Positions 1-64,000 of a stretch of 64,000 nucleotides of DNA are shown piece by piece. The position numbers and the translations under genes were made by a program. The notes below the pieces were generated by a model. It did no database searches. It was not told the DNA's origin and saw nothing but the letters and a program-made list of their open reading frames with translations. Origin of the DNA: the human T2T-CHM13v2.0 reference genome, Homo sapiens; the NCBI RefSeq assembly GCF_009914755.1, contig NC_060947.1. One strand, 5' to 3'. Each line of letters starts with the position of its first letter. Positions within the stretch are counted from its first letter, which is position 1.

Positions 1-811
1 GTATTTACAATCCCTTAGCTAGACATAAAGGTTCTCCAAGTCCCCACCAGAGTAGCTAGATACAGAGTGTCGATTGGTGCATTCACAAACCCTGAGCTAG
101 ACACAGGGTGCTGATTGGTGTGTTTACAAACCTTGAGCTAGATACAGAGTGCTGATTGGTGTATTTACAATCCCTTAGCTAGACATAAAGGTTCTCCAAG
201 TCCCCACCAGACTCAGGAGCCCAGCTGGCTTCACCCAGTGGATCCTGCACCATGGCCGCAGGTGGAGCTGCCTGCCAGTCCTGTGCTGTGCACCCGCACT
301 CCTCAGCCCTTGGGTGGTTGATGGGACTGGGCGCCATGGAGCAGGGGGCGGAGCTCATCGGGGAGGCTCGGGCCGTGCAGGAGCCCACAGCGGTGGGGAG
401 GCTCAGGCATAGCATGGTGGGCTGCAGGTCCCGAGCCCTGCCCCAGGGGGAGGCAGCTAAGCCCCGGCGAGAAATCAAGCACAGCAGCTGCTGGCCCAGG
501 TGCTAAGCCCCTCACTGCCTGGGGCAGGCAGGGCCAGCTGAGTGCAGGCCCGCTGAGCCCACACCCACCTGGAACTGGCGCTGGCCTGCAAGTGCTGCAG
601 GCAGCCCCGGTTCCCGCATGGGCATCTCCCTCCACACCTCCCCACAGGCTGAGGGAGCCAGCTCCGGCCTTGGCCAGCCCAGGAAGGGGCTCCCACGGTG
701 CAGCGGTGGGCTGAAGGGCTCTCCAAGTGCCACCAAAGTGGGAGCCCAGGCAGAGGAGGCGCAGAGAGCAAGCGAGGGCTGCGAGGGCTGCCAGCACGCT
801 GTCACCTCTCA
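1..811 (-). mobile_element. LTR12C-type (ERV9/HERV9) LTR, 5' (U3) part; continues beyond the window start
   Basis: Ends in ...CAGCACGCTGTCACCTCTCA, the reverse complement of the LTR12 start TGAGAGGTGACAGCGTGCTG. Has a GC-rich U3 block and tandem units of about 40 bp containing GATTGG (CCAAT on the minus strand) and GCTAGACA/GCTAGATA. Confidence 0.93.
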
Positions 812-2674
812 ATACTGTCAAGGAAAGGGGCTCAGCATCATCTGTCACCATCAGGGGACTTCTACTTTAGGGAAAGGAGCTGTTATTGCCCCAGATTTAG
901 CCCCCTTCTGGTGATCAACTCTGAGTACCAAATAATCTTGAGCCCACCTTGCTCTTTGCCCAAAAATAGTTTAGTACTTGGCCTTTATGGAAGACCACAA
1001 TTTCCGTGCTTCAACAAAATCCCAGGAAAGCCCTCTGAAATACCTCCAAAGAAAGGACAGGCTACCCACTGAATCCTCTTTTACCTGATGGCTTGGGTGC
1101 CTGGGCCTATGAGAAGGTGGAAGAAGTGGTCTGCCTATACTGTCTGGCTGTCTGTTAGTCTAACTCATCTCTGGTGGTCTCATTTTAGAGGTTGAGTGGT
1201 GTTCAATTGCTTTAGCCCCTCACTTTTCATAATATGGTAATATTGATAATAAAATGAACCTATCCAGCTAGGTACAGTCATACTTCTTGCCTTGAACTTA
1301 CAAAGCCTCACCCATATTTCCATACTCTTTCCAGATAAGACTCCTCTTCATTTTCTATTCTTGCCTGGAGTTAGACTGTATTTCTCATGCCCTAACTAGA
1401 CTTGTTCCCTGGTTGTCAGTACTTTTCCTGACACATCCCACCCCTGTTTGGCCCCTCATTTTCTTTAGTTTACTATTATTTCTCCTCTTCATTATTCTCC
1501 TACCTTATTTGATCTTCCTAGTCCCAGTAAGCAGAGCAACTAGAGGGCCCAACAGAGTACCCTCATGTTTTGGAAGTGTGGATAGTGACTGACGGTGAAC
1601 CTACAGGCCACCTGCTCATGGCACCTGCTTTGTAATTCAAAGGTGAAGTCTGTGCTTTGATACACAAAAGTGCTGCCTTGGTTTTATCACTAACTCCCCT
1701 TTAACTTCTGGCCCATATCCAAAAAGGTTCTTTCTCTCCATCCCCCAAATCCATCCTGCCCAGTCCTGCTTTATGTAGCAATTTTCCTACAAGCAATGCT
1801 TCTGAATATGCTTTTTGTGCAACATTGTTTCAGACTATAGGAAGCCAGCCTAAGCAGTGTTAATGCATCCTGATGTTTTCCAGCCAAACATCTAATTGAG
1901 TTGATTTCTATGACATTTCAAAGCCACCCACTCAACTTCAAATTTTTAAAAACTTGGAATTGCACGTCTCTTTTCTGTTGCCACCTAAACAAAACTCAGC
2001 ACACACCACATTTTTCTTTGGAGAAAACAATAACCCTCTGAGAATAAGGAAATGAAGCTTCTCCCTCCCATGAAGACCCAAGTAAAACAGAAGAATTATG
2101 GCTGTTAGAATATAATATATAAAATCATTGAGACATGCAAGCACCATACTTCTCTATATATAAGATTTAAGTCATTTCCAGTTAAGGTGAAAGTTCTACC
2201 TGGACTTGAACAGAGGCTGAAGATCTGCTCAACTTTTCCTACTCACTGCTAAATTCCCAGCACATGTCAAACAAACTCTGATTAAACAGAGTTCCCAATA
2301 CGGCACATGTGAAATGAAGGGTATTTGCAGTGGGACAAATTGCTGGATCACTGAGATCAAGCACTGAGCCAAATCAAGCACACGTGGTAATAAGCAAAAG
2401 AATGGGAGCAGTATTTGAAATCTTATGTCAAAAAGTACAAAAAGAACTATCCAAAATATAACTAGGGTTCTAGCTGCTCTATTATCAACCAAGTGCAAGG
2501 GAAAATAGAGAGCAGGGTAGATATATTATGCACTTACTGTGAAAAGAAAGCAGGCAGAATTAGCAAGGCTTAACATCTTATCTAGTTACTGTGAATTTTC
2601 AGTTAAAGCTTTCAAAAATTAATATAGATGAAAGCCTTCTTTGCCCATTGTATCAGGGGTACTATCCCTGATAT

Positions 2675-2850
2675 CTGGGCCTGAAATCTGACTCCAAGAT
2701 GTTTTATCTGTGTTATCTTTGGCAAATTACTTAATCTCTTTGGTCTCTGTTTCTTCATTTGTAGAAAGGGAATAATAATGATAACCAATTTTAACATTGT
2801 TGTAGGGATTAAATGAGATATCGTATTGGAAGAGCTTAGCATAGTGCCCA
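2675..2850 (+). mobile_element. MIR SINE fragment
   Basis: MIR core: GGCAAATTACTTAATCTCT...TGTTTCTTCATTTGTAGAAAGGGAATAATAAT...GGATTAAATGAGATA...CTTAGCATAGTGCC. Confidence 0.8.
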
Positions 2851-3109
2851 TTATAAAGTTCAATGACTGCTATGATTATGATTACGAGTATGATTTTTAC
2901 AATGCAAATGTTAGTTTTGATGGCTTTTCAAATGTGGCCTTGGCCAGAGAATCATCACGAACAGTTAGGATCAGCAGAGGGAGTCAGTTTCCCCGTGAGT
3001 GGGCATTGGGAGGACCAGGTTAGATGAGGGGATGATATTTATAAAAGTGGGTGAAGTCCTGTGAATTTTATGGGCTTATTGCCTTTTCTGTGGGCCTGGA
3101 CAGTTTTCA

Positions 3110-3484
<375 letters not shown>

Positions 3485-3540
3485 TCATGATCAAGGCAAA
3501 GGTCTGAATCTTGATAGGAACATTGCTTTATCAGACTGCA

Positions 3541-3618
3541 GAGTCCTGCCCACAAAGCTAAGGCACATTTTATTTTACGGAGTCCTGCTCACAAAGCTAA
3601 GGCACATTTTATTTTACA
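3541..3618. repeat. 39-bp tandem duplication
   Basis: GAGTCCTGC(C/T)CACAAAGCTAAGGCACATTTTATTTTAC(G/A) at 3541-3579 and 3580-3618. Confidence 0.95.
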
Positions 3619-4369
3619 GAGGCCTTATTTTTGTCAAATGTTTTCCAGCCTTGAGATATGGAGGCTGATGTATTTGTTGACTCCTTTCTTGAAGGAAAAT
3701 AGGAAAATGGAAATTCAGCCTCCATGCCTCTTCACAGCCTCCACCTCTAGGGATGATGCCCCTCTCATGAGCAGAAGAGACCTTCATCTACTTCAGGAGT
3801 CTCAAACTCAAATGACTATAGTGGCACAGGAATAAGTGAAATAAGCCAGGAGATTGGTAAGCCTCGCGATGACGTAAGAGCTTGACCCTCTTTAGAGGGA
3901 AGCTCTGGCCAGTCGCTTTCATTGAAAAATATAGATCCTGTGGTGTTATATAATCCAATTTGCGGAGAAAACCTACAAATCTAGATTTTTAGATTGAATC
4001 TCCTAATTTCTAACTGCTGGCAAATATTCAAGTTTTTAAAAACACCACATGAGCCCAAGGAACAAATATTTCTATTTATCAGACATGGACCAAGGATTGC
4101 CAAATCGTGACACTTCTCTACGTGGTACAATTTCAGGTTCCTGGGGAGGTTCCTTCTGACCCCAAACATGTCCCCTACCTTCTGCTACTCCTCTAGAAGT
4201 TTAGCAATCTTTCCGATGTCTAAGGCCTCTCCTTCAAGACACAAAATCCCCCTTGTGGGGAGCATATTGAGCACTCATCACTCATTCGCTGCTTAGACTA
4301 TGTTAGTTCACCACATCCACTTGGGGAATGCAGGAAAGGCGAAGTTGTAGAGGTGGGTGGGAGTTGGGA

Positions 4370-4550
4370 GTCCAGTGGTATGAACACCCAGAATTCTTTC
4401 CTCTGATACTCACTAGCTATTGTAACCACAAGGAAATCACTTATTTGGCATTCACTTTAATTGTGAAAAGGGGCTATATAATTACTACTTCATGGAATTG
4501 TGGCAATAATGTAGTGGAATAACATATAATGAATGCCCAGCATCATGTAG
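4370..4550 (+). mobile_element. Degenerate MIR
   Basis: ACTAGCTATTGTAACCACAAGGAAATCACTTA...TGTGAAAAGGGGCTATATAATTACTACTTCATGGAATTGT, similar to the MIR core. Confidence 0.55.
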
Positions 4551-6139
4551 ACTGCCCTTAATATAAGTTTAATCTGGGCAAGAAGAAGGAATGATGTTCT
4601 GGTGCTCCAGGGAAGTTGTAAAGTTGGGGTGTGGTCACAGAGGACCTCTTAGAAGAGGGGTGAAAAGGGTGGGAAGGCAGGAGGGAGCTGTGAGCAGTCA
4701 GTGTATCATTCTCTGGCTAGCAGCCCAGCTAGTACAAGGAGATAATGTACTAAGGGAGAAACAGTCACTACAATAATAAGCCACGAATGCAGCCTGTTAT
4801 ACTGACCTGCATTCGAAGCTTACACAAGTCTAACTCATCCTTCCAACATTTTTGGCCACTATAGACTCTCGATACTGTTTCTTTGACTTCTTTACTCAAA
4901 TCAATATTCCATACCTATATTTCTTACTTGTGTAACACATAAGTGAATTGTAAGCCAAATCCTTTGCTTTATGGAAAAAAATAAAAACAACAAAACCTCT
5001 TAATGTTTTATGCTGCACATAACTCAGGAGACATCAAAGAGAAGAAATTTTGATCAGAATGAAACCATGTTGGGATGTATATGGCCAGGACAGGATTGTA
5101 GAGTTGGGGAAGGGATGGGAGATGGACACAAAGCTCCATCAATAAGACAAAGGAAAATGACAAGTGAACTGCGTGTTATAAAATCACACAACTGCAGGTT
5201 GACTTTGTAAAAATGCCCTCATGCCTATAACGAAGATATCACAAAAAGGCACAAGAAATCATGGGCCATGTACCAAAAACACATTTCCAGATCTTAGTTT
5301 CTATCCCGTGCCATTGTTTAGCTTATTCCAGCAACAGGAGCCTGCAGACTTGTCTGTTTTAATAGTTCACAAAGAAGGAGACTGGATGTTATCCAGGAGG
5401 CAGACCACAGGGAGACATGGTTCCCAGTTGAGTACTGAAATTCCCACCCGCGCCCCCATAAAAACACACACAAATGTGACTGTGCATGTGTATACATATT
5501 TATGCGTAGAGCCAAAGTGCTTTGAATTTGTATTACTATAGCTGACAAATCAAAGATGGGCCAAATCTCCACACTCTGTGTGTTTTATGTGGTTGGTCTC
5601 TTGTCTGAGGCAAAAGATCAGGCAGGATGTTAACCAGGGGTCCAGATGTGGCTTTTCAGAAAAACACATTCCTTAGCTTGGCTTCTGTATGTCTTAGTTG
5701 CCAAGATCCACTCTTCTGTGTTCAACCCAGCCTCACTGCACCAACCCCTCCCCTGCCTCATCTCAAATGGCCACCACAGTGGCTGGCTTTTATGCTGGAG
5801 CAGAAAAAATGAAAGCCTTGAGAATATGTACTCTGCTCCACAGGTAACTGGAGAAGACATGTCAAATGCAATCCACATCTATATGTCAATTTCTCTCCAT
5901 ATGTAAGTTATTTTTGCAGAAAATATTGTCTAAAGAACTCTCATCACTGCATTTGTGCAAACATGGCCATAATTCCTGAGGTTTGGATCTCTGATACAAC
6001 AGGTGTTGTATTCAGTTTGATTGTCTACAATCTCAGATGATAAAACTGGCCACACTATTAAGGGTCTACCTTAATTTTATTAAATTCAAGTAATGCTTTG
6101 TTTGGAAATTTCAAAATTGAAAACAAATACAGGCTGACC

Positions 6140-6256
6140 CTTTAAGAAACCTGATTCAATCTGTCACAAAGCCCAGAAATCTGTATTTTATAACAAGCGA
6201 ATTGGGTGTTTCTGACGCAAAGAGTTCCCTGAGCTTACTTTGGGAAACACAGCTCT
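6140..6256. mobile_element. MER5-like (hAT-Charlie) MITE fragment
   Basis: GCCCAGAAATCTGTATTTTATAACAAGC...TTCTGACGCA...ACTTTGGGAAACACAG resembles the MER5A/B end. Confidence 0.5.
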
Positions 6257-6268
6257 GTTCCTTTATAT

Positions 6269-7670
6269 CAGCAGTTCTCAAATATTTGGAGCCCAGAATT
6301 TTTTTGCACATTCAAAAATTATTGAGGATCCTAACAAGCTTTGGTTAATGTAGGTTATATTTATTGATACTTGCCATATTAAAATTAAATTTGAAAAATA
6401 TTAATCTATAAATTAATTTTGAAATAATAATAAACTTATTATAAGTTAAATATTTTATGAAAAATTGCTATTTTTTTCTGAAGCAAAAGAATTAGTGAGA
6501 AGAATAACATTATTTTACATTTTCAAATATCTTTACTGTCTGGATTAATAAAAGACAGCTGGGGCCAGGTGCAGTGACTCATGCCTGTAATCTCAGCACT
6601 TTGGGAGGCCGAGGTGGGCAGATCACAAGGTCAGGAGTTTGAAACTAGCCTGGCCAACATAGTGAAACCACGTCTCTACTAAAAATACAAAAATTAGCTG
6701 GGCATGGTGGTGCGTGCCTGTAGTCCCAGCTACTCAGGAGGCTGAAGCAGGAGAATCGCATGAACTTGGGAGTCAGAGGTTGTGATGAGCCGAGAGCGCG
6801 CCACTGCACTCCAGCCTGGGCAACAGAGTGAGACTCCATCTCAAAAAATAAATAAATAAAAATAGAAGACACCTGGATTCTCATATCTGCCTCTAAATTC
6901 TAGCTGTTGCAATATGTTGTCTTGATCAAAGTATATATGTAAAAAATATCCAGCTTACACAAACGTGTAGTTGGATAAAGGAGGGGGTATTTTAGTAGCC
7001 TTTTTAGATAATTGTGAATATTCTTTGAAACTATACCAAAATGCGAGTGGTAGCTGCATAAAGGTTACTTGCAACATAGATCTGAGACCATATCAATGAG
7101 CATTTCATCATCTGTTACATTAAAATTCATTGTTCTATTTTGTACTTGAAATATGTATTTTTTTACTCACGAATGATTTTATAAAACTATGAATTGGTCA
7201 TGTGGAAAATATTGGTTCACCAAGTTATGCAGATATCTCAAATGTTGACATTTTATTATATACATTTTTGAATCATATTTGTTAATATAAACAACAATCT
7301 CATCAGAAAATGTCTTTACATATTGGGAAGCTGACAAGCTCATGGGGGCAGATATAAGCTTTCCAAAATTCCAATTTTTTTCTTGAAAGCTGGAATTTTA
7401 TCTTTGGCAACGCATATTGCCAGTTGTTTTCCTTGAAATAACAAGCTCACTTTGTTCATTTTCAAGAAAATATCTGCCAAATACCCAAGTCTGAACAACC
7501 ATGATTTATCTATCAGTCATTCATTCAAGTGAAAATGGTCGTCCATGAAAAAACTCAATTGCACATGTACTTTTCCTTGAGACAACAATTGAGCTTGAGT
7601 ACATAGTAGAAGTGCCTTATGCATACTTTCCACTTTGCCATACAGAATATTAAAATAAAATAAAGTAAAA
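6269..7670 (-). mobile_element. Charlie1-family (hAT) DNA transposon fossil, interrupted by an Alu
   Basis: Terminus CAGCAGTTCTCAAA...AAAAATTATTGAGGATCC...; the internal stretch GACAGCTGGATTCTCATATCTGC matches the reverse complement of the Charlie1 end as recalled. Confidence 0.7.
6563..6862 (+). mobile_element. Alu (AluS-like) inserted in Charlie1
   Basis: Full dimer with (AAAT)n tail; degenerate target-site duplication (TSD) AAGACAGCTGG / AAGACACCTGG. Confidence 0.95.
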
Positions 7671-10600
7671 TAAAATAAGAATGTGTAGGCTCAGAGTTTT
7701 CTTGCATTAATTCAAGCTCATGTTTGAGAATCCTGAAGCACTGGTCGCTCCTGATACCTCTGGTCAGATGAAAGTCCAATGTCTACTGGGGATTAGGACT
7801 ATAGCATATGAATTTGGTGGGAAAGGACACAATTCACTCCACAATAGAAGCATTCTATGATTTGCTGTCTAGGGATAAATTATAAAAATTCACCTCAAAA
7901 GAAATTGTCTAGGTTATACGTGGCTCACCCCATTTTAGAAGAAACTATCAAAATCTGGAGAAACACTGTCAACAACAACAGAAAATACACACCGATAAAG
8001 AACACCTTCTCACAACAGTGGCCAAATTCAGTAGGGACTCAAGTCTAATTTGGTGGGCCTTATGTTAATTAACTTGGTTTAATTATTCTGCAATGTATAC
8101 AAATATTGAAACATCACATTGGGAGGGCAGACAAGATGGCTGACTAGAGGCAGCCAGGAAGATCATCCCCAACAAAGAGCCTGGGACATTGGGAACACTG
8201 GCACACTCCAAGCAGATCTTCAGAAGGAAGGCATCAAAAGTGGATGGAGGGAGAACTCAGTTGCTGGGCTGAAGCAGGAGGAAGCTAGGAACCCTGCATG
8301 GTGCTATGAAGCACCGGGATTTGTTCCTGGCCCACAGTGACTCCTGGGGAAGGGGTGAGTTGAACAAGTGAGCAGTGGCCCACTCTTGTCACAAACCTCT
8401 GGAATCCTGGCAGCAGGAGACCCCACAACCCCCATGGACACTTGAGCTGGCAGCAAAAGCTCCTTAAAGAGGTGATAGGGGCAGGATTCTAGCCTGTTCA
8501 GAGCCCAGAGAGTTTAGTGCTGGAATGTCTGTGATGGAGCATGGCCAGAGATACCCCTCCCCCAAGGCTTGCCACACTCCTTCCGGAGACTTTATGCTTA
8601 GGGTGATTGTCAGATCTGGACAGAGCAGGGTGGTCTTGCCCATGCAATGGGGCCAGTCCAATCTAAGTGCCTCCTGTCTTCTGACCTCTGCCAGGGCCCC
8701 AGCCTGGCCATGCCTGCTTGCAGTGCAGCAGATGCCCAACCAGGATGCTTCTGGGGGGCCATCATCATAGCTTCTTTGCTGGCAAACCACACCTGACCAT
8801 CAGAGAACCCCAGAAGATATCCAACTCCATTGATGTCCACCACTCCACACACCGTAGCCTCCCCCAACCACTGTGCTGGCCAATAAGTGTCCCCCAACTG
8901 CTTTGCCAGCATGCAGAGGCAGGTGGCCCTCACCTGCCCTCCCTTGTGAGCGTGCATGTGCATACACACCCCACCACACCACTGCTGCCAGCGTGAGTGA
9001 ACCCACTGCCTGTCACACCTTGCTGCTGATGCACAAACACCTGCCTGCATCATCATCATTGGCGCAAACACATGCATAGATACTGGCAACCATGCCCCAC
9101 CATGCCACTGCCAGTGCAAACACCCAGGGATGCTGGCATTGCCACCCCCCGCATGTTGCCACTGCCATGGCCAGTGCAAATGTGTGCATAGATGCCAGTG
9201 GTCCCACTGCCCACCAACACACCACCACCACCACTGCTACCATGGGTTTGAGCATGCAGAGGAATGCAGAAGCCCCACTCCCACTAGTACGCTGCCCCAA
9301 CTGATGCACATGCATCCTGCTGTGCTGCCACAACTGCTGGCACTCATGAGCCACTACCCTTATGAAGCACTTTGGCTGGTACCACTCATTGAATCGTTGT
9401 GGCCAGTGGACCAGGAATACCTCAGCCCCTCCACAGGTTCCTAACTTCTAGGAGCTAGAGAACAAAGCTAGGGGTCCAGTACTAGGCCCCCAGAATTACA
9501 GTATGCAGCCCAGGAGTACTGAGCTGAGCATTGTCCCCCTAAAATCTTCCAGAAATGAAGCCAGTTGACTAACCCACGTTTTACCATAATTAAACCCTCA
9601 AGGGCATGAAAGATGTGGTATAAGGTGGGTTTTATCAAAGATGAAAGCAAAAAAAAAAAAAAAACTATCTTAAGGACAGCAACTTCAAAGACTGAAGGAA
9701 CATTAGACCCCACAGATGAAAAAGAAGCAGTGCAAGAACATTGGCAACTCAAAAAGCCAGAGTGTCTTACCTCTGAATGACCACACTAGTTCCCCAGCAA
9801 TTGTTCTTAACCAGGCTGAAATGACTGAAATGACAGAAGTAAAATTCAGAACATGGATAGGAATGAAGGTCATCGAGATTCAGGAGAAAGTTGAAACCCA
9901 ATCCAAGGAATCTAAGGAATACAATAAAACAATATAGGAAATAAAAGACCAAGTAGCCATTTTAGGAAAGAACCAAACTGATCTAACAGAGCTGAAAAAC
10001 ACATCTCAAGAATTTCACTATACAATTGCAAGTATTAAGAGCAGCATTGACCAAGCTGATAAAAGAATCTCAGAACTTGAAAACCAGTTCCCTGAAATAA
10101 CTCAGTCAGGAAAAATTAAAAAAAAAAAAGAAGATTGCACAACCACAGAGAAATATGGGATTATGTAAAGAGAACAAATCTACAACTCATTGGTGTCCCT
10201 GAAAGAGAGGGAGAGAAAGCAAGCAACTTGGAAAACATATGAGGATTTATTCAGCATTCTTAAAGAAAAGAAATTCCAACCAAGTTCTTATTCAGCCAAA
10301 CTAAGCTTCATAAGCAAAGAAATAACATACTTTTCAGACAAGCAAATGTAAGAGAATTCATTACCATTAGGTCCTGAAGGGAGTTCTAATGTGGTCCTTA
10401 CAAGAGGTCCTGAAGGGAGTTCTAAATATGAAAAGGAAAGACTGTTTCTGGCCACCACAAAAACACACTTAAGTACTTATACCACTGACACTATAAAACA
10501 ACCAAACAATAAATTCTGCATAATAACCAGCTAACAACACAATTACAGGATCAAATAAGCACATGCAATATTAACCATGAATGTGAACATGCTAAATGCA

Positions 10601-12237
10601 CCAGTTAGAAGACACAGACTAGTAAGTTGGATAAAGAAGCAAGACCCAACTCTATGTTGTCTTCAAGAGACCCATCTCACATGCAGTGTCACCCACAGGA
10701 TCAAAGTAAAGGGATAGAGAAAAATCTACCAAGCAACTGGAAAATAGAAAAAAAGCAGAGGTCGCTATTCTAATTTCAGACAAAACAGACTTCAAACCAA
10801 CAATGATCAAAAAAAGACAAGGAAGGGCATTACATAATGGTAAAAGTTTCAATTCAATAAGAATACCTAATAATTCTAAATATATATGCACTGAACAAAA
10901 AAGCACCCAGGTTCATAAAACAAGCTTTTAGAGACCTATGAATATACTTAGATAACCACACAATAACAGTAGGAGAGTTCAACATCACATTGACAGTATT
11001 AGACAGATCACTGAGGCAGAAAACTAACAAAGTTATACACTACCGGAACTTGATATTTGACCAAATGGATGTAACAGACACCTACAGACCTCCCCACTGT
11101 GAAATAACAGAATATACATTCTTCTCTTCTGCACATGGCAGGCACTCTAAAAGTGACCACAGAATCGGCCATAAAACAATCCTCAGCAAATTCAAAAACA
11201 CCAAAATCATACTAAACACATTTTCAGACCACAGCACAGTATAAATAGAAATTGGTACTTTAAAAATTGCTAAAAACCATACAATTATATGGAAATTAAA
11301 CAACCTGATCCTAAATGACTTTTGGGTAAACAATGAAATTAACACAGAAATCAAGACATTCTTTGAAACAAATGAGAACAAAGATACAACATACCAGAAT
11401 ATCTGTGATGCAGCTAAAGCAGTGCTAAGAGGGAAGTTTATAGCGTTAAACACCCACATCAAAAAGTTAGAAAGCTCTCAAAATAACATGCTAAGGTCAC
11501 ACCTACAGGAACTAGAGAAACAAGAGTAAACCAACCCCAAAGCTAGCAGAACACAAGAAATAGCCAAATCAAAGCTGAACTTAAGGAAATTGACACACGA
11601 AACACTATACAAAAAAAAAAAAATCAGCGAATCCAGGAGTTGTTCTTTTTTAAAAATAATAATAATAAAAAGATAGATGGATCACAAGCTAGATTAATGG
11701 AGAAAAAAAAGAGAAGATCCAAATAAACTCAATCAGAAATGACAAAGGGGGCATTACCACCAACCACACAGAAATACACACACAAAGAAACCCCTCAGAG
11801 ATGACTATGAACATCTCTATACACACAATCTAGGAAACCTAAAAGACATGGACAAACTCCTGGACACATACGCCTTCCCAAACTTGAGCCGGAAAGAAAT
11901 TGAATATCTAAACAGATCAAAATCAAGTTGCAAAATAGAATCAGTAATAAAAAGCCTACCAGTCAGAAAAAGCTCAGGACCAGAAGGATTTACAATCAAA
12001 TTCTACCAGATTTATGAGGAAGAGCTGGTACATTCCTACTGACACTATTCCATAAAATTGAGGAGGAGGGAATCCTCCCTAACTCATTCTAAGAGGCCAG
12101 CTTCATTCTAATACCAAAACCTGGCAGACGCACACACACGCAACAAAACAAAACACTAAACAAACAAACAAAAAACCTTCAGGCCAATATCCTTGCACAT
12201 AGATGTAAAAATCCTCAACAAAATACTGGCAAACTGA

Positions 12238-12360
<123 letters not shown>

Positions 12361-13766
12361 TAAAACCACATAATCATCTCAATAGATGCAGAAAAGGCCT
12401 TTGATAAAATTCAACATCCCTTCATGTTAAAAACACACAACAAAATAGGCATCAAAGGAACATATCACAAAATAATAACAGCTGTCTGTGACAAACCCAC
12501 AGCCAATATCATACTGAATGAGCAAAAGCTGGAAGCATTCCCCTTGAGGACCAGAACAAGACAAGAATGCTCACTCTCACCACTGCTATTTAATATAATG
12601 CTGAAACTCCTAGCTAGAGCAATCAGGTAAGAGGAAGAAATAAAAGGCATCCATGTAGAAAGAGAGGATATGAAATTATCTCTGTATGCAGCTAATATGA
12701 TTCTATACCTAGAACACCCCACAGTCTCTGCCCAAAAGCTCCTAGATCTGATAACAACTTAGGCAAAGTTTCAGCATACAACAATCATGTACAAAATTGG
12801 TAGCATTTCTATACACCAACAACAGCCAAGCTGAGAGCCAGATCAAGAATGTAATCTCATTCACAATAGCCACAAAAAAAATAAAATACCTAGGAATATA
12901 GCTAACCAGAGAGGTGAAACATCTCTACAATAAGAATTACAAAACACTGCTGAAAGAGATCAAAGATGACACAAGCAAATGGCTAAACATTCCATGCTCA
13001 TGGATAGGAAGAATCAATGTTGTAAAAAAATGGCCATACTGCCCGGAGCAACTTACAGATTCTATGCTATTCCTATTAAACTACCAATAATGTTTTTCAC
13101 GGAACTAGAAAAAACTATTTTAAAATTCATACGGAGCCAAAAAAGAGCCCAAATAGCCAAGGCAATCCTAAGCAAAAAGAACAAAGCTGAAGGCATCATG
13201 CTACTCAACTTCAAAATATAGTACAAGGCTACAGTAACCGTTACAGCATGGTGCTGGCACAAAAACAGGCACATAGACCAATGGAGCAGAATAGAGAGCC
13301 TAGACATAAGGCCACACATCCACAACCATCTGATCTTGAACAAAGTCAACAAAAACAATGAATGGGGAAAGGACTTCGTATTCCATAAATGGTGCTGGGA
13401 TAACTGGCTAGCTATATGCAGAAGAATGAAACTGGACCCTTTCCTTGCACCATATTCAAAAATCAACTCAGGATAGATTAAATACTTAAATGTAAAGCCT
13501 AAAACTATGAAAATCCTGGAAGTAAATCCAGGAAATACCATTCTGGACAAAGGTCTAGGCAAAGATTTCATGAGAAGATGCCAAAAGCAATTGCAACAAA
13601 AAAGAAAATTGACAAATGTGATCTAATTAAACTAAAGAGCTTCTGTACAGCAAAATAAACTATAAACAGAATAAACAGACAACCCACAGAATGAGAGAAA
13701 ATATTTGCAAACTATGCATTGACGAAGGTCTAATATCCAGTATCTATAAGGAATTTAAACATACTA

Positions 13767-14274
<508 letters not shown>

Positions 14275-15736
14275 GGTGGGCAAAGCCCATGAACATACAC
14301 TTCTCAAAAAAAGACATACATGCAGCCAACAATCATGTAAAAAAATGCTCAACACCACTAATCATTAGAGAAATGCAAATCAAAACTACCATGAGATAAC
14401 ATCTCACACTGTTCAGAATGGCCATTATCAAAAGTCAAAAAATATCAGATGTTGGTGAGGCTACAGAGAAAAGGGAATGCTTATACACTGCTGTTTGGAA
14501 TGTAAGTTAGTTCAATCATTATAGAAAGCAGTTTAGTGATTTCTCAAGAACTTAAAAGAAAACTACCATTCAACCCAGTAATCCCATTATTGGGTATATA
14601 CCCAAAGGAATATAAATTGTTCTAGCATAAAGGCACATGCATGTGTATGTTCACTGCAGCACTATTCACAATAGCAAAGACATGGAATCAATTTAAATGC
14701 CTATCAATGGTAGACTGGATAAAGAAAATGTAGTACCTATACACCATGGAATACTACATAGCCATAAAAAAGAATGAGATCATGTCCTTTTTAACAACAT
14801 GGATGAAGCTGGAGGTCATTATCCTATGTCCACTAACACAGGAACAGAAAGCCAAATACCTCATGTTCTCACCGATAAGTGGGAACTAAATATTGAGTAC
14901 ACATGACCACAAAGAAGGGAACAATAGATACTGAAACTACCTGAGGGTGGAATGTGGGAGGAGGGTGAGAATTTAAAAACTACCTATCAGATACTATGCT
15001 TATTACCTGGGTGACAAAATAATCTGTACACCAAAACCTGAGACATGCAACTTACCTATATAACAAACATGCACATATACACCTGAACCTGAAATGAAAG
15101 TTTAAAAAGTTTTTTTACACATCACATTGTACCCTATAAATATATTCAATACAAATGGTGGGTCTAAGTTTGTTCCACTGTTTTCTACAAATTTTTCATT
15201 GTGTTTCATTGTGGATTTAAGAGATGAGCTAATAAATTGATTTAGGCTCTAATAAATGCAATAGATGTATAGGATGTGTATACACATTATAGTAGAAGTC
15301 AAAATCCTCCTTTTTTCTCTAGAAAGCAAGATGTATTCTCTATACTTACTCTTTGGAAGGGCAATTATTTGCTTTAGTAAAACTGTAGTTGGAGATGCAA
15401 TGAAGCATAACAAAGCAATGATATTATGATGGTGTTAGGTTATTGATTCAAGAAAACTTAAATATTGCCTCAATTCACCTGTCTCTCCTTTTGAGGAGCT
15501 CAGAAGAGAGAAACAAAGACATCTGCAAGTCAGGCCAAGTAAAACTTTAGATTACTAACAGGAATTTTGCTTCTAATCCCAAGTGTGAGGCTCCAATAAC
15601 TTGGGCTGGGTCCCATGGCTGGCTCATTTACCCAAGCAAAGTTGACTTCAGTGGCCTAAAACCAAAGCATCCTAAAGGCCCATTTTGCCTCTCTTTCCTA
15701 AGTTCAAAAGTCACCGCTTTACTAGGACAAAAAGCC

Positions 15737-15990
15737 ACCAATGTTCATAGCACATTATTCACAATAGCTAAAAGTGGAAATAATCCAAATATCCACCAGC
15801 AGATGCATGGATAAACAAAATGTGGCATATGTATATAATATCGCATAGCCTTAAAAAATAAGATTCTACAAATTCTACAATATGGATAAACCTTGAGGAC
15901 ATTATGCTAAGTGAATCAGCCAGACACAAAAGGACAAATATTATATGATTCCATCTACATGAGGTAGCTAGAGTAGTCAAATTTAGACAT
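15737..15990 (+). mobile_element. Old L1M (L1MB/MC-like) 3' fragment
   Basis: ATGTTCATAGCAC...GGATAAACAAAATGTGGC...GAGGACATTATGCTAAGTGAA...AAGGACAAATATTATATGATTCCA. Confidence 0.8.
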
Positions 15991-16689
15991 GGAAATATTT
16001 TGTAGAGAAGATCCTTTCATTCAGATACAAACATTTTGGGAAAATGAAAACACATTATGTAATGAAGTCAAGATATTGAATAAGTTGACAGTTCAATTTG
16101 GGTAACACGACCATAAATAAGACCACAATTGAATGTAATTTTTGTTGTTGTTGCCTGTTAGTTTATTTTTAGTCTTCCCATTTAGTTTCTACCTTTCTCT
16201 CCTGACTTTCTTCTGTTTCCATTTTTCCCACTCTAATTTTTCTCCTTCTTTTAATTCTGTTTTTCAATCATCTTACACCTTTTGCTGCTATTTCTTTGCC
16301 TTCTTACCTGCATTTGCTCCTGTCTACCTCAGTCTTCCCCTCCCTCTTTTCCCCCTAGACTTGGAATTCCTACCCCAGATGGGTTTTGTAGGAAGATCAA
16401 AGCCTCTATCTCTCCTTTTGCTTTCAGCCCTATTCCTCGGTAATAACAATGGTGTGGAGGCATCTCAAACCTGGTAGTATAGACGGCCCCCAAAGAGAAA
16501 AAACTGATATAGCCTACTTTCAGTGACTAACAAGCTATTAATAGCTGGAGTAAAACAGGTTGAATCAGATAAATTGTTTCACATGACATTACAACTGCTA
16601 TCCAGTGTGAGATTCTACAAGCACATTAGAGTATACTATCTTTGAGGGCAGAGACATCTCACTAACCTTGCATATAATTGACAAACAAA

Positions 16690-16995
16690 TTATTTTTTAA
16701 ATTCTTATTTTTAGAAACAGAGTCTTGCTCTGTTGCCCAGGCTGGAGTACAGTGACACAATCATGGCTCACTGGAGCCTAGAACTCCTGGAATCAAGTGG
16801 TCCTCCCACTTCAGTCTTCTGAGTGGCTGGGACTACAGGCACATGCCACCTCACTTGGCTAATTTTTAAATGTTTTTGTAGAGATCAGGTCCTTCTATGC
16901 TTCCCAGGCTAGTCTTGAGCTCCTGAGCTCGAGCAGTCCTCCACCTTGGCCTCCCAAAGTGCTGGGATTACAGGTGTGAACAACCACACCCAGCC
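16690..16995 (-). mobile_element. Alu (AluJ-like)
   Basis: T-rich tail, then GAGTCTTGCTCTGTTGCCCAGGCTGGAG...CCTCCCAAAGTGCTGGGATTACAGG. Confidence 0.92.
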
Positions 16996-18289
16996 CGAAA
17001 AACAAACAAAGTTTATTTTAATTAGTTACAGCTTATAATTTACATGGCTGATTTTAATTGGTTTAACTAACTCAATCACCTACAGTCACAGAGTAAGATA
17101 ATTTCTGGATAGACAATAAGCTCTTACTATGCAGAACAGGGTGGAGTTCCAGACAACTGGCCCTGGAACCCCATCCCCTGAGTTTGGATCCTGGAACTAT
17201 CCTTACTAGATATATGGCCATGTAAAAGCTACTTGAGTTCTAAAATATTTCCATTTTAAGTAATATCAGAGTCTTTATAAATATTCGGATGTACTTCTAA
17301 TTATTGACACAATGAAATATATTGAAAGCAATGAAATATATTAAGGGCACATTCAATATTGGGTTGCTGTGAGGGTCATAGCATTGGGCAGTCTCAGAAG
17401 TCAGATGGAGGTCTTCTTCTAAGTTCCTGAGCTATGAGGGAGGATGAAGCAAGACTTTCATCACTGTGCAGTGTGAAGACAACACACCTAGTATTCAGAG
17501 TGTTGCGGTTACCTCCACACTGAGGGATCAGAGACAATCTTTGCATGGCATTTCAAGGACACTTTGTAGGAGGCCAAGGTCCAGGCATGTGATGCAAGGG
17601 AAAAAACATTCCATTTTTAGTGAATACATTGAAGTAAAGAAGTGGGTGTCATATACACAGAACACAGCATGCATGAAGAAAAGCCCTAGATAACAATGTA
17701 GGAAAGGCAGGTGGGTGCCAGGTTGCAGACAGCCTAAATAACAGGCTGGAGAACCACCCCTCTTCATGCCTGCATTTGGAACCATTAGTCTCCTTCCTTT
17801 TCTCCGTGTAGTGCAGAGTAATGTCTGCAGCCCTCTCTTGTCCCAAGAAACCACCCTTCCATTTCCCACTCTAATAGACGTCCCTCTGTCTATCCACTCA
17901 AACCCTTCCAACTTTGGGTAGTGGAGACCTGCCTTTTAGTCCATGGGCCAATGAGAACCAAGGTTGGCACTGATAGCTGGAATCTGTTTGTGCTGCCAGT
18001 CAGCTTTCCAGCAAGTCCAAGGGGAACTTATGGGGGCCCATGTCACCTCCAACTCCATCCTCCACCTCTATCCTCAGAGTCAGCCAACCTCCCTTGACCC
18101 CATAATGTGGTTGCCTGGCCTGTGTGATCTGACTTCTTCTGGTGTGTTTTTGAGTCTCTGGAACCAACTCTAAACCCCACCCAGTTGCTCACACTACCAG
18201 GGTCCCTTCCCCTTAAGAACAACATTCAGTCCTTCTCTCCCCACCTTCACTTCCATTGGATCTCTCCATTTCTTAGATATCATCACTAG

Positions 18290-18813
18290 TTGTTCCAGTT
18301 ATACACTACTGCTTAACAAACTGCCCCAAACTTAGAGTCTTAAAATAACAATTTATTATTAGTATTAGTATATTTCTCAAGCTGGGTCAGAAATCCAGAC
18401 AAGGCAAAGAAGGGAAGCTCATCTCTGCTCCACGAAGTCTGGGTCCCCGGCTTAGATGACATGTACTGCTGGGGGACAGAATGGCTAGAGGCTGGCTGTG
18501 TCTCTGTCTCAGTCTCTGTCTGCTTCTCTCTTTTCTGTCACATGAACTCTCCATGTGGCTAGCCTGGGCTCCCTCACAGCATGGCAACCTCAGGGTAGCC
18601 AGACTTTTGAAAGGCTAGCTCAGGGCTTCAGGAGGAAGGAAGCAAAAACTGCCAATCCTCATAAAGGCTAGGTCTGAAGTGGCAGGGCATCACTTCTGCC
18701 ATATTCTATTGGTCAAAGTAATCACAATCCATCCCAAATTTAGCAGATGAGACATAGACTCACTTCTCAATAACACAAGGGTCAAAACTTTGTGGCCATT
18801 TTTAATCAACCAC
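18290..18813 (-). mobile_element. MLT1 (F/G/H-like) MaLR LTR
   Basis: TAACAAACTGCCCCAAACTTAG...TAAAATAACAATTTATTATT...GCATCACTTCTGCCATATTCTATTGGTCAAAG...TTTTAATCAACCACA. Confidence 0.75.
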
Positions 18814-19269
18814 ATGGGACTTGACAGGAGGAGTATAGGACGCTCCCTACTATAGAGTGGACCAAACCTTCAAATGCCTCAGATATTCAACCAACTGGAT
18901 CAGACTTGACTTTGCCTTTTTTTCCTCTGTTATGGCAGATGAGTCCTGGAGAGGTATGCTGTAAGCAAGAAATTTATTTAAAATTTTATGCTTTATAGTA
19001 AATATTTGTGCAAAATTTGCATTTCAGTCTAAACACAGTCTGTTTATGTTAATCTCAACATGTTTATTATTGCCTTAAAACTTCAGGTGAAATTGCCCCC
19101 AGGAAGATGGGTCATAATTGTTCTTTTCTTGCTGTGAACCTTGGTTTTCCGTATCCTGGGTAGAGAAAAATTCATAAGTAGCAGAAATTATTCATAATCA
19201 CCTTAAAGAATGGTTCTGATAATTACAAGAGTTGTTATTAACCAGATTGTCTCTATTAACTGAACAAAA

Positions 19270-19500
19270 CAAATAGCTTATACTCATCAAGTACTTTCTG
19301 GGTGCCAAGCACTCTTTTAAGGATTTTAGTTTTATTAACTCATTTAATTATCACAACAACCTTATGTGGTAGATTCTATTATTATCTCCTTTTTATAAAT
19401 GAGGAAACTGAGACACAGAGAAGTTAGTACCATAGTAGTGGAGCTGTGCTACTAGCTCTAGAGCCTGCACTCGTAGCCATGATACCAGTGTGCCTCCACT
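19270..19500 (-). mobile_element. MIR
   Basis: AACTCATTTAATTATCACAACAACCTTATG...TTTTATAAATGAGGAAACTGAGACACAGAGAAGTTA. Confidence 0.8.
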
Positions 19501-20569
19501 TAATGCTTTAGATGACAGGCAATGCCTGAGGACTGAATCTCACCCTTGGCAGTTCATAAACCTGACTCAGCAGTCCATCAAGGGTGGACCTGTCTCTACA
19601 GAGCAGCCTCTCATCAACCCAGTGTATCCAAAGATGAGATTTATTAATGTGCTTTTGAAAATCAGAATCACAGGGATGGAAATTCTTGAATCCCACTGAA
19701 TAGCATATTCTACTCCTGCAGGGAGCCCTCCACTGGTGGCCAAACCACAGCCAAAGGGAAATATAGACTCCAGACAAAGGAGGTTGACAAGTCCAGGATT
19801 GCGTGATATTGGGCTAAGATTGTCTGATAGTCACACGTCTTTTGGAATAAAGAAATCCATTACACCAAGGAAATTGCTCAAGTTCCTTTTTCAGGTTATC
19901 CCTTTTATAGAGAAGCATGCTAGAAATAACACAGGTGTTTTCCCTGCTGAAATCAGGACTGATTTTGAGAATACCAGAAACCACTTGTTGCATTTCACCT
20001 AGAAGTGGCATCTACAATGAGTACCTGTGCACATTTAATGACACTTCATCTGCATCTTTGATTCTTGCTTTGTGGTGCGCTAAGTAAAAAGCCAAAATAT
20101 TGTTGCATTTCAGTTTATGAAGACTTCCACTTGTCCCTGAGCAAGTTATGCCTTTTCTTGTTCCCAAGCCTTAGTTTATGCTATTCCTGCTCTCCAGATT
20201 GCTATTCTCACCACCTTGTTACTACCCAAATCCTCTCCACTCCTTAATGTTCAATTCTTATGTCACCATTCTGATGTACATGATTTCCCACTCCTACCTG
20301 CCCTCATCCATGCACGGAAGAAAATCGTAGTGATTATTTTATTTTACTTCATATTATATTTCCTTATTTATATCTCTATCCCAACTCTTTCCACCATAGC
20401 CCATGATTCCCAAGGTGGTCTATCTTAGCCTTGCATGTACAGGATTTGTGCTGTAGGTTTGAAATAATTAAACTCTTGTTATATGATTGCATCACAAACT
20501 TATATCTCTGGATTAACTTTCAAAAACTCATTGACAACAATAAGCTGAATCTCAGGCATGCATAATATT

Positions 20570-21170
20570 GATACAACACATATTTATTTAGTGTCTACTA
20601 CTTGCTAATCACGGGACTCTGTATTGGGGGACAGTGATCTAAGATAGTCATGGTCTTTGACTCGTGGAGCTTACAGCCTAGCAGGAAACACACATAATAA
20701 AAGAAGCAGTCACACCAACTGAAGGGCAGCAGGTGTGCTGTGATAGGAAGACAGGGTGTTAGTGGAGCTCATGCCACAAAATCCTAACTGAGCATGTGGT
20801 TGTAGGCAGATAATAAAGAGGATTTTTTTAAAGTTGTGTCAGATAGGCAGAGATACAGAAAAAGTGTTCCCAAAAGAGAGATCAGCACTTGAGAAGACAT
20901 GGAGGTGTGGTAGGAAATAACATGTTGAAGGAAGTGAATGAGGTGGCTTGAGGAGACAGAGAGCGAGGTAGCAGGGATGGTTGAAAGTTGCTGTTGAGAG
21001 GGAGGCAGAAGCCTACTTCAGATGATGTAAAGGTCTTCAGCCATTGTATGGCATTTGCACATTACCCTAAAACCAGTGGGAAGGCACCGATCATTTTTGT
21101 TCTGTTTTTAGAAAAATTGCTCGGGCTGCCATATAGAGAAGAATATGAAGAACAAGAAGGAATAAGAAAG
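20570..21170 (-). mobile_element. L2 fragment
   Basis: CAACACATATTTATTTAGTGTCTACTA...ATGGTCTTTGACTCGTGGAGCTTACAGCCTAG followed by a purine-rich L2 body. Confidence 0.65.
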
Positions 21171-21189
21171 GAGTCTGTGTGAGCTTGGA

Positions 21190-21358
21190 CTCTGATGTAT
21201 CCTCTCTATGTCTCAGTTCTTTACCTGTGAAGTATGGAAAATAATAGTCCCTTTCTCATAAAGCTGTGATGAGGAATAAATGGATTAGTATACATAAAAT
21301 GTTCTACACATTGCCTGGCCAAATATTGGCCTTTAATTAAACATTAGCTATAATTATT
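21190..21358 (+). mobile_element. MIR
   Basis: TCTCAGTTCTTTACCTGTGAAG...ATAATAGT...GTGATGAGGAATAAATG...TGCCTGGC. Confidence 0.7.
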
Positions 21359-22635
21359 AAAGCATTTATTCTTGTACTTTCAGAAAAAAAACTGATATAC
21401 ACACATGTAAGTGTGCATCATATTTCGAATTGGCAATTTCCATTTTTTCTTTTATTCATATTATTAAATACTTAGTTATTACCCTTTTGCTACAGAACCA
21501 AGATGATTTTAGGGCATGAATTATATGGCATGATTCTGTAAGCACAATTTAGACAATATTTCCAGAAGAGTCAACTTCTTTGGAAAGTGGAAATGAGGCC
21601 AGTGTGAAGGGCAATCATTTCAGACTGACAGACTCTTAGGTTCTGTGATGTATCTGGACTGTGCTAAGCAATGTGGGTCCAGCAAGATGGGAGGGTCTCC
21701 CTCTGCCTTTGGACATTACACCTTTAGAGCCTATCAGACCAAGGCACCCACCTGTCTTGAACCAGCTGGGCAACACAAAAAGTCAGATAAATGTCCAAAG
21801 CTTCTATGCCACAGAGGCAAATCAGCATTCCCAAAGTGGGTGTTGAGTGGGGAGCCACAAAAAGTACTCATCGCTAACTAATGATATGGCAACTGGAACC
21901 AAGAAAACATACACCCTTCCAGACTGCCTTTAACGACTGACACACTGCCCTTCTTCATGCTGTCTCTCCCTCCTCCAGCTTCAGTGTCCCCTTCCTAAGG
22001 CTCCAGTTTGCTTAAGCTGCTGTTAGATGGGATAGTTAAATATGCATGCTTTCTATATATTAAAGAAAAAGCCCAAAAGTTCAACATTTTCCTGCTCAAA
22101 GGTGAAAAACAACCCCAAAAGTTTTTCTGGCCTTCATGATTTACTATATCTAATCCTCTGAAGTCTTCATATTTATTATCTAGTTGCATATACTAAAAAA
22201 CTAAGCTGAGATTCTTTGCTCCATCTAGCCTTGTCAGTAGTTTGCATAGTGCACTAAACTGGAAGATTCTGCTGGCCTGAGTAGTTTCCACTTACTCCTC
22301 TCCACTATTTTCAATGCTATTTTCCTCCCATCTACCTCATAGGAAAAGGCAGACCTAGGTCCACAAAAAAAAAATATATATATATATATTTAGGCATCTT
22401 CATTTCCATAAAGTGAGTCTTTTCACATGGAACATATTCCCAAATAGTTAACTATTTTGTTTTGTCTATAATACCAGCTGGCTGGGTTTTACAACCCTTT
22501 TTATTACAAAATAAAACATAGATACAGAAAACCCCACAATGCAATAGGATTGTTCCCTAGTAACCATCACCCAGGTCAAGAAACAAAATTTTACCAGCCA
22601 ACCTAGAAGGCTCTCAATGTTCCATGCCCCCAATC

Positions 22636-22935
22636 TTTTTTTTTTTTTTTTTTTTTGAGATGGAGTCTCACTCTGTTGCCCAGGCTGGAGTGCAGTGGCG
22701 CAATCTCGGCTCACTGCAACCTCCACCTCGTGGGCTCAAGGAATTCTCTGCCGCAGCCTCCCGAGTAGCTGGGATTACAGGTGCCCGCCACCACGCCCAC
22801 TTGGTTTTTGTATTTTTAGTAGAGACAGGGTTTCACCATTTTGGCGAGGCTGGTCTAGGACTCCTGACCTCTTGATCCACCCGCCTCGGCCCCCCAAAGT
22901 GCTGGGATTACCTGCGTGAGCCACCGCGCCCGGCC
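22636..22935 (-). mobile_element. Alu (AluS-like)
   Basis: T21 tail and a full dimer ending CCACCGCGCCCGGCC. Confidence 0.95.
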
Positions 22936-22946
22936 TCGCCCTCAAT

Positions 22947-24700
22947 CTTTTTTTAACTTTTATTTTAAGTGCAGGGGTACATGTGCTCGTTTGTTATATA
23001 GGTAAACTTGAGTCATGCAGGATTATAGTACAGATTATTTCATCACCCAGGTATTAAGCCTAGTGCCCATTAGTTATTTTTCCTGATCCTCTTCCTTTTC
23101 CAGCCCTCCACTCTCCAACTGACCCCAGTGTGTGTTGTTCCTCTCTATGTGTCTATGTGTTCTCATCATTTAGCTCCCACTTATAAGCGACAATATGCGG
23201 TATTTTCTTTTCTGTTCCTGTGTTAGTTTGCTAAGGTCTCCAGCTCCATCACTCTTCCTGGAAAGAACATAATCCTGTACTTTTTAATGGCTGCATAGTA
23301 TTCCATGGTGTACATGAACCACATTTTCTTTATCCAGTCTATCATTAATGGGCATTTAGGTTGATTCCATGCCTTTGCTATTCTGAATAGTGCTGCAATG
23401 AACATATGTGTGCGTGTGTCTTTATAATAGAATGATTTACATTTCTTTGGGTAGATACTCAGTAATGGGATTGCTGGGTCAAAGGGTATTTCTGTTTTTA
23501 GGTTTCTGCGGAATTGCCACACCGTCTTCCACAATGGTTGAACTAATTTATGCTCCCACCAACAGTGTATAAGCATTCCTTTTTATCTGCAACCTCGCCA
23601 GCATCTGCTATTTTTTTACTTTTTAATAATAGCCATTCTGACTGGTGTGAGATGGTATCTCATTGTGGTTTTGATTTGCATTTCTGTAATGATCAGAGAT
23701 CTTGAGCTTTTTATCATGTGATTGTTGGCTGCATGTATGTCCTCTTTTGAAAAGTGTCTGTTCATGTCCTTTGCCTACTTTTTATGGGGTTGTTTGTTTT
23801 CTTGTAGATTTGTTTAAGTTCCTTATAGATGCTGGATATTAGACCTTTGTTAGATGCATTGTTTGCAAACTTTTTCTCCCATTCTTTAGGTTGTCTGTTT
23901 ACTCTGTTGATACTCACCTTTGCTGCACAGAAGCTCTTTAGTCTAATCAGTTCCCATTTGTCTATTTTTGCTTTTGTTGCAATTGTTTTTGGCGTCTTTG
24001 TCATGAAATCTTTGCCCGTTCCTTTGTCCAGGATGGTATTGCCTTGGTTGCCTTCCAGGATTTTTACAGTTTTGGGTTTTACATTTAAGTCTTTAATCCA
24101 TCTTGAGTTAATTTTTGTATATGGTGTAAAGAAGGGGTCCAGTTTCAATCTTCTGCATATGGCTAGCCACTTATCCCAACACCATTTACTGAATAGGGAA
24201 TCCTTTTCCCATTGCTTGTTTTTGTCAGGTTTTCTGAAGATCAGAGAGTTGTGAGTGTGTGGGGTTATCTCTGGGTTCTCTATTCTGTTCCATTGGTCCA
24301 TGTGTCTGTTTTTGTACTAGTACCATGCTGTTTTGGTAACTTTCACCCTGTAGTATAATTTGAAGGCGAGTAGCATGATGTTTCCAGCTTTGTTCTTTCT
24401 GCTTAGGATTGCTTGGGCTATTCAGGCTCTTCTTTGTTTCCATACAAATTTTGAAATAGTTTTTTCTAGTTATGTGAAGAATCTCGATGGTAGTTTCATA
24501 GGAATTGCATTGAATCTATAAATTGCTTTGGACAGTATGGTCATTTTTATGATATTGATTCTTCCTATCCATGAGCATGGGATGTTTTTCCATTTGTTTG
24601 TGTCATCTCTCATTTCTTTGAGTAGCATTTTGTAATTCTCCTTGAAGAGATCCTTCACTTCCCTTGTTACCTGTATTCTGAGGTGTTTTATTCTTTTGTG
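22947..24700 (-). mobile_element. 5'-truncated L1PA (about L1PA12-14); left arm of the inverted pair
   Basis: Poly(T) plus the reverse complement of a 3'UTR; ORF2 C-terminal remnants ([11 protein letters not shown]..., HCWWEHKLVQPLWK). Degenerate TSD GCCCTCAATC / GTCCCTAATC. Confidence 0.95.
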
Positions 24701-24903
24701 CCTGTCCCTAATCTTAGCCCCCTCCTTCCTCTGAAAATAACTATCCTGACTTGCTTTTCTTTGTAGTTTTGTCTCCAAAGAGTACATACTTACTTATTCT
24801 AGTTTAATCTTGCCCATTAAAAAAACTGAAGTCACTTACTTGACAGTTTTCTTCTCCATCTGTTTCTTTTTCTCATGATCTGTTGAATAACTGGGGCAAT
24901 TGA

Positions 24904-25304
24904 TGATATGGTTTGGATCTGTGTCTCGGCCATATCTCATGCTGAATTGTAATCCCAAATGTTGGAGGTAGGGCCTAGTGGGAGGGATTTTGGTCACGGG
25001 GGCAGATACCTCATGGCTTGGTGTTTTCCTTGATGTAGTGTGTGAATTCTTTGAGATCTGGTTGTAAAATGTGTCACCTCCCACCAACTCTCTCGCTCTT
25101 GCTCCTGTTTTTGCAATGCGAAGTGCCTGCCCCAACTTAGCCTTCCAACATGAGTAAAACTCCCTGAGTCCTCCCCAGAACCTGAGCAGATGCTGGTGCC
25201 ATGCTTCCTGGACAGCTTACAGAACAGTGAGCCAATTAAACTTATTTTCTTTATAAATTACCTAGCCCTAGGTATTTATTTATAGCTACACAATGGACTA
25301 ACAC
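24904..25304 (+). mobile_element. MST (MSTA/B-like) MaLR 5' LTR
   Basis: TGATATGGTTTGGATCTGTGTC...GCCAATTAAAC...TTATAAATTACC...GGACTAACACA. Confidence 0.9.
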
Positions 25305-26195
25305 AGAAAGTTGGTACTGAGGAGTGGGGTCTTGTTATAAAGATACCTTAAAATGTGAAAGCAGCTTTGGAACTGGGTAAGGCAGAGGTTGGAAGAGTGT
25401 GGAGGGTGCAGAAGAAGACAGGAAGGTGAGGGAAAGTTTGGAACTCCTTAGAGACTTGTTGGATGGTTTTGACGAAAATGATGATAGTGATATGGACAAC
25501 GAAATCCAGGCTGATGAGGTCTTAGATGGAAATGGGGAACTTATTGGGACTGGAGCAAAGGTCATGCATGTTAGTCTTAGCAAAGAGCTTGGCTGTATTC
25601 TGTGCATGCCCTAGGGATCTGCAGCAGATTGAACTTATGAGTGATGACCTAGAGTATCTGGCAGAAGATATTTCTAAGCAACAAAACATTCAAAATGTGG
25701 GCTGGCTTTGCTCATATGCAGGAGCAAAGGAATGACTTAAAGTTGGAACTTATATTTAAACAGGAGGCAGAAAGTAAAAGTTTGTAAAATTTTACTGGCA
25801 ACCTGGCCATGTGGCAGAGAAATAAAAAGATTTTTCCGAAGCGGAAATTCAAGCAGTTTGTGGAGCAACCACTTGCTAGAGAAATTTGCATAAATAAAAT
25901 GGAGCCAAGTACTAATAGCCAAGACCATGGGGAAAAGGCCTTGAGGACATTTCAGAGACCTCTGCAGTAGCTCCTCCCATCACAGTCCCAGACTGCTAGG
26001 AGGAAAGAGTGGCTATATGGGCCAGGCCCAGGGTCCTGCTGCCCTGCACAGCCTCAGGACACTGCTCCCTTCATCCTCTCTGCTGCAGCTCCAGCCTCAG
26101 CTTAAAGGGACCCAGATACAGCTTGGGCTGCTGCCTCAGAGGGCGCAAGCGGTAAGCCTTGGCAGCTTCCACATGGTATTAAGCTGGTAGGTGTA
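25305..26195 (+). mobile_element. MST-int (MaLR internal region), truncated by L1
   Basis: AAGTTGGTAC primer-binding-like start; characteristic MaLR-int decayed ORF EGAEEDRKVRESLELLRDLL...DSDMDNEIQADEV. Confidence 0.88.
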
Positions 26196-26199
26196 CGTA

Positions 26200-28115
26200 A
26201 AACAGGAAATCTAGAAAAAAACTGATAAATTCCTGGACACATACACCCTCCTAAGACTAAAGATGCCTCAAAATAATAAGAGCCATTTACAACAAACCCA
26301 CAGCCAATATCACAGTGAATGGGCAAAAGCTGGAAGCATTCCCCTTGAAAATCGGCACAAGAAAAGATTCCCCCTCTCACTACTCCTATTCAACATAGTA
26401 TTGGAAGGTCTAACCAGGACAATCCAGCAAGAGAAAAAAATAAAGGCATTCAAATAAGAAGAGAGAAAGTCAAACTATTCCTGTTTGCAGATGACACAAT
26501 CCTATATCTAGAAAATCCCATCAACTCAGTCCAAAAGCTTCTTAAGCTGATAAGCAACTTCAGCAAAGTCTCAGGATACAGAATCAATGTGCAAAAATCA
26601 TGAGCATTTGTATACACAAACAACAGTCAAGCTGAGAGACAAATCATAAACAAATTTTCATTCACAATTGCCACAAAAAGAATAAAATACCTAGGAATAC
26701 AGGTAACAAGGGAAATGAAAGATCTCTACAAGAAGAATTACAAAACACTGCTCAAAGAAATCAGAGATGACACAAACAAATGGAAAAACATCCCATGCCC
26801 ATGGATAGGAAGAATCAAATCATAAAAATGGCCATACTGTCCAAAGCAATTTATAGATTCAATGCAATTCCTATGAAACTACCATCGAGATTCTTCACAT
26901 AACTAGAAAAAACTATTTCAAAATTTGCATGGAAACAAAGAAGAGCCTGAATAGCCCAAGCAATCCTAAGCAGAAAGAACAAAGCTGGAAACATCATGCT
27001 ACTCGCCTTCAAATTATACTACAGGGTGAAAGTTACCAAAACAGCATGGTACTAGTACAAAAACAGACACATGGACCAATGGAACAGAATAGAGAACCCA
27101 GAGATAACCCCACACACTCACAACTCTCTGATCTTCAGAAAACCTGACAAAAACAAGCAATGGGAAAAGGATTCCCTATTCAGTAAATGGTGTTGGGATA
27201 AGTGGCTAGCCATATGCAGAAGATTGAAACTGGACCCCTTCTTTACACCATATACAAAAATTAACTCAAGATGGATTAAAGACTTAAATGTAAAACCCAA
27301 AACTGTAAAAATCCTGGAAGGCAACCAAGGCAATACCATCCTGGACAAAGGAACGGGCAAAGATTTCATGACAAAGACGCCAAAAACAATTGCAACAAAA
27401 GCAAAAATAGACAAATGGGAACTGATTAGACTAAAGAGCTTCTGTGCAGCAAAGGTGAGTATCAACAGAGTAAACAGACAACCTAAAGAATGGGAGAAAA
27501 AGTTTGCAAACAATGCATCTAACAAAGGTCTAATATCCAGCATCTATAAGGAACTTAAACAAATCTACAAGAAAACAAACAACCCCATAAAAAGTAGGCA
27601 AAGGACATGAACAGACACTTTTCAAAAGAGGACATACATGCAGCCAACAATCACATGATAAAAAGCTCAAGATCTCTGATCATTACAGAAATGCAAATCA
27701 AAACCACAATGAGATACCATCTCACACCAGTCAGAATGGCTATTATTAAAAAGTAAAAAAATAGCAGATGCTGGCGAGGTTGCAGATAAAAAGGAATGCT
27801 TATACACTGTTGGTGGGAGCATAAATTAGTTCAACCATTGTGGAAGACGGTGTGGCAATTCCACAGAAACCTAAAAGCAGAAATACCCTTTGACCCAGCA
27901 ATCCCATTACTGAGTATCTACCCAAAGAAATGTAAATCATTCTATTATAAAGACACACGCACACATATGTTCATTGCAGCACTATTCAGAATAGCAAAGG
28001 CATGGAATCAACCTAAATGCCCATTAATGATAGACTGGATAAAGAAAATGTGGTACATGTACACCATGGAATACTATGCAGCCATAAAAAAGAACGAGGG
28101 TTCTTTGCAGGAACA
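26200..28115 (+). mobile_element. L1PA ORF2 fragment lacking its 3'UTR; right arm of the inverted pair
   Basis: ORF2 reverse-transcriptase and C-terminal remnants. ORFs 26929-27147, 27071-27610 and 27118-27543 translate identically to the mirrored ORFs in the left arm. Confidence 0.95.
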
Positions 28116-28947
28116 AAGCAGGGTCTTTGCAGGAACAAATCAGGGTCCTCTAAGAAGCAGGACCAGGTTACCCACGTCTAAGCGTGTGCCAGAGGAGGGC
28201 GGTGGAAGCAAAATGTTCATAAGTTCTTGGGTCACTGAGCAAGCAGGCAGTCTCAGAATCTTTTGGGTCAGCTGCTAGTCCTGACCCTGGCCATTTTGCC
28301 TGATAAAGATTATCATCAAAGACATTAGCAAATGCACCAGCTCTGGCTTAACAGTTGGGCTTCAGCAGTGAGGAATAAAGCTGGTCCTATCCTTTTCTAC
28401 CTCTCCCTATTCCCACATATACATAAAGTTTCTGCTAGAGTAATTTTTTAGAGCCTCAGCTTCTGACCTCAGGAGTCACAAAGAAGAAAGGGAAATACAT
28501 AACCCCAAACAGGCACACACCCTCACATATCCATCCCTGTATATCCATTATGCTGTAGTTTTTCTGATTTTATGATGGGGAACATAAAGTAAAAGCAAAC
28601 AAAATGGAAAAAGAATGAACAAAATTAAAATCCTACCTTCTAATTAACAACATAAGAAGAATGTGCCTAAGGAAACTCTAGATACCCAGAGTTTCCTCTC
28701 CTAACTCCCCTGAGGTAGAATGGAGAAGATCTCTATAGAGTTAAAGATCAATTAGAGAGAAATGTGGTGCCAGAGTAACCTGGTTCTCTAGTACAAGGAA
28801 ACAGATGAGTGAATAGAATAATTATATAGTAGAACATATTATAATAGAGTTATGTATATATGGTATGCTTGCTGTACAGGCGTGGGACATGTAACCCATC
28901 TTGGGAAAGAAAAGGTGGTCAGGACCTATATGCATAAAGGTCTCTCT

Positions 28948-29135
28948 GGGAAAGTGTGGAATACTAGTTACTGGAGACCTGGATGGGTGGGAGGGGGATG
29001 AGGGATGCAAAATTACTTAATGGATACAATGTTCTTCATTCAGGTGACGGATACACTAAAAGCCCAGATCGCACCTCCATGTAATATATCTATGTAACAA
29101 AACTACATTTGTACTCCTTAAATTTGTACAAAAAA
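28948..29135 (+). mobile_element. Short 5'-truncated L1PB/L1MA-like 3' end
   Basis: AAATTACTTAATGGATACAATG...CACTAAAAGCCCAGA...TGTACTCCTTAAATTTGTAC; 12-bp TSD AAAGGTCTCTCT at 28936-28947 and 29133-29144. Confidence 0.85.
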
Positions 29136-29254
29136 GGTCTCTCTATGCCATAATACATTTTCAGACCAAGGACTGATATGTTCCTTATGTGGGCTTACCG
29201 AAGCTTTACTATGGGAAAGGAGGGAGTTGGATTTCAGAAGGCAAGAGTAAAGAC

Positions 29255-29370
29255 CTTCACTCATTCAAGAAAAAAAATTATTGAGCACCTACTATGTGCC
29301 AGGCACTTTTCTAGGGACTTGGAACACAACATTAACCCAAACATACAAAAATCCCAGTCCTTATGAAGTC
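29255..29370 (-). mobile_element. L2 3' end
   Basis: TTCACTCATTCAA...TTATTGAGCACCTACTATGTGCCAGGCAC. Confidence 0.8.
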
Positions 29371-29434
29371 AAGTAGAAGAAAAATAGGAAACAGTGTTTC
29401 ATTAGGGGAAGCACAGTGAGTTTTTTAGTTTGTG

Positions 29435-31262
29435 GAACTAATCTGTATTGAGTGGTATATGTATGTTGTTATGCATTTGTCAAAACCTACAGAAATTTAC
29501 AGCACAAAAAGTGAACCTTAATGCATGTAAATTTTAAAAAATCAACCAGGAGGTCAGGAGATCCCAGGATGAGATGTAGACTATGACAGAAGAATCTAAT
29601 GGTGTTACAAACGTAAGCCATAATTTCATGGAAGAGAATGGAGACAAAATATCCCGACCTAAGTCACTTTGAAAAATGGTGTTTCACCATACACCGTAAG
29701 ACCAAAAACAAAAGGGATGATATATGAACACTATAGTCTAGTTGATAAGGTTGCTTGTCATAGGGGTACGGGTTAATAATTCTAACATGGCTGTACATGT
29801 ATACTAGGATGAGCAAATAAATAAATGAGTGGTTGAGCCAGTCTTCTCACTGTTGGTGAGGAAGGTTCCAGATAAGCAAGGGGAGATTAGAATGGACTGA
29901 CCCATGTGGTACTGGATTAGAGTCAGAGACATCAAGGTAAACTCATATTTAGCTTGATATAGATACAGATGGATAGATACAGAAGTAGTTGTAAAGATGA
30001 GTGCATACATGAATTTGTATATACACATATATCTCTTAGCTCTGTCTTCTGAGAGGGCCTAAAAGCAAAGACACCCTAGTAGCAACAAGCATGCCTAGCT
30101 CCCAGATCTTGGTTTCTAATAATATTTTCTAATGAAAGAAACTGGAACTTCTTTAGAGATGTATCTTATTCTAGGGCTAGGGCAGGAAATATACACAATG
30201 AGCCTGGAGTGCCTTGAAGTGCCAGAAAGTAAGAAAGTGCTCAAATAGCAAAACAATGGTGGCATGTCAAAGGGACACAAGAGCCAACTGAAAGAGTCCC
30301 CAGTGGCTAAGGCTGGAACAATTTGAGCAACAAAATATATAACATAGTATTGGAATATAACCCAGAGTATAAAACAAATATCTGTGAGACCATACTGATA
30401 TAAGTAAATGACTGAATAAATAAATGTATATATGTATATATTTATATGTATTTATATATTTACATATTTATATGTATTTATATATTTACATATTTATATG
30501 TATTTATATTTATATGTATTTATTTATAAATCCATTTATAAATAGGAGATATATATATATATAAATCTCCATTTATATAGGAGATCTCCTATATAAATAT
30601 ATCTCCTATACAGAAGTCCAAGTAAGATAGAGACTCCCTCCTCAAGGAGGTATAATCTAAGCCCCCACATTCTGAGCGTGGGCCGTGCCTAGTTACTTAT
30701 TTCCAGAGTATGAAAAGGGAGGGTAAAGTAATTTTATAATGGTGAAACCTGACAAACACTACCATAGTAGATCAAAGTCAACATCAACAGTGATAAATCA
30801 CGTTGATTAATAGTATGCATCCTTGATATAATATGATGAGAAGTACTTTCTACCTCTATGCCCGTACTCCCAAAAACCTCCAGTCTAAACATGAGAAAAA
30901 CTTTCTACAAAACACCTGAGCAAAACTTTTCTCAAAACTGTCAAGGTAATCAAAAACAAGGAAAGCCTGAGAAACTACCACAGATTAGAAGAAGCTAAGG
31001 AGATATGACTGAATGCCATGTGCTATCCTGGATGGAATCCTGGAATAGACAAGGAAAGCTAACGAAACCTGTATAAAGTAAAAGTATGGAGTTAAGTTAA
31101 TAACAGTGTATCAATATTGGTTCCTTAGTTGTGACAAATATAATATAGCAATCGAAGTTGTTAACAATAGGGAAAATTGGTTTAGGGTCATACACAAACG
31201 CTATTATTTTTGCAACTTTTCTGTAAAGTTAAAAGTATTCTAAAATAAAAGGTGTATTTACA
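29435..31262 (+). mobile_element. L1MC-like long 3' region
   Basis: TATGCATTTGTCAAAACC...; AAAACTGTCAAGGTAATCAAAAACAAGGAAAG...; end TTTTTGCAACTTTTCTGTAAAG...TTCTAAAATAAAAGG. Confidence 0.75.
30420..30610. repeat. AT-rich low-complexity repeat containing a 28-bp perfect palindrome
   Basis: TA-rich units; ATTTATATAGGAGATCTCCTATATAAAT at 30571-30598. Confidence 0.9.
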
Positions 31263-32221
31263 TTAAAATAACAAAATAATTACAGAGATTTATTATAAGC
31301 CCTATGGAAAAAAATAAAACTGGGTAAGGAAGACTGGCTGTGGAGGGAGGGGCTGGGTTTTATTTTATAGATAGTGGTCAGGGAAGAGCTCTCTAAAGAG
31401 ACATTTGAATAAGCATGAGTAGCAAGTCATGTAGACACCAGGTGGAAGAGCATGCCAGGAAGTGAAAACAGGAAAAGCAAAGGATGGAGGTGGGAGTTCA
31501 GGAAGGAGCCTACTGAAAATAGCTCAGGTGCAACAGAAGGAAGGTCTGAACCAGGGCAATGGTGGGAGGCAAGAAGGACAGGGAGCAGACTTGAGAAGTC
31601 CTTATTTCATGGACCAGGAAGAAGAAAAGAGGAATAGTCCGGAAAGGGAATGGCCCCCAGCACCATGCACAGCTATCATGCCATTGTGTGGCAATGCTCA
31701 GAGTTCTATGGCTTTGCACAGTTCCACATGGCTTCGCATGGTACTTATTGAATCAAGTCTTCACTGCAACCCTGGGGTTCTAGTCTACACTTCTAAGAAT
31801 CAGGACATTGCACCTCAGGTTCAGATTTGTTCAACTCACATCTTGCAAAAGCAAACTGGAGACTTGAAACTAGGCTTTCTGACTATGTATCCTCTGATTC
31901 TCCATCTTGCCCTCTGTCCTCCATACCTTCTATGACATTACCAGGGTATCATGGAGGAGGCTAAGACTGTGAATTGCAGAGTCTAGGAAGTTTGATGGAA
32001 CAAAAGTCCACCCCTAAAACCCTGGGGGCAGGTCCTGGCCCAGTTTAAGCCTGACTCAGAGAGAGACTTTTAAAAAAAGTTGTATAAGTCCTGATATTAA
32101 TAATGTTTCTTCATAACCTACATATAAAAGGTCAGAAGGACAGGTTTCTGCTACTATCAAGTCTAGACTTCTGGCCATCCTTTGCTATCCCAAATGGACC
32201 TCAGGGCCTCATGCCACACAT

Positions 32222-32266
32222 TGTGTGTATGTGTGTGTGTGTGTGTGTGTGCGCGCACACATGCAT
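32222..32266. repeat. (TG)n microsatellite
   Basis: TGTGTGTATGTGTGTGTGTGTGTGTGTGTGCGCGCACAC. Confidence 0.95.
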
Positions 32267-33420
32267 GTGGCTGTATACCTCCTAAATTTCTCCATTGTGA
32301 AACATACAGTCCTCTTTCTGTTTTTCCAATATATACACATGTTCCTAGAGTCCCCAAGGGCTGTAACTGCTCCAAGCAATTTTTTCCAAGTCAAAAGCAG
32401 CTGGCTGTCTCTAAGTGATGAGCTGAGAGTGAAACCAACTTCAGGAAACCGTCAGGCTAAAGCAAGCCCTTCACAGCCCTCAGATCTTGAGGAGATAATG
32501 GTGGAGACTGGGAGCAGAGCAGAACCCCAAGCTCTCTATCTGAAGTCACTCTAAATCTATTTGATTATCAGAACATGTTATCATTAAATATTATCAGGTT
32601 TCAGAATCCTTAGGCCCCTGAAGCTGTTGGCCATGTCCCAAACCTAGTGTCACCCCTCCCCTCAGTCCTCCAAACCAGGATTTCTTCTCATCCCCTGAAC
32701 CCCACCTTTGGCCATATCCTTCTGAAAGATTATATGGAGTGCCCTTTAGCATTCTGGAGACTTTCTGAGTATTGAGCTTTGCAAAAGAGAAACAAATCTT
32801 GAAGCAATGAGAAATTTGAGTGTGTGGAAAGATTTTTCTCAAGTATGTATTGGCCTCAATGAGGAAAATGCATGCTTATTAAAATGTTTAGTTGGTCATA
32901 ATAATTTAATTTTTCTAACAATATAATTTAACTTGATCATTCTTCATTTATGTATAGATTTTTAGAGCAGTGTTCTCCTTCCTTCTCTTACTCTCTTTTC
33001 TCCTTTCTAAAAGATACATATTAATCTCTGGGCTTCATTGCCTCAAAAGTGGATTCAAGAACTTCTTCAACTGTTAAGTTACTCCCTGTTCCTGAAGGGA
33101 AATAATTGGAACATCACCATCTGCAGCCATCTTGGAGAAAGACATGATTTTGAAGGAAGGCATTCAATGAAATAACATTCTGATTTGAAGTTAAATTGTC
33201 CAAGAGCTAACTTCCTCGACAGCTCTGATTCAGGCCTCCTAAAATGTTGCACACTCTGACTCATGCTTCCTTCTGGAAATGACAAAATTTCCTCGCCACC
33301 CTGATCTAAGCCGTCTGTTCTTGGTCCTCCATGCTCTCAGGAAGGGATTGGGTCGTATGTTACATTTTTTCCATGGTGGGCAAGGAAACTCATCTTTTGT
33401 TTTTTCAAAGGGAGAAACAT

Positions 33421-33451
33421 ACACACGCGCGTGCACACACACACACACACA
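33421..33451. repeat. (CA)n microsatellite
   Basis: ACACACGCGCGTGCACACACACACACACACA. Confidence 0.9.
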
Positions 33452-35204
33452 AGAATGACACACTGAAAATTCTGAAAATTAATACCAGGCAGAGCACCCC
33501 CACCCTCCACACCCCTGGAAAATAAATAAATGCTGTTTAAGAATTGTAGAAACAAAAGGGAGTTGATTTTTTAACCATTTATGCTCCAAAGATTTTTTTA
33601 AATGTTCAATTTTCTAAAGAAAAAAATATGTAGTAACTTTACAAAGCTAACATGTTTTATTAGTTAAGGTGGTCTGAAAGAGCTTGGATTTTGTAGGTAA
33701 CTAATAATCAGTGTTGAGCATCACTGATCCATTTCCCAGGGAGATTGCATTCCCTTTGTCTCTGAAGAGATGCTTGGGGGAAAAGCCATGTTGGGGAACA
33801 GAGGAGAGGAAAAGGAGGAATAAGGAGAGGAAGGGATGCAATTGACAACAATATTTTTGTGGTACTGAAATCTGTTCTAGACTGTCCCATAGCAGCCTCA
33901 AATATAAATACGTGCCAATCTGTATCTTATAATGTATAACCCAGTACTCATTAGAAACACTACTCACTGGAGTGAAAAAAAGCACCCAGAATATTAATTC
34001 AGTATAAAGATTTACCACATAGTAAATAAGGATTTATTCTGAGGATAAGAATTTTGAGACCAGAAGTTTAAGGATATTTTTCTATATTCTCAGCTATAAT
34101 AAATTAAAATTTTGATAAATGCTATATATATAATGTGTATAAAGTGAAGAATGACTTGCATATATATTTACATAGCCTTACATTTGTCCTCTCAGAGTGT
34201 CTTCAAACATGAAGATTGAGAAGGAGAAAATTGCCTTACACATTCTATCTCTTTTACTTTCCTCACAACAAAGCTATGGGCATCAGTCTTGAGTTCTATT
34301 CTCAGCTCTGCTACTGGGTTATTATGGGCTAGTAATTTAATTGAAAATGGAAGAATGGATCAGATGATTCCCAAAGACCCTTCCAATTTGAAATTCTATG
34401 ACCCGATGTTTTGTTTATCTCCATGGGATGTTTTCTGTTTTCAAAGAAGACGCTAAGATGTATTTCCTATTCCTGTTAACAGCTCTTGACTGTGAGCTGG
34501 GAACCCCAACGGCTCTGCCAAGCCCAAGTCCTAGGAGATAAGGCCTAGGAACAGGGTATTCACCTTCCCTACCCCATCTGGACCCCTCTCCACTGGCAGA
34601 TCAGATGGCCCATGGCCTGAATCTGCTAGAGGTGTGGAGGTCTGCCAGGACCTAATGGCAGGATCCTTATGCTCATCCTTAATCACTATTAATTTGCGTT
34701 TCTTTCATATGACTTTATGAGTAAGTAAGAGAAGTCCCATTCATTCCACATGCATTTATGTGTGCGTGGTGTATGTATGCTTAAACCACTGTACTGAACA
34801 CTGCGGATAGAACAAAGTTGGGTTTTCCTGAGCCCACTAGTAATTGTGCAATTGTGGTTTTGATTAGGGAGACAAAGAGACTCATAGTAGAGACCCACCA
34901 TGGCCTTTGAAGTTTCACCAGTAATGATTCACTGTTTGAATCTTCTGGGCTTTTTGGACTTTCAGAGTGCTCTATTAAAAAATTCTTTTAAGTACTTGGA
35001 AGGAGGGAGAAGCCCACTCAATGGCCCTGAAGGAATGAGATGAAGAGGAGGAAGAGCTGGGGAGGGGTGAAGAGATATCAGAGAAAGGCTGGTGTAATTA
35101 ATGAGGGGTGTGGATAATAAATAGGTCCCAAGAGGCCAATGCTTATAGAAAACAAAAATTTCAAATGATACATTAAACTAAGATCTGTATTCTGATGGTA
35201 GTCT

Positions 35205-35700
35205 ATATCAGTTGCTCAACTGGCCAGCAAGCATGGAGCTCTTATTATTTTCCAGGCTCTGTTCCAGATGCTGGAGATACAGCAATGAACATAACTCTGT
35301 TGGACTAAAGGAGCTTTAAGTATAGAGAGAGAAAGAGGGGAAGGGAGGGAGGAAAGAAGGAGAGAGATAATTTTCAGAGCTTAATAATGACCAACCACTA
35401 AGAAAATAAAAGAGAAAGATAGTACAGGTTGTGAGTGGGGAGTACAGAAGGAGGTACTCTAGTCAGGATGGTCACAGGAATATTTTGTAGGAGCTAGGGC
35501 CTGAATAATGACATAGAGGTTAGCCTTGTAGATTCTGGAAGGAAGAGTTCTGACTTGAAAGAACAGCAAATGCAAAGCCCTTAACGGCCTGCTTAAGAGT
35601 CAGAAAGAAAGCCAGTATGACTGGAGCACAGTGGATAAGGAAAGAGGGTGGTAGAATATAAGGCTGAAGAAGTAGGCAGGGGCTAGCTCATGCAGGACCA
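35205..35700 (-). mobile_element. Degenerate L2 fragment
   Basis: CCAGGCTCTGTTCCAGATGCTGGAGATACAGCAATGAAC...GAACAGCAAATGCAAAGCCC...GCCAGTATGACTGGAGCACAGTG. Confidence 0.7.
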
Positions 35701-36021
35701 GCTGATGTAATAATAAGAGCAGCTAACATTTATGGCATCCTTGGACAGTGCTAACTACTTTCTAGGGATTTGCTTCTTTTCTCCTCACACCTACCTCATG
35801 AGATTATTGCTATTTCCAGTGGTCACACAATCAGTGGTAGGTGCTAGAGCTGAGACGTGACCCCACAGTGGTCTGATCCCAAACTGGTTTTCATTCTCAA
35901 TTTATTGCTACATCAAAAAATATAAGTGCCTTAAAAACCGCTTTGGGGACACATGAATGAAGCATACTCAGGATCATCATCCATCATAAGTTCTAGAAGG
36001 CACTATGAAAAGGATCCTCTT

Positions 36022-36437
36022 TGTATTAGTCCGTTCTCACATTGCTATAAATACCTGAGACTGAGTAATTTGTAAAGAAAAGAGGTTTGATTGGCTCATG
36101 GCTTTGCAAGCTGTACAGAAAGCATGATGCTGACATCCGCTCAGCTTCTGGGGAGGCCTCAGGAAACTTACAATCATGGTGGAAGGTGAAGGGGAAGCCA
36201 GCACTTCACATTGCCAGGGCAGATGCAAGAGAAATGGGGGAAGGTGCTACACACTTTTAAACAACCAGATTGTGTGAGAACTCACTATCACAAGAACAGC
36301 ACCAAAGGGATGGTGTTAAGCCATTCATGAGAAATCCACTGCCATGATCAAATTACCTCCCATCAGGCCCCATCTCCAACACTACGGATTACAATTTGAC
36401 ATGAGATGTTGTGAGAACACAGATCCAAACCATATCA
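36022..36437 (-). mobile_element. MSTA-like solo LTR
   Basis: TGTATTAGTCCGTTCTCACATTGCTATAAA...CAGATCCAAACCATATCA; 5-bp TSD CTCTT / TTCTT. Confidence 0.92.
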
Positions 36438-36922
36438 TTCTTTAAAAGTCTGTGTAACAGTGGAGAATGGTGGCTGGGAGTACTGCCACTGGGTGGCTAC
36501 TTTGTCTACTTCCTATGGGCAAAATGTCAATTTCCCTTCCTTCGCTCACACTCAACCCCCATACCACCCAGCACCACCCAATACGGTGCCAAACTGACTC
36601 TGACATCTCTTTAAATGCATTCCCTGGAGGCACTGGAGAAAGGCAAGAAACATGCTGGACAGAGCAACAGGAGCCCTTGAGTTGGGCTTACTCCTGCCTT
36701 GATCACACTGAAGAGTTGTTGAAAATAATCATTTATCTTTTTCAGCTTCCCTTTTCACACCTATGAAACAAGATTGTTCCTATTTGGAATAATGTAACAG
36801 TAGGCAGAGGTAACTCAGAAGCCCCCAGGAGATGCTGTAAACTTGATACTTTAAAGGAACTCATCATGTTAACTGGCTGAACTGCCATCCTTAGACCCCA
36901 CTGAAATTTGCAATGTGACTGC

Positions 36923-38187
36923 TATAGTAAGCAGAATAGTCCCCAAAGATGTCCATGTCCAAATCCCTGGAACCTATTTATGAAAGTGTTATCTTACACG
37001 GCAAAAGGGGCTCTGAAGATGTGATTAAATTAGGGATCTTGAAATGGGGAAATTAGCATGGATTATCAAGGTGGGTCCAATGTAATCCCAAGGGTCCTTA
37101 CAAGAGGGAAGCAGGAGAGTTAGTGTCAGAGTGGTATGATGTGAGAAGGACTTAACCCACTGTTAATGGTTTTGAAGATAGAGAATGACGCCACAGGCCA
37201 AAGAAGATACGCAGCCTCTGAAAGCTGGGAAAGGCAAGGAAATGGATTCTTCCCTGACAGCCTCCAGAAGAAACTGTGTCCCTGATCGGTTCCTTCTGAT
37301 GGGTTCTTGGTCTCGCTGACTTCAAGAATGAAGCCGCGGACCCTCGTGGTGAGTGTTAAAGTTCTTAAGGATGGTGTGTCCTCAGTTTGTTCCTTCAGAT
37401 GTTCAGATGTGTCTGGAGTTTCTTCCTTCTGGTGGGTTCGTGGTCTCGCTGACTTCAGGAGTGAAGCCGCAGACCTTTGCAGTGAGTGTTACAGCTCTTA
37501 AAGGCGGCACGTCCAGAGTTGTTCTTTCCACCCTGTGGGTTCATGGTCTTACTGGCTTCAGGAGTGAAGCTGCAGACCTTTGCGGTGAGTGTTACAGCTC
37601 ATAAAGGCAGTGTGGACCCAAAGAGTGAGCAGCAGCAACATTTATTGCAAAAAGCAAAAGAACAAAGCTTCCACAGAGTGGAAGGATTGCAGCTGCTGGC
37701 TCGGGTGGCCAGCTTTTATTCCCTTATTTGGCCCTGCCCACATCCTGCTCATTGGTCCATTTTACAGAGCACTGATTGGTCCATTTTAGAGTGCTGATTG
37801 GTCCGTTTTTACAGAGTGCTGATTGGTGCATTTACAAACCATTAGCTAGACACAGAGCTCTGATTGGTACATTTTTACAGAGTGCTGATTGGTGCACTTA
37901 CAAACCTTTAGCTAGACACAGAGCGCTGATTGGGGTGTTTTTACAGAGTGCTGATTCGTGCATTTACAAACCTTTAGCTAGACAGAAAAGTTCTCTAAGT
38001 CTCCACTTGACCCAGGAAGTCCAGCTGGCTTCACCTCTCAAAACCATCCCTGCTGACACATTGACTTCAGCCTACTTAGACTGATTTTGGATTTCTGGCC
38101 TCCAAAATTGTAGGATAATAAATTCGTATTGTTTTGGGCCCCTGAGTTTGTGATAATTTGTTACAGCAGCAACAGGAAATTCACACA
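36923..38187 (+). mobile_element. MLT1D-like LTR interrupted by LTR12
   Basis: GCAGAATAGTCCCCAAAGATGTCCATGTCC...CCTCCAGAAG | CCCTGCTGACACATTGACTTCAGCC...TTTGTTACAGCAGCAACAGGAAA. Confidence 0.85.
37275..38040 (-). mobile_element. LTR12-family (ERV9) solo LTR
   Basis: TG...CA ends; 4-bp TSD AAAC at 37271-37274 and 38041-38044; tandem GCTGATTGG units; U5 repeats GGAGTGAAGC(C/T)GCAGACCTTTGC. Confidence 0.93.
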
Positions 38188-39071
38188 GTTGGCCTGAGCT
38201 TTGACAATACCAGTATTAACGTTTTATCATAAAGTCTCATAACAAAAACTCGGAGAAAAGTTTGAAATTTGTGCCTCACAACTTGTTTCCTTAAATTTGT
38301 GCATTGATTTCTGCATTGATTCATTCGGACATTGTAAAGAGTCACTCTCCCCCACACCTTCACCCCTGTTATCCTGATTTCTTCTGCAACATCAGGTTTC
38401 TGTCACTTCTTACCTCATAAGACACTGTTCTGCAGAGGGAAAACATAGCTGAATCAAAAAGAAAAATCCATCCATATGCAAGACTAGTTGAGTTCAGTTT
38501 TAGAGAAATGTGCCATGTATCAGCCCCATATCTGTTCTGTGAAGGACGTGACACAAGAAGGCGACTTTTCTCTGTGTCTCTTGAATGGCATTCCGTGAAA
38601 GTACAGAATTTTCTTTGGATTCCAGAGCCACGTACAGTATATATTGACAGATCTCACAATGCTCATTCATTAGCTAAATACAATGAGAGCTGCGAGGGCT
38701 TTAAAGCAGAACTGTAGCCTCCTAGGTCAGTTGCAGGGGCATCTTAAAGGGATCACTTTACTCCACCTTATATCAGAGTAAACATCTTAGAAACAGGATA
38801 TGGTAGGGGTCAGTCCTTTGCTAAGTTAAATCAGGTCCTCTTTGAATCCCTGTAAGTTCCATCATGTCTGTAAATGAATATAGAAAGGCTGTCTTCTCCT
38901 GACACCACCTTGGAGAACTGAAGAATAGACTTCTTGGTCTATCTCTGTGAGAAGAGCTGGGCTGCTCAACTTCTGAGGCTGGACACATGAGTTCCATTTC
39001 CCATCAGCTTGAGCTGTGCCAACATTTAATGAAGCTCTGAAGCTACAGTTGCTATAGAAACCAACCAAGTA

Positions 39072-39883
<812 letters not shown>

Positions 39884-40919
39884 TTAAATAATTTGAAAGT
39901 AATTAGCTACATCAAATGAAGATTCTGTGTGAATTACACACTGTGGATTTCTTTCCAACCTAACACTGAGTAGCAAACGCTGCAGTTTAATGTCCTGTAA
40001 GAAAGTTCTTCTTCAGCTTTTTTGAGTTTAAAACAGTAACAATCACAGGGATTTTTTTAAGACATAAAGCCTTTTTGGTTTTCAAGTTAAATAGTTGACT
40101 AAATTGCCTTCATACATCAAAAATCTTTAAAAAAAAAGACCTTGAAAGATCAATATAATTTTCCCTTCTTGTTATTGTTATAACAATATATTCCCTTCTT
40201 GTAATTTGTTATAACCTCAAATTACAAATCCCATTTAAACTTCTCTTTTCTTTGAAGCAAATCAGAAGCAGGAAAGATAAACTAAAATGTTGGTGCAAAT
40301 ATGGTGCGTTTTTAGAAGTGCAAAAAAGTCTGCATGTACACAATTTCTAAGTATTACAAGTATTTTAATTTTTTTCAGAAAGCTGAACACAAAGGAAATC
40401 TACTTAACCTTTAACCAAAACATTCTCATATTTGCTTTTCTCTTCTTCATTCTCCACGATTGGAATGCAGCAAACATAATTTTTTTAGTGAATTCCTGCC
40501 TTGTAAATCAAAGATATTGGTGATGTTCCTCTATGTATCAAGTTGCTTAATGAAGATCCCATATCCTTTAAGAGTTTGTAGCATGTTGAGAAAATTGTGG
40601 ATACTTAGATGTTAAATAACAACTGCTCAATCCAGAAGTTTTCACTAAATCTAGGAGCCTTTTTTTAAAGGCTTTTTAAGTGGTCAAGGTACATTAAACC
40701 TGGAACTAAAAGGTCACTAAGAGGCTCCAAGACACTCAGATTTTCAATGAAGTGTGATTCCCTTCTGGAAGACACATGAGTGAGAGAAAGGTATCAGTGC
40801 TGATTATCTCTGCACAAATATTTTTAGGGAATGGAGGAGGGGTGTTTGGGGGCACAAGGCCCTTTAAGGCCAGAAATAACAACTTAAGGGCTGCAGGCTG
40901 ATGCAGGCCACAGACACCA

Positions 40920-41038
40920 GACACACACACATACACACACATGCACGCACATGTGTATATATAATGTGCATATATATACATATATATGTGTGTATATATA
41001 TTACATACATATATACTACATATATATATATATATATG
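40920..41038. repeat. Compound (CA)n/(TA)n microsatellite
   Basis: ACACACACACATACACACAC...ATATATATATATATATATG. Confidence 0.9.
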
Positions 41039-41059
41039 ACCTGCATGATGTGTTAAAAA

Positions 41060-41240
41060 CATTTTAAATTACTTGCCACTACTCAAAAACCAGGACTGAA
41101 ATCTGGATTTGCCACTTCTCTTGAGGATCTGGCCCCCAGGGCCACGTTCCCTTGTAGTAACAGCTGACCATCAGTCTCCCTGGCCCAGCCTCACTGATTT
41201 GTATTCCCTGCCCAACCTATATGCAGGCTCATGGGTTGGT
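41060..41240. mobile_element. Possible MER102-like (hAT-Charlie) fragment
   Basis: AAATCTGGATTTGCCACTTCTCTTGAGGATCTGGC...CCTCACTGATTTGTATTCCCTGCCC resembles MER102 as recalled. Confidence 0.4.
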
Positions 41241-41649
41241 AAGCCCAGCTTGGTGTGTGGGGAAATCCGGCCGTTGCTTCTCTGGTAATACCGGAACATT
41301 CATGTCTGCTGATGGTTCTGCTAACTAGGAACTCTCGGTCCTCCATGTCCTGGGTGAGAAGTGTCTCAGCTCAAACCCCTCTTGGGAAAATTCTAGGAGC
41401 TCATAGTGAAATTGAAAAAATTGAGAGACCTCGTTGGTACAGAGGGAATGCTTAATGAAACCGTGAGTAGGTCCTAGTCTCCACAAGTGTTTTATCCTGT
41501 GCTGATATTTAAGCTAAGACTGGCCATTAGACAAATTATGAAGTGGATGAAGTTAATCTTTACTGTTCACACTCTCCCCTATCATCTCCTTGAAGGAATT
41601 CATCCCTAACCAATCAAATGCCCTGTTCACTAACACAACATCACTCTCA

Positions 41650-42055
41650 GCTCTTCAATGGCTTCCCATCATATTAGAATAAAATCCAAAGTCCATACCA
41701 TAACCAACAAGGCTCTACATGATCCAGTCCCTGCCTACCTGTCCAAATTAATCATCTGCTACCATTCTCTCCCTCCCTCATTGTGCTCTAGGCACACTGG
41801 CATTCTTGCTATTTCCCAAACAGACCAAGCGGGCTCCCATCTGAGGGCCTTTGCTCTTGCTATCCTCCAAGCCTGGAAATTCCTTCCCATAGGCAGGGAT
41901 ATGGCCGGCTTCTTTACCCCACTTAGGCCTCTATTCAAATCTCACCTTTCCAGAGGCGCATTCTCTGACTGCCCATATAAATAGCCCATTCTCCCATCAG
42001 AGTCCATCATTCTCTTCCCCTTTGCCTTGCTTTATTTTCATATCCTTTAGCATTA
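41650..42055 (+). mobile_element. L2 fragment
   Basis: CTTCAATGGCTTCCCATC...AGAATAAAATCCAAAGTCC...GGGCCTTTGCTCTTGCT...TTCAAATCTCACCTT. The 3' end resumes at about 45240-45380 after the Tigger element. Confidence 0.8.
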
Positions 42056-42351
42056 ATTCAATACTCTATAGGAAGTTCTTACTTTGTATGGTGGTAGGGG
42101 ACCATAAAAATGGCCATGCAAGCTGAAACGATGTAAAGTAACCCTCATAATCGATGGGGAAAATAATAATTGCTCCATGAATGACCATTAAAAATTTTTT
42201 GTCAAAACAATAAAAACCCTCTTACTATTGGCTATAAATGTATAGGAAAATGAAAAAAAAGTAAGATGAATATTTATTTACTAAACTGTAATTTAAAACA
42301 CTAGAGATATTGGGAATTAAAATGTTTTCATTTCTTTGTAGAAAACATCAA

Positions 42352-43510
42352 TATTCTGAATGGACATTTCTCAAAAGAAGATATACAAATGGCCAATAAG
42401 CACGTGAAAAGATACTGAATATCACTAATCATTATGGAAATGCAAATCAAAACCACAATGAAATACCACTTCAAATCCATTAGGATGGCTACTACAGAAA
42501 AAAAAAAGAATAGCAAATGTTTGCGACTATATGGAGAAATTGGAACTCTTGCACATTGCCCATGGGATGTAAAATGGTGGAGCCACTGTGGAAAACAGTG
42601 TTGCAGTTTCCCAAAAATTTAAGCAGAATTATCATATGATCTAACAATTCTACTTCTAGGTGTCTACCCAAAAAAGTTAAAAACAGGGACTTGAACAGAT
42701 ATTTCCACACCAATATTCATAGCAGCATTATCTGTTTTTGTTTTTGTTTTTGTTTTGAGACGGAGTCTCACACTGTTGCCCAGGCTGGAGTGCAGTGGTA
42801 CGATCTTGGCTCACTGCAACCTCTATCTCCTGGATTCAAGCGATTCTCCTGCCTCAGCCTTCTAGCTGGGACTAGAGGCGCACACCACCACACCCAGCTA
42901 ATTTTTAAAAAATATTTTTGGTAGAGACGGGCTTTCAACACATTGGCCAGGCTGGTCTTGAACTTCTGAACTCAAGTGATCTGCCCACCTCGGCCTCCCA
43001 AAGTGCTGAGATTACAGGCCTGAGCCACCGTGCATGGCCTTCATAGCAGCATTATTTACAATAGACAAAAGGTGGGAACAACCCAAATGGATAAACAAAA
43101 ATGTGGTATATACATACAATGGAATATTGTTTACCCTTAAAAAGAAATGAAATTCTAATACATGGATGAAGCTTAAAGATATTATGCTAAGTGAAATAAG
43201 CCAGATACAAAAGGACAAATACTGTATGATTCTACTCATATGATTATATTCATATGAGCACAGTCAAATTCATAGAGACAAAGTAAAATAGAGAATACCA
43301 GAGGCTGGGAGGAGTGGGGAAGAGGGAATTAATGTTTAATGGGCACAGAGTTTCTGTTTGGGTTGACGAAAAAGTTGTGGAGATAGATGGTAGTGATGGC
43401 TGCACAACAATGTGAATATATTTTTACATTGTGAATGCCACTGAATGATACATTTACAAATGGTTGAACTGGTAAATTGTATGTTATGTATGTTTTGCCA
43501 CAATTAAAAA
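42352..43510 (+). mobile_element. L1MB-like 3' fragment containing an Alu
   Basis: ORF2 end ([12 protein letters not shown]) and 3'UTR ...GCACAACAATGTGAATAT...ATGTTATGTATGTTTTGCCACAATTAAAAA. Confidence 0.85.
42732..43039 (-). mobile_element. Alu (AluS-like)
   Basis: (TTTTTG)n tail; 16-bp TSD TTCATAGCAGCATTAT at 42716-42731 and 43040-43055. Confidence 0.95.
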
Positions 43511-43527
43511 CTTATCAAGAGTAGTTT

Positions 43528-44172
43528 TACAGTATGGAGATTTCTCAAAAGCTAAAAATAAAACTACTATTCTATCCAGCAATCCTACCCTTGGAATAAC
43601 TACCCAGCCCCCTAAAAAAAAATCAATCTTTCAAAGAAATACCTGCACTCACATGTTTATTGCAGCAGTATTTACAATAGCAAAAATATGAGATTCAACT
43701 AAATGCCCTTCAGTGGTAAACTGGATGAAGGAAATGTGGTATACATACACAATGGAATATTATTTGGCCATAAAAAATGAAATCCCGTCATTTGCAGCAA
43801 CATGGATGGAACTGGAGGTCATTATATTAAGTGAAATAAGCAAGGCACACAAAGACAAATATCACATGTTCTCACTTATATGTGGGAGCTAAAAAATCTG
43901 ATCACGTGGAGGTAGAGGGTGGGAAGTTAGAGAATAGAGACTGGAACTGGAGGGGAGGGGGGAATGAAGAAAAGTTGGTTAATGTGTACAAATATACAGT
44001 TAGATAGAAGGAATAAATTCAGTGTTTGCTAGCAGAGTAAGGTGACTATAGTTAAACAAAAATTTGTTGTACCCAGGAGATGGACACCCTAAATACCCTG
44101 ACTGATCATTACACATGATATACACATAACAAAATTTTCCATGTATAGCATAAATTTGTACAAACTACAAAA
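43528..44172 (+). mobile_element. L1MA-like 3' fragment
   Basis: 3'UTR ACAGTTAGATAGAAGGAATAAATTC...ACCCTAAATACCCTGAC; TSD AAGAGTAGTTT at 43517-43527 and 44172-44182. Confidence 0.85.
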
Positions 44173-46335
44173 AGAGTAGTTTGAACAGTGCTTGCTTCTT
44201 TCTTCTCTTCATAAAACCTACAATGCAGAGAGAACATTTTTTAATATTTCTTGGTGAATAGCCATCCTCCTTTCTAAGTTTATTGGATCAGCTTCCAATA
44301 TTTGTCCCTTGCATTTTCAATGTCATGAAATATCTCTGAGAGCTCTTTTAATGTGAAGTTTTTCACAAGTGTTCCTTCCTCTGGGATATATTCATCTCTT
44401 TCATCACAATCACTTTTTCATTTGTGTTCATAAGTTTGCTCTCACTAAGTTTCTCTGGCTGCATATCAAGAGCCTCTCAAAGAGCAGCAGTGTGTCCACA
44501 TTGCCATGGTCAACTATTTCTTCTACAACTCCATTTACCTTTTATTAGAAGCCCATAAAGTTACTTGCATGGCATAGGAAAAGTTCCTTCCATACTGCGG
44601 GCATACTACTTGTTGTTACTTCCTGCCATGATGCTTGAATGTGTTCAAGTACGTCCCTTATGTCATATTTCTTTCAAAACTCAGCTAAAAAAATGGCATG
44701 ATTTCTAGTTAGAGCATTCCTAGTCTGTCTGAAAGTACATCTAATAGGCTTTCAAATTTGAAATAACTGCGTGGTCCATTGGATGGATTAATGAGGTTGT
44801 GTTGGGTGTAAAAAGCAAATTTTCACATTTCCATTTAAGAGAATCAGGTTGACCTGGAGTGTTATCCAACAGTAGTAGTACTTTAGAAGTTCAATTATTT
44901 TGCCTAAAGTATCTCTCTACCACTGGGAGACAAAGAGGCAACACAGCTACAGGCTTTGCTTTCCTTGTGTGAACTGAGTAACAGATGCACAGTGACCAAT
45001 CACTGAATGATTTTGAAAGAAGTAATGCGATTGGTCACTGATTATGATGAACATTTGTCACTTACATAGCCATTTGTGGCCTGGAGAGCTAGCAGTGAAA
45101 TTTGCAGCAGTTACTCACAATTAATATGCTGTGGTGACTAAAATTTGAACTGTTTTGTTGGGAACCTGGTGTTAAATAAACCATGGTAATCAAAATTCAT
45201 GCATATCAAAACAATGCAAAGTGAGAATTATCTGCATTATGTATTTCTTTGCTTATTATGTTTCCCCTATGAGAATGTAAGCTACATGGGATGCAGACTT
45301 AGCCTATTTTGTTTACAGTGATATTCACAATGCCTAGAACAAAGTGTAGCACATAGTAGGGGCTCAATAAATACTCGTAGACAAGAAGAAAGGAAAAGAA
45401 AGAGAATGGAAGACAGGAAGGAAGAGAGACAGATGTAAAAATTATCTAGCTAGATCAACTTTCGCGTGAAGATGGTGCCCAGAGAAATGAAATCACTTTC
45501 CCAAAGGTACCCTGCACTTCAAGACTTCTGATTTGGGGTTTGAAATGTACCCTCTAACCCACATTGTTCCTCTCTCTCTCTCTCCCTGTCCATGCCTTTC
45601 AGTTTATGCATTCACATGAAGATGTGAGTAATAAAGTGGTAGAGGCCTTAATCACTTGACCTTTGAGGAAGGATAAGAGCTTTACTCCAGAAGGCCACAG
45701 CCCTGTGGTGGTGATGGTGGGGGTGACATTAGGGCCTTCCCAGACTCCCTAGTATCAGACCACAGAGGCTGCTAATTCTTAGTTTATGTCAAGCTATTTG
45801 CATTTTCTTTCCTAAATGTCCTTGTGTGGTGCTACTGTCAGAGTGTACAGGATGCTGGGGTTTTTCTGCTTGTAACTCACTGCCCTGAAGTTGGGTTTCT
45901 AATTTACTCAAGGGGCTCCAGTGTCTCAGAGCAGATGGGGCAGCCTGGCCAACGGGGAGAGGAAAAGGCTGATCGGATGAAGAACTTCTGTTTCTGTGAC
46001 TAAGGACTTAGTCAGCTACCTGGTTTAGGATGTACTATTTGTCAGTAAGTGGATCAGGAGGAAGCAGCACTCATTCTGGCTAGAGTAATGGTTTTCAGTG
46101 CATTTTTTACTCATGAAATTCAAAAAGAACAGGGTGCCAGTTCAACCTTGTGGTTGAGGTTATGAATGAGAAAGGAAGCTTAAATTACCCAGAGAGGCTG
46201 TCCCCTTAGTCACAGTTTCAGAGCATTCCAGACTCCTGTGTCAATTAAACCATATTGAACTTCAATAAAATACCAAAAAGGCAAATAATGGTCTTTTTGG
46301 AGAGCTCCCTTTTGCCCTACCCTTTTGATTGCGCT

Positions 46336-46451
46336 CTGTCTCTCTCCCCCATCTCTCCACCTCCTCTCTCCTTTCTCCCTCCCTCTCTCCCTCTCTCTCT
46401 TTCCTTTTTTCTTTTTTCTTTCTTTCTTTCTTTTCTCTCTCTCTCTCCCTC

Positions 46452-46502
<51 letters not shown>

Positions 46503-46544
46503 TCCATTCTTTCCATTCTTTCTTTTCTTCCTTCCTTTCCTTTT
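46336..46544. repeat. Polypyrimidine tract with a (CTTT)~13 short tandem repeat
   Basis: About 200 bp of almost pure C/T; perfect CTTT run at about 46452-46504. Confidence 0.95.
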
Positions 46545-47454
46545 GTGGAAAAAGTAGCCGTTCTTTATAAGAATAAAATCACGTAAGTAATTAATTGGAA
46601 ATGACCTTAGCTGATCTAAAGATTCTAAATCCAAGCTCTGTGTAAACAACTGATATATGTTTTCTTTCATTTTCAGATCCTTTGCCTTTTCACTTTCTCC
46701 CTCCATCTTCCTCCCTCTCTCTTGTACCCTCAGATCGCCACGCTTTGGACCTCCCACGAATGGTTTGAACCTGAGGCATGAATTGAGCTTGACTCCCTTG
46801 AGGGAGAGTTGCGAGAGGTCAGTGGTGCCTGAACCTTTTCTTGTTAGATACTCTTACAGAAGTTTTGATGAAAAGAATGAGTTGGCCAGAATTAGTCTTG
46901 GTTTGGTACATTTCCAATATCTGTGCTTTTCCTGGTTGTCATTAGCATAAATATTTGAGAGTCAACACTGAAAGAATTTGAAAAACGTATTGACTGAAGA
47001 TTTTTGTCACAAACACTCCATTTCAACTGGCATCTTTCACTCTTTGAAAGGTCTCTCATTTTAAATACCACTTTCTTCTTTTGTCCTATTGAATTTCAAT
47101 TATGTGCAAAGCCTTTTGGGGAGACACAAAGATGGATAGGACACAGTTCTTACCCTTACTACCAAAAACCATGCAGGGAGATAAGAGTCAGGTTGGCAAA
47201 AAGCTAAACAAACACAAGGCTAAACTAATAGTTAAAAAACTCAAAACAAGAAAGGGTCCATGGAGGCCCTGTTTAATTTTCAGTTTACCTCTACAGGCAG
47301 AAAATATCAAAGGAGGTCTGAGGAAAAAGGAATGCCTTGGGGGTTGTGGTAAGGCCAGGATGGAAAGAGGAGTTCAGATCAGAGATGCGTCTGGAAAAAT
47401 TTGGAAGGCAGAGTTGCAGGGGAAGGTATTTTAGGGGGAAATTATTTGGGCAAA

Positions 47455-47578
47455 CAGGGCCACCATGTGCAGTTGTGCAGGTTGTGCAGGCTATGCAATA
47501 TACAACTATAGGGGTTGCCATTCACATCAAAATCTCTGTGTAGAAAACAATCTCTGTGGCCACTGGTGGCAACCCTGG
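47455..47578. mobile_element. MER91-like (hAT-Tip100) MITE
   Basis: CAGGGCCACCATGTGCAGTTGTGCAGGTTGTGCA...TGGCAACCCTG with inverted termini. Confidence 0.6.
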
Positions 47579-48573
47579 GACAAAAGTCTAAGAGATATAC
47601 AGTGCAAAGCCTCCGTGGACATAAGAAGTAGACTTGTTACCATGATGTAAGCCCTGAGAGGGCAGGGACTGAGCCTTATCTTTGGATCTTCAGAGCTTTG
47701 CAGTGTCTGGCACATATTAGGTATATGAGACATGTTTCCCAAATAAATGAACTCAATCTTGCCCAATCCCCACCAGCTGGTTGTATGAATGAGGGTGAGG
47801 TCACAGAATGGGGATAACTCAGATTTCTTTGACAACTCTGGATAATGTTGGGCCTCAGCACCAAAAGTGGCCCCCTCCCAAATCATTCTAGTTACTTCCA
47901 GGATCTTACAGAGAGTTTAATCTGTGTTTCCGTACTGTACTCTCTTTTTCTTCCATTCTGGTCTTTATCCAATGTTTTGAGAGGGACAGCACTTCAGTCA
48001 TGCCCACTCTGCAGACCACCACCTTCTCTGTGAGTACAGTGTACCTTCCTAGGTGCTTTTCTCCGTGTCCGCAAAGCTGCTACAATGGAGACCATGATGG
48101 TGTCATGGTCCCTTCTGACCTCTGGGATTGAAGCCTTATTGATACTACAGAGAACTGTGGAGAATGGCCTTTTGCCCTCCATGGTCATACACATGGAAAT
48201 GAGGCTGTGTCATGTTTCTCATGTCTGATACAGCCCTCCTTAAAACAATGTCTTCAGCTTCTTCCTGCCTCAACACTGAGCAAAAGATGAACACTATGCA
48301 GCTCTTTCTACCCTCCACCCCTATGTTTCTACTTTTGCAAAAGGAAACACAATGAAAAGCATGGGGCGTGTATGGGAACATGGAATATTTTAGTTTGGAT
48401 GAAGCAAGAGGTATATACAAGTGAGAGTGGGCAAAAGCTGGCCCCAGTGGAGACTGAGTCAAACAGTGAGGATGGATGCATGCAAACCCATAAACACTAG
48501 TGGAAAATCATCTAAAAGCTATTTGAGGGGGAGCCACATTTTTAAGTATGAAGAAAAATATTATTATGACTGA

Positions 48574-48937
48574 TGCTATGAACTTAGTGTGGCCCCACCA
48601 AAATCATACATTGAAGCCCTACTCCCCAGTGGGATGGTATTTGGAAGAGGGGTCTTTGGGAGGTAATTAGGTATTGGGGGGGGGTGGAGCCCTTGTGAAT
48701 GGGATTAGTGCCCGTATAAGACGAGATATGAAATTGAGATCCCTCTCTTAACCATCTGAAGATACAATAAGAAGGTAGTCTTCTGCAACCCAGGAAGAGA
48801 GCCCTAACCAGAACCCATCCACGCTGGCACCCTGATATTGGACTTTCAGCCTTGAGAAGTGTGAGAAAGTAAGTGTTTGTTGTTTAAGCCACCCAGTCTG
48901 TGGTATTCTGTTATAGCAGTTCAAGTTGACTAAGACA
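48574..48937 (+). mobile_element. MLT1A-like solo LTR
   Basis: TGCTATG...TTGAAGCCCTA...GGTCTTTGGGAGGTAATTAGG...GTTTAAGCCACCCAGTCTGTGGTATTCTGTTATAGCAG...GACTAAGACA. Confidence 0.88.
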
Positions 48938-48974
48938 GCTGGTTAAAGATATAACAAAAGTCTAAGCAGAATCG

Positions 48975-49165
48975 GACAGTGGAGTTACACAAACCTAGGT
49001 TTGGGTCTCAGTGACCTTGGTTAAATCATTTAACCTCAGGGACTCTTAGTTTCCTTATCTGTAAAATAGTCATACTACCCATCTCTCAGGTTCTTTTATA
49101 AGAATAGTGCTTATGAAATGCTTAGTACAAAACCTGGCACATAGTAAATATCCAATAAAATGGCC
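48975..49165 (+). mobile_element. MIR
   Basis: GTGACCTTGGTTAAATCATTTAACCTC...AGTTTCCTTATCTGTAAAAT...CCTGGCACATAGTAAATA. Confidence 0.8.
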
Positions 49166-51099
49166 ACCAAAAACTAGTGTATTGTAAGGCATTCTCACTT
49201 CTAAGGTAATGTTTCATCAGGCCGTATAATAAGTAAGCAAAACTGTAGATTAGGTAGTTTTTTTGGGCTCCTTGCATTCTCTTTTCCCAACCAATGGCCC
49301 AGAAATTAACTAGGGAGTCAATATGATCAATTAATCCACAGCCTGGTGGCAACACCTTTTTTTTCTTCCATAAATTCCAAAAAGTGGGAAAGTAGAGAAT
49401 GACTGGTAGTAGAAGTTCAGGGATCAGTAGAGGTTTGGAACAAGGGTGGTGGTCTTTTGAGTGTGAGCTTCTTCTCCCTAACCCTTCATACCACATCCTT
49501 AAGGTGATTCGTTGTTCCACACAGTGAATTTTGGATACAAAAGACTCAAGGCTTTTACTCCATTGAGCATTCTGTGCATTTCAGTCAAAGGATTCATTGC
49601 AGAAGCCTCGCACTGGACATCTGTAGACATAACCTGTAGTTGCCCATCCACCATTGTTTTCAGGCACTCATTTCCCAGAAGACAGAAAGCCCCAACTTCC
49701 AGGACAGGCTCCACTTGCCAAGAATTTCTAAACTCTTTGAAGATCAGCTTCTACCTTATCAGGTACCTTCCAAATATTCTCAGATGGATGACAACAGTCT
49801 CTCCTCTCAGGGTTGTGTTTGCAAGTCTAGAAGTTTCTGAAGAATAGTAACTGAAGAGTTACTATTGCATATTTTCATTGCCATCAACAACTTCCAGTGA
49901 TATAAAGAAGAAACTTTTAAAGCATGTGATGGCAAATCCTGACCATTTTGTAATCTGTGTTGTATTTAAGAATCATTCATTCCAGGTAGCACTAAATCAA
50001 GAAGTTTCTTCATGCTGTCTACTTCTATGAAAGACACAAAAACCACCAAATCTGGTCTCAGTCTGAAAACTAAGTGGCCATGCCACTGAATGTCTGACAC
50101 TGGAATACAGGAATGGAACCATGCCATGTCTGAGGGATTTCCTGAATTAGGATTCTGGAAAACTGGGCTCTTCATTTTCTCTGCCTACATCTTGTAGCCT
50201 GGGGAAAGGGAGCTTCCTCACAATATATAACACTGTCTGCTCACCTTGGACCATCTTAGTCGAGGAAGGGAAGAACTTAATTAGAGCTTTGGACAGATTG
50301 ACATTAACAAAGTTGTCCACCAATAATTCTCAAACATGTAGTCCTTATGAACGCAAATGTTGTAGCCAATATTTCTGATATTTCAGGAGATTGGGAAATG
50401 CCAGTGGGGTTCTACTGCCTGAGGCAGCGCTTCCTCTGAGGAAGCCCTCCGGAAGTGGCAAGTGTTTTCTTTTCCACTGCTTAAAGGTCACACCAAATCA
50501 CTTCTTCCTCAAATAGATTTCACTTTCACAGGCTCATAAAATGGCCAAGTCAGAATGTGTCTTGCTTTATGAAGCCAGCTAAGGGTGTGAGGGTGACTCA
50601 GGCTTTCCCAAGTTCCCCTGCTTATTCAGTACCAGGAATATTTAAATCAGAGCTGGACTTAAAATAGCAACTCTTTGAAAAGGGCTCAGCATTGACTCCT
50701 GAGACTCTCTTTCAGATGCTCTTCTTACTTTTCTGTTCCAGTGGTCACTGCTTAGAAAGTCTGTAGACAATACATGCCTGTCTCTGATTTTTTCATTTTG
50801 ACTGAAGAACATTACACTGTGTAAAATTCTAGAATTCATGACAGCTGATGAGAATACCTTAAAACCCTTTGCCTACTGAGAGAATATTACGGCAGACTTT
50901 TATCTCCTGCACTGGGATACTCAGAAATTGGCCTGCATGAGTATCTTTGCTTGATAGATATTTGAAGTACAAAATTCTTCATTAAAGTTTTTCAGAGAAC
51001 AAGAATGTCATATTACTTTCTGCTCATTCTATGCACCATGATCAAACCAATTGTGATCATTCTAACCATGGCATTGTGCCATTGACTCTCAGACCTCTC

Positions 51100-51990
51100 T
51101 CGAGGTCCAATTTCCTGTTCTATCTCTCCACATGAGTGATCCATAAAAACTCTAAACTCAGTGGAACTAAAAGCTAATTCAAACCTATTCTGTCTTCTGT
51201 CTCCATCTCAGTTAATTACATGACATCTGCCAGTTCTCTCAAATTGAAAAACCTAGAGGCATTTATCCTTATGTCTCCCTCTCATTCATTCTCAACATAC
51301 AACCAGTCACTGTACATTTCCAATTCTCTTGCAGAAATGTCTCTTGGATTAGTCTGCATCCTCCCTGTCTGAGTTCAGGGACTAGTATCCTTTCTTGGAT
51401 GACTTCAGCAGCATCCTGTGGAGACTTCTTGCCACCTGCCTCCTCTAGAGAGCTCAAAAACCCACATCTGATTATGTCATTTCCATGCTATGAAACTTCA
51501 GGCTCTTGGGAGACACTGTTTTAGCACTCAGAGTTCTTAGGCTGGCTCCAACCACCTCTGTAGCCTAATTTCCTGCCGTGCCACCTTCCAGCCCCTTGAC
51601 CCCAGACACAGTCAGCTTTTTACCCCTCCAGAAATAGGACTGACCTTTTCCCCACACTCACCTTGGCCTAGGTCTTTACCTCCCTCTCAAATACCTCTTC
51701 CTTCCCATCTCAACCTAGCCAAATGCTACTCACTCTTCAATACTCATTTCAAATGTTTTCTCCTGAGAGAAGCCTTCCTTAATCTGTGCCCCAGCCCTGC
51801 CCCAAGTTAATGACTCTGCCCTCCACAATGCTTCAGCATTTTATTCAGGCCTCTACAATAACAGAACTCCCACCCACCATATGTAAGTACATTGTAGGAT
51901 GTTCCCTGTCTTACAATTCATTTTATCCCTGGCACTCAGTAACATTTGATAGATGGACTAGTAGATGGATAGATGGATGGGTTGAGTGAT
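51100..51990 (+). mobile_element. Degenerate L2
   Basis: TCTCCATCTCAGTTAAT...ATCTGATTATGTCATTTCC...ACTCACTCTTCAATACTCATTTCAAATG...GAAGCCTTCCTTAA. Confidence 0.65.
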
Positions 51991-52313
51991 AAAGTTTAAA
52001 TGTAGGAGAGTGGGCCAACATCAGAGAGAAGGCACTGTAAGAACGTGGAGAAAAGGGAAAAGAAATCAGAAATCATGTCTCCTCATTTATTCACTTCTAA
52101 TTTTTTATTCAATTCATTCATTTTCCTTCAAACACAGTTATAATAAATATTGATCTTCTAAATATTCCCATGGCCCTGTATTTAAGAAGTTGAGAAGTTA
52201 AATTTACCTTCCAAATCTGCTTATTGAACTTATAAAAACATTTTCCTACAGTTTCTTAGTGGAAATTTTATTGCCCCTTAAGATTTTTATAGCAAACAAT
52301 AGAACTATGAGCA

Positions 52314-53022
52314 ACTTCCTCTTCTAGCCAAGATGGAATACCAGGGAGAAGATTTATCCTCCCGTCTTAAGCAACTAAAAAACTGGACAAAATATATGAA
52401 AAAAAAAAGTTTTCAAGACATTCGACATTAAGCAATAAAGACAATGATTCCTGAGAAACAGGAAACAAAGTAGTTAAGCCCTACACTTGCACCAGTTTAC
52501 TGCCTGGAGGGAGTGTCCAGGTCATAGTGCAGGGACGGGGAACTCAGAGGGGGCCCAGAAGACTCCTTGAGTTGCAGAAATAGAGTTGAGAATCTGAAGG
52601 AGACCAAGGCAACTAGACTTGGCAGTGTAGAGAGAAGAGAAAAAATTCAGGATTGCTGTGGAGGTCCCCCTCGAGTATTCAGCAGAGTACTAATTAGCAC
52701 ATGCATCTGAGGAAACTATACAAGCATAGGGAAAGAACCACATGAAAGCTTTAGCGGGAACAATATCCAGTGCTCACACAGAACCAGGAATAGTAAATGA
52801 TACTTGTTCCTCCCAGCCTGGGAATAGGTGGGATGAGGGTTGGGAGAAAGAAATTATAAAAGGGCAGGAAGAAACTTTTAGAGGTGATGGATCTGTCCAT
52901 TTTCTTGATTGTGAAGATGGCTTCACAGGTATATATACACATGTGAATACTTATCAACTTGTACATTCTCAATCTGTATGGCATATATTATAGCAATTAC
53001 ACCTCAATAAAGGTATTAAAAA
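52314..53022 (+). mobile_element. Old L1M: 5'-end-like segment joined directly to a 3'-end segment
   Basis: ACTTCCTCTTCTAGCCAAGATGGA...AAACTGGACAAAATATATGAAA (5' type), then GAAACTTTTAGAGGTGATGGA...TTACACCTCAATAAAG (3' type). Confidence 0.65.
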
Positions 53023-53244
53023 TACAGTGATTATAAGGCAATAGTACAGAGTTTCTATAAATGATACTTTTCTGTTTTGCTTTGAATCAATGGTTCATGA
53101 TAAATAGTTCACATAGATAAATATCCATTCATTGATTTTAAAAGTGTTTGATCCAAATGCAAATAACTACAATTTACAAAAATATCAAAGAGCTAACAAA
53201 AAAGAAAAATAAAGAAATCACATAGCTAAGTTAAACATGGGCAG

Positions 53245-53569
53245 TGTCCTAGTTTGTTAAGGTTGCTATAACTAAACGCAATAAACTGGGTGGCTTATAA
53301 ACAATACACAATGATTTCTCACAGTTCTGGAGTCTGGGAAGTGCAAGACCAAGGCACTGGCAAATTCAGTATCTGGTGAGGGCCCATTCCTCATAGATGG
53401 AGGCTTCTCACTGTGTCCTCACATGGGGAAGAGGCAAGTGAGCTCTTTGGGATCCCTTTCATAAGGGCATCAATCCAAATCATGACCTAATTACCACCCA
53501 AATGTCCCGCCTTTTAAGGCTACCACCTTGGGGGGTATTTGTGGGAACATAAGCATTCAGTTCATTGTA
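53245..53569 (-). mobile_element. MLT1A-like solo LTR
   Basis: TGTCCTAGTTTG...AAACTGGGTGGCTTATAAACAA...TTTCTCACAGTTCTGGAG...CATTCAGTTCATTGTA. Confidence 0.85.
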
Positions 53570-54631
53570 GGCGTGAGGTGAGACAAGAATTATCTGGAAA
53601 GAGAATGGAAGTTGGGCTGTTTCTGTCCCAGAAAGAACCTTAGGTAGGGGGAGTTACTCCTCTACAAGCTCCTCTCAGCCTGTGGGAATGGGCAAGGCCT
53701 AAAATCTGACTCAAGCTAAGTAATCTCTGAAAAGAAAATCTCAGCTTATTTCACAGATTTTCTCTTTTATGTAAATGGCTAGCCCAATTTTACAGACAAG
53801 CAGATAGAGAAGCTTGGCTAATTCTCCAAATCACAACTGGGGTTGGAAAATGGGAGAAATTAAAACTGCATGAATATCCAATTTAATTGGGTGGGTGAAG
53901 TACTGGGACTCATCTGAAACTGCCTTGCCTTGGAATGAGCAGGTGCTTACCAGAGTGGAGGAGGGTCAACAAACACATCTAAAAGACAAAGACTGCATCA
54001 GAATTAGTGGTGAGTATATTGACAAACATTTTTTGGCTGACAGAGTCATGAGGCAGCACTTGGAATCAAGTGAAACATAGCGGGAATTACTACAATTTTC
54101 CTAATGGCATCAACAGATTCTATAGTCACTTCTGGCTGGGGGAGGGAGAAAGAGGTGTGTATGTGGTTGGCTTCTAAGAGCAGGGTATGTTTTCATTCAC
54201 TGTTCTCGTATGATGTTTTTCCACACCAGGCTCACAGCCCTTTACAATACCAAGGCTCTATTCCTTTGTGTTTTTTGAAAAAACAGTGTGGAAAGAGTTT
54301 ATTCTGATTCTTCCTGTTCCTTCATTCAGTACCCACTAAGTATTTGGCCTTCCTTGGGCTGCTCTTAGAAGCCTAACCACAGGCATAGATACCAGATGAA
54401 GGATGGTATTTGCCTGTGAGAAACAGTGTGGCTAGAAATAAAGAATAATTTTTAGAAATTCTCTAGACTTCAATATTGCTTCATTTGCTTTCTTTTCTTA
54501 AATAATAATCAGAAATAATTATATATTGGGGAATGTCATACAGAAAAGGTTGGTAAAAATTGGAGATGGTCAATTTGAATAATTTATTCAACATTTATTG
54601 AAGCCTGATATGTAAAAAGCTGTGCTTAGCC

Positions 54632-55081
54632 CTTAATTGCAAAGCCTGAAACTATGGAACTACGAAAAAAAAGTGGGAAATGCTTAATGACATGGATATA
54701 GACAATGGTTTTTTGGATAAGACCTCAAAAGCACAGGCAACAAAAGCAAAATTGGACAAAAGGGACTATATTAAACCAAAAAGCTTCTTCACAGCAAAGG
54801 AAACAATCAGCAGAGTGAACAAACAACCTATAAAATGGGAAAGGATACTGGCAAACTATACAAACTACATGGGTTAATGTCCAAAATATGTAAGGAACTC
54901 AACTTAAAAGCAAGAAAACAAATAACCCTATTAAAAATGGGCAAAATACCTGAATAGACACTCTGTAAAGAAGATATACAAGGGGCCAACAGGTATATAA
55001 AAAATGCTCCACATTACTAAACATCAGTGAAATGCAAATCAAAACCACAATGAGATATCACCTTATACCTGTTAGAATGAC
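54632..55081 (+). mobile_element. L1 ORF2 segment with no poly(A) or TSD; inverted copy of 59723-60173
   Basis: ORF remnant MLNDMDIDNGFLDKTSKAQATKAKLDK; about 92% identical by manual count to the reverse complement of 59723-60173, including shared unusual variants. Confidence 0.88.
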
Positions 55082-55354
55082 CCAGGCCTTGCTTTCAAGA
55101 AGTCAGCAGCCTGTTAGAGTAGAAATTACCAGCAGACAAATGGCTAGAACAAAAAACAGTAAAAGCAGAGACCTAAGATTGGGTTAGCATATTCTGAGTT
55201 TTCCTCAAGTCCTGCAGGCCACATGCAAATTACTTTCTAGTGGACACTAGTGCCACCATAACAGATAGCCAAAGTCACAAAATGCCTTCAAGACGTGTAT
55301 GTGGAAGAACACAGAGCAGGCCAGGTTGGTGGGATCCCGCTGCTGATAGGAGGT

Positions 55355-56005
55355 TGTGGTAGATTATTAAAAATGTCTTCCCATGAGTCATGTCTTCCTG
55401 TATCCATGCCCTTTTGCAATGTGCTCCTTCCTTGATGTGCTTCTCCCATCAAGAAGTGGCATTTCTTTCCCCTCCCTTTGAATATGGGCTGATCTTATGA
55501 CTTTCTTTTATCAATGGAATGGTCAACTTTACGTCCCATGAGCAGGATTTGTTCGACATAATGAGTACTTCCTGAATCCAGGTCTTTCTGAATCTAGGAA
55601 AAAAAACATTTTCTCAGCCCTTCAATCCCTTTACAGTGTTACTTCTTTTGCTATACTTCATTGTCAAACATTTGTTGTCTCTCTCACATCCAGATAGGGC
55701 CTTGTGGTTAGTTCTCATTACTAGAGTGTGTGGAAGTGATGTGTCACTTTGAGGCAGTTAAGAGGTGGTGAGCCTTCTCTATGTTCTCTCTACCTACCCT
55801 CTCTGTAAGCAGATATCCCCAGATGACTATGAATCCATGTGAAGATAGTGGAGCCCCAGTGAAAGGAGTTTGATGCCTGACTTATTGCCTGGAGCAGAGT
55901 CTCCACTGTCAGCTGGTATTACATAGTGATGTAAGGGAGAAATAAAAATTTATTATATCAAGTCACTGACATATGGGGATTGTTTGTAACAGCAGATCAT
56001 ATAAC
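55355..56005 (+). mobile_element. MLT1-type LTR fragments
   Basis: TGTATCCATGCCCTTTTGCAATGTG...CCCATCAAGAAGTGG; GGAAGTGATGTGTCACTT...GAGAAATAAA...GGGGATTGTTTGTAACAGCAG. Confidence 0.6.
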
Positions 56006-56240
56006 CACTCGTGTTGGTAAATGTTTACCAACTGGATGTTCAAATGAAACAAAATAAAACAAAACACAAAACTCCTATTTGTAGTGTTTGCTGATTTCTG
56101 TGATGTAAATACTACCACCATGGCTGTTTTCAAGCTACCAAAGTGATCATTTATTCAACATTTACTGAACTTGGAGTTGGAAAGAGATGCTAATCAGTGG
56201 CTCTTGTGAACCTGTACAAACCTGCCTCAGCATACCATTG
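56005..56240 (-). mobile_element. MER63A-like (hAT-Blackjack) element
   Basis: GTGTTGGTAAATGTTTACCAACTGG...TGTAAATACTACCACCATGGCTG...CAAGCTACCAA...CAGCATACCATTG. Confidence 0.65.
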
Positions 56241-56639
56241 TGTATAACTTACCTTAACTAATTTACTCTGCCGTCTTCAACACTGGCTGGGTTTGGTGAG
56301 AATCTAACTAGTCTGTCACATGGAGCCACCAGACTGGATAAAGCTTGGATCACACCGTCATCCTGCCAACACTTGCTAACTGCATTGGACTGTGACCTAA
56401 GTGTGTAGTTATTGAGATTTTGGGATTGTTTGTTAAAGGAAATGCAACGCCTCCTTAGCATCTGACACTGTGCCTTGCACATGGCAGGCATTAATAAATG
56501 TCTGCAGAATTGAATTCTCAAAGCAAGTTCTTTACAAAATTTGGGTAGTATTCAAACCTCATATTCATTGGTTGGTATTGCTCTTAAGAATGTAGACTAG
56601 GAATGTTCAGAGTCCAGTTAAGCCTCTTCTGAAGCTAAA

Positions 56640-56832
56640 ATATATATACGTATACATATACATATACATATATATGCATATGCATATATATACACATATA
56701 TATGCATATGCATATATATACACATATATATGCATATGCATATATATACACATATATATGCATATGCATATATATACACATATATATGCATATGCATATA
56801 TATACACATATATATGTGTGCGTGTGTGTATA
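56640..56832. repeat. 28-bp minisatellite (5 copies) within an alternating purine/pyrimidine tract
   Basis: Unit CATATATATGCATATGCATATATATACA; GCATATGC recurs at 56676, 56704, 56732, 56760 and 56788. Confidence 0.95.
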
Positions 56833-57161
56833 ATTTTTTCTTCACATTTATTGTGTGCTAAAAAATAATTCAAAATTAGAGCTTCACTGCCATATTGGTT
56901 TGATACATTCATGCTATAGCTTATATCCTTTAAAGTTGTTTTGCCAAAAGCAGATACATATCTTGGCTTACTAGCTGGGATTCAGTGCCCTCATCTGTAA
57001 AATGAGGGAGATTATCTATTACTATAAATTGCTGGCATCTCTGGACCTATAAGAGTTTGAGAAGGCAGTATGCTTTAAAAGAAACTTATAAAATATGTTT
57101 AAGACTTCAATTTTTTTAGTTTCTTCCCAGCTATGAGTTTGTTTGGAAAATAGGACCTTAA

Positions 57162-57545
<384 letters not shown>

Positions 57546-57605
57546 TAAAGCCATAAATCTTCCAGCGAATGGCATCAGGATTTAATTTTTTTTTATTCCA
57601 TTTTT

Positions 57606-57917
<312 letters not shown>

Positions 57918-58379
57918 TCATTCAGGTCTTTTCTTAATATGATATACAACTTTGGAAACGCACACCATCAACTGGGATATATATGTTACAGGTTAAACAT
58001 TTTCTTCAATTCTATGTTTAGTCTTGGAACTAATTAAAATGTGAATAGTGATTAATCATAGGCCATGTGTGGATCAGGCACTGAAAAGGCGGGTAAGAAT
58101 ATTTCTACAAGAGATGAAGTATAAGCCCAAACGGTAACTTTGGCCAAGAGCCATGTGAGCCACATAACAGGCATTAAGAAGTTACAAAAACTCCTCTTAT
58201 AGAGCAGCAGAAAAATGTAGTTTGTGCAGTGTTTTAAAAAATGTCATCTTGAAATTTGAGTCTGGGCTTGTTCTCTTTAAAAATTTGAAAAACATGGATT
58301 TGAGAGGGTTTTCTTACATTTCTGATTCAGTCTCTTAAAACATATAATACTAGTTGTTAAAAAAAAAAGAATTATATTA

Positions 58380-58699
<320 letters not shown>

Positions 58700-58839
58700 T
58701 TAGTAACAGCCATCCTGTAGAAAAGAACAACATGGGAATGAACTTTGCTTATTCCTTAATGTGAGAGCACAGACTTAGACTGAACTCCTTGAATCTGAGC
58801 TGAGCGTTCAAATGAGAAAAATCCAATTTGCAAAAAGTA

Positions 58840-59030
58840 TGGTCACAGAGCTGTGCAACCATCACCATAATCATTTTTAGAACATTTTCATTATCTAATA
58901 AAGAAGCTCCATAACTATTAGTAGTCATTCCCCATTTCTCTTCACTCCGTTCTATCCTCTCCCCTCCAACCCCTAACCCCAGGCAGTCACTTGTCTAGTT
59001 TCCATTTCTATATATTTGTCCATTCTGTAC
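58840..59030 (-). mobile_element. L1MB-like 3' end fragment
   Basis: CACAGAGCTGTGCAACCATCACCATAATCATTTTTAGAACATTTTCAT...CCCAGGCAGTCACT. Confidence 0.75.
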
Positions 59031-59257
59031 AATTTTTTTACTCCTCCTGTCTGTGATTGTATATCCTTTGACCAACAATTCCCCCTACCCAGCAATCACC
59101 GAAGCCCCTGGTAACCACCATTCTACTCTCCTCTTCTGTGAGATCAGCTTTATTAGATGCCACATATGAGTGAGATCATGCAGTATTTATCTTCCTGTGC
59201 TTGGCTTATTTTACTTACATTATGTCTTCCAGTTTCATTCATGTTGTCACAAAAGGC

Positions 59258-59415
59258 ATGTGTGCATGTGTGTGTGTGTATATATGTATATATAGACACA
59301 TATATGTAGATATGTATATACATGTATGTGTATATGTATATACACATACATGTAGATATGTATATACACAGATATGTGTATATGCATATATGTGTACATA
59401 TGTACATATACATAT
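59258..59415. repeat. (TA/TG/CA)n compound microsatellite inside the L1
   Basis: ATGTGTGCATGTGTGTGTGTGTATATATGTATATATAGACAC... Confidence 0.9.
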
Positions 59416-60198
59416 TTCACTCTTTTAATCCACTTATCTGTTGATGGGCACTTAGGGTGATTCCACGTCTTGGCTATTGTGAATGGTGGTAAACATGGGA
59501 GTGGAGATGTCTTTTTGACATACTGATATTATTTACTTAAGATATATACCCAGTGGTGGGATTGCTGGATCATATGGTAGTTCTCTTTTTAGTTTTTTGA
59601 GGAGCCTCAATGCTGTTTCTCATCAAGGCTGTACTAATTTACATTCACACCAACAGTGTGTAAGAGTTACTTTTTCTCCACATCCACACCAACACTTTTT
59701 GATAATAGTCTTTTTGATAATAGTCATTCTAACAGGTATGAAGCGATATCTCATTGTGGTTTTGATTTGCGTTTCACTAATGATTAGCAATGTTGAGCAT
59801 TTTTTATATACCTGTTGGCCCCTTGTATATCTTCTTTACAGAGTCTCTATTCAGGTATTTTGCCAATCTTTAATAGTGTTATTTGTTGTCTTGCTTTTGA
59901 GTTGAGTTCCTTACATATTTTGGACATTAACCCCCGTAGTTTGTATAGTTTGCCAGTATCCTTTCCCATTCTGTAGGTTATATCTTCACGCTGCTGATTG
60001 TTTCTTTTGTTATGAAGAAGCTTTTTAGTTTAATATAGTTCCATTTGTCCAATTTTGCTTTTGTTGCCTGTGCTTTTGAGGTCTTATCCAAAAAATCATT
60101 GTCTATATCCATGTCATGAAGGATTTCCCCTGTTTATTTTAGTAGTTCCATAGTTTCAGGTTTTGCAGTTAAGTCTAATCCATTTTGTGTTTATTTCT

Positions 60199-60752
60199 TT
60201 ACTTTTTTTTCTTTTTTATTTCAACTCTTATTTTAGATACGGGGGTACATGTGCAGATTTGTTACATGGGAATATTGCGTGATGCTGAGGTGTGGAGTAC
60301 AGATCCCATCACCCAGGTAGTAAGCATAGTATCCAATAGATAGTTTTTAAACCCACCTCCTCCCTCCACCCTCTAATAGTCCACAGTGTTTATTGTTCCC
60401 ACATTTATGTCCATGTGCACTCAATGTTTAGCTCTCACTTATAAGTGACAAAATGCAATATTTGGTGTTCTGTTCCTGCATTAATTTGCTTAGGATTATG
60501 GCCTGCAGCTCTATGCATGTTGCTGTAATGAACATGATTTCATTCTTTTTTATGGCTGCATAGACCCCACAATCCCAGTACTGTGTATATACCGCCCACC
60601 CAAAAAATCATTCTACCAAAAAGACACATGCACTCATGTGTTCATTATTGTACTATTCATTATAGCAAAGACATGGAATCAACCCAGGTGCCCATCAGTG
60701 GTAGACTGGATAAAGAAAATGTGGTACATATACACCATGAAATAATATGCAG
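60199..60752 (-). mobile_element. L1PA15/16-like 3' end with a 5' inversion (minus 60199-60563, plus 60564-60752)
   Basis: Poly(T) plus the reverse complement of a 3'UTR; inverted ORF2-end piece; 19-bp TSD CCATTTTG(T/A)GTT(T/G)ATTTCT at 60180-60198 and 60753-60771. Confidence 0.88.
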
Positions 60753-61910
60753 CCATTTTGAGTTGATTTCTGCATATGATGAGAAATAAAGACCTAATAA
60801 CATTGTTTTGCATGTGAATATCCAGTTTTCCAAACACATTTATTGAAAAGACTGTCCTTTCCCCAGTGTGTATTCTTGACACTTTTGTCAAATATCAGTT
60901 GGCTATAAATGTGTAAATTTTTTCATGGGCTCTCTATTCTGGTTCGTTTGGTCAATGTGTCTATTTTTTATGCCAGTACCAAGCTGTTTTGGTTATTATA
61001 GCATTATAGTATATTTTGAAGTCAGGTAGTGTGATACCTCCAGTTTTGTTCTTTTTGTTCAAGATTGCTTTGGCTATTTGGGATGTTTTGTGGTTCCATA
61101 CAACAAAAGCCATATGATCATTTCGAGAGATGCAGAAAAAGCATTTGACGAAATTCAACACCCTTTCATAAAAAAAACTCTCAACCAATTAGGTAAAGAA
61201 GAAATATACCTCAACATAATAATGACCTTATTTGACAAACCCATAGTGAACATCATATTGAACTGGAAAAAGTTGAAAGCTTTTCCTCCAAGATCTGGAA
61301 CAAGATAAGGACTCCCATTTTCACCACTTCTATTCAACGTAGTCCTGGAAATCCTAACCAGAGAAATTAGGCCAGAGAAAGAAATAAAACGCATCCAAGT
61401 TGGAAAGGAGGAAGTGAAACTATTCCTGTTTGCAGATGACATGATCTTATAATAAATAGAAAACCCTAAAGATTCCACCAAAAAAAAAACTGTTACAACT
61501 AATGAATGAATTCAATAAAATTGCAGAATACAAAATCAACATTAATAATATTAGATTAATAGATAGCATATATCTGAATATATATACAGAGAGAGAGAGC
61601 AGCCTATCTGAAAAAGAAATCAAGAAAACAATTCCATTTACAATAGCTACAAAAAAATGAAATATCTAGGAGTAAATTTAACCAAGAAGGTTAAATATTT
61701 CTACAATGAAAACTTTAAAATACTGATGAAAGAAATTGAAAAGTACACAAATAAATGGAAAGATATCCCATGCTCATTGATTGGAAGAATTAATATTGTT
61801 AATTAATTAATATTGTTAATATTGTTAAAATTGTTAAAATGTCTATACTAGCCAAAGCAGATTCAATGTAATCTTTATCAAAATAGTAAGGATATTCTTT
61901 ACAGAAATAG

Positions 61911-62226
<316 letters not shown>

Positions 62227-63449
62227 TTTAGGTCTTTTTGAACTCACTTATATTTGCCATTTAGATGCTAAAAAAAAAAAAAAAAGTTCTCCAAAAGTAG
62301 GCTGTACCAATCGCTGTAGCCCTTGTAGCACCTTCTATAAGACCACATGAAGGTCTCCAGCACCTTATGACATTTTTTGAAGCTTCTATAACTAGACCAA
62401 CCCATACTAAACAGAGTCCTACTGTGCTCCATTACATAAAACTAAAATGTATTCCTGGGAGAAAGACCATTTGGCAGGATGTTAAGTGTGAAGGCACACT
62501 CTTTAAAATTGAAAGTTTCTGCATCACTTACATGGGTCAATAATTGCTTAGGACTAAAAAACTGTGATGTCACAGGTAAAATTAATGGTTGCAAGAGCAA
62601 TAAATGGCTTCTATACCAAGATTCCTCTGGACATCAACATTGCCATATTCCATCAACACCAAGTCACACATTTGGGAAATTGTTTTAAAATTTAATGCCA
62701 GATGATCCTTTGACCAAAAACAAGATCGGAGCCACCCCAGGAAAAAAAAAAAAAGATATTGTATTAAAACTGTGCGTGGACTAACGGGGAAATAGGCTTT
62801 CCAGGACACTGAGAAGAAGGATACAGAGATTATCCAGGGACTTCTGGGCACTCACTCTGTTTTATCCTTTAAATAAGCATAAATCTTGCTGACACTGAGT
62901 TTAGCTAAAGAATCATTAGCCCATTTACCCTCTAGATTGTCTTTAATGTTCCAGAATATCTAAATATCTGGATATATCTAAATCCAATATATCTAAATAT
63001 TGTCTTCTAAGGGCAAACATTATCTGTGTAAATGCTTCCTCGATGGTACTGTGACATAGTCAAAAAATGAATTCCTCAGATCAAAAAAAACAAAAGAAAA
63101 ACCCAACTTTGCATGTTAAATGTTAATGGAAGCTTCCAAGAGATGCTAGCACAGGCAGTGTAAAGGCAGCTACCTTGTTTCCAAGAAGATTCTACATTCC
63201 TGCCTAAATAAACCAGGAGTTTAATCTAACCTATGTGTGCATGTATGGTTTCTTCCTACAGCTGCACTGGATTCTGCAACTGTCATTTATAACATTATGT
63301 GGGTATCATGAATGAGGTTTAACACTTAAATATATGGCTACATTGAGGTGAAAGAGGGACGGCAGGAACAATGGGAGGAAACAAGTGCATTAGAAAACAC
63401 ATGAATATTATCATGAATTTAAGTTAAAAGGAGAGCACTGTTCTGAATA

Positions 63450-63960
63450 ACAATGACCAACTGAACAAACACATTTACATCTGTCATAGAGTCACAAGAA
63501 CAAAGAGAAGAGAGAGAAGACAACAGTAATAAATTTATGGAAGCCAGAAAACAGATGGATAGATGGTAACTGACCTAAAAGGCTCAACTCAGCTGAATTC
63601 TAAGCCAGCAGCAGGAAAACCAGAAACAACCCAGTTTGCATCTCAGAACTTTTTCCTAACAGCTTAGGAATTGGTGGCAGCTGTAGAAATGCTGGTTAAA
63701 GTAAGGCTAAAAACAGGAGATTTCACTGAAAATCTGTTTAAGAAGAATTGGGGTCCCAAAGTGCTTCCTCCACTCAAAGCAGTCGAGAATGATCCTACTT
63801 CATCCTAACAGGAGACTGAAGGTTTATTTCTTGAAGCGAATGCGGACAGTGGGTCTTTGGACTAAGGTACACCAGGCACAGTTGATTATAGAGAGGGGGA
63901 CATTTGCCTATTAAATGTTGGCACAGTCAGCTTTCTCATCTCTTTCAGTTTCCCAAATGC
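63450..63960 (+). mobile_element. Possible ancient L1M/HAL1-type 5' region fragment
   Basis: AAATTTATGGAAGCCAGAAAACAGATGGATAGATGGTAACTGACCT...GGAGACTGAAGGTTTATTTCT resembles old L1 5' sequences as recalled. Confidence 0.4.
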
Positions 63961-64000
63961 TCATAAGCTATTGTAAAGGTCTTCATTTTGGAACCTGACC

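What the first reader, a model, noticed from the sequence alone, without database searches (positions are those of the whole stretch)
22947..28115. Two old inverted L1 copies homogenised to near identity over about 1.25 kb (gene-conversion tract)
Seen: the left (minus) and right (plus) L1 arms mirror about position 25686. Across about 23286-24540 versus 26832-28086 I found only about 4 mismatches in the lines compared, and three mirrored ORFs (72, 141 and 179 aa) translate identically. Inward of 24540/26831 differences reappear (3 in the first 60 bp). Identity then falls to about 87-90%, for example 8 mismatches in 60 bp at 24601-24660. The arms also diverge outward of about 23285/28087. Known: old L1PA copies normally differ from one another by roughly 10% or more, and inverted repeats undergo intrachromosomal gene conversion. 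Inference: these are two independent insertions with different 5' ends (only the left has a poly(A) and TSD), later homogenised by recent or repeated conversion. They are not a simple duplication.
Basis: partly seen in the sequence, partly recalled or inferred. Interest (0 to 1): 0.82.

Follow-up and report, generated by a model that had tools for sequence, protein, structure and literature searches.

The report
Gene conversion between two inverted L1s
Two old, separately inserted L1 retrotransposon fragments facing each other on the human X chromosome have had about 1.25 kb of one copied over the other, a clean but ordinary case of a known DNA-repair process.

Summary
Window 23274-24700 is an inverted repeat of 28099-26672 (98.46%). 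Identity is uneven. A 1254-bp core (23287-24540 / 26832-28085) has 4 mismatches. The inner 160 bp has 14 differences and the outer 30 bp has 5 (Fisher p=7e-11 and 6e-7).

Both arms are L1 ORF2 sequence and stay colinear with other L1 copies across the tract edges. They have different ends. The left L1 (minus, 22948-24700) has a tail, a 5' truncation and a 10/13 target-site duplication. The right L1 (plus, 26191-~28115) reaches 480 bp further 5', has an internal ~550-bp deletion and lacks its 3' end.

The next-best copy of the core in the genome is 83-84% identical (40 scored of 25158 candidates), so there is no third donor.

Best reading: two independent insertions, then in-register intrachromosomal gene conversion, last acting about 0.4-8 Myr ago. 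Whether this was one event or recurrent conversion is unresolved. A GC-bias test was only suggestive after controls. The donor arm could not be told.

The centre is not L1. It is unique DNA plus a truncated LTR element. This is a new member of a known kind, of low to moderate interest.

The parts
22948..24700 (-). Left L1 fragment: ORF2 C-terminal part, 3' UTR and short A-rich tail, 5'-truncated at 24700
   Evidence: The 3' end and tail were read. The 5' end of homology is at 24700. It is colinear with other genomic L1 copies at 80-85%.
22623..22635 (+). Candidate target-site duplication of the left L1, tail side. It is now separated from the tail by an Alu whose own TSD re-duplicated part of it at 22936-22947.
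   Evidence: CATGCCCCCAATC here against CCTGTCCCTAATC at 24701-24713: 10 of 13 match, read.
24701..24713 (+). Candidate target-site duplication of the left L1, 5' side, directly after the truncation point
   Evidence: 10/13 match, in direct orientation. This implies the spacer is in its ancestral orientation in this assembly.
23287..24540 (-). Homogenised core tract, left arm (1254 bp; about ORF2p residues 816-1234)
   Evidence: 4 mismatches to the right arm. The central 934 bp (23510-24443) is identical. The best third copy in the genome is 83-84%. The residue range is inferred.
26832..28085 (+). Homogenised core tract, right arm
   Evidence: 27056-27610 matches human L1 ORF2p residues 891-1071, E=2.2e-83.
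24541..24700 (-). Inner flank, left arm: L1 homology at background divergence
   Evidence: 12 mismatches and 2 one-base indels to 26672-26831. There are 8 left-private, 4 right-private and 4 shared derived sites of 147.
26672..26831 (+). Inner flank, right arm
   Evidence: 86-93% to 28 other copies chosen on this region, and 81-86% to 8 chosen on the core.
23257..23286 (-). Outer flank, left arm: still L1, diverged from the right arm
   Evidence: 3 mismatches and 2 indels against 28086-28115. p=5.8e-7 against the core.
28086..28115 (+). Outer flank, right arm: the last L1 sequence of the right copy
   Evidence: Aligns to other L1 copies (L027 28080-28115, region D). No L1 3' end or tail follows it.
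26191..28115 (+). Right L1 fragment: ORF2 from the RT region onward. It has an internal deletion of about 550 bp at 26261/26262 and no 3' end.
   Evidence: 26191-26261 maps about 550 bp upstream of 26262 onward in 10 other copies. RVT_1 scores 26.9 bits at 26349-26603, below the Pfam cut-off of 29.6. Colinear HSPs.
24714..24903 (.). Non-repeated DNA between the left L1 and the LTR element
   Evidence: The first 190 bases of the query have no match other than itself among the 40 scored.
24904..26190 (+). Truncated LTR retrotransposon in the spacer: 5' LTR 24904-25286 plus an internal part, cut at 26190 where the right L1 begins
   Evidence: 73-79% to many copies (40 scored of 14070 candidates). 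In two fetched copies the first ~380 bp recurs about 2 kb downstream, which is LTR structure. The remainder is absent from the window.
28098..28139 (+). Two tandem copies of a ~21-bp piece of L1 at the right L1's broken 3' edge
   Evidence: Read. A possible scar of the deletion that removed the L1 3' end and the rest of the LTR element (inference).

Best explanation
Two L1 fragments of the same old family inserted independently, about 2 kb apart and in opposite orientation. The left one landed in unique DNA. The right one landed inside an LTR element.

A break in one arm was later repaired using the other arm on the same chromatid or the sister as template. This is homology-directed repair without crossover, i.e. 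non-allelic gene conversion. It overwrote about 1.25 kb in register, leaving the outer ~30 bp and inner ~160 bp of shared L1 sequence at their original divergence.

Shown: the mosaic identity, the colinearity of both arms, their independent ends, and the absence of a third donor. Inferred: the repair mechanism and its timing. The last homogenisation was roughly 1.6-3.2 Myr ago (95% range 0.4-8 Myr), assuming 0.5-1e-9 substitutions per site per year.

I lean about 55:45 to repeated conversion that began while the copies were still similar, over a single late event between copies already ~16% diverged.
For: 1. Core 4/1254 differences vs inner flank 14/160 (Fisher p=6.8e-11) and outer flank 5 events/30 (p=5.8e-7).
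2. Both arms align as single colinear HSPs to other genomic L1s across both tract edges, e.g. L005, L010, L018, L023. The tract is therefore an in-register replacement.
3. The ends are independent. The left L1 stops at 24700 next to a 10/13 TSD and has a tail. The right L1 continues 5' to 26191 with its own ~550-bp deletion and lacks a 3' end.
4. Background: arms vs 38 other copies are 83-85% in the core. The best third copy of the core is 83-84% (40 scored of 25158 candidates).
5. Region B carries private changes in both arms (8 left, 4 right). Its 4 shared derived sites are not unusual: 4.9% of 630 control pairs have >=4.
6. At 23509/27863 the arms read G and A where 31/31 other copies read T. 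The left is in a CpG and the right is CpA, which fits a shared derived state followed by a post-conversion mutation.
7. The derived-site density of the core (79/1160) matches that of the arm-specific parts (30/378, 23/259), so the tract is as old as the arms.
8. For recurrence: a perfect 934-bp centre, sparse mismatches near the edges, then 3 differences in 70 bp and then 12 in 90 bp at the inner edge (p=0.06). The W>S excess in the core has OR 3.7 vs 1.4 pooled in controls.
9. Non-allelic conversion between TE copies, dependent on distance and identity, is established (PMC6598467, passages read).
Against: - No orthologous sequence from other primates and no second human haplotype could be examined. 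Neither the phylogenetic signature of conversion nor the correctness of the assembly was tested.
- The TSD is only 10/13.
- The right L1 has no tail or TSD, so its independent insertion rests on its extra 5' sequence and its junction with the LTR element.
- The GC-bias signal mostly dissolved under control. Other single-copy L1s also show more W>S in this region (0.48 vs 0.39). The arms' W>S fraction of 0.565 is matched or exceeded by 5 of 37 controls, and Fisher vs pooled controls gives p=0.20.
- The inner-edge gradient is not significant (p=0.06).
- The donor arm could not be identified.
- Homology-directed repair between copies ~16% diverged is expected to be inefficient (established knowledge, recalled). 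This is a difficulty for the single-late-event version.
Confidence: 0.85

Rival explanations
1. A single, recent, one-off conversion between two copies that were already about 16% diverged (homeologous repair). This is a variant of the main reading, in place of long-running concerted evolution.
For: The outer edge is abrupt. Region B shows no excess of shared derived sites. The GC-bias and gradient signals are not significant after controls. A cited experiment reports breaks in a chromosomal LINE repaired from other endogenous LINEs (Tremblay et al. 2000, seen only as cited in PMC3055243; the paper itself is not held).
Against: With ~84% identity, long perfect-match stretches to start recombination would be lacking (recalled knowledge on homology requirements). 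The graded pattern of a perfect 934-bp centre, sparse edge mismatches and a 4% zone before a 13% zone fits several events with different end points. The core-vs-flank W>S odds ratio is tied for highest of 39.
Confidence: 0.38
2. The pair arose as an inverted duplication of one L1 (a small palindrome born by duplication). Its edges have since escaped conversion and diverged.
For: High arm identity with a spacer is the usual palindrome picture. The right arm has no tail or TSD of its own.
Against: Homology is confined to L1 and stops exactly at the left L1's 5' truncation next to its TSD. The right L1 carries ~480 bp more 5' L1 in register and the left carries the 3' end, so neither arm can be a copy of the other. 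Region B has more private than shared derived sites, and the shared count is within controls.
Confidence: 0.06
3. Assembly or polishing artefact: reads from one arm were used to correct the other, creating false identity.
For: This could not be tested here. Identical inverted copies 2.3 kb apart could in principle mislead short-read polishing.
Against: The tract still holds 4 arm-specific differences and sits in register between arm-specific flanks. The whole structure is under 5 kb, which is shorter than the long reads used for such assemblies (general knowledge, not checked for this locus).
Confidence: 0.03
4. One L1 insertion with a 5' inversion (twin priming), or conversion of both arms by a third, younger L1.
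For: Inverted L1 segments lying side by side are common. 3 of the 28 set-A L1 loci (L003, L012, L020) show such inversions.
Against: The arms overlap by 1.43 kb in L1 coordinates and are separated by 1.5 kb of non-L1 DNA. The TSD brackets the left L1 alone. No copy above 84% exists elsewhere among those scored.
Confidence: 0.01

Closest known systems
Non-allelic (interlocus) gene conversion between dispersed transposable-element copies, e.g. Alu-Alu conversion (reviewed in PMC6598467, passages read; PMC8230782, listing and abstract only)
   Same: A stretch of one TE copy is replaced in register by the sequence of a nearby copy of the same family, lowering their divergence. Short distance favours it.
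   Different: Here the elements are L1 fragments, the tract is long (about 1.25 kb) and the partners are inverted, so the pair is also a small palindrome. I found no description of this locus in the papers I opened. That is not a search of the whole literature.
Sex-chromosome palindromes kept >99% identical by arm-to-arm gene conversion (PMC8327919, PMC8981503, PMC3723533: search listings and abstracts only)
   Same: Inverted arms on a sex chromosome with a unique spacer and arm identity above 99% attributed to intrachromosomal conversion. Possibly GC-biased.
   Different: The arms here are 1.25 kb rather than many kb. They descend from two separate TE insertions rather than a duplication, carry no gene, and their conservation in other primates is untested.
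Inverted repeats made of TEs that mediate polymorphic inversions (PMC3961182, table passages read: HsInv0341 with 6.2-kb L1PA3 repeats, HsInv0347 with 1.6-kb THE1C repeats)
   Same: TE-derived inverted repeats of similar size flank a few kb of spacer. The same recombination intermediates give either conversion or inversion.
   Different: No inversion is known to me at this locus, and it is not among the chrX entries of that paper's table. The TSD arrangement indicates the ancestral orientation in this assembly.

Membership tests
Non-allelic gene-conversion tract | A block of much higher identity bounded on both sides by homologous sequence at background divergence | tested here: met
   Core 4/1254, inner flank 14/160 (p=6.8e-11), outer flank 5 events/30 (p=5.8e-7).
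Non-allelic gene-conversion tract | In-register replacement: both paralogues stay colinear with the family across the tract edges | tested here: met
   Single HSPs of other L1 copies span left positions 21-1732 and right positions 61-1899, crossing both boundaries.
Non-allelic gene-conversion tract | The two paralogues have separate origins, or are at least older than the tract | tested here: met
   Different 5' ends, a left-only tail and TSD, and a right-only 5' extension and deletion. Flank divergence is within the range of unrelated copies.
Non-allelic gene-conversion tract | Tree discordance: paralogues group by species in the tract and by position in the flanks | not testable with these tools
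   Only the window's own genome is held. No other primate sequence was available.
Non-allelic gene-conversion tract | The donor is the partner arm, not a third locus | tested here: met
   The best other genomic match to the core is 83-84% (40 scored of 25158 candidates). The scoring is not exhaustive.
L1 (LINE-1) retrotransposon fragment | ORF2 protein homology, RT motif, 3' tail and TSD | tested here: met
   ORF2p residues 891-1071 match at E=2.2e-83. RVT_1 scores 26.9 bits, below the 29.6 cut-off. The left copy has a tail and a 10/13 TSD. The subfamily (L1PA or other) was not tested.
Large sex-chromosome palindrome | Arms of many kb with >99% identity, born by duplication, often with testis genes | tested here: not met
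   The arms are 1.25-1.43 kb and made of two separate L1 insertions. No gene is annotated (hub annotation). Only the identity criterion is met.
Plain inverted segmental duplication | Uniform identity over the block, extending into non-repeat flanks | tested here: not met
   Identity is heterogeneous. Homology is limited to L1 and ends at the left L1's truncation.
L1 twin-priming inversion | Two abutting, adjacent L1 segments in opposite orientation inside one TSD pair | tested here: not met
   The segments overlap by 1.43 kb of L1 coordinates and are separated by 1.5 kb of non-L1 DNA. The TSD brackets the left L1 only.

The most novel reading that the evidence does not exclude
This would be a miniature palindrome born from two transposon insertions. 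It would have been kept homogeneous by recurrent, GC-biased arm-to-arm conversion for tens of millions of years since shortly after the second L1 landed. Its converted domain would be slowly shrinking from the edges. It may also flip its 2.3-kb spacer recurrently in human populations. That would show the conversion regime known from large X/Y palindromes also operating on kilobase-scale, gene-free TE pairs.
Probability: 0.35. Interest if true: 0.45.

Novelty: new member of a known kind. Interest (0 to 1): 0.28.

Why it matters
It is a tidy natural example of how nearby transposon copies exchange sequence. Three consequences follow.

1. Divergence-based dating or subfamily calling of these two L1s would be misled. 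The arms look 0.3% apart although each is about 7-9% from its family.
2. A 1.25-kb, 99.7% identical inverted repeat with a 2.3-kb spacer is a plausible substrate for a small recurrent inversion. It is also a trap for short-read mapping.
3. If ape orthologues show the same homogenisation, the locus would give a lower size limit for long-term palindrome maintenance on the X.

None of this changes current understanding. No gene or annotated regulatory element is involved.

Tried and rejected
**GC-biased conversion**
- A site-permutation test showed the core relatively GC-enriched against its flanks (p=0.0005-0.011).
- Polarised changes gave W>S 33: S>W 27 in the core vs 17: 40 in the flanks (p=0.009).
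- The control on 38 single-copy L1s showed the same regional tendency (0.48 vs 0.39). The arms' core fraction of 0.565 is not an outlier: 5 of 37 controls reach it, p=0.20.
- Only the core-vs-flank odds ratio stands out (3.69, tied for top of 39; computed by hand from the table).
- I treat this as suggestive only.

**Earlier conversion of the inner flank.** The 4 shared derived sites are within the control distribution. The 8.75% divergence is compatible with a 12% background (binomial p=0.12) but low against 16% (p=0.006). Unresolved, leaning to 'never converted'.

**Donor arm.** Rank correlation of similarity to other copies between the core and each arm's private parts gave rho 0.24 and 0.29 (right) and 0.10 and -0.10 (left), none significant.

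**Known inversion at this locus.**
- It is not among the chrX entries in the PMC3961182 table passages.
- A supplement search of PMC6748972 covered 12 of 18 files and gave nothing relevant.
- Larger catalogues were not searchable by coordinate. bioRxiv supplements are closed and could bear on this.

**Other steps that gave nothing**
- Pfam on 9 spacer ORFs: no family.
- Tremblay et al. 2000 is not held.
- One literature search failed on a too-short term and was re-sent.

No complex, structure or RNA search was relevant.
Full report
**1. The observation**

- The repeat finder reports arms 23277-24553 / 26819-28095 (1277 nt, 99%), continued by 24555-24697 / 26676-26818 (143 nt, 92%).
- blastn joins them as 23274-24700 against 28099-26672: 98.46% over 1429 columns, 19 mismatches, 3 gap openings. 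The mirror point is 25686.5.
- A base-by-base list shows 4 mismatches inside 23287-24540 (at 23317, 23495, 23509, 24444) and a perfect central run of 934 bp.
- The inner 160 bp has 12 mismatches plus two 1-bp indels.
- The first 30 bp outward of 23286/28086 has 3 mismatches plus two indels.
- The heterogeneity is far beyond chance. Core vs inner flank gives Fisher p=6.8e-11. Core vs outer flank gives p=5.8e-7.
- No other pair in the window reaches 92% over 150 bp.

**2. Anatomy**

*Both arms are L1 ORF2 sequence.* The 184-codon open stretch 27056-27610 matches human L1 ORF2p residues 891-1071 (E=2.2e-83). By arithmetic the core then corresponds to about residues 816-1234.

*Left copy (minus strand, 22948-24700).*
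- Its 3' end and short A-rich tail sit at 22948-22970.
- An Alu (poly-T 22636-22656, body to 22935) inserted at the tail junction with its own duplication.
- The L1 is 5'-truncated at 24700.
- The 13 bases that follow (24701-24713) match 22623-22635 at 10 of 13 positions in direct orientation. This is a plausible, decayed target-site duplication.

*Right copy (plus strand, 26191 to about 28115).*
- It runs about 480 bp further 5' into the RT region. RVT_1 scores 26.9 bits, under the Pfam cut-off of 29.6.
- It carries an internal deletion of about 550 bp at 26261/26262 relative to 10 other copies.
- It ends without a 3' UTR or tail.
- Nothing resembling the left copy's last 330 bp lies to its right in the window.
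- Its edge shows two tandem copies of a ~21-bp L1 piece.

*The spacer is not L1.*
- 24714-24903 has no other match among those scored.
- 24904-26190 is the 5' LTR plus part of the interior of an LTR retrotransposon. It is 73-79% identical to many copies (40 scored of 14070 candidates). Two fetched copies show the LTR recurring about 2 kb downstream.
- That element stops at 26190, exactly where the right L1 starts. Its remainder is absent.
- The simplest history is that the right L1 inserted into the LTR element. One later deletion then removed the L1's 3' end together with the rest of the LTR element (inference).

**3. Background and controls from the same genome**

The window's assembly could be searched.
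- For the core, the best match other than the two arms is 83-84% identical (40 scored of 25158 candidates).
- For 24480-24700, the best other match is 89% and the right arm is 94% (40 scored of 6197).
- I used 38 other L1 copies as comparators: 28 chosen on the inner flank (set A) and 10 chosen on the core (set B). No rows were dropped. Loci were counted for a region only if they covered at least 80% of it.
- Against these, the arms are 82.7-83.6% identical in the core.
- In the inner flank they are 88.4-89.5% (set A, maxima 90.6 and 93.2) or 83.4-83.6% (set B).
- The 91% between the arms in the inner flank is thus at the top of, but not outside, what unrelated copies show.
- Other copies align to each arm as single colinear HSPs crossing both tract boundaries. 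The tract is therefore an in-register replacement with no junction.

**4. Independent histories outside the tract, shared history inside**

Per-site tallies of the other copies were used only to polarise differences.
- The inner flank has 8 left-private, 4 right-private and 4 shared derived sites of 147.
- Four or more shared sites occur in 4.9% of 630 control pairs, and in 3 of 36 left-vs-other and 4 of 36 right-vs-other comparisons. There is no evidence that the flank was ever homogenised.
- In the core, 79 of 1160 informative sites are derived and shared by both arms. This is similar to the private derived densities of the right-only (30/378) and left-only (23/259) parts. The tract is therefore as old as the arms and not an import from a younger element.
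- Of the 4 core mismatches, 23317 is a left-private change (31 of 33 others agree with the right arm).
- At 23509/27863 the arms read G and A where 31 of 31 others read T. The left is in a CpG and the right reads CpA. This fits a shared derived base followed by a post-conversion transition.

**5. Mechanism and timing**

The pattern is the textbook footprint of non-allelic gene conversion. A break in one arm is repaired from the inverted partner 2.3 kb away, without crossover. A crossover would instead invert 24541-26831.

The direct orientation of the left L1's duplication suggests this assembly carries the ancestral orientation.

Four differences in 1254 bp (0.32%; Poisson 95% range 0.09-0.82%) put the last homogenisation at about 1.6-3.2 Myr. 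The range is 0.4-8 Myr for 0.5-1e-9 substitutions per site per year. The rates are assumed, not measured here.

**6. One event or many?**

This stays open.

For recurrence:
- Copies ~16% apart are poor recombination partners (recalled knowledge), whereas young copies of one family would not have been.
- Identity is graded: a perfect centre, sparse edge mismatches, then 3 differences in 70 bp, then 12 in 90 bp (p=0.06).
- The core shows relatively more weak-to-strong changes than the flanks.

Against:
- Ordinary single-copy L1s show the same regional tendency. After that control the arms' W>S fraction is unremarkable (0.565 vs pooled 0.48; 5 of 37 controls as high; p=0.20).
- Only the core-vs-flank odds ratio (3.69, tied highest of 39, computed by hand from the table) stands out.
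- The donor arm could not be inferred.

**7. Comparison with what is known**

- Conversion between TE copies, dependent on distance and identity, is well described (PMC6598467, passages).
- Breaks in LINEs repaired from other LINEs are cited in PMC3055243 (passage). The primary paper is not held.
- TE-made inverted repeats of 1.6-6.2 kb mediate human inversions (PMC3961182, table passages). This locus is not in that table.
- Large X and Y palindromes are kept >99% identical by conversion (PMC8327919, PMC8981503, PMC3723533; listings and abstracts only).
- The present case differs from palindromes in size, in its origin from two insertions, and in lacking genes. It fails the tests for a plain duplication and for L1 twin priming.

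**8. Verdict**

- The family background is about 16%, not about 10%.
- The subfamily is untested.
- The centre is not L1.
- Homology ends at 24700.

It is a clean new instance of a known process. Its interest is modest unless cross-species data show long-term maintenance.

Noticed in passing
window 24904-26190 and 36021-36441: The spacer holds a truncated LTR retrotransposon: a ~380-bp LTR plus about 900 bp of interior, 73-79% identical to many genomic copies. A solo LTR of the same family lies about 10 kb downstream in the opposite orientation. The family name could not be assigned without a repeat library.
   Followed up: partly
window 22636-22935: An Alu (minus strand, 21-T tail) inserted exactly at the junction of the left L1's A-tail and its flank. 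It duplicated about 10-17 bp that include part of the L1's own target-site duplication.
   Followed up: partly
window 26261/26262: The right L1 has an internal deletion of about 550 bp relative to 10 other copies. 26191-26261 maps that far upstream in L1 coordinates.
   Followed up: yes
window 28098-28139: Two tandem copies of a ~21-bp L1-derived motif lie at the point where the right L1 breaks off. This may be a scar of the deletion that removed its 3' end.
   Followed up: no
window 12468-15108: A third L1 fragment (plus strand) covers the same ORF2-to-3'-end span. It is about 81% identical to the arms and is interrupted by an insertion of about 450 bp near 13815-14270.
   Followed up: partly
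loci L003, L012, L020 (other chromosomes of the same genome): Three of the 28 set-A comparison L1 copies show adjacent L1 segments in opposite orientation, the pattern expected of 5'-inverted (twin-primed) insertions.
   Followed up: no
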